A DNA stretch of 47,883 nucleotides from a candidate division LCP-89 bacterium (lineage in GTDB: Bacteria > Electryoneota > B3-LCP): contig JALGVT010000029.1 in assembly GCA_025774555.1 (NCBI GenBank), forward strand, positions 1 through 47,883. The letters are read 5' to 3'. Of the stretch, positions 1-47,883 are shown in pieces. Each line of letters opens with the position of its first letter. Within the stretch, counting starts at the first letter, position 1. The notes below the pieces were generated by a model, which did no database searches, had not been told where the DNA came from, and saw nothing but the letters and a program-made list of their open reading frames with translations. The position numbers were made by a program, and so were the translations under genes.

Positions 1-130
1 ATTTTACTGACTATGCTCTCGCTTTTCTGAATTTGTTCGTTAAATGCCGTGGCAATCTCCAAGATAGAATATCATAGAAGATTAAAATATAATTAAATTA
101 AATTCAGAAATCAAGCTATATAATTAAGAA

Positions 131-153
131 CCCCCGCCCATTGTGAGCGGGGG
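131..153 (-). terminator. GC-rich hairpin (cccccgc/gcggggg, 7-bp stem) about 85 nt downstream of the minus-strand TPR gene; an imperfect U-rich tract follows on the minus strand. Candidate intrinsic terminator.
   Basis: Inverted repeat read directly in the sequence. It lies just past the 3' end of the gene at 239..1780. Confidence 0.35.
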
Positions 154-238
154 CATTTGTGCGGAACACTTGACCGGGGGCAGACTGCAACCGTCCCAAC
201 TATATATTACGGTGCACCGGTCATAGGTTCCGCATTAT

Positions 239-1780
239 CTATTGTAAAGCCATATCTGTGATTTCACTTCTAAGCGCTATCGCTTCTTCCCTTTTTGACC
301 AGTCCGGGTCAGCATTATCAGAAGCAGCAATAAAATCTTCGACAATTTTAAGCGCTGATTCGCGTTCGCCCAGATGAGTCAAGGCTTTTGCTTTGAGCAA
401 TATTAATTCAGCGTTATATGGGTTGACCACGAGAAGAGGTTCGACTGATTTTAAAGCCAATTGATACTCTTCCATTTCAACGTAAGTTTTTGTTATCAGG
501 TACTGTATCCAGTTTTTGGAAATGGAAAATACGGCTTTCTCCTTCAGGCTTTTTAAACATTTAAGCGCTTCAGCGTAATCATCCGCCTGCAAATGAGCGA
601 ATACCTTAATGTAGTCATTATGCCGCTTGTTAGTCTCACAGTACTTACAGTTTTCAAGATGTTCAGCAATCTGTTCTTCGGTTATGTCTCCAGAACCACC
701 GAGGCATTTAAGGATATCTGCGTTTAACTGTTTTGTGTCCTCTTCAAGAATTTCAGCTAATTTTGAGGGATTGTCAAGTTCGTAATATATGTTGCTGCGA
801 ATTAAGGCGATATAATGATCGTAAGATTTTAACTTATCAGCTTTATCAAGCGCTAACAGAGCCTGATCGTAAGATTTCTGACCGGCATACATCCAGGCTC
901 TCTCGAAAAGCACTTCGCGTTTTTTCCAGGATCCAACAGCTAAATCCTCAGCCTTGCTCAATTTCTCATCGGCATCATTTATTTTGCCTACGCCTTTAAG
1001 CGCTCTTGCCATGTGGATATATATGGCGCTTCCGAGGTTGTTGGGTTCAACAGCCAGTGTCGGCTTGACAGCGATTGCTTGTCGAAACTGTTCCAACGCA
1101 TCAATATATCTTCCCACCATCAGGTATATTTCACCCAGGGAATCATGGGGATTTGCCTGATCGGGCGCTATGAAGATATATTTTTTAAGAAATACAATAG
1201 CTTCATCATAAAAGCCCAGTTGAGCATGGATGTAGCCGAGGCTGTTATAGGCAAGAGCGAAATTAGGATTTATCTCAAGAGCAATCTTGAATTCTTCGAT
1301 AGCCTCTTCAAGTTTGCCTTGTCCCCAGAGTGAACTGGCTTTATAATAGTGAGGTTCGAACTCCCTGGGGTATCTTTCCAGCATCAATTCTAAAGCAGCT
1401 TCAAATATCTCTTTGTCTTTAAGCGATTCCGCGGTCAGTAAGGTGATGTTGAGGCGCTCTTTTTCGGGCAGGTCAACAGAAAGATTATTGGCGCGTTTAG
1501 CGGCGAGCTTTCCCTCCTCAGATCTGCCCATAGCTTTATAAAGATAGCCAAGGTTAGCCCAGGCAGATGCAAAAGCGCTGTCAAGCTGAACGGCGCTTTC
1601 AAAATACTCTATTGCCTCAGCGTTATAGAGACGTTCCATATTCTCAACGCCGGATAAATAATAGTTGTATGCCTGTTCGGAACGTGTGGTGACATCACGT
1701 TCAGTGCGAAGAGAGATGGCTGCCGTGATGATTAAAGTTGTTACAACAACAGCAGTTATTATTACCCACTTAGTTTTCAT
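239..1780 (-). CDS. Membrane-anchored tetratricopeptide-repeat (TPR) protein
   Basis: N-terminal hydrophobic helix (VIITAVVVTTLIITAAISL), then many TPR-like repeats (AxxNLGxxY motifs). It sits directly downstream of a sigma-54 promoter and the NtrC-type regulator gene. Confidence 0.7.
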   Translation of the reverse strand: MKTKWVIITAVVVTTLIITAAISLRTERDVTTRSEQAYNYYLSGVENMERLYNAEAIEYFESAVQLDSAFASAWANLGYLYKAMGRSEEGKLAAKRANNLSVDLPEKERLNITLLTAESLKDKEIFEAALELMLERYPREFEPHYYKASSLWGQGKLEEAIEEFKIALEINPNFALAYNSLGYIHAQLGFYDEAIVFLKKYIFIAPDQANPHDSLGEIYLMVGRYIDALEQFRQAIAVKPTLAVEPNNLGSAIYIHMARALKGVGKINDADEKLSKAEDLAVGSWKKREVLFERAWMYAGQKSYDQALLALDKADKLKSYDHYIALIRSNIYYELDNPSKLAEILEEDTKQLNADILKCLGGSGDITEEQIAEHLENCKYCETNKRHNDYIKVFAHLQADDYAEALKCLKSLKEKAVFSISKNWIQYLITKTYVEMEEYQLALKSVEPLLVVNPYNAELILLKAKALTHLGERESALKIVEDFIAASDNADPDWSKREEAIALRSEITDMALQ

Positions 1781-1816
1781 CGGTATTGCCTTAAGAGGTT
1801 ATCACTTGATAATAAA

Positions 1817-1832
1817 GCAATATAGGTGCCAA
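1817..1832 (-). promoter_or_regulatory. Sigma-54 (RpoN) -24/-12 promoter on the minus strand: TGGCAC-ctata-TTGCT, about 37 nt upstream of the TPR gene start
   Basis: Plus strand reads agcaa-tatag-gtgcca, whose reverse complement is TGGCACctataTTGCT. This matches the TGGCAC-N5-TTGCW consensus with correct GG-to-GC spacing. An NtrC-family enhancer-binding protein gene lies immediately upstream on the same strand. Confidence 0.65.
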
Positions 1833-1934
1833 AAATATTTTCATTTTCTAAGGAATAAGCGGTAGATGCGTCGTAAGCCAGCATGCATAGCGCTACATCT
1901 ATTATGAGCAGAGTAGCGTTTAGAAGCAGTATAT

Positions 1935-3296
1935 CTATTTTTCAAGAGGTTTCAACTCGTATTGCTCGATTTTCCTGTCCAGCGTGGTGCGCGCAATATT
2001 CAAGACTTCACAGGTGCGTTTTTTATTCCAATCGTTATGAAGCAGAACTTTATTGATGTACTCTTTCTCTGCTTCAGCCAACGAGCGGAAGGGGGCTGTT
2101 ATTGTCGCGGAAGCAGTTTGTGAAACGTCGATCTGGGGTGACTCCGTAAGCGTCTCTGGAAGGAGAACGTCGCCTCGCGAGAGAACGATAGCCCGGCGCA
2201 GCACATTTTCGAGTTCGCGCACGTTGCCCTTCCACTCAATTTTCGTAAGCAGTTCAATGACTTCAGGTGAAACGCGCCGGACGTCTTTACCCAAATCTCT
2301 ATTGATTTTCTCCATTAGATAGTCAACGAGAGCAGGGATATCTTCAATCCGCTCAGATAGGGGAGGAACCGTGATTTCAACCACACGAAGACGGTAATAC
2401 AGATCTTCTCTGAAATCACCTTTCTCCAGTAATGTCTCGAGGTTCTTATGTGTGGCGGCTATGATACGGGCTTCAGTTTTAATTGTCTTATTGCTGCCGA
2501 CACGTTCGAACGTGCGTTCCTGTATAACACGCAGGAGTTTAGTTTGAAGCTGAAGAGGCATATCCCCGATTTCATCGAGGAATATCGTGCCCTGCCCGGC
2601 AAGCTCGAACTTCCCTTTATTCTGTGATATCGCGCCCGTGAATGATCCCTTTTCATGCCCGAATAGTTCAGATTCAATCAGGTTTTCGGGTATGGCGGTG
2701 CAATTTACCGGGATGAAAGGTTGATCGCGGAAAGGGCTGTTGTAATGTATTGCTTTGGCAATCAGCTCCTTGCCGGTTCCGGATTGTCCGCGAATAAGCA
2801 CGGTTACAGGTGAAGTGGAAACAGCGCCGATAATCTTGAAAACCTCCATCATACCAGGAGATTTACCGATGATATTATCGATCTGATATTCTTTGCCAAT
2901 CTTACTTATAAGCCCTTCAAGCCTGCGGCACACATCGAGATTTTCCAACGCTCTCTTTATAGTAAGTTCAAGATCAAGGATGTCAATCGGTTTACGAACA
3001 TATTCAAAAGCTCCCTGCTGAATGGCTCGCACGGTGGTCTGCATATCGTCATACGCAGTTATCATAATAACGTGAAGATCTGATTTGTATTCCTTGACTT
3101 TTTCGAGGAACTCAAGACCATCCATTTGGGGCATACGAATATCACAGACCACGATATCTGGATTCTCAGACCTGACGATTTCGAGCGCTTCAACACCATT
3201 CGATGCTTCCAGAAAATGCCTGTCGTCTTTCGATAGGTTCAATATGATAGACTCCCTGCTCGAGCTATCGTCATCGACAACGAGAATCTGATTCAT
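1935..3296 (-). CDS. Sigma-54-dependent response regulator, NtrC/AtoC family (receiver + AAA+ sigma-54 activation domain + Fis-type HTH)
   Basis: Receiver motifs (VVDDD...DIRMP), an AAA+ sigma-54 interaction domain (GESGTGKE, GAFTGA-like region FTGA) and a C-terminal HTH. ATG start confirmed at 3294-3296. Overlaps the upstream kinase gene by 26 nt. Confidence 0.85.
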   Translation of the reverse strand: MNQILVVDDDSSSRESIILNLSKDDRHFLEASNGVEALEIVRSENPDIVVCDIRMPQMDGLEFLEKVKEYKSDLHVIMITAYDDMQTTVRAIQQGAFEYVRKPIDILDLELTIKRALENLDVCRRLEGLISKIGKEYQIDNIIGKSPGMMEVFKIIGAVSTSPVTVLIRGQSGTGKELIAKAIHYNSPFRDQPFIPVNCTAIPENLIESELFGHEKGSFTGAISQNKGKFELAGQGTIFLDEIGDMPLQLQTKLLRVIQERTFERVGSNKTIKTEARIIAATHKNLETLLEKGDFREDLYYRLRVVEITVPPLSERIEDIPALVDYLMEKINRDLGKDVRRVSPEVIELLTKIEWKGNVRELENVLRRAIVLSRGDVLLPETLTESPQIDVSQTASATITAPFRSLAEAEKEYINKVLLHNDWNKKRTCEVLNIARTTLDRKIEQYELKPLEK

Positions 3297-5769
3297 TGAT
3301 TACTCCGTTTAACTTTTCTTTTATAAGGGGAAGAGTTATGATGAAATCAGCGCCTTCCCCTTCGGTGGAAGTGACGGCTATGTCGCCTCCCATCTCCTGT
3401 ATAAATTTACGAACATTAGCAAGACCCAGACCAGTTCCGTCTGCTTTAGTTGTAAAGAACGGATTGAAGATGGAATTAATTATATCCTCTTTGATGCCGG
3501 AACCGTTATCCTTGAAGTGTACTTCAAGACTGGATGGAAGGTGTTGACAACTGATTTCGAGAAACCCGCCATCCCGCATGGTTTCGGATGCATTATCGAT
3601 GATATTTTTTACGATCTGATGAAGTTTATCTCTATCTGCAAGCACGGGAGGAAGATTATCTGGAAAAAGCAGGGATACTTTACATTTACATTCCTTCAAA
3701 CGCAGTGAAAAGAGTTCTAATGCCTGTAGTATTATTTCTCTTATTTGCACCGGTTCAATTTTTAGTCTTGAAGGACGAGCATAGATCAACACATCGTGTA
3801 CGATGTGATCCAGATGATCGATCTCTTTCTGAATGATTTCAAAGCGTCTGCGGTTTGTTTTATCAGGATCGAGACTTCTCGTTAAGCCCTGTATATTCAT
3901 TTTTATTGAAGATAGCGGATTCCTGATCTCATGCGCTACACCAGATGCCAACTGTCCCAGACTGACTAGTTTCTCGGTCTCGTAGAGGCGTTGATTGGCG
4001 TTAAATATCGATTTTATAAGCTGCAGGTTTTCAATAGCCAATCCGGCTTGATTTGAAAATTTCTCAAGCGCTTCCAGTTCTGCCAGCGAATAGGGAACAC
4101 CTGATTCCTTTGAATCCAGCGATAGCAGACCTACAATTTTCTGATGGCTGAAGATGGGCAGTTCCAACTTATCAGGCTGCTCTTTCTCTAAAGAGCTGTC
4201 AACGCCGCCTATGTGAGTGGATCCTGACTTCAGACGTCGTCGATTCTCACCTGTTTTTGCATCATTAAGCCGGTTTTCACTTTCATCTTCATTCACTGAA
4301 TGACGATGTGTTTTCAACTTTCCATTTTCAATACTGTACTCAGTAACTTCCATTGCCGCGGGTTTATCTGAAATAACTGACAGGCTAAGTTTCTTCGGTG
4401 AAAACAGTGAGTTTATGGCTTCTAGAGTTGTATAGGCAAGCTCTTCCATTTTCATGAAGGTTCGCAGAGTTTCAGTCAACTTTGAAAGGGTAGCCTGTCG
4501 TTGATAATCTGACTTGTAGAAAAGCCGATTGATAAAGGTCTGCAGCCTTGACCTGGTCGGTTCGAAGCTTATGGCAATTAACAGCACGAACAGGATTCCA
4601 AAGATCGATCCGCCAAATGGTGATACTTGTTCAACCCAGCCGCCAACGACATTGACTATAACCATATATACACCTATGAACAGACCAGTCATAGTAGAAT
4701 ATAAAATGCTTCTCTTGATGATAATCTGGATATCGAGCAAGCGGTAGCGAATGATTGAATATGCAAAGGATAGAGGAATTGCCATTAAGGGCAGGACCCC
4801 GATGGAGAAAAGCTCTGCTTCACCGAAGATACCTGCGCCGATAACCGAAAATGTCATGAAGGGAATCAGTCCGATCAGAGTTCCCCATACGAGCATTTTG
4901 ATTTGGCGCTGCCGCAATGGATCAGAGGAGTGCATGAAGGAATGCACCAGAGCGCAAACACCAGCGATCATGTAAACGCCGACTAATACCCACAATTCGA
5001 TATGCACACCGAAAATGATAAACCCAGAGGTTCCCATGCTGGCTACTGGAAATGGTATAGCGACAAAATATTGAGAAAGCGTAAAAAGAAGATGTTGCAA
5101 AAGAGGAATCAGGTAGAAAACAGGCAGCAGCGCAGAATAAGATTCGAGGAATCGCTTTTTGATGGGAAAGATGAGAAAGAAATGCAGAAACAGGGGACCG
5201 AGCAAAGTCAATCCCCAACTGGCAACATTTTGTATTATAAGATCTATCCAATAATATGGGCTGCCATGAAAACTACAGGTGAGTACCAGGAGGAAGCAGG
5301 CGCTCATAAGATAGAAGAGGCGTGCTGAAGGGAGATTAGTGCCTTTGAGTACGGTATATAATCCGACGAAGATGAACACGAACCCAACAATAGCCCTGTA
5401 TAGAAGACGGTTATCACCAGTGCGGTAAATGTTGGGGGTGAGGGTAAGAGTCAGGATTTTTCCCCCGCGTTCAATTAGATACGGGACTCGCAATCCCGGC
5501 TGAAGCTTTATAAGTATGGAAGCAGCTTCAGAGGGTTTTTTCACGAGGAAGTGATCTATACCGAGGATGACGTCGCCATCCTGTATGCCCGCCATCTCAC
5601 CGGGACCGCCGGGAATGACGCCTTCAACAATGACTCGCTGTTGTCCCAAACGCCAGATCAATCCATCAGTAGTTTTCGGCGTCAGACCGTCAACAATGGC
5701 TAAACCGCTGATTGCAATTGCCGCGGCTGCTATTAATAGCGATATTATCTTCCAGGCTTGGTCGGACAT
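3271..5769 (-). CDS. Sensor histidine kinase with N-terminal TM helix plus PDZ domain, multi-pass membrane region, GAF-like linker, HisKA and HATPase_c
   Basis: PDZ-like segment (GGPGEMAGIQDGDVILGIDHF...). About 7-8 hydrophobic helices. H-box VAHEIRNPLSSI. G-boxes (GTGLGLANV). Confidence 0.8.
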   Translation of the reverse strand: MSDQAWKIISLLIAAAAIAISGLAIVDGLTPKTTDGLIWRLGQQRVIVEGVIPGGPGEMAGIQDGDVILGIDHFLVKKPSEAASILIKLQPGLRVPYLIERGGKILTLTLTPNIYRTGDNRLLYRAIVGFVFIFVGLYTVLKGTNLPSARLFYLMSACFLLVLTCSFHGSPYYWIDLIIQNVASWGLTLLGPLFLHFFLIFPIKKRFLESYSALLPVFYLIPLLQHLLFTLSQYFVAIPFPVASMGTSGFIIFGVHIELWVLVGVYMIAGVCALVHSFMHSSDPLRQRQIKMLVWGTLIGLIPFMTFSVIGAGIFGEAELFSIGVLPLMAIPLSFAYSIIRYRLLDIQIIIKRSILYSTMTGLFIGVYMVIVNVVGGWVEQVSPFGGSIFGILFVLLIAISFEPTRSRLQTFINRLFYKSDYQRQATLSKLTETLRTFMKMEELAYTTLEAINSLFSPKKLSLSVISDKPAAMEVTEYSIENGKLKTHRHSVNEDESENRLNDAKTGENRRRLKSGSTHIGGVDSSLEKEQPDKLELPIFSHQKIVGLLSLDSKESGVPYSLAELEALEKFSNQAGLAIENLQLIKSIFNANQRLYETEKLVSLGQLASGVAHEIRNPLSSIKMNIQGLTRSLDPDKTNRRRFEIIQKEIDHLDHIVHDVLIYARPSRLKIEPVQIREIILQALELFSLRLKECKCKVSLLFPDNLPPVLADRDKLHQIVKNIIDNASETMRDGGFLEISCQHLPSSLEVHFKDNGSGIKEDIINSIFNPFFTTKADGTGLGLANVRKFIQEMGGDIAVTSTEGEGADFIITLPLIKEKLNGVINESDSRCR

Positions 5770-5885
5770 GTTCTCGTTTTACAATAGTGCGAAACAGATC
5801 AGGGTATAATAATAATATTACGTTAGTGCAAGTTTAGTTCCCGTTGACATTGAGGCAATTAATTGCATATTGCCTTATAATATTT

Positions 5886-5934
5886 GAATAAACAAAGGGC
5901 GTCATGAAACAGATTATTACTGTTTCTGACACCC
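5886..5934 (-). terminator. Intrinsic terminator of the small zinc-ribbon gene: imperfect 15-bp hairpin, with a U-run (uuuguuuauuc) following on the minus strand
   Basis: gggcgtcatgaaacag-attatta-ctgtttctgacaccc read directly. aacaaa precedes it on the plus strand, giving a U-run on the minus strand. Confidence 0.5.
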
Positions 5935-5977
5935 TCATAGTTAAATTTGCCTGAATAGCGATCTTTAAAAGCAGTTA

Positions 5978-6136
5978 TTATTTTTTGCTCGGAAGAATAC
6001 GGAAAACAGAGGTACCGCACTTTTCGCATTTTCCCTTCATCGCTGGGCGACCATTTTTTAAGGTAATCTGCTGTGCATCGACTAAAGTCGTCTTCGCTTT
6101 ACATTTCACACAATAACCTGTTGTAGGTGCAGCCAT
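5978..6136 (-). CDS. 52-aa zinc-ribbon protein (two CxxC pairs, DUF5679-like), absent from the ORF track. Translation: MAAPTTGYCVKCKAKTTLVDAQQITLKNGRPAMKGKCEKCGTSVFRILPSKK
   Basis: Translated by hand. ATG at 6134-6136 (minus) with a strong upstream SD (taaggagg). CxxC...CxxC pattern. A terminator hairpin follows. Confidence 0.6.
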   Translation of the reverse strand: MAAPTTGYCVKCKAKTTLVDAQQITLKNGRPAMKGKCEKCGTSVFRILPSKK

Positions 6137-6378
6137 GGTTAACCTCCTTATTAGGTAGTAACACTGGTTTATATGAGATTTTAAGTTTACTTACATAAAA
6201 ATCTATTCACGATGCGGTTAATATAGCGAGGTCTGAAAACTTATGCAAGGAAAAATACTTAAAAAACTTAAAATTGTTAAATTACTATAATCATTATAAT
6301 CAGATACATAGATTAATACTGCACGATGAGCTGTTTTTTTTTGTTCAAAAATCTCGTTATCACGACCGGCTGTTTCGC

Positions 6379-9228
6379 TTAATTCTTACTTAGTTCTGTG
6401 CGTAAGAATTGTCCTGTGTACGATTTTTTCACACGGCTTACTTCAACAGGGTTACCCTTTGCTATGACCCGTCCACCTTTGTCCCCGCCTTCAGGACCAA
6501 GATCAATGATATGATCAGCGGTTTTTATTACATCGAGGTTGTGTTCAATCACCAGCACCGTATTTCCTTTCTCGACCAGTTCGTGCAAGACGGATAGCAG
6601 CAAGCGGATATCCGCAAAATGCAAACCGGTTGTGGGTTCGTCGAGCAGGTATAAGGTATTGCCGGTCTGAACTTTGGACAATTCAGTGGAGAGTTTAACT
6701 CTCTGGGCTTCGCCGCCAGACAGCGTTGTCGCCTGCTGCCCCAGTTTGATATATCCCAATCCGACTCTGACGATAGTGTCCAGCTTTCTTTTTATAAGAG
6801 GAATGGATTCGAAGAATTCCAGCGCTTCCTCCGCTGTCATATCGAGGATGTCTGCTATTGACTTTCCTCTAAATTTAATTTCCAGTGTTTCGCGGTTGTA
6901 GCGCTTCCCATGGCAAACCTCACAAGGGACATAGACGTCGGGCAGAAAGTGCATCTCGATCTTAATGATGCCGGCTCCCTGACATGCTTCACAGCGACCA
7001 CCCTTTACGTTGAAGCTGAAACGACCCGGCTTATACCCGCGTATCTTTGAATCTTTAAGCTCAGCATAGAGATCGCGTATCGGAGCAAAAAGACCGGTGT
7101 ATGTGGCTGGATTGGAACGAGGCGTGCGTCCAATAGGGGACTGATCTATGTTAATGACCTTGTCGATGTATTCTGTGCCTTTCAGCTCGTTGTAGGGGAG
7201 AGGTCTATTTTTAGATTTATAAAACTGTTGACTTAGCGCACGGTACAATGTTTCATTGATCAAACTGGATTTACCGGAACCGGACACACCGGTAATGCAG
7301 ACGAAACTCCCTAACGGGATCTGGACATTAACAGATTTCAGGTTATTCCCAGTCGCTCCCGAAAGCGATAACTGGTAACCGTTTCCCTGACAGTATCTTT
7401 TCGGTGTTTCGATAAATTCCTTACCCGATAGAAACTGTCCCGTCAGAGATTTGGGATTGGAAGCTATTTCTTCCGGTGTGCCGCAGGCGACGACCTCACC
7501 CCCATGTCTTCCTGCTCCCGGTCCCAAATCTGCGACTACATCAGCGGAGGTAATCATTTCGCGATCGTGTTCAACTACTATGATGGTATTACCAATATCA
7601 CGCAAGCGTTTCAAAGTCTCAATCAGTCTGCGGTTATCCCGCTGGTGCAGACCAATGGAAGGTTCATCCAGAATATAGAGAACTCCCACGAGCTGTGAAC
7701 CAATCTGTGTTGCCAGACGTATGCGCTGCGCTTCGCCGCCAGATATCGTTCCGGCGGATCTGTCGAGTGTTAGATAATCCACTCCAACGTCAATCAGGAA
7801 TTCGAGGCGCGCCTTGATCTCCTTCAATATTTGGTTGGATATTATTTTTTCGACTTCGCTCATCTCCAGGTCTTTGAAGAACTGTAGAACATTACCGATA
7901 GATTTTGAGGTGAGTTCGGAAATATTCAGTTTCCCCAGTCGCACCGAGAGCGCTTCTCGTTTAAGACGCCCGCCTTTGCATTCAGAGCAGGGCAGCGAGC
8001 TCATGAAGCTCTCAATCCAATCGCGGATACCTGCAGAATTGGTCTGCCGGTATCGTCTCTTCAGATTAGGAATAGTTCCTTCCCATTTGCCCGTAAATTC
8101 CCATGATCCTCTGCCGTTTTTATGTACCAGGCGGAATTTGAATTCCTCGTCGCCGGAACCATACAGGCAGATATTTTTCTGTTCTTCCGTAAGATTTCCG
8201 AAGGGCACATCAACAGAGAAATGATGCTCTTGAGATACTTTTTCCAACATACGAAGAAAAATAGAATCGCTCCAGTTATTGGTAGTCACAATTGCGCCTT
8301 CGCGGATGGAAAGCGTTGCATCGGGAACGACTCTGCCTGGATCAATTTCTAAAGTGAAGCCCAGTCCGGAGCATTTGGGACAGGCGCCGTAAGGACTGTT
8401 GAATGAGAAACTGCGCGGCTCCAATTCTTCATAGCTTATTCCACAGTCTGCACAGGAATACTGCTCAGAGAATAGGATTTCCTTTTCATCCGGTATGCTG
8501 ATTATGACAAGTCCCGAGGCGAGTTGCAGCGCGGTTTCAACCGATTCAGTCAATCTGATTCTCAAGTCGCCTTCAACGACTAAGCGATCAACGACTACCT
8601 CGATGGAATGCTTCTTATTTCTGGACAAGCGGATTTCGTCTTCAAGTGATTTTATTTTGCTATCGACACGAACACGAAGGTAACCGTCGCGGCGCAGATT
8701 GGCGAAAACTTCACGGTATTCGCCTTTCCGCCCTCTAATTACGGGAGCGAGTACCATGAAACGGGTCAATTGAGGCAGATTCAGCACTTGATCGACTATC
8801 TGCTGGACGGATTGCTTTTCAATGGGACGACCGCAATTGTAACAGTAGGCTTTGCCAACCCGCGCATAAAGCAGGCGGAGATAATCATATATTTCTGTTA
8901 CAGTCGCAACTGTAGATCGCGGATTGCGGTGTGTTGATTTCTGTTCGATTGATATTGCTGGCGACAATCCTTCGATGAAATCGACGTCCGGTTTTTCCAT
9001 TAAACCGAGAAACTGCCGCGCGTACGCCGAGAGAGATTCCACATAACGTCTCTGACCTTCCGCATAGAGAGTATCGAAGGCGAGGGACGATTTTCCGGAA
9101 CCTGAGATGCCCGTAATCACGATCAGCTTGTTTCTCGGCAGTGTCAGATCGACGTTCTTGAGGTTGTGTTCGCGGGCGCCTTTTATTACGATGGAATCCA
9201 GTGAGGTATTTCGGTTCATTCTGATCAT
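6379..9228 (-). CDS. uvrA: Excinuclease ABC subunit A (UvrA)
   Basis: Two ABC ATPase modules ([18 protein letters not shown]) and zinc-finger cysteines, typical of UvrA. The ORF-track start at 9246 is a TTG. In-frame ATGs lie at 9228 and 9219, so the start is uncertain by a few codons. Confidence 0.9.
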
Positions 9229-9414
9229 TTGATTCTGATATAACAATGAAAGATACGAAAACTACTCAGAGAAAACAAGTGTGCACTCAATTAAAAGAGA
9301 TCGGGTATTGCTTTAGAAATCAGATGATTTCAGGTTAATGTAATAGATTAACCTTGACTTTTTCAGATAAAAGATTTATTTTTCTTTATCAGGAAGAATC
9401 ATGAATCAGAGGGA

Positions 9415-10107
9415 ATGATGAAGCGCCTTATTCTGGCATTATGTATCTTGCTTATAGCATCGAACGCCATTGCAGAAGAGATCGACGGTGAAGTGAGCGT
9501 ATCGCTTATTGACCCTTATAAAAAGTTTATCCCGGGTTTTTCGATCTCCTTCAGACCCGACATCTTAAGCTGGGATCGGATGTCTTTTGGAGCCGGAGTA
9601 TCGCTGTATGTTTCCAGCCGTTTCAATTATGAAACTACTAACTGGATATGGTATGCAAAGGGATACTATGATCCCGATTCAACGGATTGGTATTATTACG
9701 ATGAAAACCTGGTCGAGTTGGCAAATTATGAGATTTTCACAGAAAGTAGATTTCGTTTTTTAGGTAAGAGCGAAGATGATCACTGGAAAGGGTGGTTGTC
9801 ATTAAATCTTGGCGTCGTGGATCACGCATCAGCCCGTACCACATTCACTACAATTGCTGAGCAACGGGAATATGTTGACACCCTCGGAGTAACTCAATAC
9901 GAGGTTCTACAGACGGATCGATATTCAGTTGATTATAATACAGTGCACAAGCAGAGTTTCTACGCAGCGCCGGGACTTATGATTGGAATCGGTAATTTCT
10001 TCGCGGCGTATAAGCACTGGATATATTTTGACAGCCGGGATTTGATCGATGGAGAACCGTCTCAGACGCTCGGCACTATCAGGGTTGGATATAGATTTTT
10101 ATGGTGA
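9415..10107 (+). CDS. Secreted hypothetical protein, likely an outer-membrane beta-barrel (signal peptide, aromatic-rich, C-terminal ...YRFLW)
   Basis: Signal peptide MMKRLILALCILLIASNAIA. Alternating aromatic/hydrophilic pattern. C-terminal aromatic residue. SD gaggga upstream. Confidence 0.55.
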   Translation: MMKRLILALCILLIASNAIAEEIDGEVSVSLIDPYKKFIPGFSISFRPDILSWDRMSFGAGVSLYVSSRFNYETTNWIWYAKGYYDPDSTDWYYYDENLVELANYEIFTESRFRFLGKSEDDHWKGWLSLNLGVVDHASARTTFTTIAEQREYVDTLGVTQYEVLQTDRYSVDYNTVHKQSFYAAPGLMIGIGNFFAAYKHWIYFDSRDLIDGEPSQTLGTIRVGYRFLW

Positions 10108-10130
10108 TGGGGAATTAAAATAGTTATGAT

Positions 10131-10291
10131 AAAGGGGCTGTCTCAAAAGCCTATGAACTGTCATTGCTCCGAAGGAGCGCCTTTGGCGCGAACGAAGTGT
10201 GGTAATCTCTTAGTGCTTGTATAATAGGAGATTGCCACGTCATCAGCCGGACGGCTGATTCCTCGCAATGACTCGAAATTATCTTTTGGGA
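10131..10291. repeat. Nested-hairpin intergenic element, copy A. Terminal inverted repeats ggggctgtc / gacaacccc, inner stems gtcattgc/gcaatgac, ggtaatctc/gagattgcc, atcagcc/ggctgat
   Basis: Inverted repeats read directly. Shares GGGCTGTC TIRs and the gaacgaag / raatgac motifs with the element at 20172-20300. Sits between convergent gene ends. Confidence 0.55.
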
Positions 10292-10321
10292 CAACCCCTT
10301 TTATTTTAATCTGGAAAAATC

Positions 10322-10822
10322 CTATCGGTTCAATTCAGATGAACAGGAGACCAATCTCGATCCCCTTCTGATTGCCGCTTTCTCAAACCGTCTCTTTTCA
10401 TCAGGAGTTTCCGGGATTACTGACGGAATCGGCGTTGGTTTGCCTTCATCGTCGAGCGCCACAAAGGAAAGGTACGCAGAAGCGGTATGCTTGCGTGTGC
10501 CGGTCTGCGTATTTTCGGAAAATACCTTGACGCCGACTTCAAGGGAGGTTTTAAATGCGCGGTTAACGGATGCTTTCAACAACACGAGGTCGCCCATTTT
10601 TATCGGCGATAGAAAGGCAAGTGAATCCACCGCGGCAGTAACCACGAGTCGCTTGGTATGCCGGCGAGCCGCAATGGTGCCTGCGATATCAATCAACTGC
10701 ATGACCTTGCCGCCGAACAGCGTGCCGAAGTTATTCGTGTCGTTGGGCAGAACTACTTCAGTCATTTCAACAACAGAGTCCCTGACAGGTTTAGCAGGAT
10801 ATTCGGATTCGTATTTTGTCAT
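10322..10822 (-). CDS. Acyl-CoA thioesterase, hotdog fold (YciA/BFIT-like)
   Basis: Motif NxxGxLFGGxxMxxxDxAG is characteristic of acyl-CoA thioester hydrolases. Start trimmed to the ATG at 10820-10822 (MTKYESEY...) to avoid overlapping the upstream gene. Confidence 0.7.
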   Translation of the reverse strand: MTKYESEYPAKPVRDSVVEMTEVVLPNDTNNFGTLFGGKVMQLIDIAGTIAARRHTKRLVVTAAVDSLAFLSPIKMGDLVLLKASVNRAFKTSLEVGVKVFSENTQTGTRKHTASAYLSFVALDDEGKPTPIPSVIPETPDEKRRFEKAAIRRGSRLVSCSSELNR

Positions 10823-10857
10823 AGTGCAGCCCTTTTGATCGGATAGTTTGCTGATGA

Positions 10858-11190
10858 TCACTGCAGAGGTAAAAACGCTTTCATTGCGCAATAGAACACT
10901 AAAATGGTGCTAACGAGAAGCGATACCAGTGACAACCCCAACATCGTTTTCATCTTCAATGATTTTACAAAGGCATAAAAACTCAGTATCAGCGCAGGGA
11001 TAGGAAGAAAAATAATTATTGCCTTGAACAGTGATTCGGGCATATAATTCCAGAAACGGGCTGCGTATCCTATATTTCCAGTGGAGCCGGTCTGCAGCAT
11101 AAGCCAGAAGGCGAGCGGAGGCAGCAGCAGCAGGAGGGCAACCCATAGCAGGCGCTTATTGTTTCGATTGTTTTTCAGGCTATCTGTCAT
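10858..11190 (-). CDS. Small integral membrane protein (3 predicted TM helices), function unknown
   Basis: Hydrophobic segments. ATG at 11188-11190. Confidence 0.45.
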   Translation of the reverse strand: MTDSLKNNRNNKRLLWVALLLLLPPLAFWLMLQTGSTGNIGYAARFWNYMPESLFKAIIIFLPIPALILSFYAFVKSLKMKTMLGLSLVSLLVSTILVFYCAMKAFLPLQ

Positions 11191-11211
11191 TTTGAGATTT
11201 ATGGTTCACTA

Positions 11212-12615
11212 TTATAGATGAATTGCTCTGCCAAAGGCATCCAGAGCCGCTTCGGCAACAGCCTCTGAGAGAGTGGGATGAGCGTGAATAGTTGAGGTTA
11301 TCGCTTTGAACGGATCAGGCTGAAGCTGTGCCACTCCCAGTTCCGCTATAAGTTCTGTGGCTTCAGGTCCCACAATGTGAGCACCGATGAGTTTTGAGCC
11401 TGCTTCATCAAATATCAGCTTTATCAGTCCATCGCGTTCACCTGAAGCGACAGCTCTGCTGGAAGCGACGACAGGAAATCTCCCTACTTTTATTTTATAT
11501 CCACGTTCAAGAGCCTGTTTCTCGGTAAGACCCACCGAAGCAACCTGAGGCTGGCAATACGTGCATGAAGGCACCTTATCCGGTTCAACTTTGTGCGTTG
11601 ACAGTCCTGCCATATTTTCCACGGCTGCAATCCCTTCGTGTGAAGCCGCGTGCGCCAGCATCGGCGCGCCGATCAAATCGCCAATCGCCCATATATTCTC
11701 AGCGCTCGTGCAATAGACATCATCGACTTTCACAAACCCCTTTTCTATTACGATCCCGACATCTTCCAGACCTATCCCATCAGAATTTGCCTGCACGCCT
11801 ATAGCCACCAGACAGAGATCGGCTTCCCATGATTCATCACCAGCAGGTGTCGATCCAAATGCTTTCACGCCTTCAGCCGATTTTTCAATACGCTGCACTT
11901 TTGTATCAGTGAATACCTTTATCCGGTCTTTTTTTAGTTTCTTATGGACAATATCCACGATTTCTGTGTCTTCCAAGGGCAGAATCTGCGGCATCATTTC
12001 TATAAGTATGACGTCTGTCCCGATGGTGTTATAAAAATAAGCGAACTCCACGCCGATAGCTCCAGCGCCGATTATAATCATGGATTTCGGCTGCGTTGAC
12101 AGAGTCATTGCTTGACGATAAGAAATCAGCTTCTCCTCATCAAGTTCTAATCCCGGCAGGTTGCGGGGTCTTGCGCCAGTCGCCAGTAAAAACTTATTAG
12201 ACTGGATTGAAACGATCTCTTCGGCTTCGGCGTTCGATACCGCTATAGTGTGCATGTTTTTGAAACGACCTGTGCCGTTAAAAACTTCGATGTTATTCTT
12301 CTTTAACAGGAAACCGACGCCTTTTGATAGACGGCTGGCTATCTGGCGGCTGCGCTTGATTATGGCAGGGAAGTCTATTTCGATTTCGCCTGTCTTAATA
12401 CCAAAAGAATTGGATTTCTTGATAGTATTCAGGACTTCAGCGGACTTCAGTAGAGCTTTGGTGGGAATACATCCCCAGTTCAGGCAGATGCCACCGATAT
12501 TTTCTCGTTCAACGACAGCTACCTTCATTCCAAGTTGTGCGGCTCGAATGGCTGCCACATATCCGCCGGGTCCTGACCCCAGCACTGTTAGATCATATTT
12601 TTGGTTTTCTGTCAT
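11212..12615 (-). CDS. lpdA: Dihydrolipoyl dehydrogenase (E3)
   Basis: FAD-binding GSGPGGY, redox-active disulfide GGICLNWGCIPTK, and a C-terminal dimerisation-domain HAHP motif. Confidence 0.9.
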   Translation of the reverse strand: MTENQKYDLTVLGSGPGGYVAAIRAAQLGMKVAVVERENIGGICLNWGCIPTKALLKSAEVLNTIKKSNSFGIKTGEIEIDFPAIIKRSRQIASRLSKGVGFLLKKNNIEVFNGTGRFKNMHTIAVSNAEAEEIVSIQSNKFLLATGARPRNLPGLELDEEKLISYRQAMTLSTQPKSMIIIGAGAIGVEFAYFYNTIGTDVILIEMMPQILPLEDTEIVDIVHKKLKKDRIKVFTDTKVQRIEKSAEGVKAFGSTPAGDESWEADLCLVAIGVQANSDGIGLEDVGIVIEKGFVKVDDVYCTSAENIWAIGDLIGAPMLAHAASHEGIAAVENMAGLSTHKVEPDKVPSCTYCQPQVASVGLTEKQALERGYKIKVGRFPVVASSRAVASGERDGLIKLIFDEAGSKLIGAHIVGPEATELIAELGVAQLQPDPFKAITSTIHAHPTLSEAVAEAALDAFGRAIHL

Positions 12616-12654
12616 AGATGAATACGCTTGATGGATTATCCGGTTTGTTATCGA

Positions 12655-15594
12655 TTACTTCAGAAGCAGAAGTTTTCGCGTGGCTATTTGATCTCCCTGT
12701 TGCAGTCTCACAAAATAGATACCCGATGCAAAGCGGTCAGCCTTCCAGGAGATCTCATGTATTCCCGGTTTCAGATATTGATCTACCAGACAAGCAGCCT
12801 TCCTTCCGAGGAGGTCATAGATCACTAGGTTCGTTCTGCCGATTACAGGAAGAGTAAAATTGATCCTGGTTGATGAATTGAAAGGATTGGGATAATTTTG
12901 TGAGAGTGAAAAGCTGACCGGAGTAGCAGGTTTTCCTTCGTTTTCCACAGGCAGCAGGTAGTGTGAAGCCAACAGAAGGTTGTCTATCCCGACGTTATAA
13001 TCACTGCTGGAGGAATGCTTCCCTTCGATGTTGAACAGGAAATAGTGTTCGCCCTCCTCCAAGTAGAGAGTCCCCAGTTCAACTTTTGGGCTTCTTAGAG
13101 TAAGCGCCGAATAGAGATCATAGCCACCCATCAGGGGAATCGAATCTATCTGAAAGGAGAATATTCCATATTCGGGACCTTTTGTAAAATATCCTGCAAC
13201 ATCGTAAGTATCTGCTTCTGCCACTTCCCATATAACGGAGATAAAATCAGCTTCACGATCCCCGAAGAACCTGAACTGATGATTGTTGCTCCAATTCTCA
13301 CCATATTGCATCATATTTTCTTCTACAAAGGGGTCACCTGAGGTAAAAGCGACGCCCTGGTTCCACTCGCCTTCGAGCAGATAATTGCACGAAGTTCTCT
13401 GCTGTATCTCAGATGACGGTTCACTTTCGTTTCCGACAAAATCGACAGCGCTGACGATATAGTAATAATATGTACCGGGTGTGAGACTGATATCTCGATA
13501 TTCGGAAAGAGGCGTTTGCGCTAAAAGGTACTCTTCAACGGGCAGCACCTCCGGTTCGTTACTGCGATAGACGCGGTATTGGGCGACTCCTGTTTCATCG
13601 AATGCAGGATCCCATTCGAGGCGCAGATGTGAACCCGCCTCAAGAGCTTCAGCGGTGAGGTTGTTCACCTGATCGGGCGGATTTGTATCCTCAATGGGGG
13701 GGACGCGCGAATAAATCCAATATTGGTATTCGGTCCATGTTGAATTCCCCAGAGATACCACAGTGATCTGCACTTGCGACAGACCCTGTGTAAAAGTAGA
13801 AGGTATCTCAAAAGATGAGTCACTCCAGCGCTTGTAGAAATTGTAATCGCTGTCCCACCAGATCCCAGCATCCACGCCATCCACCCAGACAGACGCAGCC
13901 TGCGGGAAGATAGAAGCATCGCGCCGACGAACCAGCCTGACTCCCTGGTTATCAGGATCGATGGACACATCGAATGTTGAGTTACCGAACAGACTCCGAC
14001 CGGTATCTTCAAAGTATTGATCGTCGTTAACACCCGGATAGGCATAGAAATGAGTTTCGGGAGTAAGACCAGCTGTCACTGAATAATTGTGTGCTGTTTC
14101 ATCCGCTATATCACCGACGTTCAACTGATCCGTAAGTAAAAGCGTAATGCCCGGCTTCATATAAGCGTAAACCACTGAAGCGTATTCAAAATTATAACGA
14201 TTCGCATGACCGTGTTCAGCGCTTAAGCGGATCGACCGCGCGAATGGCAGCAAATCACCGAGAAAAAAGCGGTACGCGCTCATGCTGTTCATTCCGGCTG
14301 CTTCAAAAACAGGCACCCCGTGAACCGGCAGGGAAAAAACTCCTGTCCCGAAGTAATCACCGACATTGAAATCGCCGTCGAAGTCCGTTCCCTGAAGAAT
14401 TGGCATGTTGAATTGATCTGTATAACAACGCAGATCACCGCGAACACCATCCTGACCATAAGGAGATACCAGCGTTACAATTATTCCTGCCAATTGACCA
14501 TGTCCTGATAAATCGGCGAAGATCATATCTTCACCCAGCGGCGTTTCTTGAAGCGTGCGCTGGAAAACACTGAAATAACCGCTCTCTTCCGGGTAAGGAT
14601 TTGTCTTATAAGTGATTTCATAAGAGACGTCAACAGTCGTGAAGATAGAGGAATTAAATATTTCGAGTCTGACGTCTTCCCAAAAGGGCATTGGGAAGAA
14701 ACAGTAATATTCATCGCCTTCGATGCCCACCGGCAGAGCATCAACTGTGGCTGGTCCAAGAGAACTTCCAAAAAAGCTGCCCAGGCTGCACTCTGTCTGC
14801 GGAATAGCGCTTCCATCCCAGTAAAACTGGAGTATGAGGCTCTCTACCGAGCTCAAAGTGTTGGGATTAGGCTGCAATTTTATACCGGTAATGCTGCCTT
14901 CGCCCGTATATGAAAAGATAGTCTCAGTCTGATCTGGTTGGATGGTGGTCTGTTCGATGACGGTGATATTACCAATCGTACTCTTTGGATCAGACCCGGT
15001 GTTCGTCCATTGTTCCACTATTGCTGAAGGAACTGTCAGACCGGTAAAGGTGCTGATCTCTGTATCGGGAGGATACTGATGGTATAGCACTTGATGTGCT
15101 TCAATGCCTCCTTCTAAACTGATTTTCAGGTGTTGTTCAAAGGGCAGAGGGAGATAGCCGTAATATCCGCCGGAAGAGGTCGCTGCATCGCCTACTATTG
15201 GTGTTAAAAACGGTGATAGTGAGCCTGAAAAAAGATTTCCAATCGTTTCTGATACACGGGGCTCTGATTCGTAGTCGAAATAAAAATGGATGATTCTATC
15301 GGGAGTCATCGGCATATATCGAATCCAGATTCTATAAACGCAGCCGGGACCTTCCTGATCGAAGATGACGACTTCAGAACCGTCAATATATAGATAACCA
15401 GTGTTATCGAAATCCGAACCCAGTGGATCGCTGCTCGATAATTGTTGAGCGATGACTCCCTGCCGAAAGATCGGCAGCGCCTCAAACTGTTCTAAAGCGT
15501 TCAGTCCTACCGGATATTGAGCGTACACCATTATTAAAGGAAAGCTGATGCAAATCAGCAAACCGATAACTATTTTCACAAACGATACAAGCAT
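12655..15594 (-). CDS. Large secreted protein with fibronectin-III domain and C-terminal T9SS (Por) sorting domain; N-terminal region of the DUF2961/GH172-like type (tentative)
   Basis: The last ~80 aa (NYPNPFNSSTRINFTLP...IYDLLGRK...GIYFVRLQ) match the type IX secretion C-terminal domain. An FN3-like block lies mid-protein. ORF-track start is TTG; the ATG at 15592-15594 with a GAGGA SD gives a signal peptide MLVSFVKIVIGLLICISFPLIMVYAQ. Confidence 0.75.
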   Translation of the reverse strand: MLVSFVKIVIGLLICISFPLIMVYAQYPVGLNALEQFEALPIFRQGVIAQQLSSSDPLGSDFDNTGYLYIDGSEVVIFDQEGPGCVYRIWIRYMPMTPDRIIHFYFDYESEPRVSETIGNLFSGSLSPFLTPIVGDAATSSGGYYGYLPLPFEQHLKISLEGGIEAHQVLYHQYPPDTEISTFTGLTVPSAIVEQWTNTGSDPKSTIGNITVIEQTTIQPDQTETIFSYTGEGSITGIKLQPNPNTLSSVESLILQFYWDGSAIPQTECSLGSFFGSSLGPATVDALPVGIEGDEYYCFFPMPFWEDVRLEIFNSSIFTTVDVSYEITYKTNPYPEESGYFSVFQRTLQETPLGEDMIFADLSGHGQLAGIIVTLVSPYGQDGVRGDLRCYTDQFNMPILQGTDFDGDFNVGDYFGTGVFSLPVHGVPVFEAAGMNSMSAYRFFLGDLLPFARSIRLSAEHGHANRYNFEYASVVYAYMKPGITLLLTDQLNVGDIADETAHNYSVTAGLTPETHFYAYPGVNDDQYFEDTGRSLFGNSTFDVSIDPDNQGVRLVRRRDASIFPQAASVWVDGVDAGIWWDSDYNFYKRWSDSSFEIPSTFTQGLSQVQITVVSLGNSTWTEYQYWIYSRVPPIEDTNPPDQVNNLTAEALEAGSHLRLEWDPAFDETGVAQYRVYRSNEPEVLPVEEYLLAQTPLSEYRDISLTPGTYYYYIVSAVDFVGNESEPSSEIQQRTSCNYLLEGEWNQGVAFTSGDPFVEENMMQYGENWSNNHQFRFFGDREADFISVIWEVAEADTYDVAGYFTKGPEYGIFSFQIDSIPLMGGYDLYSALTLRSPKVELGTLYLEEGEHYFLFNIEGKHSSSSDYNVGIDNLLLASHYLLPVENEGKPATPVSFSLSQNYPNPFNSSTRINFTLPVIGRTNLVIYDLLGRKAACLVDQYLKPGIHEISWKADRFASGIYFVRLQQGDQIATRKLLLLK

Positions 15595-15672
15595 AATCGC
15601 TATCCTCAACGTATTGAAAGCTGCGCTTGAAGCCTTGAAATTCCAGTTAATTTAACAATGATGATATTGATA

Positions 15673-16683
15673 TTAAGCTGTCTTTAAACTATTTGCAAAG
15701 AGATATTCTCCAGATAAAGTTTCCAACTTCTTTTTTCTATCAACACTGTGTTTGTTATGCAATAATTCAAGGAGTTGGGGCAGTTTCGCTCTCGCCTCCC
15801 ATTCACCGGCGTTGATCAACTCACTCATTCTCTCGAATTCTGACCACTGAACGTCATCGGATACGGGGTGTAACACGAAGTCAGCTCTTTCTAAAGCTGT
15901 ATTGGCTAAATGACATCCCGTGATTTGCACCGATCTGAGGAATATATCAATGGTATGTCGAAGCTGTGGGTCGGTTTGCAAAGTACGCCGAACATCGACC
16001 GCAATGACAAGATCCGCACCCAACAGGTAACAGGCATTAACGGGAATTAGGTCTGTAGCCTCACCGTCAATCAGAAGAAAGTCGTTCCATTTAACAGGTG
16101 GAAAAAAGCCTGGAATTGAAGAGCTTGCGACCACCGCTTTGCGCAGAGAACCTCGATCTAATATTATGCCTTTTCCGCTTATCAGATCAGAAGCCATAGC
16201 TGCGAAGGTGATCGGCATATCTTCAATGGATACGTCTTCGATCATGGTGGAAATAGAGTCTTCTATGCGCGATGATGGAAGCAGTGATTTTTTTGAGATG
16301 GATAGGTTGATGACCAGACGCTGCTTAATTTCCCTGGTGATTTGATCGAAGAAGTGATCGCCTTTCTGGTTCTGTGGGAAAATGTCTATCGCTTTGGCTT
16401 CAGATTCACTCTCTTTCGACAGAAGTTGCAGACGTTCCAATACGGAGGAAATCTTTCCAGATTGTGCATAGAGCGCTCCGACAACGGATCCCATGCTGGT
16501 CCCGACAACAACGTCAGGGATAATTTCAGCAGCCTCTAATACTTTTAGAACACCAAGGTGCGAAAACCCGCGTGCCCCGCCGCCGCCTAAAGCAATTCCT
16601 ATTTTCCTACCGTTAAACACACTTTCACCAATTAGAAAATCTGTATAATTCAATAAAATACAAATAAGGATAGACAAAGTCAA
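15673..16683 (-). CDS. Patatin-like phospholipase
   Basis: GGGxRG oxyanion motif (GIALGGGGARG), GxSxG nucleophile (GTSMGS) and a DG(A/G) catalytic Asp region. The 16683 start is TTG. An alternative GTG at 16618-16620 with a ggtga SD is possible. Confidence 0.8.
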   Translation of the reverse strand: MTLSILICILLNYTDFLIGESVFNGRKIGIALGGGGARGFSHLGVLKVLEAAEIIPDVVVGTSMGSVVGALYAQSGKISSVLERLQLLSKESESEAKAIDIFPQNQKGDHFFDQITREIKQRLVINLSISKKSLLPSSRIEDSISTMIEDVSIEDMPITFAAMASDLISGKGIILDRGSLRKAVVASSSIPGFFPPVKWNDFLLIDGEATDLIPVNACYLLGADLVIAVDVRRTLQTDPQLRHTIDIFLRSVQITGCHLANTALERADFVLHPVSDDVQWSEFERMSELINAGEWEARAKLPQLLELLHNKHSVDRKKKLETLSGEYLFANSLKTA

Positions 16684-16815
16684 TCATAAATGCGATAAAC
16701 AGAGACCAGAGGCGATCTCTGCAAAATTGATCGACCAAGAAAATACTTGGAAATAATAATTAAAAACATTATACTTCAAAAGTCGATAAATAAATCGGAG
16801 TGGGGAAGGAAATAT

Positions 16816-17547
16816 ATGCAGAGGATGATTGAAAATCTCAAGGAAGCGATATCGGAAGGCGGAGTGATCGCCTTTACCGGCGCCGGCGTTTCCGCTGAAT
16901 CAGGGATACCGACATACCGCGGTAAAGACGGATTTTGGACCAAATACGATCCTTCCAAATATGCTTCGATCGAGTACTTTAATCTGGACCCTTCCTATTA
17001 CTGGTCATTCTTCAAAGACACGCGCGCGCCTTTGATTCACGATGCGAGACCTAATCCGGGGCATGTCGCGCTGGCTGAAATGGAAAAGGCAGGATACCTC
17101 GATGCAGTGATCACTCAGAACATAGATGGGCTTCATCAGGCAGGCGGCTCAAAGCAGGTGATAGAGCTGCATGGCTCAACGAGAAGATTCTACTGCGTGG
17201 ATTGCAACAAAAAGTACAGCCTGCAGGAAGCCGAAGGCGCTCTGGATGTAAATCTCCCGCCACGCTGCAATAAGTGCGAAGGGATTATCAGACCCGACGT
17301 CGTCTTTTTTGGCGAGATGCTTCCACCCGGATTACTTGAAAAAGCATTCACATTAGCAAAGAGCGCATCGGTAATAATTACCGTCGGAAGCACTTTAATT
17401 GTATATCCTGCGTCACACGTTCCCGCAGTCGCCAAACAGGCTGGCGCGCGGTTAGCTATTGTGAATGACGAACCCACACCACTGGATGACATAGCTGACT
17501 GGACGCTATATGGCAATGCCGGAGAAATACTCCCACAGCTCATCTAA
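16816..17547 (+). CDS. cobB: NAD-dependent protein deacylase, Sir2 family (CobB)
   Basis: GAGVSAESGIPTYRG, QNIDGLH, zinc-binding CxxC...CxxC, and the VVFFGE motif. Start set at the ATG at 16816, preceded by ggaagga. Confidence 0.85.
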   Translation: MQRMIENLKEAISEGGVIAFTGAGVSAESGIPTYRGKDGFWTKYDPSKYASIEYFNLDPSYYWSFFKDTRAPLIHDARPNPGHVALAEMEKAGYLDAVITQNIDGLHQAGGSKQVIELHGSTRRFYCVDCNKKYSLQEAEGALDVNLPPRCNKCEGIIRPDVVFFGEMLPPGLLEKAFTLAKSASVIITVGSTLIVYPASHVPAVAKQAGARLAIVNDEPTPLDDIADWTLYGNAGEILPQLI

Positions 17548-17772
17548 TAAATATAGTTCTTCCGTAAAACCTTAAAACACCGATTATATCCGCATTAGTC
17601 GAAATATTTTGACCATGCCCCTGAAAGTGATAACGCGCTAACCGCCCTTATAGAGCGTGTACGTATGTTCATTAGACAATAGATTGTATTAAAAAAAGTC
17701 TTGACTCGCCGTAAATGAATTATTATATTTTCACTCACCCCAAAACGAACCCGTCCATATAAGAAGGATATT

Positions 17773-20142
17773 ATGTTAGCAAGAACACCAGTCCCCGAAA
17801 AAACAGCATCGGATCTTTTTAACGTAGCCAGAAACGCTGTAAAGCCACAGAAAAAGCGCAGTGTGTCCAGACTCGAACTGCCGAAGATAGAACGCGCCGA
17901 CAAATATACTTATAGCGAAAACAGTCTTGCGGTTCTGGAACGAAGATATTTAGCGAAAGATAAAAACGGCATCGTCGTGGAAACGCCTGAGGATATGTTC
18001 CGCCGTGTGGCGAAACATATCGCCTCTGCAGAGATGGTTTTCGATCCAGAACTGACTCATGCAGACCTTGCTGAAATAGAGGAGACTTTTTACCACTTGA
18101 TGGCATCGATGGATTTTCTCCCTAATTCACCCACACTGATGAATGCCGGAAGGGATCTGGGTCAGTTATCCGCTTGTTTCGTTCTTCCGGTTGGTGACAG
18201 CATGGAAGATATTTTCAACGCGATAAAATACACTGCCTTGATCCATAAAAGCGGCGGCGGAACCGGATTCTCTTTTTCACGTCTCCGCCCCAAAGACAGC
18301 ATGGTGAAATCGACAGCAGGCACAGCATCAGGACCCGTTTCATTCATGTCCGTATTTAACGCAGCGACAGAAACGGTGAAACAGGGCGGCACGAGGCGCG
18401 GCGCGAACATGGCAATCCTGCGTGTCGATCATCCCGACATAGAGCACTTCATCGACTGTAAAAAAGGCGAGCACGCTCTGAACAACTTCAATATATCTGT
18501 CGCAGTTACTGATGAGTTTATGGATGCCGTGAAAAACCGGTCGAAATTTTCACTGAAAGATCCGAATACAGGAAAAACCGTCAAAGAAATCGTTGCCACG
18601 AAATTATTTGATAAGATCGTGGAAAATGCCTGGAGCAACGGCGAGCCCGGCATCGTTTTCCTCGATTCCGTCAACAAGAGTAATCCAACGCCGGAAATTG
18701 GTGATATAGAATCGACTAATCCGTGCGGTGAACAACCGTTGCTGCCATACGAATCATGTAATCTCGGCTCTATCAATTTGAATCACGTGGTGAAGGATGA
18801 ACAGATCGACTGGGATAAACTGGAGCGGATAATAGCACTCTCGGTGAGATTTTTGGATGACGTAATCGAAGTGAATAAATACCCGCTTGCCGAAATAGGG
18901 GAGATGACCAGAAAAAACCGTAAAATCGGTCTGGGTGTAATGGGATTCGCAGATCTACTTTATCAGCTCAATATTCCCTATAATTCTGCGGAAGGCATTA
19001 AGCTCGGCGAAGAGATAATGAGTATGGTACAGAAGGCGGCTCACCGAGCGTCAAAAGAATTGGCGGCAAAGCGCGGCACATTCTCAAACTACGATAAGTC
19101 AATCTTCGAAACTCCTATACGGAATGCAACTATAACAACGATTGCTCCCACTGGCACTCTTTCGATGATTGCAGATTGTTCCGGCGGCGTTGAACCAGTA
19201 TTCAGTCTGGTCTATGTGAAGCGAGTTATGGATAAAAACGATTTACTTTACACCAATCGCTACTTTGAGGAAGCGCTGGATCGAGCCGGGATTTACAGCA
19301 CGGAGCTGCTGAATAAGGTCGAAGCGTGTCATTCACTTAAGGAGGTAGATGACATTCCAGAGCCGCTGCAGCGTATCTTTGTTACTTCTCACGACATTGC
19401 GCCTGAATGGCACGTGCGCATGCAGGCTGCCTTTCAGAAACACACAGACAATGCAGTATCGAAAACGATCAACTTTCCTCATAATGCGACCACTTCCGAC
19501 GTAAAAAAGGCATATATGCTGGCATACGATCTCGGCTGCAAAGGTTTAACTGTTTACCGTGATGGTTCGCGTCAGGAACAGGTTATGCATAAGGGCAAAA
19601 CCGTTGCAGAAAAAAACGGTAAACCTGCAGAACGACCACTGCTCAAACCCCGCCATAGACCTGCCGTAACGCAGGGCATGACTGAAAGAGTCAATACCGG
19701 CGACGGCGCTATATACATCACGATCAATGAGGACGAACAGGGCATCTGTGAAGTATTCACCTCGATTGGTAAAGCTGGCGGGAACATGTCTGCGCAGGCT
19801 GAAGCGATCTCAAGATTGATCTCTCTATCCCTTAGATCCGGCATGGATCCAAGGGACATCATTAAACACCTCAAGGGGATATCAGGTCCGAATCCAGTCT
19901 GGGAGAACGGAACGCTAATTACATCCAGTCCTGATGCCATTGCCAAAGCGATGGAAAGATATCTTCAGCGCCGAGAGGCAAATGGAACGCTCAAAGCGCC
20001 TGTGAAAGTCGTGCAACCAGCATTCGAAAAAGACACCAACCTGATCGAAATTCCTGATCAGTGTCCTGATTGCGGCGGTGAGATTGCTCACGAAGACGGC
20101 TGTATCGTATGCAGATCGTGCGGCTTTACTCGCTGCGGATAG
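17773..20142 (+). CDS. nrdJ: Class II (adenosylcobalamin-dependent) ribonucleotide reductase NrdJ with C-terminal zinc ribbon
   Basis: RNR active-site motifs (NPCGEQPL, SCNLGSINL). C-terminal CPDCGG...CIVCRSCG. Good SD (aaggat). Confidence 0.9.
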   Translation: MLARTPVPEKTASDLFNVARNAVKPQKKRSVSRLELPKIERADKYTYSENSLAVLERRYLAKDKNGIVVETPEDMFRRVAKHIASAEMVFDPELTHADLAEIEETFYHLMASMDFLPNSPTLMNAGRDLGQLSACFVLPVGDSMEDIFNAIKYTALIHKSGGGTGFSFSRLRPKDSMVKSTAGTASGPVSFMSVFNAATETVKQGGTRRGANMAILRVDHPDIEHFIDCKKGEHALNNFNISVAVTDEFMDAVKNRSKFSLKDPNTGKTVKEIVATKLFDKIVENAWSNGEPGIVFLDSVNKSNPTPEIGDIESTNPCGEQPLLPYESCNLGSINLNHVVKDEQIDWDKLERIIALSVRFLDDVIEVNKYPLAEIGEMTRKNRKIGLGVMGFADLLYQLNIPYNSAEGIKLGEEIMSMVQKAAHRASKELAAKRGTFSNYDKSIFETPIRNATITTIAPTGTLSMIADCSGGVEPVFSLVYVKRVMDKNDLLYTNRYFEEALDRAGIYSTELLNKVEACHSLKEVDDIPEPLQRIFVTSHDIAPEWHVRMQAAFQKHTDNAVSKTINFPHNATTSDVKKAYMLAYDLGCKGLTVYRDGSRQEQVMHKGKTVAEKNGKPAERPLLKPRHRPAVTQGMTERVNTGDGAIYITINEDEQGICEVFTSIGKAGGNMSAQAEAISRLISLSLRSGMDPRDIIKHLKGISGPNPVWENGTLITSSPDAIAKAMERYLQRREANGTLKAPVKVVQPAFEKDTNLIEIPDQCPDCGGEIAHEDGCIVCRSCGFTRCG

Positions 20143-20171
20143 GATAACCTAATCAGGGTGAATAAATAAAA

Positions 20172-20300
20172 AAGGGCTGTCCTGAACGGGTCACTCTGAG
20201 TGAAACGAAGAGTCTCGAAAAAACTATAAAGTTAAGATAGACAAGAGATTCTTCACTGCGCCTTCGGCTTGCTCAGAATGACATTGAACCTTCTATGACA
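20172..20300. repeat. Nested-hairpin intergenic element, copy B. TIRs gggctgtc / gacagcc, inner stem gtcactctgag / ctcagaatgac
   Basis: Read directly. Homologous in architecture and motifs to 10131-10291. Sits between the convergent nrdJ and decarboxylase-beta gene ends. Ends in ttgtatttttatttt like copy A. Confidence 0.55.
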
Positions 20301-20313
20301 GCCTCTTGTATTT

Positions 20314-21459
20314 TTATTTTCCAAGGAAGTATGAAAGCAGAATTCCTGCTGCTGTGGCAGAGCCTATAACACCAGCAACATTGGGACCCATGGCGTGCAT
20401 CATGAGGTAGTTGTTGGGATCATACTGTCTTCCAACATTGTGGACGACTCTGGCGCTGTCCGGCACCGCGCTTACTCCCGCAGCGCCTATCAGGGGATTT
20501 ATCTTGTTTTCACTATTGAGAAATAAATTCATAATTTTCGCAAAGATGACACCTCCGGCAGTAGCAATGACGAAGCTGATCGCGCCAAGTGAAAAAATGA
20601 AAATCGATTGCGGTGTCAAGAAATACTGCGCTTGAGTTGAAGCTCCCACAGTTAATCCTAATAAAATAGTAACGATGTCAATTAGAGACGTTCCCGCCGT
20701 TTTAGCGAGTCTCTCCGTTACGCCGCTCTCCTTCAGGATATTTCCAAAGAAAAGCATTCCAAGCAGTGGTAAAGCTCCAGGTGAAATAAAGCATGTAGCT
20801 AAGAGCCCCAGGATAGGGAAGAGTATCTTCTCGCCTTTTGACACACTTCGGCTGGGTTTCATCCGTATGCGTTTCTCTTTAGAGGTAGTGAGCAGTTTCA
20901 TGACCGGCGGCTGGATGACCGGGACAAGCGCCATATATGAATAAGCTGCAATCGCGATGGCGCCCATCAGGTGGGGCGCTAATTTTGAAGAAGTAAAGAT
21001 TGCGGTCGGTCCATCAGCTCCACCGATTATCCCGATGGCAGCCGCTTCTTCGGGACTGAAGCCGAAAAAAAGAGCGCCGAGAAGTGTGATGAATATTCCA
21101 ATCTGAGCCGCCGCGCCCAGCAGGACAAGTTTCGGATTTGACAACAGAGCGGAGAAGTCGGATAGCGCTCCGATCCCTAAAAATATCAGAGGTGGATAGA
21201 CTCCTTTTAAAACACCGAAATACAGGTAGCTTAAGACGGAACCGTTTTCATATATTCCTATTTGAAGATTTGCGTCGATGGCGTAAGGGATGTTGCCGAT
21301 CAGTATCCCGAAACCGAGCGGAACGAGAAGAAGGGGTTCATAGTCCTTTTTAATAGCGAGATAGAGAAAGATTAAACCCACTGCGATCATGACTAAGTTT
21401 TTCCATATATCAGGCTGGGCAAACCCGGTATATGACAGGAATTTTATTAAGATATCCAT
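20314..21459 (-). CDS. Na+-translocating decarboxylase beta subunit (OadB/MmdB/GcdB family membrane subunit)
   Basis: Polytopic membrane protein in an operon with a carboxyltransferase, an OadG-like subunit and a BCCP. The ORF-track start is TTG. The ATG at 21457-21459 has GGAG 8 nt upstream. Confidence 0.8.
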
Positions 21460-21492
21460 ACGATGCTCCAATCGTGGGAAAACCCGAGATAA

Positions 21493-21933
21493 TTATTTCG
21501 TAATTGTGGCGATAACATGACCCTCGAGGATTGAATCCCCCTCTTTTACCTCAATAGTTTCAACAGCGCCATTCATAGTCGCGGGGATGCTGTTTTCCAT
21601 TTTCATCGCTTCCATAATGATAATTGGATCACCAGCTTTTACAGCATCACCCGGTTTTACAAGCACCTTCAGAACGAGTCCGGGCAGAGGAGCTTTTACT
21701 GACCCTGCGCCTTTGGATTCATCAGGCTTGGCTGTTACCTTGGTTCCCTCGCCTGGCACGGCGATGGGTCTTTCCAGCTTAGGTGTCGGACGAGCAATGG
21801 TCTGTCTCTTCGTGGGTTCAAGATATGCTTTATATTCTTCACCGTTGACGTTTATCAGAATCTCGTCCTTATCCCGTCTAATGATACGAGTTTCGTACTC
21901 CTGACCATAGATTTTAAACTTGTATATTTTCAT
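21493..21933 (-). CDS. Biotin carboxyl carrier subunit of the decarboxylase (gamma/BCCP)
   Basis: Biotinylation motif EAMKM inside a biotinyl/lipoyl hybrid-barrel sequence. Ala/Pro-rich linker. Start trimmed to the ATG at 21931-21933, with a GGAG SD. Confidence 0.8.
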   Translation of the reverse strand: MKIYKFKIYGQEYETRIIRRDKDEILINVNGEEYKAYLEPTKRQTIARPTPKLERPIAVPGEGTKVTAKPDESKGAGSVKAPLPGLVLKVLVKPGDAVKAGDPIIIMEAMKMENSIPATMNGAVETIEVKEGDSILEGHVIATITK

Positions 21934-21980
21934 TATTATCTCCGAGTTGCATGAGTGTAAATTACAGAAAATATGGCAAA

Positions 21981-22364
21981 TCACTTTTGTGGCGGTTCAC
22001 CCCGTTGTCTGTGCAGCCAGGATCTCCATGGTTTCGCCATATCACCTATCCACCAGTTACTATATGGTTTCGACATTGCCTGCATCGTCAACACAAGAGA
22101 CTCATTATCGTGAATCTGATCATCCTCTAAAATCAGGGTTATCGCTATTGCAGCGACAACGCCTGCCTGTATCTCGTTCCTTTTTCCAATTTCCAGGGCA
22201 GCATCCTTCGTAATCAGAATCTTCAGCTTGTTTTTCCAGATAAAGGAGTATTTCAGCCCCTTCATAAGAATTAGCAGCACTACCAGCGCCATAAAAACAA
22301 CGAGCATACCCACTCCCATCAGGGTGAGCCCATCTCCTTCGATTATGCTCTGCCAATTATACAT
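21981..22364 (-). CDS. OadG-family small membrane anchor subunit (delta) of the Na+-pumping decarboxylase
   Basis: The N-terminus (EGDGLTLMGVGMLVVFMALVVLLILM) matches the OadG signature (GhxLhhhGMxhVFhFL). Size and operon position fit. Confidence 0.65.
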   Translation of the reverse strand: MYNWQSIIEGDGLTLMGVGMLVVFMALVVLLILMKGLKYSFIWKNKLKILITKDAALEIGKRNEIQAGVVAAIAITLILEDDQIHDNESLVLTMQAMSKPYSNWWIGDMAKPWRSWLHRQRGEPPQK

Positions 22365-22381
22365 TTATCTTTTGCCTCATG

Positions 22382-23941
22382 TTAAAGTGGGATACAACCA
22401 TGTTTGCGGGGGAGATTCAATTCGCGTTTCCCGGCAAGCGATTCCAAGCCTCGTATAATGCGGAACCGGCTGTTGCGAGGCTCTATTACGTCATCTATAA
22501 AACCGAGTTTTGCCGCATCATAGGGATTGGCAAATTTGTCTCGGTATTCCTTCTCTTTTTGATTGAAGAATTTCTCTTTTTCTTCAGCAGTCATTTTTTT
22601 GGCTTCATGTCCATAGAGAACTTCAACCGCGCCGCGGGGTCCCATGACAGCTATCTCAGCCATGGGCCAGGCGTAATTGAGATCTCCGCGCAGATGTTTT
22701 GAACCCATGACATCATAAGCACCACCGTAAGCTTTTCTGGTAATTATTGTGATCTTGGGAACGGTTGCTTCAGCGTATGCGTAGAGCAGTTTAGCGCCAT
22801 TGAGGATAATTCCTTCATATTCCTGTATGGTACCAGGCATGAATCCAGGCACATCCACAAATGTAACTATGGGTATGTTGAAGGCATCACAGAATCTGAT
22901 GAACATGGCTGCTTTCCGGGAAGCTTTGTTGTCGAGTACTCCGGCAAGGTGCGACGGCTGGTTTGCGATGATGCCAGTCGATCGACCTTTAAAACGGGCG
23001 AATCCACAAATAATATTCGGAGCCCAACGGCGGCGGACTTCAAGAAAATCGTTATGATCCACAACCGCTTCAATTACGCTTTTCATGTCGTACGGCTGGT
23101 TTGGATCGCCAGGAATGATATAATTAAGGTCATCCTCAAGACGGTCTATCGGATCATCGCAACTCACAAGCGGCGGTTCTTCGACATTATTTTGAGGAAT
23201 AAAAGTGATAAGTTTCTTGATAAGGTCAAATATCTCATCCTCACTCTCAGTAATAAAATGTGCCACTCCACTCTTGCTGGCATGGATTTCAGCTCCGCCC
23301 AGTTGTTCTGTTGTTACATCTTCGTGGGTAACTGTTTTGACCACTTTGGGACCTGTAACGAACATATAGCTGGTATTGCTCACCATCATAGTGAAGTCTG
23401 TAATAGCAGGGCTGTAGACTGCTCCTCCAGCGCAGGGACCGAGAATTGCGGAAATCTGTGGAACTACACCGGATGCGGTAACATTACGTAGAAAAACGTC
23501 AGCATATCCCGCCAGGCTCAGGACGCCCTCCTGAATACGCGCGCCGCCTGAATCATTCAGTCCTATGATGGGCATACCCACTTTTACCGCATAGTCCATG
23601 ATTTTGCAGATCTTCTTGGCGAACATTTCGCCAAGCGAACCTCCAAAAACAGTGAAGTCCTGTGAAAATACGGCTACCTGACGTCCCCGGATCGTCGCAT
23701 GACCGGTTACCACGCCGTCTGCCAGAAATTCTTGATCTCCCAGCCCGAAATCTGATTCTCGCTGGGCGACAAACATATCGAATTCTTCAAACGAACCTTC
23801 ATCCACAAGATGTATAATACGTTCTCTGGCGGTGTATTTTCCTTTTCCATGCTGGGTTTCTATTCTGCGTTCTCCGCCGCCCATTCGAGCCTGTTTGCGA
23901 AGTTCCTGCAGCTCTTTAAGTTTTCGTTCGATCTCTTCCAT
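22382..23941 (-). CDS. Acyl-CoA carboxyltransferase subunit (methylmalonyl-CoA decarboxylase alpha / propionyl-CoA carboxylase beta family)
   Basis: Carboxyl transferase N and C domains. N-terminal [11 protein letters not shown]...[22 protein letters not shown] is typical of MmdA/PccB. Confidence 0.85.
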
Positions 23942-24217
23942 AATTCACCCGATTTAAGCCATAGATATTATTTGCAAAGATACGAAATTGTCCTGTTATT
24001 AGCAAGAATTATAATGCTTTTCAAGTTGGGAGACTTGCTGTTAAAACAACACAAAGATGCAGTAATATTAAATGTTTTATATGCGAGACAGCTTTAAATC
24101 ACAGACCTAAAAAGACTTGATATTTGCGCGGTTTAAGTGTATATTATCGATTATAGTAACCCGTGCAGATCCGCGGACTCGAGAAACGTATGTAAGATCA
24201 AAGTTATAAGCGCCTCA

Positions 24218-25537
24218 ATGAACGCAGCAGCAAAAGTCTTTCTTGATTCATACGGCTGCCAGATGAATCTATACGACAGCGAACTGGTTTGCAGCTTGCT
24301 GAGAAGTGAAGATTACCTAATCACGTATGATTACAGAGAAGCGGACATTATTCTGATCAATACGTGCAGCGTCCGTGAGCATGCTGAACAGCGAGCCATC
24401 GGGAGGCTTCGCTCATTTGGTTCACTCAAAAAGAACAAACCGAGGCTTATCTTAGGCGTTCTGGGTTGCATGGCTGAGCGCCTGGGCGAGAAAATGAAGG
24501 AGGTAGTTCCCGATGTTAATCTCGTTCTGGGTCCTGCTGCTTATCGTGATTTGCCCCGGTTATTAGATGAGCAGTTAAACGGACACAACGGGCAATTCAT
24601 CACCGCGCAGAGTAATCCCGGTGAAAATTACAGCGGCATACGTCCCGACAGGCGTGAAGGAGTGAACGCTTTTGTCTCTATCATGCGGGGATGCGATAAC
24701 TTTTGCTCTTATTGCATCGTTCCTTACGTCAGAGGGCGCGAAAGAAGCCGGTCGCCTGAAGAGATAATATCTGAAGTACAGGATGCTGTGAAGTGCGGTT
24801 TCCCGGAAGTTACTCTTCTTGGTCAGAATGTAAACTCATACCGCTGGCAGGATGTATCATTCCCTGATCTACTTGGCGCCGTCGCAGAAGTTGAGGGTTT
24901 AAAACGTCTGCGCTTCGTAACCTCTCATCCACGCGATTTAAGCTACGATCTGATAACCTGCATGGCAAAAGGCGGTGTTATCTGTCCATCATTGCACCTG
25001 CCGGCGCAATCTGGATCGGATCATACACTAAAGAGAATGAATCGGGGATATACACGCGGGCAATATCTAGAAAAAGTGAGAAAACTGCGTGATTTTATAC
25101 CTAGAATTACACTTACGACGGATCTCTTATGTGGATTCCCAGGTGAGACAGAAGATGATTTTCAAGAGACGCTGGATTTGATCCGTGAAGTTGAATACGA
25201 CGATGCTTTTACTTTCAAGTATTCTGTCAGAGAGGGAACGCAAGCGGCAGAAATGAATGATGACGTACCAGAAAACGTAAAGATCGAACGTCTTGAAAGA
25301 ATGATAGCGCTAACGCGCAAGACTGCTGATTCGTCTCGCAAAAATATGATCGGTAAAATCGTTGAGGTTTTAATCGAGAATCCCAGTCCTAAGAGCGCTC
25401 TTGAATGGCAGGGCAGAACAGCTTGCGGCAGAGTCGCGCTCGTTCCGGGTGATTTCCAACGAGGCGAAATCATCCCTGTAAAGGTGGAGGAAGTGCGCGG
25501 ATTCTCACTCTGGGGAAATAAGACAACAGATAATTAA
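24218..25537 (+). CDS. miaB: tRNA-2-methylthio-N6-dimethylallyladenosine synthase MiaB (radical SAM methylthiotransferase)
   Basis: MTTase N-terminal domain (VFLDSYGCQMN), radical SAM CSYCIVP and a TRAM domain. The ORF-track GTG at 24137 adds 27 non-conserved residues, so the ATG at 24218 is preferred. Confidence 0.85.
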   Translation: MNAAAKVFLDSYGCQMNLYDSELVCSLLRSEDYLITYDYREADIILINTCSVREHAEQRAIGRLRSFGSLKKNKPRLILGVLGCMAERLGEKMKEVVPDVNLVLGPAAYRDLPRLLDEQLNGHNGQFITAQSNPGENYSGIRPDRREGVNAFVSIMRGCDNFCSYCIVPYVRGRERSRSPEEIISEVQDAVKCGFPEVTLLGQNVNSYRWQDVSFPDLLGAVAEVEGLKRLRFVTSHPRDLSYDLITCMAKGGVICPSLHLPAQSGSDHTLKRMNRGYTRGQYLEKVRKLRDFIPRITLTTDLLCGFPGETEDDFQETLDLIREVEYDDAFTFKYSVREGTQAAEMNDDVPENVKIERLERMIALTRKTADSSRKNMIGKIVEVLIENPSPKSALEWQGRTACGRVALVPGDFQRGEIIPVKVEEVRGFSLWGNKTTDN

Positions 25538-25565
25538 TCAAATAGAATTAGGCTGGAGACTCCTT

Positions 25566-25910
25566 ATGTGGATAGTCCGGTGGGTATTAATCACACTTCT
25601 GATTTTGATCCTGGTTGGATTTCTGGGACTGAATCAGGATGAATTCGTGGATGTGGATTTCCTCTTCTGGGAAAGCCCTCAGATTGCGCTGGCTTATGCG
25701 CTATTCTTCGCGTTTGCGCTTGGTATGATCATTCATCTTTTGATTTCTATCATGAGTCAGATCCAGTTGCGAACTGAGATAGGTAGAAAAAAACGAGAAA
25801 TACGGAAATTGAAGGATGAATTAGAAGGACTGCGTAACCTCTCTATCGAAGAAGAGCTCCTCGACGTTAAGAAAAAGGCATTACCGACACCAGATAAAGC
25901 CGGAGATTAA
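25566..25910 (+). CDS. LapA-like (DUF1049) inner-membrane protein
   Basis: Two TM helices followed by a charged coiled-coil tail. Directly precedes the LapB-like gene with a 1-nt gap. Confidence 0.6.
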   Translation: MWIVRWVLITLLILILVGFLGLNQDEFVDVDFLFWESPQIALAYALFFAFALGMIIHLLISIMSQIQLRTEIGRKKREIRKLKDELEGLRNLSIEEELLDVKKKALPTPDKAGD

Positions 25911-25911
25911 A

Positions 25912-27051
25912 ATGGGGTTATGGTTATTTCTGATTATCACCGCGCTGGTAATAGCGATTATCATTTACTATTATTTTAAAGTTTATCAGCGTGCCAGATC
26001 AAGAGAACTTGAACTGCCTTATACGCAGGGGTTGAATCACCTCTTAGAAGGTGATTTGGAAGCCGCGAAGGAGAAATTTCACAAGGCAGTACAGCAGGAT
26101 TCAGATAATCTCGACGCCTATTTAAAAATGGGCGCCATCCTGCGTGAACAGGATCAGGTTATTCCTGCAATTAAAGTACATCAGAGTTTAACGGTTAGAC
26201 CGGACCTGAAACAGGGGCAACGGGTAGAGATATACAAAGAACTCGCGCTTGATTATGAGCAGGCAGAAGCTTATGAGCGCGCTGCCGAGAGCGCTGAGAA
26301 AATCTTTTCAGTCGTGAAAGATCACCGCTGGGCTCTTAGTTTTCGGATACGAATCGCTGAAAAGCTTAAAGACTGGCAGACGGCTTTCGATTTAACTCGC
26401 AGAATGAACGCGCTTGATAAGAAAAAAGACGATCAAAGATTGGCATTATACCGCGTTGAAGAAGGATTGTCATTGATCGAATCCGACAAGGGGAAAGATG
26501 GCAGGATTAAATGCCGCGAGGCGCTTAAACTGGACCGCACCTGTGCGCACGCGTATCTTACTCTGGCTCATTCCTACATAGATGAGAAGCGTGAAGAGGA
26601 TGCTGCCCAGGAATTGCAGAACCTGCTTGATGCTAATCCTGAGAAGTCTTATCTCGCTTACGAGGATTTAGAAAGCCTCTTTTTCAACTTAGGACGTTTC
26701 GGCGATCTGGAGAAGGTGTACCGAGACATTATTTCAAAACAGCCTGACAACCTTGAAGCGTCTAAGTCACTGGCTCGCTTTCTAAATAAGAAGGGCGAGG
26801 TGGACAGCGCTCTTCGAGTCTGTACTGAAGCGATGGAAAAACACCCGGACGACCTGTGGATGCGCCGCTTCATGATACGCGCTCTCGTTGAAGCAGACAG
26901 ACTTGATCAGATCGGACCACTGGTCATCGAGATCCTTGATCGCGTGCTGGTAGAAGAGCCATTCTATGTCTGTTCAAGTTGCGGGTACCGAACCAAAGAG
27001 CCACGCTGGCGCTGTCCTGAATGCTCCACAATGGATTCATTTAATATATAG
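25912..27051 (+). CDS. lapB: LapB/YciM-like LPS assembly regulator: N-terminal TM, TPR repeats, C-terminal rubredoxin-type zinc finger
   Basis: N-terminal TM helix, TPR repeats, and a C-terminal CSSCGYRTKEPRWRCPEC metal-binding motif as in LapB. Confidence 0.7.
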   Translation: MGLWLFLIITALVIAIIIYYYFKVYQRARSRELELPYTQGLNHLLEGDLEAAKEKFHKAVQQDSDNLDAYLKMGAILREQDQVIPAIKVHQSLTVRPDLKQGQRVEIYKELALDYEQAEAYERAAESAEKIFSVVKDHRWALSFRIRIAEKLKDWQTAFDLTRRMNALDKKKDDQRLALYRVEEGLSLIESDKGKDGRIKCREALKLDRTCAHAYLTLAHSYIDEKREEDAAQELQNLLDANPEKSYLAYEDLESLFFNLGRFGDLEKVYRDIISKQPDNLEASKSLARFLNKKGEVDSALRVCTEAMEKHPDDLWMRRFMIRALVEADRLDQIGPLVIEILDRVLVEEPFYVCSSCGYRTKEPRWRCPECSTMDSFNI

Positions 27052-27069
27052 AAAAGAGCTGCCAGTCTG

Positions 27070-27297
27070 ATGTTGAAAATGGCTTGGAAACTGATTGTCC
27101 TAATTATCGGTTTAACGATTATCTTGATAGGACTCATTATGCTCGTCACGCCGGGACCCGCAATAATAGTGATCCCAATTGGTCTTGCTGTTCTCGCATC
27201 GGAATTTGTCTGGGCAAAGAGGATACTGAATAAGCTAAAAGAAGAGGGTAAGAAGATGAGATCATCCGTTTTCCATACAAATTCGGATAGGAGCTAA
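27070..27297 (+). CDS. Small PGPGW-motif transmembrane protein
   Basis: Two TM helices with a PGPA(I) motif between them (LVTPGPAIIV). Confidence 0.5.
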   Translation: MLKMAWKLIVLIIGLTIILIGLIMLVTPGPAIIVIPIGLAVLASEFVWAKRILNKLKEEGKKMRSSVFHTNSDRS

Positions 27298-27307
27298 GAT
27301 AGACGTA

Positions 27308-28108
27308 ATGATTCGATTTAAGTACCTGATTACAGGAAAGAAAAATAACCGGGCTGAAGGATTACTGCTGATCATATGCTCGGTATTTTTCATTCTGGCA
27401 TGTTTCAACAGCGTTCAAGCGCAGAACGGATTGCGAGCTTATGATCATGGGCTTCTCTTCGAGACGTTTGGTTACATTAAGGATGGTTCTGCGGATTCAA
27501 GTGAGGTTGATTTCATTCGTGCTGCGATGACCGTCGATGCGGACAGCGCCGTCGAAATCTATCGGCAGATCGTCCTGCGGAACCCTGAATCAGAGGCAGC
27601 AAAACGCGCCATGGATAGGATCAGACAGTACAATTATGCACAAGGTCTCTATAAGCGAGCGGATGAATTAGGCAGCACACTGGGAGAATGGCAGCCTCCT
27701 CAAAGACGTCTAAGAAGCGCTGAATCAACTCCGCCGCCGCCGATCTCTTTCAATTATAAAGCACTGACTCAACGTGAAGAACCAAAGTCGGATACTGCCG
27801 CAGAAAACATAATTGAAAAAACAGTTGAACCGGAGTCAGTCCAGACAACTCCGGATGAGTCCCCAACATACGCTTTCAGTCTTCAGGTTGGCGCCTTCAG
27901 CAGCAGATCAAATGCTAATAATCTAAAAAAACGACTTGAGGACGCAGACTATCAAAGTATCATCGTTCCTCCTGAAGATAACCCGACCAGCCTCTACATG
28001 GTGCGTGTCATAGGATTTCAAACTGTAGGCGATGCGTTTTCCGCAGCAGAACTGATACAACAGGAATTCAGCATTCAGCCGATTGTGGTTCCGAGTGGGG
28101 GAGAGTGA
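27308..28108 (+). CDS. SPOR-domain (peptidoglycan-binding) protein with N-terminal membrane anchor
   Basis: C-terminal SPOR-like block (FSLQVGAFSSRSNANNLKKRLEDADYQS...YMVRVIGFQTVGDA). Confidence 0.65.
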   Translation: MIRFKYLITGKKNNRAEGLLLIICSVFFILACFNSVQAQNGLRAYDHGLLFETFGYIKDGSADSSEVDFIRAAMTVDADSAVEIYRQIVLRNPESEAAKRAMDRIRQYNYAQGLYKRADELGSTLGEWQPPQRRLRSAESTPPPPISFNYKALTQREEPKSDTAAENIIEKTVEPESVQTTPDESPTYAFSLQVGAFSSRSNANNLKKRLEDADYQSIIVPPEDNPTSLYMVRVIGFQTVGDAFSAAELIQQEFSIQPIVVPSGGE

Positions 28109-28171
28109 GAATCAAATCTTCTCCTTTTGCTTTTAAGGGTTTACATTTTAATAGAATTTGTTTGAGGCTAT

Positions 28172-30196
28172 ATGAAACAAGAGAATGAAGAGGCAGAAAA
28201 AAATGAATCACTGAATGATGATCAGCTACATCCGGTGAATTTACGAAATGAAGAGGATACGAACGAAAAAAACGGCGAAACAGGATTAAGCAAATTTAAA
28301 GAACCTACTTTTATTTTTGCAATCGTTTTATCATTTATTTTCGGTTTTTTTGGTATTTATGCCTATATCAAATCACCAAAAGTACCAGAACTTCAGAAAG
28401 CGTTTGAAAGCTCTTTAGAAAAAAGTGGCTTGCTTAAACCAAAATCATTTGAAGAGATATATGCCGCTATAGGGAAAAATTATGAAAATGTAGGAGATGC
28501 AGTCTGTCAATTAATAAAAAAGTCCTCCACGAATCTTATAGGTGGGAATTTTGCGCTCGCAGTAAAAGAATATGAGGCACTGGTACTACTCTTCCCAACT
28601 GTAGCGGATTTATACTTTAATCTGGCTAATGCACACTGGGGACTTGGTCATATTGAAGATACTATGTCCTGTTTACAAAAAGTTATAAAAATTGATGAGG
28701 ATTATGCATTTGCATATTACAATTTAGGCGTTTTATACTCAGGACTTAGAGACAATGGAAATGCAAAAGAGATGTTTAGAAAAGCCTTAGAAAATGATCC
28801 TTTATTGCCAGAAGCTTATAATAATCTTGGAATTATTTACAGTGATGAGGGGAAAAAGCAAAAAGCAAAAGAATTCTTTAGAAAAGCAATAGAAATAGAT
28901 CCAGTTCACACGTACGCACATTATAACTTAAGTAGACAATATTTTTTAGAGGGCTCTTACCACGAGGCTGCTAAGGAATGCAGTCTATCAATAAATAATT
29001 ATCCTGAAGATAGTAAATGTAGAACAAATCTTGGACAATCGCTAAAAGAACTTGGAATGGTTGAAGAGGCAATAGAACAATTCAAAATAGCGATAAGGTT
29101 AAATGATCAAAACTCAATCGCCTATTATAATTTGGGTATTGCGCTTGTAGAAAAAAACGAATTAAACGAAGCTATCAAATTATTCCGAGAAGCAACAAGG
29201 TTAAACGATGATTTTTTTGAAGCTCACTATAATTTGGGAATTGCATTGAGTAAAAATGGAGAGTTGGAAGAATCACTTAGGTCATACAATAAGGCTTATT
29301 TAATAAATCAGAATGATGCGCAGTTACTATTTCAACTTGGTAATACGTATTATAAGAAAGAATTACTCGATAGTTCAGCTTTCTTCTATGAAAAAGCAAT
29401 CGCTATTAAGCCTGATGATCTCAATACATTGAATAAACTTGGTAATTTATACCGAAAACGCGGAAACGTAAAAATAGCTAAAGAAATGTACTACAAAGCA
29501 TTGAAGATAGATTACTCGCAATCGGATGTCCATTATAATCTTGGAATTCTATTTATGAATAATAACAACATCAAACTTGCTTTAAAGGAAACCAAGATCG
29601 CTATATCTATTGACTCTACCTTTGCACCATCATTCTTCCAGCTTGCTGTGATTTATTACTCTAAAGGCGATACTAGTCGTGCGTATAATTATATAACTAG
29701 AGCAATTAATATCGATCCGCTATATCCTGAAGCCTTTTTTACATTGGGCACGTATTTACATCACGAGGGTCGTTTTCAGGATTCATTTAGTGCGTTTCTG
29801 AATGCAATATATTTAAAACCTGACTGGTATGAAGCTCACATTCAAATAATGTCTGTATGTTCTGATCAAGGTAAGTATAAAACAAAACAAGTCAGAGAAG
29901 ACAATAGAATAAATTTATATGCAGATTTCTATGGCACATATATACAGTTGGCGAGTGATCTTTTCCAAGCCGATCTAATAAGGGAATCTGTACTTGCACA
30001 TTATGCAGCATACAACTTCGATTGGTTCTTCTCATCTGTTCTTTTAGAAAAGGGGATTCCTGGTCCTGATGATTCAGAATACAAGAATACTGTTGGTCTA
30101 CTACAAGTTTTAAAGAATACAATTAGTAACAACTTCACAACCGAAAATGAAATAATTGACGATTTATTAAGTAAATATAATAAGAGATTAGACTAA
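28172..30196 (+). CDS. Large TPR-repeat protein with one TM segment; AT-rich relative to the flanks
   Basis: About 12 consecutive TPR units (AxYNLGxxY). TM helix FIFAIVLSFIFGFFGIYAY. Composition noticeably AT-richer by eye. Confidence 0.7.
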   Translation: MKQENEEAEKNESLNDDQLHPVNLRNEEDTNEKNGETGLSKFKEPTFIFAIVLSFIFGFFGIYAYIKSPKVPELQKAFESSLEKSGLLKPKSFEEIYAAIGKNYENVGDAVCQLIKKSSTNLIGGNFALAVKEYEALVLLFPTVADLYFNLANAHWGLGHIEDTMSCLQKVIKIDEDYAFAYYNLGVLYSGLRDNGNAKEMFRKALENDPLLPEAYNNLGIIYSDEGKKQKAKEFFRKAIEIDPVHTYAHYNLSRQYFLEGSYHEAAKECSLSINNYPEDSKCRTNLGQSLKELGMVEEAIEQFKIAIRLNDQNSIAYYNLGIALVEKNELNEAIKLFREATRLNDDFFEAHYNLGIALSKNGELEESLRSYNKAYLINQNDAQLLFQLGNTYYKKELLDSSAFFYEKAIAIKPDDLNTLNKLGNLYRKRGNVKIAKEMYYKALKIDYSQSDVHYNLGILFMNNNNIKLALKETKIAISIDSTFAPSFFQLAVIYYSKGDTSRAYNYITRAINIDPLYPEAFFTLGTYLHHEGRFQDSFSAFLNAIYLKPDWYEAHIQIMSVCSDQGKYKTKQVREDNRINLYADFYGTYIQLASDLFQADLIRESVLAHYAAYNFDWFFSSVLLEKGIPGPDDSEYKNTVGLLQVLKNTISNNFTTENEIIDDLLSKYNKRLD

Positions 30197-30612
30197 CAAT
30201 ATTAGTTCTTCATGCAAATCTTCCATAACAAACTCAGATGGTGTACGATGCAGTCGGATCACGCAGAATAGGTCTGTCGTTAAGTATAAATTGAAGCCCC
30301 ACGACGCAGTGACTATACTCCTTCAACTGTGTCTTTTATCATTACGGCTGGTCCAAGATTCTCACATCAGAGTCGATTATGCATAATCGTTATATTTGAG
30401 TGTTGCGACCTGCTGAGAGATGGAAGAGATAAAAAGCTGAACCACTGATTTACACTGATTATTGGATTGCACAGATTTCTTTTTTTATCATTACGGACAA
30501 GCCTGCCTGAGGCAGACGAGCCCGTCTTTAGCGGATAAAACCGACGGAGGTAATAACCAATAATGTTAGCCGAGTTCAGTAAATCCAAATTACAGCGAAG
30601 GCAAAGCACCAA

Positions 30613-30909
30613 ATGCAAGCGCCGCAAACCATATCCGGTGAGCTGGATTTTATCCTTCTTATTTATGCTGGCTATCTTATAATAACCGGCAGACCGTTTT
30701 TTCTGATCAGGATGAGACGGTGGTCATCGTGGTGGCCTGATCTGCAGAGTAAATGGTTTCAGATTGCCGGAGGAGTTTATCTTTCGGAATTCCTGCTCTT
30801 TCTCTTTATCCCGGGTATACCTTATGAAATTGACATCGTTTTTATGATAATCGCCGGGATTCTATTCTTAATCGGTGTTTGTGCCGCTTTACAAAAGCCG
30901 ATTTATTGA
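30613..30909 (+). CDS. Hypothetical small membrane protein (weak call)
   Basis: An ORF with 2-3 hydrophobic helices upstream of tmRNA. No recognisable motifs or SD. Confidence 0.25.
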   Translation: MQAPQTISGELDFILLIYAGYLIITGRPFFLIRMRRWSSWWPDLQSKWFQIAGGVYLSEFLLFLFIPGIPYEIDIVFMIIAGILFLIGVCAALQKPIY

Positions 30910-31016
30910 CAGGCTGCTAATTATAAAAATGTTGAAAATTCTGGGGAAAGCTCATTCTTATAGAAAGAGTACTTGCTTTTTTCTGTTTTTATTAGTACAT
31001 TACAGTTGCAACTAAT

Positions 31017-31375
31017 GGGGACGACTTGGTTTCGACGGGATAGGAGGAAGCTGGATCAGCAGGTCGGGGAGAGCGTGACCCCGTTAAAACCCGCTAAATT
31101 CACAAATGCCGAAAATAACGGCTATGCCTTAGCTGCTTAAAAAAAAGCGGCTACGTCCGACCGAACCTTCGCCCATCTGGGACGGATTCGGGCGACATCT
31201 CGATGGGCTGGCGTGACGCAGTGTCTCGATGCGCCGCGTGAGAACTACGAGACTGGCTTTTCTTTCGATCTGTCGATGGATTAAAAGGAAGGCGAGACTT
31301 AAACATCGACTAAGCCTGTAGCGGGTCCTTCAGTCACTATTTCGGACGCGGGTTCGATTCCCGCCGTCTCCACAA
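31017..31375 (+). ncRNA. ssrA: tmRNA (SsrA), one-piece. Tag peptide reading frame ...AENNGYALAA* (gcc gaa aat aac ggc tat gcc tta gct gct taa at 31108-31140)
   Basis: 5' GGGGACGACUUGGUUUCGACGGG pairs with the 3' ...GGACGCGGGUUCGAUUCCCGCCGUCUCCA(CAA) tRNA-like acceptor/T-arm. The internal ORF ends in the canonical YALAA tag. Confidence 0.9.
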
Positions 31376-31694
31376 ATGCTAAAATTAATCCCCTGATAAC
31401 AATTACCATGTATGATTACTTTGTATGTTTTGAAAGGGAAAGCCGGAAAACGATATGTCGGGATAACGAATAATATAATGTAGTCGAATTATCGGTAATT
31501 TCAGTTTAATCCACACAGAGACTTTCCCTGATTATAAAAGTGCCAGGGAACGGGAAAAGTTCTTAAAATCGGGTAAGGGAAGAAACTGGTTAAATGATTT
31601 TGTAGAAACGACGCAGCCCGCCTGAGGCGGGTAAAGTTCGACTTGTGCGCCTTAGGCGCATTCCGCCTTAGGCGCATTCCCGCCGTCTCCACAA
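31376..31694 (+). mobile_element. Integration scar at the ssrA 3' end. A 300-bp insert is bounded by a 19-nt direct repeat of the tmRNA 3' terminus (attcccgccgtctccacaa at 31357-31375 and 31676-31694), with a perfect 16-nt tandem duplication (gccttaggcgcattcc x2, 31649-31680)
   Basis: Exact 19-nt and 16-nt repeats read directly. The displaced copy is followed by what looks like the original ssrA terminator. This is the standard signature of site-specific integration into tmRNA. No integrase gene is present, so it is a remnant. Confidence 0.6.
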
Positions 31695-31696
31695 GG

Positions 31697-31734
31697 AAGC
31701 CACTTCACTCATTGGGGGAGTGGCTTTTATTATA
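31697..31734 (+). terminator. Intrinsic terminator: 9-bp stem aagccactt / gagtggctt followed by a T-run (ttttattat)
   Basis: Read directly. Lies immediately after the displaced tmRNA 3'-end repeat. Confidence 0.55.
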
Positions 31735-31744
31735 CGGATATACT

Positions 31745-32968
31745 ATGAACGATCTACTTATCTGCATCGACCGCAAGGATTTTCCAGCGGCTATACCACA
31801 TAAATTCTATCTCCCTGAATCGTCGCCTGTAGTCTGCTGTGGTCCCGTCGAGATTTTGCAAGGTAAACGTGTTACCATCCTTAATTCCCGCCAATCACCA
31901 CGACTGCATAAGGATAGCGCCTGGGCATTGAACACCATAAAGGCGCTGCGAAATCTCGATCCCAAAGAGACAACTCTGGTCACCAGTCTGGGAACTATCG
32001 CCTGGGATTTCCTTACCTGGACAGGGGGTAAGCTGAGGTTTAAGATAATACTTGTATTCCCCGGTGGAAGCGCTCAGAATTTCAAGCTGTCGCGAACCAG
32101 AGCAATTATGGATCTGGGATTGGATGATCGAATGACACTCGCAATTCGACCGCTGGTGCTTAAGAGCTACAAAAAAAAGAGCGAAGTAAATGCACTACGT
32201 GATCAGTGGATTGTTTCGCTGAGTCATACGATCATGCCATTAAGCGTGCGGACGGGCGGTAATCTCGATACATATTTAAATAGCGCACAACTTAAAACTA
32301 CTGCTGTTTGCCGCGATTATGCAATTCAATATGAAAAGCTTCACCAAGAGCGGAAACCATCTCTGCCGAAGAAGATTGTCACTCCCGAATGGTACAAGAC
32401 AAACGACTTCCTCATCCATTGGACGAGATCGTGCGTCGGTCCCTGGCCTGATGAAAGCAGAGCAGAGCACTTTGAAAGGGTAGTCGCATCAGGTGATTCC
32501 GGCTTGAGCGGGTTGGATACATTGAGACGAATCATCAAAGAGGGAGTTATTCGTGCTTCAAGCAGGTTGATAAGAGACAAGTATGAAGTTGTCCCCTTTA
32601 CTGAAACTTTACCGCAGGAACTCCCTGATTTGATACGATGGCGAGCAGGTCTGCGCAGGTGGACTTTTGAACCTTACGGAATCGCTCTGGCGAGATCTAA
32701 ACTACTTGAAATACGGGCTAAGCCGGTCATATATGGTGATATCAGAGATTATGAAGCGATGTCTGAGGAAGATAAGCCTTTTTTCCAAGTGGCAGGAACA
32801 GGGAAACGGGATTGGAAAAAGGAGAGGGAATGGAGGGTTCAAGGCGACGTTAAACTAAGTTTATTTGGTAAAAATGAAGCTGTCTATATTGTCAACAATA
32901 TAGACGCAGTACAGTCGCTGCGGGAATTGAATACTCATCAGGTTTTAAGTTTAAGTCCGCATGAATAA
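31745..32968 (+). CDS. Divergent DprA/SLOG-superfamily Rossmann-domain protein fused to an uncharacterised ~200-aa C-terminal domain
   Basis: N-terminal half is collinear with DprA Rossmann motifs in degenerate form: NSRQSPR for GSRxxSxYG, TTLVTSLGTIAW for VVSGlAxGID, GGKLRFKIILVFPGG for GGxTIAVLGxG, FKLSRTRAIMDLG for FpxRNRIIagL. The C-terminal half (HWTRS...EPYGIALARS...EWRVQGDVKL) matches nothing recognised. The ORF-track start at 31643 overlaps the att repeat and terminator, so the ATG at 31745 is used. Confidence 0.5.
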   Translation: MNDLLICIDRKDFPAAIPHKFYLPESSPVVCCGPVEILQGKRVTILNSRQSPRLHKDSAWALNTIKALRNLDPKETTLVTSLGTIAWDFLTWTGGKLRFKIILVFPGGSAQNFKLSRTRAIMDLGLDDRMTLAIRPLVLKSYKKKSEVNALRDQWIVSLSHTIMPLSVRTGGNLDTYLNSAQLKTTAVCRDYAIQYEKLHQERKPSLPKKIVTPEWYKTNDFLIHWTRSCVGPWPDESRAEHFERVVASGDSGLSGLDTLRRIIKEGVIRASSRLIRDKYEVVPFTETLPQELPDLIRWRAGLRRWTFEPYGIALARSKLLEIRAKPVIYGDIRDYEAMSEEDKPFFQVAGTGKRDWKKEREWRVQGDVKLSLFGKNEAVYIVNNIDAVQSLRELNTHQVLSLSPHE

Positions 32969-33009
32969 TATGAGACTGTTGAAAAACATTATAATGAGTA
33001 TCCAACTGT

Positions 33010-33110
33010 CACTCCCGCATGGCGTAGCCATCCTCCGTAGAAGTCCTATGGAGAGTCCAGAAATATCAGTTACATAGCTGGATTCCCGTTTTCACGGGAA
33101 TGACATAATT
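33010..33110. repeat. Nested-hairpin intergenic element, copy C (partial or divergent). Stems actgtcactcccg / cgggaatgacat, atggc/gccat, attcccgt/acgggaat
   Basis: Shares aactgtcaYt..cc and gaatgacat motifs and the ttgtatttt end with copies A and B. Sits between the convergent SLOG-like gene and rlmN. Confidence 0.4.
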
Positions 33111-33153
33111 TGTATTTTGCAACAGTCTCAATATAACGCAAAGACTGCCTGAA

Positions 33154-34176
33154 TCAACCGATTTTTCCCGCTAACTGCCCGCACGCAGCCATGATTTCAG
33201 ATCCGCGGCTACGCCTCAGCGTCAGCGTGATTCTCTCCTTCTGGAAAACCTCGTAAAACCTGTTAAAAACAGCGTCCCAGTCAGGAGCTTTCCTTTTCCG
33301 CTTATCTATGGGATTTATGGGGATCAGGTTTAACTTGCAGGGCACTCGCACCAGCCATGTTTTCAATGCCTTTATCATTTCAGGTTTATCATTGACGCCG
33401 TGCATTAAGGTATATTCAAAGGTGATGCGATACCCGTTGATCTTCTGGAAGAATACAGCCGCTTCAATGACTTCATCGATGGGATATTTCTTATTAATCG
33501 GCATCAGTTGAGTGCGTAGATCGTCAACGGGCGCGTTCAGGGAAATCGCCAGCTTCACATTCAAACCTTCATTTGCAAGTTGTTTGATACCGGGGACGAC
33601 GCCAGCTGTGGAGACAGTCATACGCCGCTGCGATAAAGCAGGACCGTTAGAGGATGACAACACACGAATTGCTTTGATTAAATTATCATAATTTAACAGC
33701 GGCTCTCCCATTCCCATAAAGACAATATTGCGTAAAAAGGGTTCTGTCCTAAGGCGGCGAAATTGAACAACCTGATCGATGATCTCGCCGGAAGTTAAAT
33801 TTCGTTTAAAGCCGATTTTCCCCGTAGCACAGAAAGTGCAGGCCAGGGGACACCCGACCTGAGTTGAAACGCAGAGCGTGGCGTGCTCTTTTTCAGGTAT
33901 GTGAACTGATTCAATAGTCAAATCATCATGCAATCTGAATAGCGCCTTGGTGGCGCCATCCGGAGAGGATTGCATCTCGCTGCACTTCAGTAAGTCTAAC
34001 GGTTCAAAAGCAGTCAATCGTTCCCGTAAGCGTAGGGGAAGATCGGTCATTTCTTCGACCGTCGATACTCCGCGTTTGAACAGGGCGGCATAGATCTGCC
34101 TGCCGTGAAAAGGTTTTTCACCCCAATCCGAGACGAGGTTCTGCAATTCGTTCTGGTCTAAGTCCTTTAACCGCAC
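33154..34176 (-). CDS. rlmN: 23S rRNA m2A2503 / tRNA m2A37 methyltransferase RlmN (radical SAM)
   Basis: GCPLACTFCATG radical SAM motif, a C-terminal Cys (MAACGQL) and overall collinearity with RlmN/Cfr. GTG start at 34174-34176. Confidence 0.85.
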   Translation of the reverse strand: MRLKDLDQNELQNLVSDWGEKPFHGRQIYAALFKRGVSTVEEMTDLPLRLRERLTAFEPLDLLKCSEMQSSPDGATKALFRLHDDLTIESVHIPEKEHATLCVSTQVGCPLACTFCATGKIGFKRNLTSGEIIDQVVQFRRLRTEPFLRNIVFMGMGEPLLNYDNLIKAIRVLSSSNGPALSQRRMTVSTAGVVPGIKQLANEGLNVKLAISLNAPVDDLRTQLMPINKKYPIDEVIEAAVFFQKINGYRITFEYTLMHGVNDKPEMIKALKTWLVRVPCKLNLIPINPIDKRKRKAPDWDAVFNRFYEVFQKERITLTLRRSRGSEIMAACGQLAGKIG

Positions 34177-34344
34177 TTAATTATTATTCCTATCTTCAAG
34201 AATCCCGATGTTTCGGGACAAATCTACGTTTCTTTTAACGAAAAAGCAAGAGATTTAATTGACAAAGTGCGGAACATTTTATACTTTGTGAACTTAAATG
34301 AATTGATGGCTGAGATTAGATTACATTGAACATAAGAGGAATTT

Positions 34345-35328
34345 ATGTCGAAGGACGTTGAAACATTACAAAAGCTAACACAGGCGCGCACAAAAATTGA
34401 AGATGAGCTTGGCAAGGTCATTATTGGTCAAAAGGATACAATAGAAGGTCTTTTGATCGGGCTCTTATCGAGGGGACACTGTCTGTTGATCGGTGTGCCG
34501 GGGCTCGCGAAAACACTGATGATAAGCACATTGGCAGAGTGCCTTGATCTATCATTCTCCCGCATCCAGTTCACACCGGATTTGATGCCATCTGACATCA
34601 CCGGAACAGAGATTATCGAGGAAAACAGATCTACAGGCGAGAAAGCGTTCAAATACGTAAAGGGTCCTGTTTTCGCAAATATTGTACTGGCTGATGAGAT
34701 CAATCGAACGCCGCCTAAAACGCAGGCAGCTCTCCTGCAGGCAATGCAGGAACACCAAGTATCAGCGGGCGGAACGACTCATACCTTAGAAGAACCTTTC
34801 TTTGTGCTTGCAACGCAGAATCCCATCGAACAGGAAGGAACCTATCCTTTGCCAGAAGCACAGTTGGATCGTTTTATGTTCAACCTCTGGGTGAATTATC
34901 CTTCCGAAGAGGAGGAGCGGAATATTGTTAAAACGACGACCAGCGCAGACGCAGAATCCATCCATCCGGTGCTGAATCGAGAAGAGATCATCGAACTGCA
35001 GGGCTTGATACGCAGAATTCCAGTTTCTGATCATGTGGTAGAATACGCGGTTAATCTGGCGAGGATGACACGACCGGGTGAGAAATCCACTCCGGAGTTT
35101 GTCAATGATTGGATCAGATGGGGGGCAGGTCCCCGCGCCGGTCAGTACCTGATACTCGGAGCTAAAGCACGCGCTGCCTTGAGCGGCAGACCCACGCCGG
35201 ACGTGGATGACGTAAAATCCGTCGCTCTTGCTGTTCTGCGGCATCGTTTAGTCCTGAATTTCAATGCTGAGGCTGAAGGGATAAGGGCTCCGCAGGTAAT
35301 CGACCGGCTTTTATCTGAAAATGGATAG
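34345..35328 (+). CDS. MoxR-family AAA+ ATPase
   Basis: Walker A GVPGLAKT, Walker B VLADEINR, and a typical MoxR C-terminus. SD gagga. Confidence 0.85.
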
Positions 35329-35368
35329 AGACACTCAAAGCGAAGACGAATAGCACACTCAATCGAAA

Positions 35369-36265
35369 ATGGCAGCAAATTCTGAAGAAATATTAACACC
35401 TCAGGCGCTGGCGCGGATTTCAAATCTACAGTTGCTTGCAAAACGGGTGGTAGAGGGTTTCATTACCGGTCTGCATAAAAGTCCCTACCACGGATTTTCC
35501 GTTGAATTTGCTGAACACCGACCGTATATGCCGGGCGATCCTATCCGGCACGTTGATTGGAAGGTTTACGCCCGCACCGACCGTTACGTTATCAAACGGT
35601 TTCAGGAAGAGACCAATCTGAAAAGCTACATCTTGCTGGATACTTCAGCGTCCATGGCATTCTCATCTGGGAATATCACCAAGCTGCAATACGGTATTTC
35701 TCTATGCGCCGCACTTGCCTATCTCATGATCGAACAGCGAGACGCGGTAGGACTGGCGTTATTCGATGACACGATACGAAAGTTACTGCAACCGCGTTCG
35801 GTCCGCAGTTACTTGAATGTAATCTTCAAAGAACTGCAAGAGACCATACCGTCTGGTGTAACGCGCGTCGAGGAGACGCTTCACCGCGTCGCCGAAAGAA
35901 TGAAACGCAGGGGCTTAGTGGTTCTTATATCTGATCTTTTGGATGATCCTGAATCCATTATATCGGGTTTGAAGCATTTCAGGTGGGACGGGCATGAAGT
36001 AATTGTCCTTCACATTCTGGATCCAATCGAGAGAACTTTCGCTTTCAGCCGTGACGCTCGTTTCAGAGATATGGAGACGGATGAAAGAATCGTTTCACAA
36101 CCCTGGCATCTGCGGGAAGCGTATCAGGAAGAGATGGATAAGTATTTAGAGCAGATTAAAGCGGGATGCAGAAACAACGGTGTCGATTACGCCCTCTTCG
36201 ATACAACGCAGCCCTATGATTTCGCCTTGATGGAATACCTGAATAAACGAAAGAGATTGCACTAA
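35369..36265 (+). CDS. DUF58-family protein (VWA-like partner of MoxR)
   Basis: Conserved HRPYMPGDPIRHVDWKVYARTDRYVIKRFQEE block typical of DUF58. Lies immediately downstream of MoxR. Confidence 0.8.
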   Translation: MAANSEEILTPQALARISNLQLLAKRVVEGFITGLHKSPYHGFSVEFAEHRPYMPGDPIRHVDWKVYARTDRYVIKRFQEETNLKSYILLDTSASMAFSSGNITKLQYGISLCAALAYLMIEQRDAVGLALFDDTIRKLLQPRSVRSYLNVIFKELQETIPSGVTRVEETLHRVAERMKRRGLVVLISDLLDDPESIISGLKHFRWDGHEVIVLHILDPIERTFAFSRDARFRDMETDERIVSQPWHLREAYQEEMDKYLEQIKAGCRNNGVDYALFDTTQPYDFALMEYLNKRKRLH

Positions 36266-36287
36266 CAGACAAATACTGAGGTGACAA

Positions 36288-38702
36288 ATGAGAAAGACTA
36301 TTATTATTATATCAATATTGTTGACAGTCTCGGCGGCTAATGCGCAGGGGATTGCGCTTCCTTCGACGTCAATTTCCGTTACGGACAATGTCTTTGCAAC
36401 TGTTTCAAATCCAGCCTGGCTGGGAATCAGACCCGGCGCGGAACTGTTCTTCGCTTTTCCAAATACGGAAACCGATTCTGGCGAGGAACTCGGACTGATG
36501 GTAAAACTGGGAACACTTGGTTTTGCCGGGGAATTTGTTCATACAGAAAATGAGTTCTACAACAAATATACGATTGGTCATGGCTGGGAACTTGCAAATG
36601 GTTTTTTTATGGGATTCAGCCATAGCTGGTATCGAGTCGTCGATTGGGATGGCAGTTGGAATTTCGGATTGGGGTACAGACCGCTGCCGTTTTTCAGCGC
36701 TGGGGCAGTCGCATACGATATCAATCAGCCCAACCATAGTGGCGTGGAATTGGAAACGTCCTATGGTTTTTCAGCTGCATTGCGTCCTTTTGGTCATCGG
36801 CTGACAATTTCTGGAGACGTCCTGCTTACAAAAGATGCATCGCACGACTACGGCGAAGAAATCGATCCGGTGATTAGATTGGAAGCCATACCTCTTGATG
36901 GTATTCGCCTGATGGGAGAATACCATACAGACAGCGAGGCATACGGTGTTGGTTTATCGTTAGCAATTGATAATTTAAGCGCTGGTTTCTTCAGTAATAT
37001 GGATAATGAAGGTGAAAGACTAAACTCATTGGAATATGTCCATTTTACTTCCGGAAGGCAGGCTAATCTTTTATCACCGAAATCTCATCAGATCGTTGAA
37101 GTTACCATCGGCGGCAAAATCCATGAAGCCAAACCGCCTTTCTCATTCTTCAAACCGAGAGGAAAGACGTTACGTCAACTTCGTTGCGAGATAGACCATT
37201 ATGCCAACGATCCCAAAGTCGATGGGCTGGTTTTGAAATTTGAAAGCCCGGTTATGGGATTGGCGCAGGCTCAGCAGTTACGACGCACACTTGAGGAATT
37301 CAAGTCCACGGGAAAGAAAATAATCAGCTACTCAGAAGGCTACTCTTTTAAGGAATACTATATCGCATCCGTGTGCGATGAGATGTACCTGATGCCTACA
37401 GGTTTTATTGAACTTCAAGGATTAGCTGTAGTTCTCGGTTACTGGAAAGGAACGCTTGATAAGCTGGGTATTGGAGTGCAGGTAGCACATGTAAAAGACT
37501 ACAAAACCGCGGCAAATTCGTTCTTATATGAAGACGCCACCCAAGAAGAAGCAGATATGATCAACTGGCTCTTAGATGATATTTTCAATCAGATCTGTCA
37601 AAGAATTGGAGAAGGGCGGGGGTGGAGCCTCGATGAAGTGAAGGAGAAGATCGACGACGGCGCATATTACGCGGGGAAAGCGCTGGGAAATGGTCTAATC
37701 GAAGAACTCAAGTATTATGATGAGATAGAAGAAGAAATTAAGGAGGAGAATGTTCTTACCAGCGAAAAAAGCTACTGGATGTTCCCTGCATACAAAGAAA
37801 AGTGGGATGACGTCAGGACACCGCGAGTAGCGGTAATCTATGCTGAAGGAGCAATCGCCAGCGGCGAAAGCGAAAACAGTTTCTTCGGTGAAAGTAGGCG
37901 CTTGGGATCGAAGACGTTAACTAAAGCGATTCGTAAGGCAAGGGAGGATAAATCCATAGATGCAATTATAATGCGAGTCAATTCTCCGGGAGGATCAGCC
38001 ACTGCTTCCGAAGCAATTTACAGAGAAGTAAGAAGATCAGTCACAGATGAAGAAAATCGCAAACCGTTTATCGTTTCTATGGGCAACGAGGCGGGTTCTG
38101 GAGGTTATTATATTTCCTGCGCCGCGGATACGATCATCGCTGAGGAGAGCACCATCACCGGATCAATTGGAGTCCTTGGCGGTAAGTTTAATTTAACCGG
38201 ACTCTATGATAAAATCTACTATAATACGCATACTTTCAAGAGGGGTGAACATTCCGACGCCTGGCGGCTGCATCGCCCCTTCAGCGACGAAGAAATGGAG
38301 TTGCTACAAGAAATAGTCGAAGACATCTATAAAGATTTCGTGAGAAAGGTGTCAGTAGCGCGTTCCATGACAGCGGAAGAGATAAACGAGATCGGCGAAG
38401 GCAGAGTCTGGACAGGTGCTCAGGCAAAAGAGAATGGTCTGGTCGATCTGATAGGCGGGATGGATCTGGCATTCAAAGTAGTGCGAGCAAAACTCGGAGT
38501 CGAGGAGACGACACTCCTTGAATTAGAAATACTGCCAGAGTCAAAGGGTTTATTTGGCATAGTCGCCAATGACATTGCAAAACTAAGCAGTCTGAATTTG
38601 CCGGACGCTCTATCAGAAGTCATAGATCCAATCTCCTTAATGGCTGAATTCTACGACGGCACACCACTGATGCTGATGCCCTATGAAGTTGAAGTAAAAT
38701 AA
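36288..38702 (+). CDS. sppA: Signal peptide peptidase SppA (S49, tandem protease domains) with a ~270-aa beta-rich N-terminal extension and signal peptide
   Basis: Two ClpP/crotonase-like S49 modules (ISYSEGYS...; RVNSPGGSATASE...SMGNEAGSGGYYI). Signal peptide MRKTIIIISILLTVSAANAQG. Confidence 0.75.
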   Translation: MRKTIIIISILLTVSAANAQGIALPSTSISVTDNVFATVSNPAWLGIRPGAELFFAFPNTETDSGEELGLMVKLGTLGFAGEFVHTENEFYNKYTIGHGWELANGFFMGFSHSWYRVVDWDGSWNFGLGYRPLPFFSAGAVAYDINQPNHSGVELETSYGFSAALRPFGHRLTISGDVLLTKDASHDYGEEIDPVIRLEAIPLDGIRLMGEYHTDSEAYGVGLSLAIDNLSAGFFSNMDNEGERLNSLEYVHFTSGRQANLLSPKSHQIVEVTIGGKIHEAKPPFSFFKPRGKTLRQLRCEIDHYANDPKVDGLVLKFESPVMGLAQAQQLRRTLEEFKSTGKKIISYSEGYSFKEYYIASVCDEMYLMPTGFIELQGLAVVLGYWKGTLDKLGIGVQVAHVKDYKTAANSFLYEDATQEEADMINWLLDDIFNQICQRIGEGRGWSLDEVKEKIDDGAYYAGKALGNGLIEELKYYDEIEEEIKEENVLTSEKSYWMFPAYKEKWDDVRTPRVAVIYAEGAIASGESENSFFGESRRLGSKTLTKAIRKAREDKSIDAIIMRVNSPGGSATASEAIYREVRRSVTDEENRKPFIVSMGNEAGSGGYYISCAADTIIAEESTITGSIGVLGGKFNLTGLYDKIYYNTHTFKRGEHSDAWRLHRPFSDEEMELLQEIVEDIYKDFVRKVSVARSMTAEEINEIGEGRVWTGAQAKENGLVDLIGGMDLAFKVVRAKLGVEETTLLELEILPESKGLFGIVANDIAKLSSLNLPDALSEVIDPISLMAEFYDGTPLMLMPYEVEVK

Positions 38703-38716
38703 CGCGCGGAGTAATA

Positions 38717-39922
38717 ATGAGCAGTAAAAAATTGATCTTCAGTTTGACTGTGTTATGCCTAATTTACGTGCTCACTGCAGCAGGTGAAGTGCATCCGCTC
38801 TATAAAGCAGCTCAATCAGAAGAGGATGTGAACAAATCAGTTGAACTGTATTGGCAATTCTTTAATGAAGCAAAAGGTGATTCTTCCTTTGCTGCTGCCG
38901 CATACGATTTCTCAAGGCTGTTAGCTAAGAACGAACGACTGGAGGATCTCGTTAAGTTCGGGGATATGCTAATCGAGGTTGAATCTCCACCCGCATCCAC
39001 GATGAATACCATCTCCTGGGCATTGGCTGTTACAGATACAGCGCTGGAAAAAAGTATAGATTTCAGTAGGTCAGCAGTGGAAACACAAAGGTCGAATCTT
39101 GCACTGCCGGTTCCAGCAGATAAATCAGAGAAGGCGTGGAAAGACCGCCAGAATTACCGATTGGGTTATTACCTTGATACACACGGTTTTGCCTTGCTGA
39201 AAAAGGGTAATGCGGAAGAAGCTCTCAGAACCTTTAAAGAGGTCGAAGGACTGATGCCTGAACCGGACTACGAACTTTTCACACATATCGCAGAGGCATA
39301 TCTAGATATAGGGAAACCTTCACCTGCTTTAAAATATGCGTTGAAAGCGCGATATTTTGTCGGCAGCGATGAGAATGAAGAGATCAACAGACTGCTGAAG
39401 GAAGCCTACGTCGCAAACACGAGCAGCGGCGATGGTTTTAAGGCATACGTCAGTAATCAGCTCGATGAACTGCGTGCTGAAGAATTTGAAAGACTGGTAT
39501 CACAGAGGATAAACATTCCCGCAAAACAGTTCGAACTTGAGTCATTAAGTGGAAAGAAAGTAAAGCTCACCGACTACTCAGGGCAGATCGTGTTGATCGA
39601 TTTCTGGGCGACATGGTGTCCGCCTTGCCTGGAAGAACTGCCGCTTCTTCAGGAAGCGAACAAGAAGTGGGAGAAAGAGGGGATTACACTGCTTGCAGTT
39701 TCGACCGATAAAGATAGATCTAAGGTAGCGCCTTTAATTGAAGAAAACGGTTACACATTCACGGTGCTCTTCAATGAAGACACCTCAAAGGACTATGACG
39801 TTTCTGTTATCCCCACTTTAGTTGTTATAGGTGAAAATGGTAAAATCCAATATAGACATATAGGTTTTCGACCTGATATAGTCGAAATTCTGGATATGCA
39901 GTTCGATGCACTGCGCGAATAA
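38717..39922 (+). CDS. Secreted TPR-like domain protein with C-terminal TlpA/ResA-type thioredoxin domain (WCPPC)
   Basis: Signal peptide. Thioredoxin-fold motif IDFWATWCPPCLEELP. Confidence 0.75.
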   Translation: MSSKKLIFSLTVLCLIYVLTAAGEVHPLYKAAQSEEDVNKSVELYWQFFNEAKGDSSFAAAAYDFSRLLAKNERLEDLVKFGDMLIEVESPPASTMNTISWALAVTDTALEKSIDFSRSAVETQRSNLALPVPADKSEKAWKDRQNYRLGYYLDTHGFALLKKGNAEEALRTFKEVEGLMPEPDYELFTHIAEAYLDIGKPSPALKYALKARYFVGSDENEEINRLLKEAYVANTSSGDGFKAYVSNQLDELRAEEFERLVSQRINIPAKQFELESLSGKKVKLTDYSGQIVLIDFWATWCPPCLEELPLLQEANKKWEKEGITLLAVSTDKDRSKVAPLIEENGYTFTVLFNEDTSKDYDVSVIPTLVVIGENGKIQYRHIGFRPDIVEILDMQFDALRE

Positions 39923-40062
39923 GAGGACTATCAATATTCAAGAAAGAAGCTTGGTATAATTCCGAGTTTTTATAAATCGTGAAGAGTTTTCACCTTGATT
40001 TAACTTGCAATTATAAAATATTTCGCTTATACTTGATATTACCTACAAAAGTACGAGTCAAT

Positions 40063-41472
40063 ATGGATAAGGCGCTCAGGAACAATCTTAAGAAACTGCC
40101 CCAGATCGGTCACCTGCTTGAAACTAAGGAACTTCAGGAGTTATCAGCCAGACACAGCCATGCTCTGGTGAAATCTTGTTGTAATGACGTTATAGCAATG
40201 GTCAGACGATCCATTATTGAGAAAGGGATAGAGATACCCGATAAGCGTGAGCTTGTCTCAGCTATTCAGGAAAGGGTGGAAGAATTTCTGGCGCCGAGGA
40301 TGCAGAATGTGATCAATGCCACCGGGATTCTACTCCACACCGGGTTGGGACGTTCACCGTTGACTGATGAGTTTTACAAACGTGCCTTTGAAAGAGTTCG
40401 GGGGACATGCAGTCTCGAATTAAATTTAGACACTGGCAAGCGCGGCGACAGACAAAACAACCTCGAGGAACTCATTCAGTTTGTCACAGGGGCAGAATGC
40501 TGTGCGATTGTCAATAATAATGCTGCGGCTGTTCTGTTATCGTTGAATACCTTAGCGAATCGTAAGGAGACCATTGTTTCACGCGGGCAGTTAATTGAGA
40601 TTGGCGGATCTTTCAGGTTACCAGAAGTGATGCGCAAGTCCGGCACTAAATTAGTCGAAGTGGGAACGACGAACCGCACTTACTTAAAGGATTATGAAGA
40701 GGCTATAACGGAAAGAACAAGAGCCGTTTTAATTGCGCATTCGAGTAATTACCGCGTGAAGGGTTTTGTTCATGAAGAAGAAGTCGAAAAAGTGGCAGCA
40801 CTTTGCAAGAAACGCAACATCTTCCTGATACATGACCTTGGAGGCGGAGTAGTTCACGATCTGAAAAAGTGGGGATTGCCTCATGAGCCAGTAGTCAGTG
40901 AAAGCATAAAGGCAGGCGTTCATGTGGTTACGTTCAGCGGCGATAAGATATTGGGAGGTCCACAAGCCGGTATAATTGTAGGCGAAAAAACCGCAATAAG
41001 GCGCATACGAAAAAACGCCATGATGCGTGCTTTAAGACCTGACAAATTGACCCTGGCGCTTTTGGAAGAGACATTCAAAATTTACCTGTCTCCCACGGAA
41101 ATCCTTCAGCATCATCATGTTTTAGTGAGGCTGCATGAAAAGGAGAGCGATGCTCAGAATAGGGGACGGCTAATATATGATAAAATTTCAGAATCGATTA
41201 TCTCAGATAAAATAAGTGTTAAGCTCGTTAAATCTAGAGCGCAATTGGGATCGGGAGCACTGCCTCTTGAAGATTTTCCGTCTGCTGCTTTGCAAATCAG
41301 AGTAAAAGGAATGCGTGCTTCTCAGTTAGCGAAGCTATTCCGAATGGCTGATCCTCCCGTGGTGGGGTACACGAAGAATGAAAGCGTTCTGTTAGACGTA
41401 AAAGCTATATTGGAAGATGAAATTGAACTGCTGTCACGTACAATTATTGACACACTTCGTCGTATATTGTAA
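40063..41472 (+). CDS. selA: L-seryl-tRNA(Sec) selenium transferase SelA
   Basis: PLP-enzyme fold with SelA-specific motifs (NATGILLHTGLGRS; SGDKILGGPQAGIIVG). Start trimmed to the ATG at 40063. Confidence 0.8.
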   Translation: MDKALRNNLKKLPQIGHLLETKELQELSARHSHALVKSCCNDVIAMVRRSIIEKGIEIPDKRELVSAIQERVEEFLAPRMQNVINATGILLHTGLGRSPLTDEFYKRAFERVRGTCSLELNLDTGKRGDRQNNLEELIQFVTGAECCAIVNNNAAAVLLSLNTLANRKETIVSRGQLIEIGGSFRLPEVMRKSGTKLVEVGTTNRTYLKDYEEAITERTRAVLIAHSSNYRVKGFVHEEEVEKVAALCKKRNIFLIHDLGGGVVHDLKKWGLPHEPVVSESIKAGVHVVTFSGDKILGGPQAGIIVGEKTAIRRIRKNAMMRALRPDKLTLALLEETFKIYLSPTEILQHHHVLVRLHEKESDAQNRGRLIYDKISESIISDKISVKLVKSRAQLGSGALPLEDFPSAALQIRVKGMRASQLAKLFRMADPPVVGYTKNESVLLDVKAILEDEIELLSRTIIDTLRRIL

Positions 41473-41574
41473 TAAGAATAATTAAGCAATCGAAAAAATA
41501 TTCTCTATTTTATTCTTGCCCCGGGCGTATTTTTTTCATATTTTACCTTTGCTAATGCAGGTTAAACAGTTAGG

Positions 41575-42888
41575 ATGACAAAGAAAAGCTTAAATTATCT
41601 TTTTAGCGCCCTTTTATTGTCAGTATTTTTGAACGCACAGGCTGGGGCGGAGACTTCGATAGTGAAATATATCGAGGTTGATGGAGTGATCCAACCAGCC
41701 AGTTCGCGTTATATTCAGCGGGCGCTCGATGAAGCGATTGCATCAGATGCCGAAGCTTTTCTGATCTTTCTGGATACGCCCGGCGGTTTGATGGAATCGA
41801 TGCGAGATATCATCAAGTCTATTCTGGTGAGTGATGTTCCGGTCATTGTATATGTCGCACCTTCAGGATCGCGTGCGGGCTCTGCGGGAGTTTTCATAAC
41901 TCTCTCTGCGCATATAGCGGCGATGGCGCCAGGCACTAACATCGGAGCGGCTCATCCTGTTTCCATGGGGATGGGACAGCAGGACGATACCACCGGTGTG
42001 ATGGAAGATAAAATATTAAACGATGCAGTAGCATTTATCCGCACGATTGCTGAACAGAAAGGGCGAAACGCCAATTGGGCTGAAAGCGCGGTAAGAGAAT
42101 CTGCTTCTATCACGGAAACAGAAGCGCTTCAAAAGAATGTCATCGATCTAATAGCGCCATCCACAGACAGTCTCTTCGCCATGTTAGACGGTTGGGAAGT
42201 GGATATGCCTGATGGACCCCGTATCCTATCGTTTGAAAACGTCATTCCTGAAGAGATTCCGATGACTTGGCGCGATCAGATTTTAAATATCATCAGTGAT
42301 CCGAATATCGCGTATGTTTTGATGTTATTAGGGATATACGGTCTGTTTTTCGAGCTTTATAATCCTGGCGCTGTCGTGCCTGGAGTCATAGGAGGCATCT
42401 GTTTAATACTGGCATTTTTCGCATTTCAAACACTTCCGGTGAACATCACAGGTCTGCTGTTGATCTTGCTGGCAATCATCCTCTTCATTCTGGAGATAAA
42501 AGTGACCAGTTACGGAGTCCTTTCCATCGGCGGAGCCATTTCTCTGATTCTCGGTTCTGTCATGCTGATCGAATCCCCCATTCCGGGGTTGAGAATATCA
42601 TGGGGGGTGATTTTGCCGGGCGCGCTAGCGACCGTTGCTTTCTTCCTCGTCGCTATAGCGCTATCCGTTAAAGCTCAGAAACGCAAGCCGACAACCGGCG
42701 CTGAAGGCATGACAGGAGAAACCGGCGTATCTATTGATGAGATAGCGCCTCACGGATCTGTGAAAATTCGAGGCGAAATCTGGCAGGCAAAGACAAAAAA
42801 GGACGCCATTTCCGCTACAACGCCAATCGTTGTGATTTCAGTTGATAAAATGGTCTTAATCGTAGAAGAAGCACCTGATCAAGAATAA
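41575..42888 (+). CDS. NfeD-like membrane-bound ClpP-class serine protease (stomatin operon partner)
   Basis: N-terminal ClpP-like domain (GVIQPASSRYIQRALDEA...DTPGGLMESM), a multi-TM middle and a C-terminal OB-fold (GSVKIRGEIWQA). Confidence 0.8.
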   Translation: MTKKSLNYLFSALLLSVFLNAQAGAETSIVKYIEVDGVIQPASSRYIQRALDEAIASDAEAFLIFLDTPGGLMESMRDIIKSILVSDVPVIVYVAPSGSRAGSAGVFITLSAHIAAMAPGTNIGAAHPVSMGMGQQDDTTGVMEDKILNDAVAFIRTIAEQKGRNANWAESAVRESASITETEALQKNVIDLIAPSTDSLFAMLDGWEVDMPDGPRILSFENVIPEEIPMTWRDQILNIISDPNIAYVLMLLGIYGLFFELYNPGAVVPGVIGGICLILAFFAFQTLPVNITGLLLILLAIILFILEIKVTSYGVLSIGGAISLILGSVMLIESPIPGLRISWGVILPGALATVAFFLVAIALSVKAQKRKPTTGAEGMTGETGVSIDEIAPHGSVKIRGEIWQAKTKKDAISATTPIVVISVDKMVLIVEEAPDQE

Positions 42889-42915
42889 ACAGAATAAAAA
42901 TAGAAGGGTAGAAAA

Positions 42916-43242
42916 TTGGCTGTAAGAAAAGAAAAAGTCTGCAACCTCTGCGGCAGAACCTTGCCTGTCTCAGCATTCTATAAACAGAAGACGTCAGTAG
43001 GCACGATGGTGTACCGCTCAAGATGCAAGGAATGTTATCGTCAGGTGACAAAAGATTACTACTGGGATAACCGTGCAGTGCTTTTAAAGCGCCAGCGAAA
43101 ACAGTATAAAAAAAGGCGTCCCTATCTCAAGAACTATTATCAGACGCATCGCGAAGAGAGACTCAAGTATCAACGTGAATGGTACCGGAAGCGCCGCATC
43201 AAGAGAGCAAAAGAAGCAAGAAAAGCGGCAAAGAACAAATAG
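42916..43242 (+). CDS. Small zinc-ribbon protein with highly basic Tyr/Arg/Lys-repeat tail (phage-like CxxCG..LP..F...CKxC followed by YYxxNRExxK repeats)
   Basis: CNLCGRTLPVSAFY...RSRCKECY followed by YYWDNRAVLLKRQRKQY / YYQTHREERLKYQREWY repeats. TTG start with an aggg SD. Confidence 0.5.
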   Translation: MAVRKEKVCNLCGRTLPVSAFYKQKTSVGTMVYRSRCKECYRQVTKDYYWDNRAVLLKRQRKQYKKRRPYLKNYYQTHREERLKYQREWYRKRRIKRAKEARKAAKNK

Positions 43243-43337
43243 AGAAGTTGAGATATTATTTGGATTGTGCCTGATTTGTCTGCGCATTTCAGGGGCTAAA
43301 TGAGTTAAATATCACGGATGGACTGTAGAGGGAGATT

Positions 43338-43646
43338 ATGAGTTTGGACGATCTCGAAAAAAGATTGACCGATTTTTCCAACGACGTTGAGAAACGCTTT
43401 GAGGAATTCGGGAAACGCCTGGAAGAAAAGTTCAGAGGTGATAAGCGACCTGATAATGAAGAAAATAAAACTGCCGGCACAACTCATAAAAGACATGAAA
43501 CTTCCTTCTGGGGTATGATCCTGATTGTAATAGGCGCTGTTCTCCTGGGGAATCACTTTCACTGGTTCTATCTGGATATCCCAATATTTCCAGCAGCAAT
43601 CATAATTCTAGGTGTATATCTCATTATAGACCATCAACGGAAATAG
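43338..43646 (+). CDS. Small membrane protein: N-terminal coiled coil plus C-terminal TM hairpin (PspC/LiaF-like)
   Basis: Heptad-like N-terminus. Two C-terminal TM helices. Good SD gaggga. Confidence 0.5.
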
Positions 43647-43702
43647 AATACAGCTTATTACGTAGGCTGTTTAAATACCATCGAGGAAATGGAGGGTTCA
43701 AA

Positions 43703-44449
43703 ATGCCTGGTTTCGCGATATTAATCGGATTAGTCGTTCTTCTACTGCTATCCGCGATTAAAGTTCTTAATGAGTACGAACGCGCGGTTATCTTCCGGTT
43801 GGGGCGGCTTATTGGTTCAAAAGGTCCCGGGTTGATTCTCATCATTCCCATCATTGACCGCATGAAGCGTATCTCACTGCGAACGATTGTGACGGACGTA
43901 CCCCCGCAGGACGTAATTACCAAGGATAATGTATCTGTAAAAGTTAATGCAGTTATCAATTTCCGTGTAATGGAACCGAACAAAGCTGTGGTGGAAGTGG
44001 AGAATTATCTTTACGCCACAGGGCAGTTAGCACAGACCACTCTCCGCAGTGTGCTGGGACAGTTTGAGCTTGACGATCTGTTAGGCGAACGCGAGAAGAT
44101 CAATCTGAAACTTCAGGGAATTGTTGATGCGCATACCGATCCGTGGGGAATAAAAGTCAGTCTGGTTGAAGTGAAGCACGTCGATCTGCCTGCCGAAATG
44201 CAGCGTGCTATGGCGAAGCAAGCTGAAGCTGAACGGGAAAGACGCGCTAAAGTCATCCACGCTGAAGGTGAATTTCAAGCTTCGACCAAATTAGCTGAAG
44301 CGGCAAAGATCATCGGTGACCATCCTATGGCGCTGCAACTGCGCTACTTGCAGACTCTGTCTGAAGTGGCATCTGAGAATAATTCGACGACTATTTTCCC
44401 GTTGCCCATCGATCTCTTCAGTGTATTTATGAAGAAGGACGATAAATAG
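43703..44449 (+). CDS. SPFH/band-7 (stomatin-like) protein
   Basis: N-terminal TM followed by an SPFH domain ([12 protein letters not shown]...; coiled-coil Ala/Glu-rich [12 protein letters not shown]). SD ggaggg. Confidence 0.85.
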
Positions 44450-44462
44450 GATATCGTCATCC

Positions 44463-45179
44463 GTGGCATCACCAAACAAAGGCGAGAAGCTCGCCAAGTA
44501 CCTCGCCCGCTGTGGAACTGGTTCAAGGCGGAAATGCGAGGATTATATCCGTGCTGGCTGGGTGATGGTCGATGACGCAGTAATTTTAACGCCTGAAACA
44601 CGCATCAACCCTGAGCAGTGCAGTATTTCCTTGCGGGGGAAATCAGTATCACCACCGAAAAACTACCGCTATATTATACTCAATAAACCCGCAGGTGTTA
44701 TCTGTACATCGCAAAAGGGCAGGGAACGCGGTCAAACCGTTTTTGATCTGGTGGAAGTCCCTGAACGACTATTTACTATCGGCAGGCTGGATAAGGATAC
44801 ATCCGGCTTGCTTATTTTAACAAACGACGGTGAGCTGACTCAGCGGCTGACGCACCCTTCCTTCCAAAAAGAGAAGGAATACATAGTAACCACAAGTAAG
44901 ATTATTGCAAAATCGATCCTGGATAAAATGAAAATTGGCGTTCAACTCGATGATGGTGAATCACGGTTCGTTTCTGCAGCGGTTATTGCTAATAACCGAG
45001 TAGAAGTCGTACTAACTGAAGGAAGAAACAGGCAGATAAGAAGAACCTTTAAGGCTCTTGGATTGTCGGTTACGCGCCTTCACAGAACGCGCGTCGGCAA
45101 TCTAAAACTCACAAAACTTCCTGCGGGAAAATGGCGAGACCTCGAACCTGAAGAGGTTGCCTCGCTTAAGGCTCTATAA
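44463..45179 (+). CDS. rRNA pseudouridine synthase, RsuA/RluB family (S4 domain plus catalytic domain)
   Basis: S4-like KLAKYLARCG. Catalytic GRLDKDTSGLLILTNDG. GTG start. Confidence 0.8.
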   Translation: MASPNKGEKLAKYLARCGTGSRRKCEDYIRAGWVMVDDAVILTPETRINPEQCSISLRGKSVSPPKNYRYIILNKPAGVICTSQKGRERGQTVFDLVEVPERLFTIGRLDKDTSGLLILTNDGELTQRLTHPSFQKEKEYIVTTSKIIAKSILDKMKIGVQLDDGESRFVSAAVIANNRVEVVLTEGRNRQIRRTFKALGLSVTRLHRTRVGNLKLTKLPAGKWRDLEPEEVASLKAL

Positions 45180-45215
45180 ATACAAATAACTCAAAATTAT
45201 TAAATTAAACACAAG

Positions 45216-45929
45216 ATGGAATTGATCATGAAGATAAAACTGTTAATCATATCAATTGTCCTTATCATTATGATAGGCACAACTGCATCTGCCGACGGTT
45301 TTTCTGGAGCCGGCGGTTTTAGTTTCTATCTATGGAAGCCTGACCTGAACTCTATAAACAGTGAACTGGAAGCTATAGGGATGCCGCAGTTCGATAATTT
45401 GGCATTCTTATACGGCGGGCAGGGATTCGGTCATATATCTGATCGTCTAAGAATAGGGGTGATGGGCTTTAATGGGGGATCAAAGGTAAGCGATCTGAAA
45501 AATGGATATGCCAGAGAAGCCAGTTTTTCCATATCATGGGGAGGATTGCTTCTGGAGTATATCGTGCTGGAAGGACGCGGTTTTGAAATTTATGGAGGCG
45601 GAACTTTAGGATGGGGATCATTCACTATCCAACTTGAGAAAAGCGCAGGTCCGGCTGACTGGAATGGTGTCTGGGATAACTATGAAGCTGTTCAAAGCAC
45701 TGAAGACAATATCTCATCCACTTTTTCCAATAGCTTCTTCATGCTCCAACCCCGGGTCGGCATCAGGTATTTTCTGACTGACTGGCTTGCGGTTAGCGGT
45801 TCAGTAGATGTGCCGCTGCTCAAGCTTAACTCAAACAACTGGAAACTGAATGACAACGACGTTTATAATGCGCCTTCCATCGACCTGATTCAACCGTTCT
45901 TCCAATTTGCAATTCTGCTTGGGGGATGA
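45216..45929 (+). CDS. Secreted hypothetical protein, probable outer-membrane beta-barrel
   Basis: Signal peptide (an alternative start at the ATG at 45228 gives MKIKLLIISIVLIIMIGTTASA). Gly/aromatic-rich beta pattern. Confidence 0.5.
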   Translation: MELIMKIKLLIISIVLIIMIGTTASADGFSGAGGFSFYLWKPDLNSINSELEAIGMPQFDNLAFLYGGQGFGHISDRLRIGVMGFNGGSKVSDLKNGYAREASFSISWGGLLLEYIVLEGRGFEIYGGGTLGWGSFTIQLEKSAGPADWNGVWDNYEAVQSTEDNISSTFSNSFFMLQPRVGIRYFLTDWLAVSGSVDVPLLKLNSNNWKLNDNDVYNAPSIDLIQPFFQFAILLGG

Positions 45930-45961
45930 TGATGGATACAATCCAGGATGAATTCATAGAT

Positions 45962-45984
45962 CCGCCTTCTGGCGGATTTTTTTA
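45962..45984 (+). terminator. Intrinsic terminator: ccgcc-ttct-ggcgg hairpin plus T7 run
   Basis: Read directly, 30 nt past the stop of the 45216-45929 gene. Confidence 0.6.
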
Positions 45985-46108
45985 TAATAGCACTTGAAGA
46001 TAAGAAATACCTGCAGTTTTACTTTAACTTATTATTACTGTATAGCCAATATAAACAAAATGATACAATAATATCTCAAATCTGTATTAATATTTCTCAC
46101 AAAATAGT

Positions 46109-46136
46109 TAAAGTTCTGCTTTAGGTATTCCGATAT
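46109..46136 (+). promoter_or_regulatory. Sigma-28 (FliA)-type promoter, TAAAGTT-N-TCCGATAT, upstream of flagellin
   Basis: taaa gttctgctttaggtat tccgatat, against the TAAA-N15-GCCGATAA consensus (16-nt spacer, 1-2 mismatches). About 40 nt upstream of the fliC start. Confidence 0.5.
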
Positions 46137-46177
46137 AAAAGATGAACGCGAATTGAAACTATCCAGTGAGGATTAAA

Positions 46178-47011
46178 ATGAGTACCATGATCAATCATAA
46201 CATTCTGTCAATGACTGCCCAGCGTAATATCTGGGCAACACAGAATCAGTTAGATCGAGCGGTGACAAGACTGTCATCAGGGCTCAGAATAAACAACTCA
46301 TGGGACGATCCGGCGGGAATGGTAATTTCTGAGCGTTTTCGGGCACAGATCAGTTCAATGGCGGAAGCAGAACGCAACGCTAATAATGATATTAATCTTA
46401 TTCAGACTGCGGAAGGCGCGCTGACCGTAATAGATGAAACTCTAACAAGGATGAGAGCGCTTGCGATTGAAGCATCTAATGGTACGCTCACTGCATCTGA
46501 CAGGATGGCTCTGGACGTTGAGTACCAGCAGCTTAAATCTGAGGTTAATCGGATAGCTCAGGTTACCAATTATAACGGTCTAAATCTCATAGACGGGACT
46601 TACTCCAGCACCGGTATAAAATTCCATATCGGGACTTATAACCTTCAAAACGAGGATTACTACTATGTGAGTTTTAATTCGATGTCCACATCGGCGCTCA
46701 GTTTGACCGGCACAAGCTTGCTAAACACGGCTAACGCGCAGGCGGCTATTGGCTCAATTGATACTGCGATTAGTTCAAAAGACACTGAGAGAACGAGGCT
46801 TGGAGCTCATGTGGAGAGGTTACAAGGCACAATCAGCAAGTTAATGATGAGCCGTGAAAACGCTACGGCTTCGGAATCATATATACGCGACGCAGATTAT
46901 GCAGTAGAAATGTCTGAATTCATCCGCACTCAGATGTTGATGCAGTCTGGAGTATCAATTCTGACACAGGCAAACATGGTTCCCCAAATGGTTGCAAGTA
47001 TTATGGGATAA
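46178..47011 (+). CDS. fliC: Flagellin
   Basis: Conserved flagellin N-terminal domain (MINHNILSMTAQRN...LSSGLRINNSWDDPAG) and C-terminal domain (...LMQSGVSILTQANMVPQMVASIMG). Start at the ATG at 46178 with a gagg SD; the ORF-track GTG at 46166 is less likely. Confidence 0.9.
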   Translation: MSTMINHNILSMTAQRNIWATQNQLDRAVTRLSSGLRINNSWDDPAGMVISERFRAQISSMAEAERNANNDINLIQTAEGALTVIDETLTRMRALAIEASNGTLTASDRMALDVEYQQLKSEVNRIAQVTNYNGLNLIDGTYSSTGIKFHIGTYNLQNEDYYYVSFNSMSTSALSLTGTSLLNTANAQAAIGSIDTAISSKDTERTRLGAHVERLQGTISKLMMSRENATASESYIRDADYAVEMSEFIRTQMLMQSGVSILTQANMVPQMVASIMG

Positions 47012-47060
47012 AGCGTAATAAAATGAGATAGATGCGTGCAACATCCCTTGCACACCACCC

Positions 47061-47091
47061 CGGCGCTGAGAGTCCTCGGCGCCATCTTTTT
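47061..47091 (+). terminator. GC hairpin (ggcgc...gcgcc) followed by atcttttta; candidate fliC terminator
   Basis: Read directly. Confidence 0.4.
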
Positions 47092-47092
47092 A

Positions 47093-47872
47093 TTAACCCA
47101 CTTCGTTGTATTCTCTGATACGGAAATTCGCTCCCGTTTCTCTGGCGATTTTCTCAGCAGCTTCAAGATCGATTCCCGGGTAGGAAACGACCGTCATCTG
47201 CACATCAGGGATAATACCGACACAGGATTTAGAGAAATCGAGGAGACCCACAAAGGCATCTTCACCGAAGCGGCTCTTTACAAGTTTCTGGTATTTTTCA
47301 GGAGTAACATCGTCTAAGCTGATTGATATAGAATCAATCAGTCCAGCCATTTCAGGTATGATGTTGCGCTGGTGGATCATATTGCCGTGTCCGTTAGTAT
47401 TCAATCTGACTTTCTTGACTCCCTTAGATTTCAACCAGCGGGCGACCTCGAGCATGAGATTGAGGCGAATTGTCGGTTCACCGAATCCACAAAAAACGAT
47501 TTCATCCCATTGCAGCGGATCTCCGATTGCGGCAATGACCTCGTCAAATTCAGGCTCTTGTTCACGAGTCATGCCGATGTTATGAGCCTTTACAAAGGGA
47601 TGTGTGGTTCTCGGGCAGAAAACACAGCGGTTAGTGCAGCGTGACGTTAAAGCGAGATAGAGTGATTTCCTGATTGGGTAGGCGATTGTTCGTTCGGAGA
47701 TTTCGCCTATTCCAAACAGGCGAAATACATTGAAATTGGTTATTCTGCCGATATCCTCTTCTGTGAACCCTTTAAGTTCAGCCAGTTTCTGCGCAATCAG
47801 AGGAATATATGCCGGTTCATTCCGTTTTCCTCGATGCGGATGAGGGGATAGAAAAGGACAGTCCGTTTCCAA
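47093..47872 (-). CDS. TatD-family hydrolase C-terminus fused in frame to a TatD-associated radical SAM domain (CTNRCVFC). The N-terminus lies beyond the window edge
   Basis: The continuous frame contains a TatD C-terminal signature (ETDCPFLSPHPHRGKRNEP...NFNVFRLFGI) followed by a CxxxCxxC radical SAM motif. There is no stop, and no ATG/GTG/TTG start, between them. Confidence 0.6.
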   Translation of the reverse strand: METDCPFLSPHPHRGKRNEPAYIPLIAQKLAELKGFTEEDIGRITNFNVFRLFGIGEISERTIAYPIRKSLYLALTSRCTNRCVFCPRTTHPFVKAHNIGMTREQEPEFDEVIAAIGDPLQWDEIVFCGFGEPTIRLNLMLEVARWLKSKGVKKVRLNTNGHGNMIHQRNIIPEMAGLIDSISISLDDVTPEKYQKLVKSRFGEDAFVGLLDFSKSCVGIIPDVQMTVVSYPGIDLEAAEKIARETGANFRIREYNEVG

Positions 47873-47883
47873 TAAAACCCGGT

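Follow-up and report, generated by a model that had tools for sequence, protein, structure and literature searches.

What are the long hairpins that occupy the spaces between convergent genes in this genome fragment, and do they belong together? The window studied here is an entire contig of 47,883 nt, to which all window counts below refer, with a G+C content of 44.9%. Its gene content is housekeeping throughout, and a domain search finds a T9SS sorting domain among its ORFs, which assigns the organism to the FCB group. All three of its clear convergent spacers are occupied by strongly folding structures of 100-175 nt, designated elements A, B and C. The original prediction had placed these elements between convergent 3' ends, and both the sequence and the gene calls bear this out. 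Element A lies between a gene at 9415-10107 (+) and a 4HBT gene at 10322-10891 (-). Element B is flanked by an RNR gene at 17773-20142 (+) and an OAD-beta gene at 20314-21471 (-), and element C by a gene at 31643-32968 (+) and rlmN at 33154-34176 (-). This placement is one point for the reading that A, B and C are independent, elaborate bidirectional intrinsic terminators whose shared motifs reflect chance or base composition. The original prediction preferred dispersed REP/MITE-like repeats or a small structured RNA family. The three elements are built from the following parts, where features without a strand are marked as unstranded.

10131-10306, unstranded: element A, the whole composite, consisting of A-run, outer stem, unit pair, outer stem and T-run (sequence and RNA fold)
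10134-10149, unstranded: left outer stem arm of A, GGGGCTGTCTCAAAAG, which pairs with 10283-10298 (sequence and fold)
10160-10207, + strand: unit A+, TGTC-ATTGC-(34-nt loop with two small hairpins)-GTAAT-C, of the long-loop ATTGC subtype with one G.T pair (unit scan)
10208-10229, unstranded: spacer between the unit tails of A, which holds TTGTATAAT (sequence; tail gap 23 nt)
10230-10272, - strand: unit A-, AGTC-ATTGC-GAGG(hairpin)GACGTG-GCAAT-C (unit scan)
10283-10298, unstranded: right outer stem arm of A, CTTTTGGGACAACCCC, followed by TTTTATTTT (sequence and fold)
About 20168-20321, unstranded: element B (sequence and RNA fold)
20174-20181, unstranded: left outer stem arm of B, GGGCTGTC, preceded by an A-run, which pairs with 20297-20303 (sequence and fold)
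20190-20214, + strand: unit B+, GGTC-ACTCT-GAGTGAAACGA-AGAGT-C, an ACT/AGT variant (unit scan; weak covariance-model match, E = 8.6)
20247-20282, - strand: unit B-, TGTC-ATTCT-GAGCAAGCCGAAGGCGCAGTGA-AGAAT-C (unit scan; covariance model 13.8 bits, E = 0.19)
20297-20303, unstranded: right outer stem arm of B, GACAGCC, with a T-rich tail after it on the + strand (sequence and fold)
About 33004-33108, unstranded: element C (sequence and RNA fold)
33008-33057, + strand: unit C+, TGTC-ACTC-(38-nt loop with two small hairpins)-GAGT-C-CAG, a degenerate ACT/AGT variant with a 4-bp arm (pair scan)
33077-33107, - strand: unit C-, TGTC-ATTCCCGT-GAAA-ACGGGAAT-CCAG, that is, TGTCATTCCCGTGAAAACGGGAATCCAG, a canonical SRM/NTS-type hairpin

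Each element consists of two hairpin units of 25-50 nt with the form GTC-AYT(stem)-loop-(stem)ART-C, located on opposite strands and arranged tail-to-tail. A unit begins with a 5' GTC, continues into a palindromic AYT...ART stem that encloses a variable loop, often with a small hairpin of its own, and ends with a 3' C. All six units in the window show the GTC, the paired AYT..ART stem and the 3' C, which documents their presence rather than their conservation, since the scanner demanded these bases. The GTC heads point outward in all three doublets, and the tails are separated by 23 (A), 33 (B) and 24 (C) nt. The paired motifs described earlier are found as reported: GTCATTGC with GCAATGAC in A, GTCACTCTGAG with CTCAGAATGAC in B and GTCACTCCCG with CGGGAATGAC in C.

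Because the units lie on opposite strands with their heads out and their tails 23-33 nt apart, each region has two possible folds, a pair of local hairpins or a single long nested hairpin. The second form arises from the similarity of the two partners, whose outer halves can pair with each other, and it is the structure that the original prediction had recognized. The predicted RNA fold of element A has an energy of -78.4 kcal/mol (z = -7.6 versus shuffled sequence), and elements B and C also fold more stably than their shuffles (z = -5.2 and -3.3). When the unit pairs alone are folded as DNA on the two strands, element A reaches z = -4.6/-4.1 and element C z = -3.4/-3.1, whereas B stays at -1.2. 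The strong folding stands, but what folds in each copy is two short, inverted hairpin units, which an outer stem sometimes encloses, rather than a single long hairpin.

The outer stem is prominent in two of the elements. In A and B the doublet is enclosed by a G+C-rich stem flanked by an A-run and a T-run, a terminator-like arrangement that resembles the plain terminators of related genomes and lends further support to the independent-terminator reading. For element B, a T-run is present on the minus-strand side as well (the complement of 20160-20173). The outer stem of C is weak and comprises 7 bp only. Inclusion of the full stem moves the right end of A from 10291, as first given, to about 10306. 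The right arm reads CTTTTGGGACAACCCC, pairs imperfectly with GGGGCTGTCTCAAAAG and differs from the GACAGCC that had been assigned to this end. A simple terminator scan that allows loops of 3-8 nt calls none of the three elements, which counts against ordinary terminators; the scan misses them because their loops span 116-133 nt. The near-consensus TTGTATAAT that had been pointed out in a loop of A sits in the variable spacer between the units, and a promoter scan did not call it.

The number of units in the window is modestly greater than expected by chance, and their arrangement is far more so. Six hairpin units are present versus 1.8 expected from dinucleotide shuffles, and 6 of 500 shuffles reach this number. 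In contrast to the 0.03 tail-to-tail unit pairs expected from the same kind of shuffling, three are observed, a result that independent terminators do not explain. The GTCAYT...ARTGAC pairing is a feature beyond chance. Pairing percentages and the invariance of the GTC and the 3' C are partly a matter of construction, since the unit scanners required the GTC, a paired stem and the 3' C.

The short words shared by the elements, which had been taken as evidence for a repeat family, carry little of this signal. One 8-mer, GGGCTGTC, is common to two regions of 150 nt, which is close to the chance expectation. The motif gaacgaag is exact in A, but B reads aaacgaag. Similarly, GGGCTGTC had been proposed as a terminal inverted repeat that defines the family. 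This candidate was rejected for lack of enrichment upstream of units in other loci, where GGCTGTC occurs once next to family units versus 0.73 occurrences expected. Both the near-chance 8-mer and the failure of GGCTGTC as a family feature count in favor of independent terminators. The 12-mer CTGTCTCAAAAG from the left arm of A also occurs just upstream of a unit in another contig (L124; loci outside the window carry L numbers) that has no protein similarity to the window. A direct-repeat scan of the whole window does not group A, B and C, and their loops and spacers differ. The absence of a long direct repeat common to the three indicates that none of them is a recent copy of another. Direct reading reveals no target-site duplication at the flanks of A, B or C, for which a test for such duplications had been suggested, and none in the listed metagenome copies.

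The identity of the units emerged from a full-text search with GTCATTCC, which pointed to a study of the Neisseria Transformation Sequence (NTS or dRS3) and the nucleases that recognize it (PMC11893778; Nat Commun 2025;16:2388). That paper gives the NTS consensus as CGTCATTCCCGCGMAVGCGGGAATCYRG and a degenerate search string for the wider class of Ssn-related motif (SRM) hairpins, HGTCWYN(0-2)YYVSBRHN(0-5)WNVSBRGN(0-2)RNCYNB. It also describes SsnA, a GIY-YIG protein of 94 aa. This protein binds the hairpin when the DNA is single-stranded and cleaves a few bases upstream of it; the three bases that precede the palindrome on its 5' side are important for cleavage, and the C on its 3' side is important for binding. 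Unit C- (33078-33105, minus strand) fits the SRM string as given there, for which 0.18 matches are expected in shuffles, and differs from the given NTS consensus only at base 1 and at one compensated stem pair. The other five units of the window fail this string, owing to overlong loops or to stems of other subtypes. Literature searches with the strings GTCATTGCGAG and GTCATTCTGAG returned unrelated primer sequences only.

The original prediction had also suggested a covariance model, and one built from 58 short-loop units, all from loci outside the window, confirms the assignment in part. It recognizes C- with 41.9 bits (E = 6e-9), such that the copy first regarded as partial carries the most canonical unit of all. 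In the alignment, seven of the eight stem pairs are changed on both sides, in sequences that had been selected for pairing. The same short-loop model gives a marginal score for B- and a weak one for B+ (E values listed above), and it does not detect the A units. The latter were assigned instead through counts of exact heads and tails that define subtypes. The A- subtype, GTCATTGC..GCAATC, occurs 15 times in other loci (1.7 Mb) versus 0.54 expected, and the B- subtype with an ATTCT stem, GTCATTCT..AGAATC, occurs seven times elsewhere in the same 1.7 Mb, again versus 0.54 expected. For comparison with C+, the ACTCC subtype GTCACTCC..GGAGTC has eight occurrences in other loci. Other phyla also have the A- and B- subtypes, unlike what independent terminators would predict, as well as a loop grammar of the form GAGG-hairpin-CGTG or GAG..CGA together with A- and B-type heads and tails.

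The correspondence with SRM/NTS hairpins extends over the whole unit: a 5' GTC, a palindrome beginning with ATTCC, a short GNRA-like loop, GGAAT, and then C and YRG. Both kinds of hairpin are repeated, lie outside genes and occur in several phyla, and in both cases small GIY-YIG genes occur with units on either side. There are also differences. The units described here stand in tail-to-tail doublets with a spacer of about 23 nt and are often nested in an outer inverted repeat. Relative to the SRM form given in the paper, four of the six window units have long loops (11-34 nt, with ATTGC or ATTCT/ACTCT stems), and a fifth, C+, is degenerate with a loop of 38 nt. The host belongs to the FCB group, in a lineage that is uncultured, and the 48 kb of the window show no ssn gene. 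Nevertheless, A, B and C are a new occurrence of an already known repeat family and not a new kind of element.

The distribution of the units argues for dispersal. At least 120 unrelated metagenome stretches, drawn from many samples, contain the exact 24-nt core of C-, an identity over this length that independent terminators would not produce. Partners within 140 nt were sought for the 115 core copies with full flanks. Sixty of them (52%) have a tail-to-tail partner versus three in shuffled flanks, and head-to-head (14 of 115) and tandem (15 of 115) partners make up smaller numbers. The median tail-to-tail gap among these doublets is 23 nt. The partner often belongs to another stem subtype (ATT in 36 cases, ATC in 13 and ATA in 7). 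In all-against-all comparisons, similarity between unrelated contigs does not extend beyond the doublet and the outer inverted repeat around it, which implies that doublets are commonly enclosed by an outer stem, as they are in A and B. Whole doublets also recur with unrelated flanks: those of L156 and L195 are 89% identical over 120 nt, and those of L108 and L175 are 84% identical over 151 nt.

Two further arrangements were observed among these loci. An outer inverted repeat, GATGGnnTCGTAAAAAGTC ... GACTTTTTACGAGACCATC, encloses SRM doublets in L099, L108, L115, L127, L133, L136, L145, L166, L192, L206 and L207, and its core CGTAAAAAGTC lies no more than 50 nt upstream of 12 units versus 0.07 expected. 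These composites form a distinct subfamily that is absent from the window. In addition, heterotypic doublets composed of a ATTCCCGT unit and a ATCCTCAA..TTGGGGAT long-loop partner form tandem arrays with a period of about 105-110 nt in L097 (5890-6250), L178 (about 6000-6400 and 11260-11300) and L205 (about 1380-1500).

A preference for convergent spacers was considered as a family trait and rejected. By crude ORF calls, the spacers of 59 family units are tandem in 44 cases, convergent in 8 and divergent in 7, with units on either strand. It is more likely that the placement of all three window elements in convergent spacers reflects the tolerance of a compact genome for insertions at 3' ends rather than a property of the family.

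Related genomes provide a view of the same sites without the elements. Relatives with 73-79% RNR identity retain synteny around the three sites, and their orthologous convergent spacers are 4-95 nt long versus 172-215 nt in the window. None of these spacers contains a hairpin unit. Three of them (L087, L085 and L001) carry a plain terminator with an A-run, stem and T-run, and the others have no clear hairpin. Because relatives have such short, plain terminators at these positions, the window elements are best regarded as insertions. Moreover, relatives that manage with terminators of 20-30 nt, or with none, speak against the need for independent, elaborate terminators at these sites. From this comparison of sequences, the elements appear most simply to be lineage-specific insertions or expansions, into or along with terminator hairpins. 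The original preference for dispersed repeats over three independent terminators is thus upheld by the occurrence of units in many unrelated genomes, by the recurrence of doublets with unrelated flanks and by the plain terminators at orthologous sites.

Elsewhere in the loci of these relatives, units are sparse. None is present in L001, L085 or L087. L002 has a single canonical unit, CTGTCATTCCTGCGAAGGCAGGAATCCAT, at 7851-7880, downstream of RNR as is element B, although the downstream gene differs. L083 (GCA_026394195.1, 73% RNR identity) has one doublet at 6661-6749 in a divergent spacer upstream of lon. It combines an ACT/AGT unit with an ATT/AAT unit, the same pairing as in B and C of the window but in a promoter-side context.

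A possible origin of the doublets is indicated by loci in which two units bracket a gene. In four contigs (L173, L184, L165 and L186), an ORF of 96-105 aa encoding a GIY-YIG protein lies between two heads-out units, within 4-44 nt of them. Searches of PDB and NCBIfam gave no subfamily assignment for the GIY-YIG proteins. The units of the window stand as terminal inverted repeats that match the ends of these cassettes. Since the geometry of a doublet is that of the unit-bracketed GIY-YIG cassette minus its gene, the doublets look like gene-less miniatures of the cassette. Domain searches among the window ORFs detected no transposase, no Y1 RAYT and no intact GIY-YIG gene, and no ssn-type ORF (a small single-domain GIY-YIG protein of the Ssn family, cd10448) was found in the 48 kb searched.

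We assign a probability of about 0.7 to the reading that A, B and C are tail-to-tail inverted doublets of NTS-like SRM units; the parts of it that we infer are their derivation as gene-less miniatures of an SRM-ssn-SRM cassette, nicking by a cognate Ssn protein and a role in termination. According to this mechanism, the doublets would be MITE-like miniatures of the cassette that enter, or arrive together with, terminator hairpins at the 3' ends of genes. By analogy with the Ssn study (PMC11893778), each unit would be bound on single-stranded DNA by a cognate Ssn-type GIY-YIG nuclease. Nicks by this enzyme would be placed a few bases 5' of the GTC and would therefore fall at the two outer borders of the doublet. 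Once transcribed, the composite hairpins and their T-runs probably still terminate or stabilize both convergent mRNAs.

A stronger version of this model is tentative, and we consider it rather doubtful. In this version the doublets are non-autonomous miniatures of a mobile cassette whose sole gene encodes an Ssn-type GIY-YIG nuclease. They would be mobilized in trans by nicks at their outer edges on opposite strands, would have spread across phyla and would prefer the loops of terminator hairpins as targets. If so, SRM-ssn-SRM would be a class of transposable element not recognized before, driven by a GIY-YIG protein and accompanied by MITEs of its own.

The placement of A, B and C in the SRM family has several implications. 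The Ssn/SRM system, known so far from Neisseria and from a survey of reference genomes, is extended to an uncultured FCB-group lineage, and one exact 24-nt unit proves to be common to many environmental genomes. Annotation also benefits, because long intergenic hairpins, and the spurious small ORFs that they give rise to, can be labeled as SRM doublets rather than novel RNAs. Doublets, their intergenic context and terminators are not described in the searchable text of the Ssn paper, and the doublet and miniature-cassette architecture is only a moderately new point. The predominance of the inverted doublet, with the geometry of the gene-bearing cassette, does provide a concrete model for how SRMs multiply, a question that the Ssn paper leaves open.

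Other explanations fit the evidence less well. It is improbable that the elements are REPINs or BIMEs, in which REP doublets are mobilized by a RAYT, an IS200/IS605-like Y1 transposase, and not by a GIY-YIG nuclease. There are many similarities to such elements of E. coli and Pseudomonas. Both consist of oriented short palindromes with a conserved 5' head, form inverted doublets and long hairpins, are extragenic and often lie at 3' ends, where copies can stabilize mRNA or terminate transcription, and both include a single-copy gene flanked by the same repeats. The parallel is drawn in the Ssn study itself (PMC11893778). However, the unit seen here equals the experimentally defined target of Ssn, the gene between heads-out units in the four contigs encodes a GIY-YIG protein and not a Y1 transposase, and the window ORFs, searched over 48 kb, contain no Y1 transposase domain and no RAYT. 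The head of enterobacterial REPs is GTAG, whereas that of the units is GTC-A. The units belong to another sequence family, and their enzyme is apparently a GIY-YIG nuclease rather than an HUH/Y1 transposase.

Neisseria intergenic mosaic elements (NIMEs) and Correia-type MITEs provide a second comparison for the SRM doublets. These are likewise composite intergenic repeats built from dRS3/NTS-type inverted repeats and have a miniature, non-autonomous organization. In NIMEs, RS blocks of 50-150 bp are flanked by copies of dRS3. Here, in contrast, two units face each other across a short spacer that is not conserved. The sequences of A, B and C do not resemble Correia elements, and they show no visible target-site duplication.

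We regard it as quite improbable that A, B and C are structured non-coding RNAs, such as small RNAs or 3'-UTR elements, whose folds act in RNA and for which the DNA repeats are secondary. The very low RNA folding energies and the covarying stem pairs would suit such a role. So would the long-range outer pairing of B and C, which as read from the sequence involves U.G on the minus strand and C.A on the plus. This asymmetry is explained, however, by the pairing of an ACT/AGT-variant unit with an ATT/AAT unit, which also occurs in L083. With one unit on each strand, a doublet favors no single transcript orientation, and units elsewhere are found on either strand, whether the spacer is tandem, convergent or divergent. 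Between A, B and C, neither loops nor spacers show conservation. A scan of the window against Rfam 15 yields only a tmRNA at the gathering score and nothing credible around A even at E values up to 10. The small structured RNA family proposed as an alternative in the original prediction finds no support here: the elements are strand-symmetric and have no Rfam match, and the repeat family occurs in all gene contexts.

Least probable is the reading that the three elements are independent terminators, which as a full account is largely refuted by the spread of the C- core, the partner pairs and the recurrence of subtypes, although a terminator or mRNA-stabilizing role may plausibly be retained, judging from A and B, which have outer stems and, on either strand, T-runs.

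The tmRNA detected with Rfam is located at 31017-31375. Directly after it, at 31412-31631, are the remains of a small GIY-YIG gene, recognized as two tblastn segments in different frames with a stop at 31481. The remnant is followed at 31636-31695 by a second, imperfect tmRNA 3' end with an extra TGCGCC..GGCGCA hairpin. At the same place, L002 has an intact GIY-YIG gene of 110 aa (11480-11900). A scan of genome contigs (loci L003-L082) yielded 257 relatives of the remnant with 52-74% identity, hosted by Desulfobacterota, Zixibacteria, Planctomycetota, Verrucomicrobiota, Cloacimonadota, CPR and a Bathyarchaeia MAG. The tRNA/tmRNA T-arm sequence GGGTTCGA is enriched upstream, where 37 of 87 cases have it, and GGGCTTGTGCGCC..GGCGCATTCGAATCC is enriched downstream. 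Judging from these flanks, the clade looks like a homing-type cassette of about 0.4 kb that is aimed at tRNA/tmRNA 3' ends and rebuilds the end. The remnant was considered as the cognate nuclease of the window units and rejected, since it belongs to a different clade, one that lies in or after tRNA/tmRNA T-arms and whose link to SRMs is weak. Matches to the SRM regular expression near this clade number 11 versus 4.2 in 995 kb, such that an association is not clear.

One other small gene may have escaped annotation. In a spacer of 610 nt (5770-6378), the minus strand at 5985-6136 contains an ORF of about 50 aa, below the 80-aa limit of the ORF list, with a good GGAGG ribosome binding site. Its product has two CxxC pairs (MAAPTTGYCVKCKAKTTLVDAQQITLKNGRPAMKGKCEKCGTSVF...) and is likely a small zinc-ribbon protein.

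Follow-up and report, generated by a model that had tools for sequence, protein, structure and literature searches.

The tmRNA gene (ssrA) of a candidate division LCP-89 bacterium and the gene downstream of it are best explained as the setting of two adjacent, unrelated features: an inactivated copy of a tiny mobile element with a GIY-YIG nuclease gene, and an ancestral gene encoding a DprA-like domain fused to an ADP-ribosyltransferase (ART)-fold domain. This explanation is favored with modest confidence, as somewhat better than an even chance. The window, i.e., the whole 47,883-nt stretch of DNA that was analyzed, had previously been given a sequence-only reading in which an integrase had left its scar in ssrA and the gene past the scar was a candidate defense or signaling component at an integration hotspot.

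The gene downstream of ssrA encodes a protein of two domains, as follows.

31745-32968 (including the stop codon), forward strand: 407-aa two-domain protein (open reading frame list, homologue starts)
31745-32293, forward strand: DprA-like Rossmann/SLOG domain, residues ~1-183, with a linker following (fold comparison)
32405-32965, forward strand: ADP-ribosyltransferase-fold domain, residues ~221-407 (fold comparison)

Reading from the TTG at 31643 gives the longest frame, 441 aa, and the protein had earlier been counted at 408 aa; since the homologues all begin at the methionine of MNDL or MSDL, its length is 407 aa. The N-terminal half, described earlier as DprA/SLOG-like, has a Rossmann-type DprA fold. 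The DprA motifs were mapped through an alignment of the relative P0052 with ShosA, the E-value of 0.17 for P0052 against the PDB being used for mapping only. Of the motif changes described previously, GSR to NSR (N47-S48-R49) and the loss of GxD (GID is replaced by T-I-A-W in the window protein) were borne out, whereas RNR to RTR was a misalignment: the RNR position is R152-D153-Q154, for which most relatives have RDR, and the second SLOG glycine motif is formed by R169-T-G-G-N.

The C-terminal half had been said to match nothing recognizable, and neither the 407-aa protein nor its C-domain has a match in Pfam, PADLOC, NCBIfam, or PHROGs; likewise, a PDB sequence search with the family profile returned nothing meaningful. 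At the level of structure, the C-domain is modeled with an ADP-ribosyltransferase fold whose nearest counterparts are DarT and Tpt1; the catalytic Glu lies on beta5 and the His on beta1, and its H-x-T-R, Y, and E-x-E-W-R motifs are invariant. The possibility raised earlier, that this part is the DprA winged helix, did not hold: there is no PF17782 match, and the ~190 C-terminal residues model as an ART. Across the family, S48, H225, T227, G312, Y330, W357, E360, E362, and R364 are invariant, and R49, D153, R169, G172, and R228 are conserved in at least 90% of members.

At E ≤ 1e-30, the family counts no fewer than 1,473 representatives, spread over Zixibacteria, Ignavibacteria, Calditrichota, Thermodesulfobacteriota, Planctomycetota, and others; Desulfomonile and Schlesneria are among its cultured carriers, and complete carrier genomes include CP070796.1, OY760907.1, CAXXEQ010000001.1, and JAWLBI010000001.1. 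Loci were scanned with a 22-sequence alignment, the 51-sequence alignment being too divergent. In the window, the neighbors of the gene are rlmN, moxR, and ssrA, and the order ssrA-gene-rlmN-moxR-DUF58-S49 is kept in eight relatives, including genomes whose ssrA site is empty of the element. Because the gene stands in the same place in these empty-site relatives, it is not cargo of the element, nor is it the hotspot gene it had been taken for; its synteny is conserved and of a housekeeping kind. The gene is the ancestral neighbor of ssrA in LCP-89, Zixibacteria, and relatives, and the adjacency is absent in all other clades. In Thermodesulfobacteriota, and in that clade only, the DNA-uptake genes comEC and pilD (prepilin peptidase) adjoin the family gene, and no partner gene is conserved across clades in the 84 loci scanned. 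The sole extra match to an HMM of the N-domain was a split fragment of the family gene itself (L079).

The fold assignments, conservation, and synteny are established by these comparisons; from here on we infer the enzymatic activity, the substrate, and the biological role, which may lie either in DNA uptake or repair or in conflict. Most likely, the protein functions as a predicted nucleic-acid-directed ADP-ribosyltransferase. Specifically, the DprA-like domain, which appears to keep GSR-type Ser-Arg and RNR-type Arg motifs, would bind single-stranded nucleic acid and present the strand to the ART domain, which would then transfer ADP-ribose from NAD+ onto it. Nucleic acid as the substrate is a tentative assignment, placed clearly below an even chance. 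A DprA-tethered ART may modify ssDNA as a normal chromosomal function in uptake or repair.

A different function would follow if the protein were the DprA of its lineage, i.e., a RecA loader on incoming ssDNA whose ART-like fold is a non-catalytic binding module. The DprA fold of the N-domain, with Ser-Arg and Arg-Asp/Asn-Arg motifs kept, is consistent with this, as are the single, vertically inherited gene in core neighborhoods, the adjoining comEC and prepilin peptidase genes of Thermodesulfobacteriota, and, weakly, the lack of any canonical DprA seen with the N-domain HMM over ~1 Mb of locus flanks. Two distant relatives, P0047 and P0052, pass the PF02481 threshold (30.9 and 32.3 versus 29.6 bits); however, even the closest members, these two among them, reach just 22-33 bits on the dprA equivalog TIGR00732 against a cutoff of 191 bits, the window protein has no DprA match at E ≤ 1 in Pfam or NCBIfam, and GxD is lost. 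Moreover, the strictest invariants of the whole family (H225, T227, Y330, E360, E362, and R364) fall in the C-domain, at ART catalytic positions, which argues for an enzyme and against a scaffold, and a DprA role in this form is judged unlikely.

Rather unlikely, too, is a one-polypeptide conflict module, in which a DarT/AbiGi-like ART toxin would be governed by its own DprA/ShosA-like or SLOG sensor, the latter restraining or triggering the toxin on phage ssDNA or on a nucleotide signal. The only sequence-level link for the C-domain is to AbiGi, which 7 of 51 family members match weakly; P0056 alone passes PF10899 (23.8 versus 22.4 bits), the six others fall below threshold, and the match lies over a strand-helix-strand segment with an FxEPYGI motif, covering ~50 of 185 profile positions. 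The genomic context had been proposed as one of defense, but no defense island was found in the 84 loci, nor was a macrodomain or NADAR (ADP-ribose hydrolase) partner found among their annotated recurrent neighbor families. The combination that marks a ThsA-type SLOG nucleotide sensor, namely a place in the sensor clade together with linked signal or effector genes in a defense locus, was likewise not found for this family.

An RNA-directed activity, in which the ART domain acts like Tpt1/KptA in 2′-phosphate removal or 5′-phosphate capping during RNA repair or maturation, would fit the neighbors ssrA and rlmN but is improbable: ssrA adjacency is gone in all other clades, the closest relatives of the N-domain are ssDNA binders, and, in structure comparisons of the C-domain, DarT aligns over 128-131 residues with a higher score, versus 97 residues for Tpt1.

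Upstream of this gene, the ssrA locus is arranged as follows.

31017-31375, forward strand: intact ssrA, tmRNA (ARAGORN, tag AENNGYALAA; Rfam RF00023)
31357-31375, forward strand: repeat copy 1, the final 19 nt of ssrA (exact match)
31376-31675, forward strand: 300-nt insert, putative decayed GIY-YIG mini-element (translation, comparison with relatives' sites)
31412-31634, forward strand: GIY-YIG nuclease pseudogene (tblastn with family consensus; Pfam PF01541; alignment to the L011 element)
31616-31632, forward strand: element hairpin 1, GCCCGCC-TGA-GGCGGGT (alignment and RNAalifold)
31643-31660, forward strand: element terminal hairpin 3, TTGTGCGCC-TTA-GGCGCA (motif count, alignment)
31648-31679, forward strand: perfect 16-nt tandem duplication, 2 x CGCCTTAGGCGCATTC (direct comparison; single copy in L011)
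31676-31694, forward strand: repeat copy 2, the displaced ssrA 3′ end, bounding the element on its right (exact match)
31697-31731, forward strand: putative ancestral ssrA intrinsic terminator, AAGCCACT...AGTGGCTTTT (hairpin with T tract, homology to relatives)

The tmRNA gene is full length and not truncated (Rfam RF00023, 197 bits, model positions 1-374), and its 3′ end is genome-encoded as ...CAA, not CCA, as is also the case in the relatives L001 and L002. The first repeat copy covers the end of the T-loop, the 3′ strand of the T-stem, and the 3′ strand of the acceptor. The 19-mer, ATTCCCGCCGTCTCCACAA, occurs exactly twice within the window, with 300 nt between the copies (31376-31675) and 319 nt from start to start; the chance expectation for its recurrence is 0 in 100 shuffles, even with two mismatches tolerated. 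A recount of the sequence bore out the earlier description of this duplication, its spacing, and the terminator beyond it, and confirmed a perfect tandem 16-mer at 31648-31663 and 31664-31679. The terminator past the second 19-mer is homologous to the hairpin directly 3′ of ssrA in L002, where the site is empty, and the same homologue stands 3′ of the element in L011; by this homology, it is evidently the original ssrA terminator.

The 300-nt insert is, judging from its sequence, the dead remnant of a tiny mobile element. Its pseudogene encodes a GIY-YIG nuclease in two different frames, 31412-31477 giving residues 1-22 and 31494-31631 giving residues 41-86, a 38-nt deletion having taken out residues 23-40; a premature in-frame TGA (31623-31625) precedes the ancestral stop codon, TAA, at 31632-31634. 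The match has a combined E-value of 5e-22 by tblastn with the family consensus, a PF01541 match above cutoff (E 7.8e-5, 23.3 versus 22.6 bits), and 57% identity to the intact 86-aa nuclease P0065 (E 1e-18). Hairpin 1 comprises 7 pairs, with a compensatory CG->UA change in three sequences of the element alignment (RNAalifold). It is conserved in the family, overlaps the end of the nuclease ORF, and contains the nuclease stop codon; it is this segment that had been read, mistakenly, as a degenerate tRNA-like arm. The 16-nt tandem, which spans most of hairpin 3 plus ATTC and is specific to the window, is a slippage duplication in the terminal hairpin. A search of Rfam at E ≤ 10 over 30200-31800 gave no match for the insert. 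A hairpin resembling those of the element was also observed at 30500-30517, and a second GIY-YIG copy, sought in the window by tblastn on account of it, was not found.

Related elements are found at dozens of other loci. The nuclease has 147 homologues of 83-120 aa, all with PF01541 (best E 1e-18), in whose alignment the GxY...YxG, R, E, and N positions are kept; the nuclease scores just 15.9 bits on TIGR01453. The element measures ~0.35-0.45 kb when complete and carries a ~86-aa GIY-YIG nuclease (83-92 aa) as its sole gene. At 51 of 83 related loci, the distance to an upstream tRNA or tmRNA gene is below 400 nt, and the flanking repeat of greatest length falls within the 3′ part of that t(m)RNA; the start of the repeat is at -22 in 24 loci, and its end coincides with the t(m)RNA 3′ end in 24. 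Besides tmRNA, the targets are tRNA genes for Pro, Glu, Ala, Val, Leu, Ser, and Gly. For example, intact copies in L008 and L010 follow tRNA-Pro and are flanked by exact repeats (23 and 31 nt) of the 3′ end of that tRNA. In this design, the t(m)RNA gene is left intact, and a partial second copy, from T-loop to 3′ end, stands at the far end of the element.

Hairpin 3 (TTGTGCGCC-N3-GGCGCA) is nearly invariant in the family and abuts the duplicated t(m)RNA T-loop; its exact motif is present in 55 of the 83 related loci, with TTCRA... nearly always next, and at 28 of 41 junctions the 5-7 nt ahead of the hairpin equal the 5′ strand of the local tRNA T-stem. Two further readings of the right end were considered and rejected. 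A full tRNA-like fold, in which the acceptor 3′ strand would pair with the end of the ORF, was discarded since, in elements targeting Ala, Gly, and Glu tRNAs, that ORF segment does not covary with the target, and a 5-nt (TTCGA) deletion at the window junction was discarded because L011 has the identical junction and TTCGA lies across the hairpin. Examination of the same ssrA locus in relatives, suggested earlier as a check, yielded both filled and empty alleles: the closest relative, L011, possesses an intact element and a solo remnant, and the site is empty in L002, L012, and L015.

These findings bear directly on the earlier view that a tyrosine-integrase island entered ssrA and left attL/attR, with the SLOG-like gene as a hotspot defense or signaling gene. 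Integrase islands leave direct repeats of the tmRNA 3′ end beginning in the T-loop, and the repeat seen here has that form. The spacer between ssrA and the 407-aa gene varies among relatives as well, from 52 nt (L002) and 222 nt (L001) to 851 nt in L014, where it holds a methyltransferase-like ORF, and 3.6 kb in L004, where it holds three genes, and the structural neighbors ShosA and DarT, together with the weak AbiGi matches of relatives, belong to phage-defense systems. However, the scar reading fails because the entire 300-nt insert is a frameshifted GIY-YIG pseudogene and no integrase was found, either among the window ORFs scanned on Pfam or recurring beside the gene in relatives. The same repeat design accompanies a nuclease gene, and no integrase, at eight kinds of target in 51 loci; the 407-aa gene stands in the same place in empty-site genomes (46-63% identity) between conserved flanking genes; and PADLOC gave no match. 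The integrase and hotspot reading is therefore already largely refuted and is considered highly improbable. That the 19-nt and 16-nt repeats are chance or assembly artifacts has a negligible probability and is already refuted for the 19-mer: the window does come from a metagenome assembly, in which repeats can mis-assemble, but no chance matches are expected for the 19-mer, the independent, separately assembled MAG L011 shares the element, junction sequence, terminator, and site, and dozens of further loci possess the identical design.

How the dead mini-element and its relatives may move can be stated as a best guess. The nuclease would cut the tDNA at the 5′ border of the TTC conserved in the T-loop, and homing-type repair or ligation would then install the element, which would bring its own replacement 3′ end. 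The homing endonuclease I-TevI cuts about 23-25 nt away from its insertion site, and this distance fits the ~22 nt that separate the T-loop from the 3′ end of the tRNA. Such elements could represent a new minimal class of mobile element, consisting of one 83-92-aa GIY-YIG nuclease and three hairpins, which may use the 53/54 border of the T-loop as the entry point into t(m)RNA genes and restore the gene with sequence that matches the target, without a recombinase. If autonomous, the element would rank among the smallest protein-coding mobile elements, with an unusual, structure-defined target, the T-arm. The mini-element also accounts for short “att-like” repeats flanking t(m)RNA genes that annotation pipelines would call integrase scars. 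In the window, the 19-nt repeat is uninformative on the origin of the 407-aa gene.

Bacterial DNA ADP-ribosylation is known from toxins, such as DarT and pierisin-like enzymes, that need an antidote. If the assignment made here is true, a large, vertically inherited DprA-ART family with no antidote gene would suggest regulated, physiological ADP-ribosylation of nucleic acids, possibly of incoming or repair-intermediate ssDNA. It would also place DarT-like chemistry outside the toxin-antitoxin and defense setting and would show a reuse of DprA-like modules for targeting. Searches of the literature found no description of a DprA-ART fusion or of a tRNA-associated GIY-YIG element of this design. 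The chance that at least one of the two proposals, i.e., the mini-element class or the DprA-tethered physiological ART, is both true as stated and new to the literature is put at a little under even.

Among known protein systems, the 407-aa protein differs from DprA/Smf (PF02481, TIGR00732) by its missing sequence-level match and lost GxD, and by having neither a SAM domain nor a C-terminal winged helix, in whose place the ART-fold domain stands. The nearest structural relative of the N-domain is ShosA (PDB 8zva, 9vzo), the DprA-like antitoxin of ShosTA. ShosA is paired with the phosphoribosyltransferase toxin ShosT in a two-gene mobile defense operon, whereas the window gene has no ShosT-like neighbor, and its DprA-like domain is fused to a partner with another fold. 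Unlike DarT1/DarT2 of DarTG, the 407-aa gene has no DarG macrodomain or NADAR antitoxin gene nearby and lies outside a toxin-antitoxin or defense context, and its product possesses an ExE-W-R motif and a fused N-terminal domain; the DarT family PF14487 (DUF4433) has no match at E ≤ 1 in the window protein and 51 relatives. AbiGi (PF10899) is a poorly studied ART-like family of the lactococcal AbiG abortive-infection system, from which the window protein is set apart by the lack of a PF10899 match of its own, of an AbiGii partner, and of a plasmid or phage-defense context. Finally, Tpt1/KptA differs in its shorter aligned region (97 residues) and in its N-terminal winged-helix lobe, which is absent here.

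The mini-element shares with tyrosine-integrase islands and prophages in tRNA and tmRNA genes the direct repeat of the 3′ part of the gene from the T-loop, the restored gene, and the displaced fragment at the far end beside the old terminator; unlike them, it has no integrase and no cargo and totals 0.3-0.45 kb. With free-standing GIY-YIG homing endonucleases, such as T4 SegB in a tRNA gene cluster and I-TevI, it has in common a GIY-YIG sole gene, an association with tRNA genes, and presence or absence at one site among relatives. In contrast to SegB and I-TevI, its protein of 83-92 aa is the catalytic domain alone and is too short for a separate DNA-binding domain. The element is further distinguished by the target-specific, duplicated tRNA 3′ part that flanks it, broken by an invariant hairpin, and by its residence in bacterial chromosomes at eight kinds of t(m)RNA target.

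The tmRNA gene ssrA is intact in the window, matching the full Rfam RF00023 model at 197 bits and encoding the tag peptide AENNGYALAA (ARAGORN). Its final 19 nt, ATTCCCGCCGTCTCCACAA, occur only twice in the window (31357-31375 and 31676-31694), with exactly 300 nt between the copies; in 100 shuffles, even with two mismatches permitted, no such repeat is expected.

Features at the ssrA locus of the window
31017-31375, + strand: intact ssrA (tmRNA), identified by ARAGORN and Rfam RF00023
31648-31679: perfect 16-nt tandem repeat
31697-31731: terminator-like hairpin with a T tract

A sequence-only reading had described this site accurately overall, apart from a one-residue error in the length of the gene downstream and one misaligned motif, and had taken the repeat for an integrase scar. 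Judged by its coding content, the insert is instead a GIY-YIG nuclease gene that has become a pseudogene. It reads MITLYVLKGKAGKRYVGITNNI in one frame and, 16 bases on, GNFSLIHTETFPDYKSAREREKFLKSGKGRNWLNDFVETTQPA*GG* in a second, matches Pfam PF01541 (E 7.8e-5), and is found by tblastn with the GIY-YIG family consensus (E 5e-22). The joined fragment retrieved 147 homologues of 83-120 aa, all with PF01541 (best match 57% identity, E 1e-18), and 30 of these show a mean column identity of 70%. Relative to an intact copy, the window gene is missing 38 nt, equivalent to residues 23-40 and including conserved Arg, Glu and His positions, and it carries a frameshift and a TGA three codons ahead of the normal stop. 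No integrase lies between the two repeats because the insert contains only this pseudogene; likewise, none was seen among the window ORFs scanned on Pfam. The tmRNA genes of the lineage (window 31017-31375 and the relatives' loci L001 and L002) encode ...TCCACAA or ...TCCAC, as opposed to ...TCCACCA, and the CCA end must therefore be completed after transcription; since the duplicated 3' copy has the same CAA, DNA rather than mature RNA was the source of the repeat. Upstream of ssrA, an exact 14-nt repeat, TTTTATCATTACGG, occurs at 30334-30347 and 30483-30496, 149 nt apart, and a hairpin (GCCTGCC-TGA-GGCAGAC, 30500-30517) resembling hairpin 1 of the element described below comes after the second copy; no GIY-YIG remnant was found near 30334-30517.

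Relatives of the insert are mini-elements of 0.3-0.45 kb that sit directly 3' of tRNA or tmRNA genes and whose sole gene encodes an 83-92-aa GIY-YIG nuclease (L091-L170, L008-L010 and L011:5533-5950). For example, the intact copies at L008 and L010 directly follow tRNA-Pro(TGG), with exact repeats of the tRNA 3' end, 23 nt and 31 nt long, on either side. Alignment of the nuclease protein retrieved 80 metagenome loci, and each was examined computationally for its closest tRNA upstream and for the longest exact repeat on either side of the nuclease gene. A same-strand tRNA or tmRNA gene lay within 400 nt upstream, with the repeat in its 3' part, at 51 of 83 loci. The repeat began 22 nt before the tRNA end, at T54 of the T-loop, in 24 loci (range -24 to -9), and stopped at the exact tRNA 3' end in 24, extending up to +19 in others. 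The targets were Pro (27), Glu (11), Ala (6) and Val (3), together with Leu, Ser, Gly and tmRNA. Among the other loci, many are truncated by a contig end yet possess tRNA-3'-like repeats, and others have tandem copies; tandem or nested elements occur at L094, L097, L122, L123, L126 and L140.

The right end of the element is conserved and folds into three hairpins (alignment and RNAalifold).

Hairpins of the element's right end
Hairpin 1: GCCCGCC-N3-GGCGGG then TAAAGC; includes the stop codon; compensatory changes are seen
Hairpin 2: variable in sequence
Hairpin 3: TTGTGCGCC-N3-GGCGCA; almost invariant, adjoining the TTCRA... of the duplicated T-loop

Hairpin 1 accounts for the supposed tRNA-like arm at 31616-31632. 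At 28 of 41 testable junctions, the 5-7 nt ahead of hairpin 3 are identical to the 5' strand of the T-stem in the local tRNA, regardless of which tRNA it is, and the two T-stem halves pair around hairpin 3 with 7-9 compensatory changes (RNAalifold). These target-matched halves indicate that the partial copy comprises the T-arm and the acceptor 3' strand, split between nucleotides 53 and 54. In the ssrA sub-lineage, hairpin 3 is placed 5 nt deeper in the T-loop (after GGTTCGA) than in tRNA elements, and the exact repeat is consequently 19 nt rather than ~23 nt. Under the favoured view, the nuclease would cut at the 5' edge of the T-loop TTC, the element would provide a replacement 3' end for the cut gene, and break repair would spread it from allele to allele. 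However, no known GIY-YIG mechanism explains why the sequence on either side of hairpin 3 matches the target. No Rfam family covers the right end, no published description of the element was found in the literature searched, and a survey of the GIY-YIG superfamily does not mention tRNA association.

Comparison with relatives bears on both the insertion and the 407-aa T gene downstream (31745-32968, +), which encodes a DprA-like Rossmann/SLOG domain joined to an ADP-ribosyltransferase (ART)-fold domain. Empty sites are present at L002, L012 and L015; at L002, whose T protein is 48% identical, a hairpin homologous to the window terminator comes straight after ssrA, and the T gene comes next. The closest relative, L011 (63% identity, an independent MAG), possesses an intact 86-aa GIY-YIG gene and a solo right-end remnant at the same site, with the same junction as the window (...GTTCGAC-TTGTGCGCC-N3-GGCGCA-TTCCCGCCGTCTCCACAA) and a homologous terminator next. 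The remnant (L011:5533-5617; ~47 nt, hairpin 3 and TTCCCGCCGTCTCCAC) separates ssrA from the intact element, showing that two or more insertions have occurred here in succession. The tandem 16-mer is not present in L011, and that of the window is thus a local duplication within hairpin 3.

The longest T frame opens within the repeat region, with a TTG at position 31643, and its homologues all start at the methionine at 31745, giving a protein of 407 aa. The order ssrA-T-rlmN(-)-moxR-DUF58-S49 peptidase recurs in L001/L013 (LCP-89), L002/L016, L004/L017 (Zixibacteria), L011, L012, L014 (Calditrichota) and L015, with small lineage-specific insertions interrupting ssrA-T or T-rlmN. As this order is kept even at the empty sites, the earlier argument from hotspot cargo falls away, and the T gene is, on synteny, not cargo of the element. 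The ssrA-T spacer holds three inserted genes (GDSL-like, methyltransferase and PMT_2) at L004:4362-8000 and a methyltransferase-like ORF at L014:812-1662, and at L001, whose spacers lie at 7779-8000 and 9351-11919, two Por_Secre_tail genes separate T and rlmN; none of these insertions has an ssrA-end repeat. In the window, a 16-nt inverted repeat (32971-32986/33115-33130; 94% complementary, with 128 nt between its arms) encloses the entire intergenic region of the convergent T and rlmN genes, and could represent either a long bidirectional terminator or a small insert of MITE type. Nearby window genes are housekeeping: ribonucleotide reductase, OadB, carboxyltransferase, MiaB-like, LapB-like, SPOR protein, SppA and SelA.

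A word-indexed search found 64 T-family proteins, and a profile search 2,858 cluster representatives at E<=1e-3 (1,473 at E<=1e-30). Two narrow peptide patterns located 309 loci in GTDB species genomes, spanning Zixibacteria, LCP-89, Calditrichota, Ignavibacteria, Latescibacteria, Poribacteria, Thermodesulfobacteriota, Nitrospirota, Planctomycetota and some Alphaproteobacteria. Clustering of neighbours across 84 loci, with annotation of recurrent families, revealed clade-specific synteny only: comEC(-) | rodZ-u116-T-pilD(A24)-pstS in ~18-21 Thermodesulfobacteriota loci, xseB-x-T-y-nrdR in Planctomycetota, and genes of the cell envelope or of metabolism in other loci. In 13 Thermodesulfobacteriota loci, a conserved ~116-aa protein that matches nothing in Pfam or NCBIfam is encoded between rodZ and T (just upstream of T in, for example, L026-L028, L037, L040, L049, L051, L066, L068, L079 and L082) and is a possible partner of T there. 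One MAG, MFD01872.bin.2.170, has two T-family members (403 and 518 aa; L055 and L067) on two contigs, each in a comEC-rodZ...pilD context, reflecting either a mixed bin or a duplicated locus. At L079 (5677-6132, 6001-7185; Deltaproteobacteria MAG), a frameshift has apparently broken T into two parts, an N-terminal one of 151 aa and another of 366 aa.

The AlphaFold2 model of the T protein, built with 51 homologues, has a pLDDT of 93.8 and a pTM of 0.89. The proposed DprA/SLOG-like N-domain was upheld, as was the view that T is the most interesting of the uncharacterised genes in the part examined. Motifs were mapped through an alignment of the family relative P0052 with ShosA, the DprA-like antitoxin of the ShosTA defence system: NSR (47-49) is equivalent to G-S/T-R, SS.G...W to SG.A.GID with GID lost, and R152-D-Q/R to RNR. 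The C-domain, previously deemed unrecognisable, matches Pfam AbiGi in 7 of 51 family members (one above threshold), and AbiGi has been placed among ART-like families (PMC12522546). Strictly invariant family residues cluster in this domain (H225, T227, G312, Y330, W357, E360, E362 and R364), and R228 is kept in at least 90% of members. In the model, these residues map to beta1 (IHWTR), to the segment following beta4 (PVIY) and to the beginning of beta5 (EREWR), with T286 on beta2. DarT enzymes, which are ssDNA ADP-ribosyltransferases, have His, Tyr or Ser, and Glu at corresponding positions (PMC11543638). This equivalence is inferred from strand order in the predicted structure, and the invariant pattern argues for an active enzyme.

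The C-domain's nearest relatives act on ssDNA bases or nucleic-acid ends. DprA and ShosA bind ssDNA (PMC11961720). On the simplest reading, T would be an ADP-ribosyltransferase directed at nucleic acid, with the DprA-like domain providing the substrate, and action on a nucleic-acid substrate is tentatively proposed. It is rather unlikely that T amounts in essence to the DprA of the lineage, its C-domain having no catalytic function; the invariant residues favour catalysis. In one clade T lies close to comEC and pilD, a hint of a part in DNA uptake, though this may be inherited synteny. A self-contained conflict module is somewhat more doubtful still. No recurrent integrase, macrodomain, NADAR or defence gene was found among annotated neighbour families at the 84 loci. 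A role on RNA like that of the 2'-phosphotransferase Tpt1 is improbable.

Taken together, the T fusion and the mini-element are both real and widespread, every functional statement about them drawing on comparative and predicted-structure evidence, and the mini-element may be the more unusual discovery of the two. No description of a DprA-ART fusion was found in the literature searched; the architecture is a new combination of components from known superfamilies. The core-gene behaviour of T, and the lack of a hydrolase partner among the annotated neighbours, accord more readily with a regulated or non-toxic reaction than with a toxin of the DarT type.
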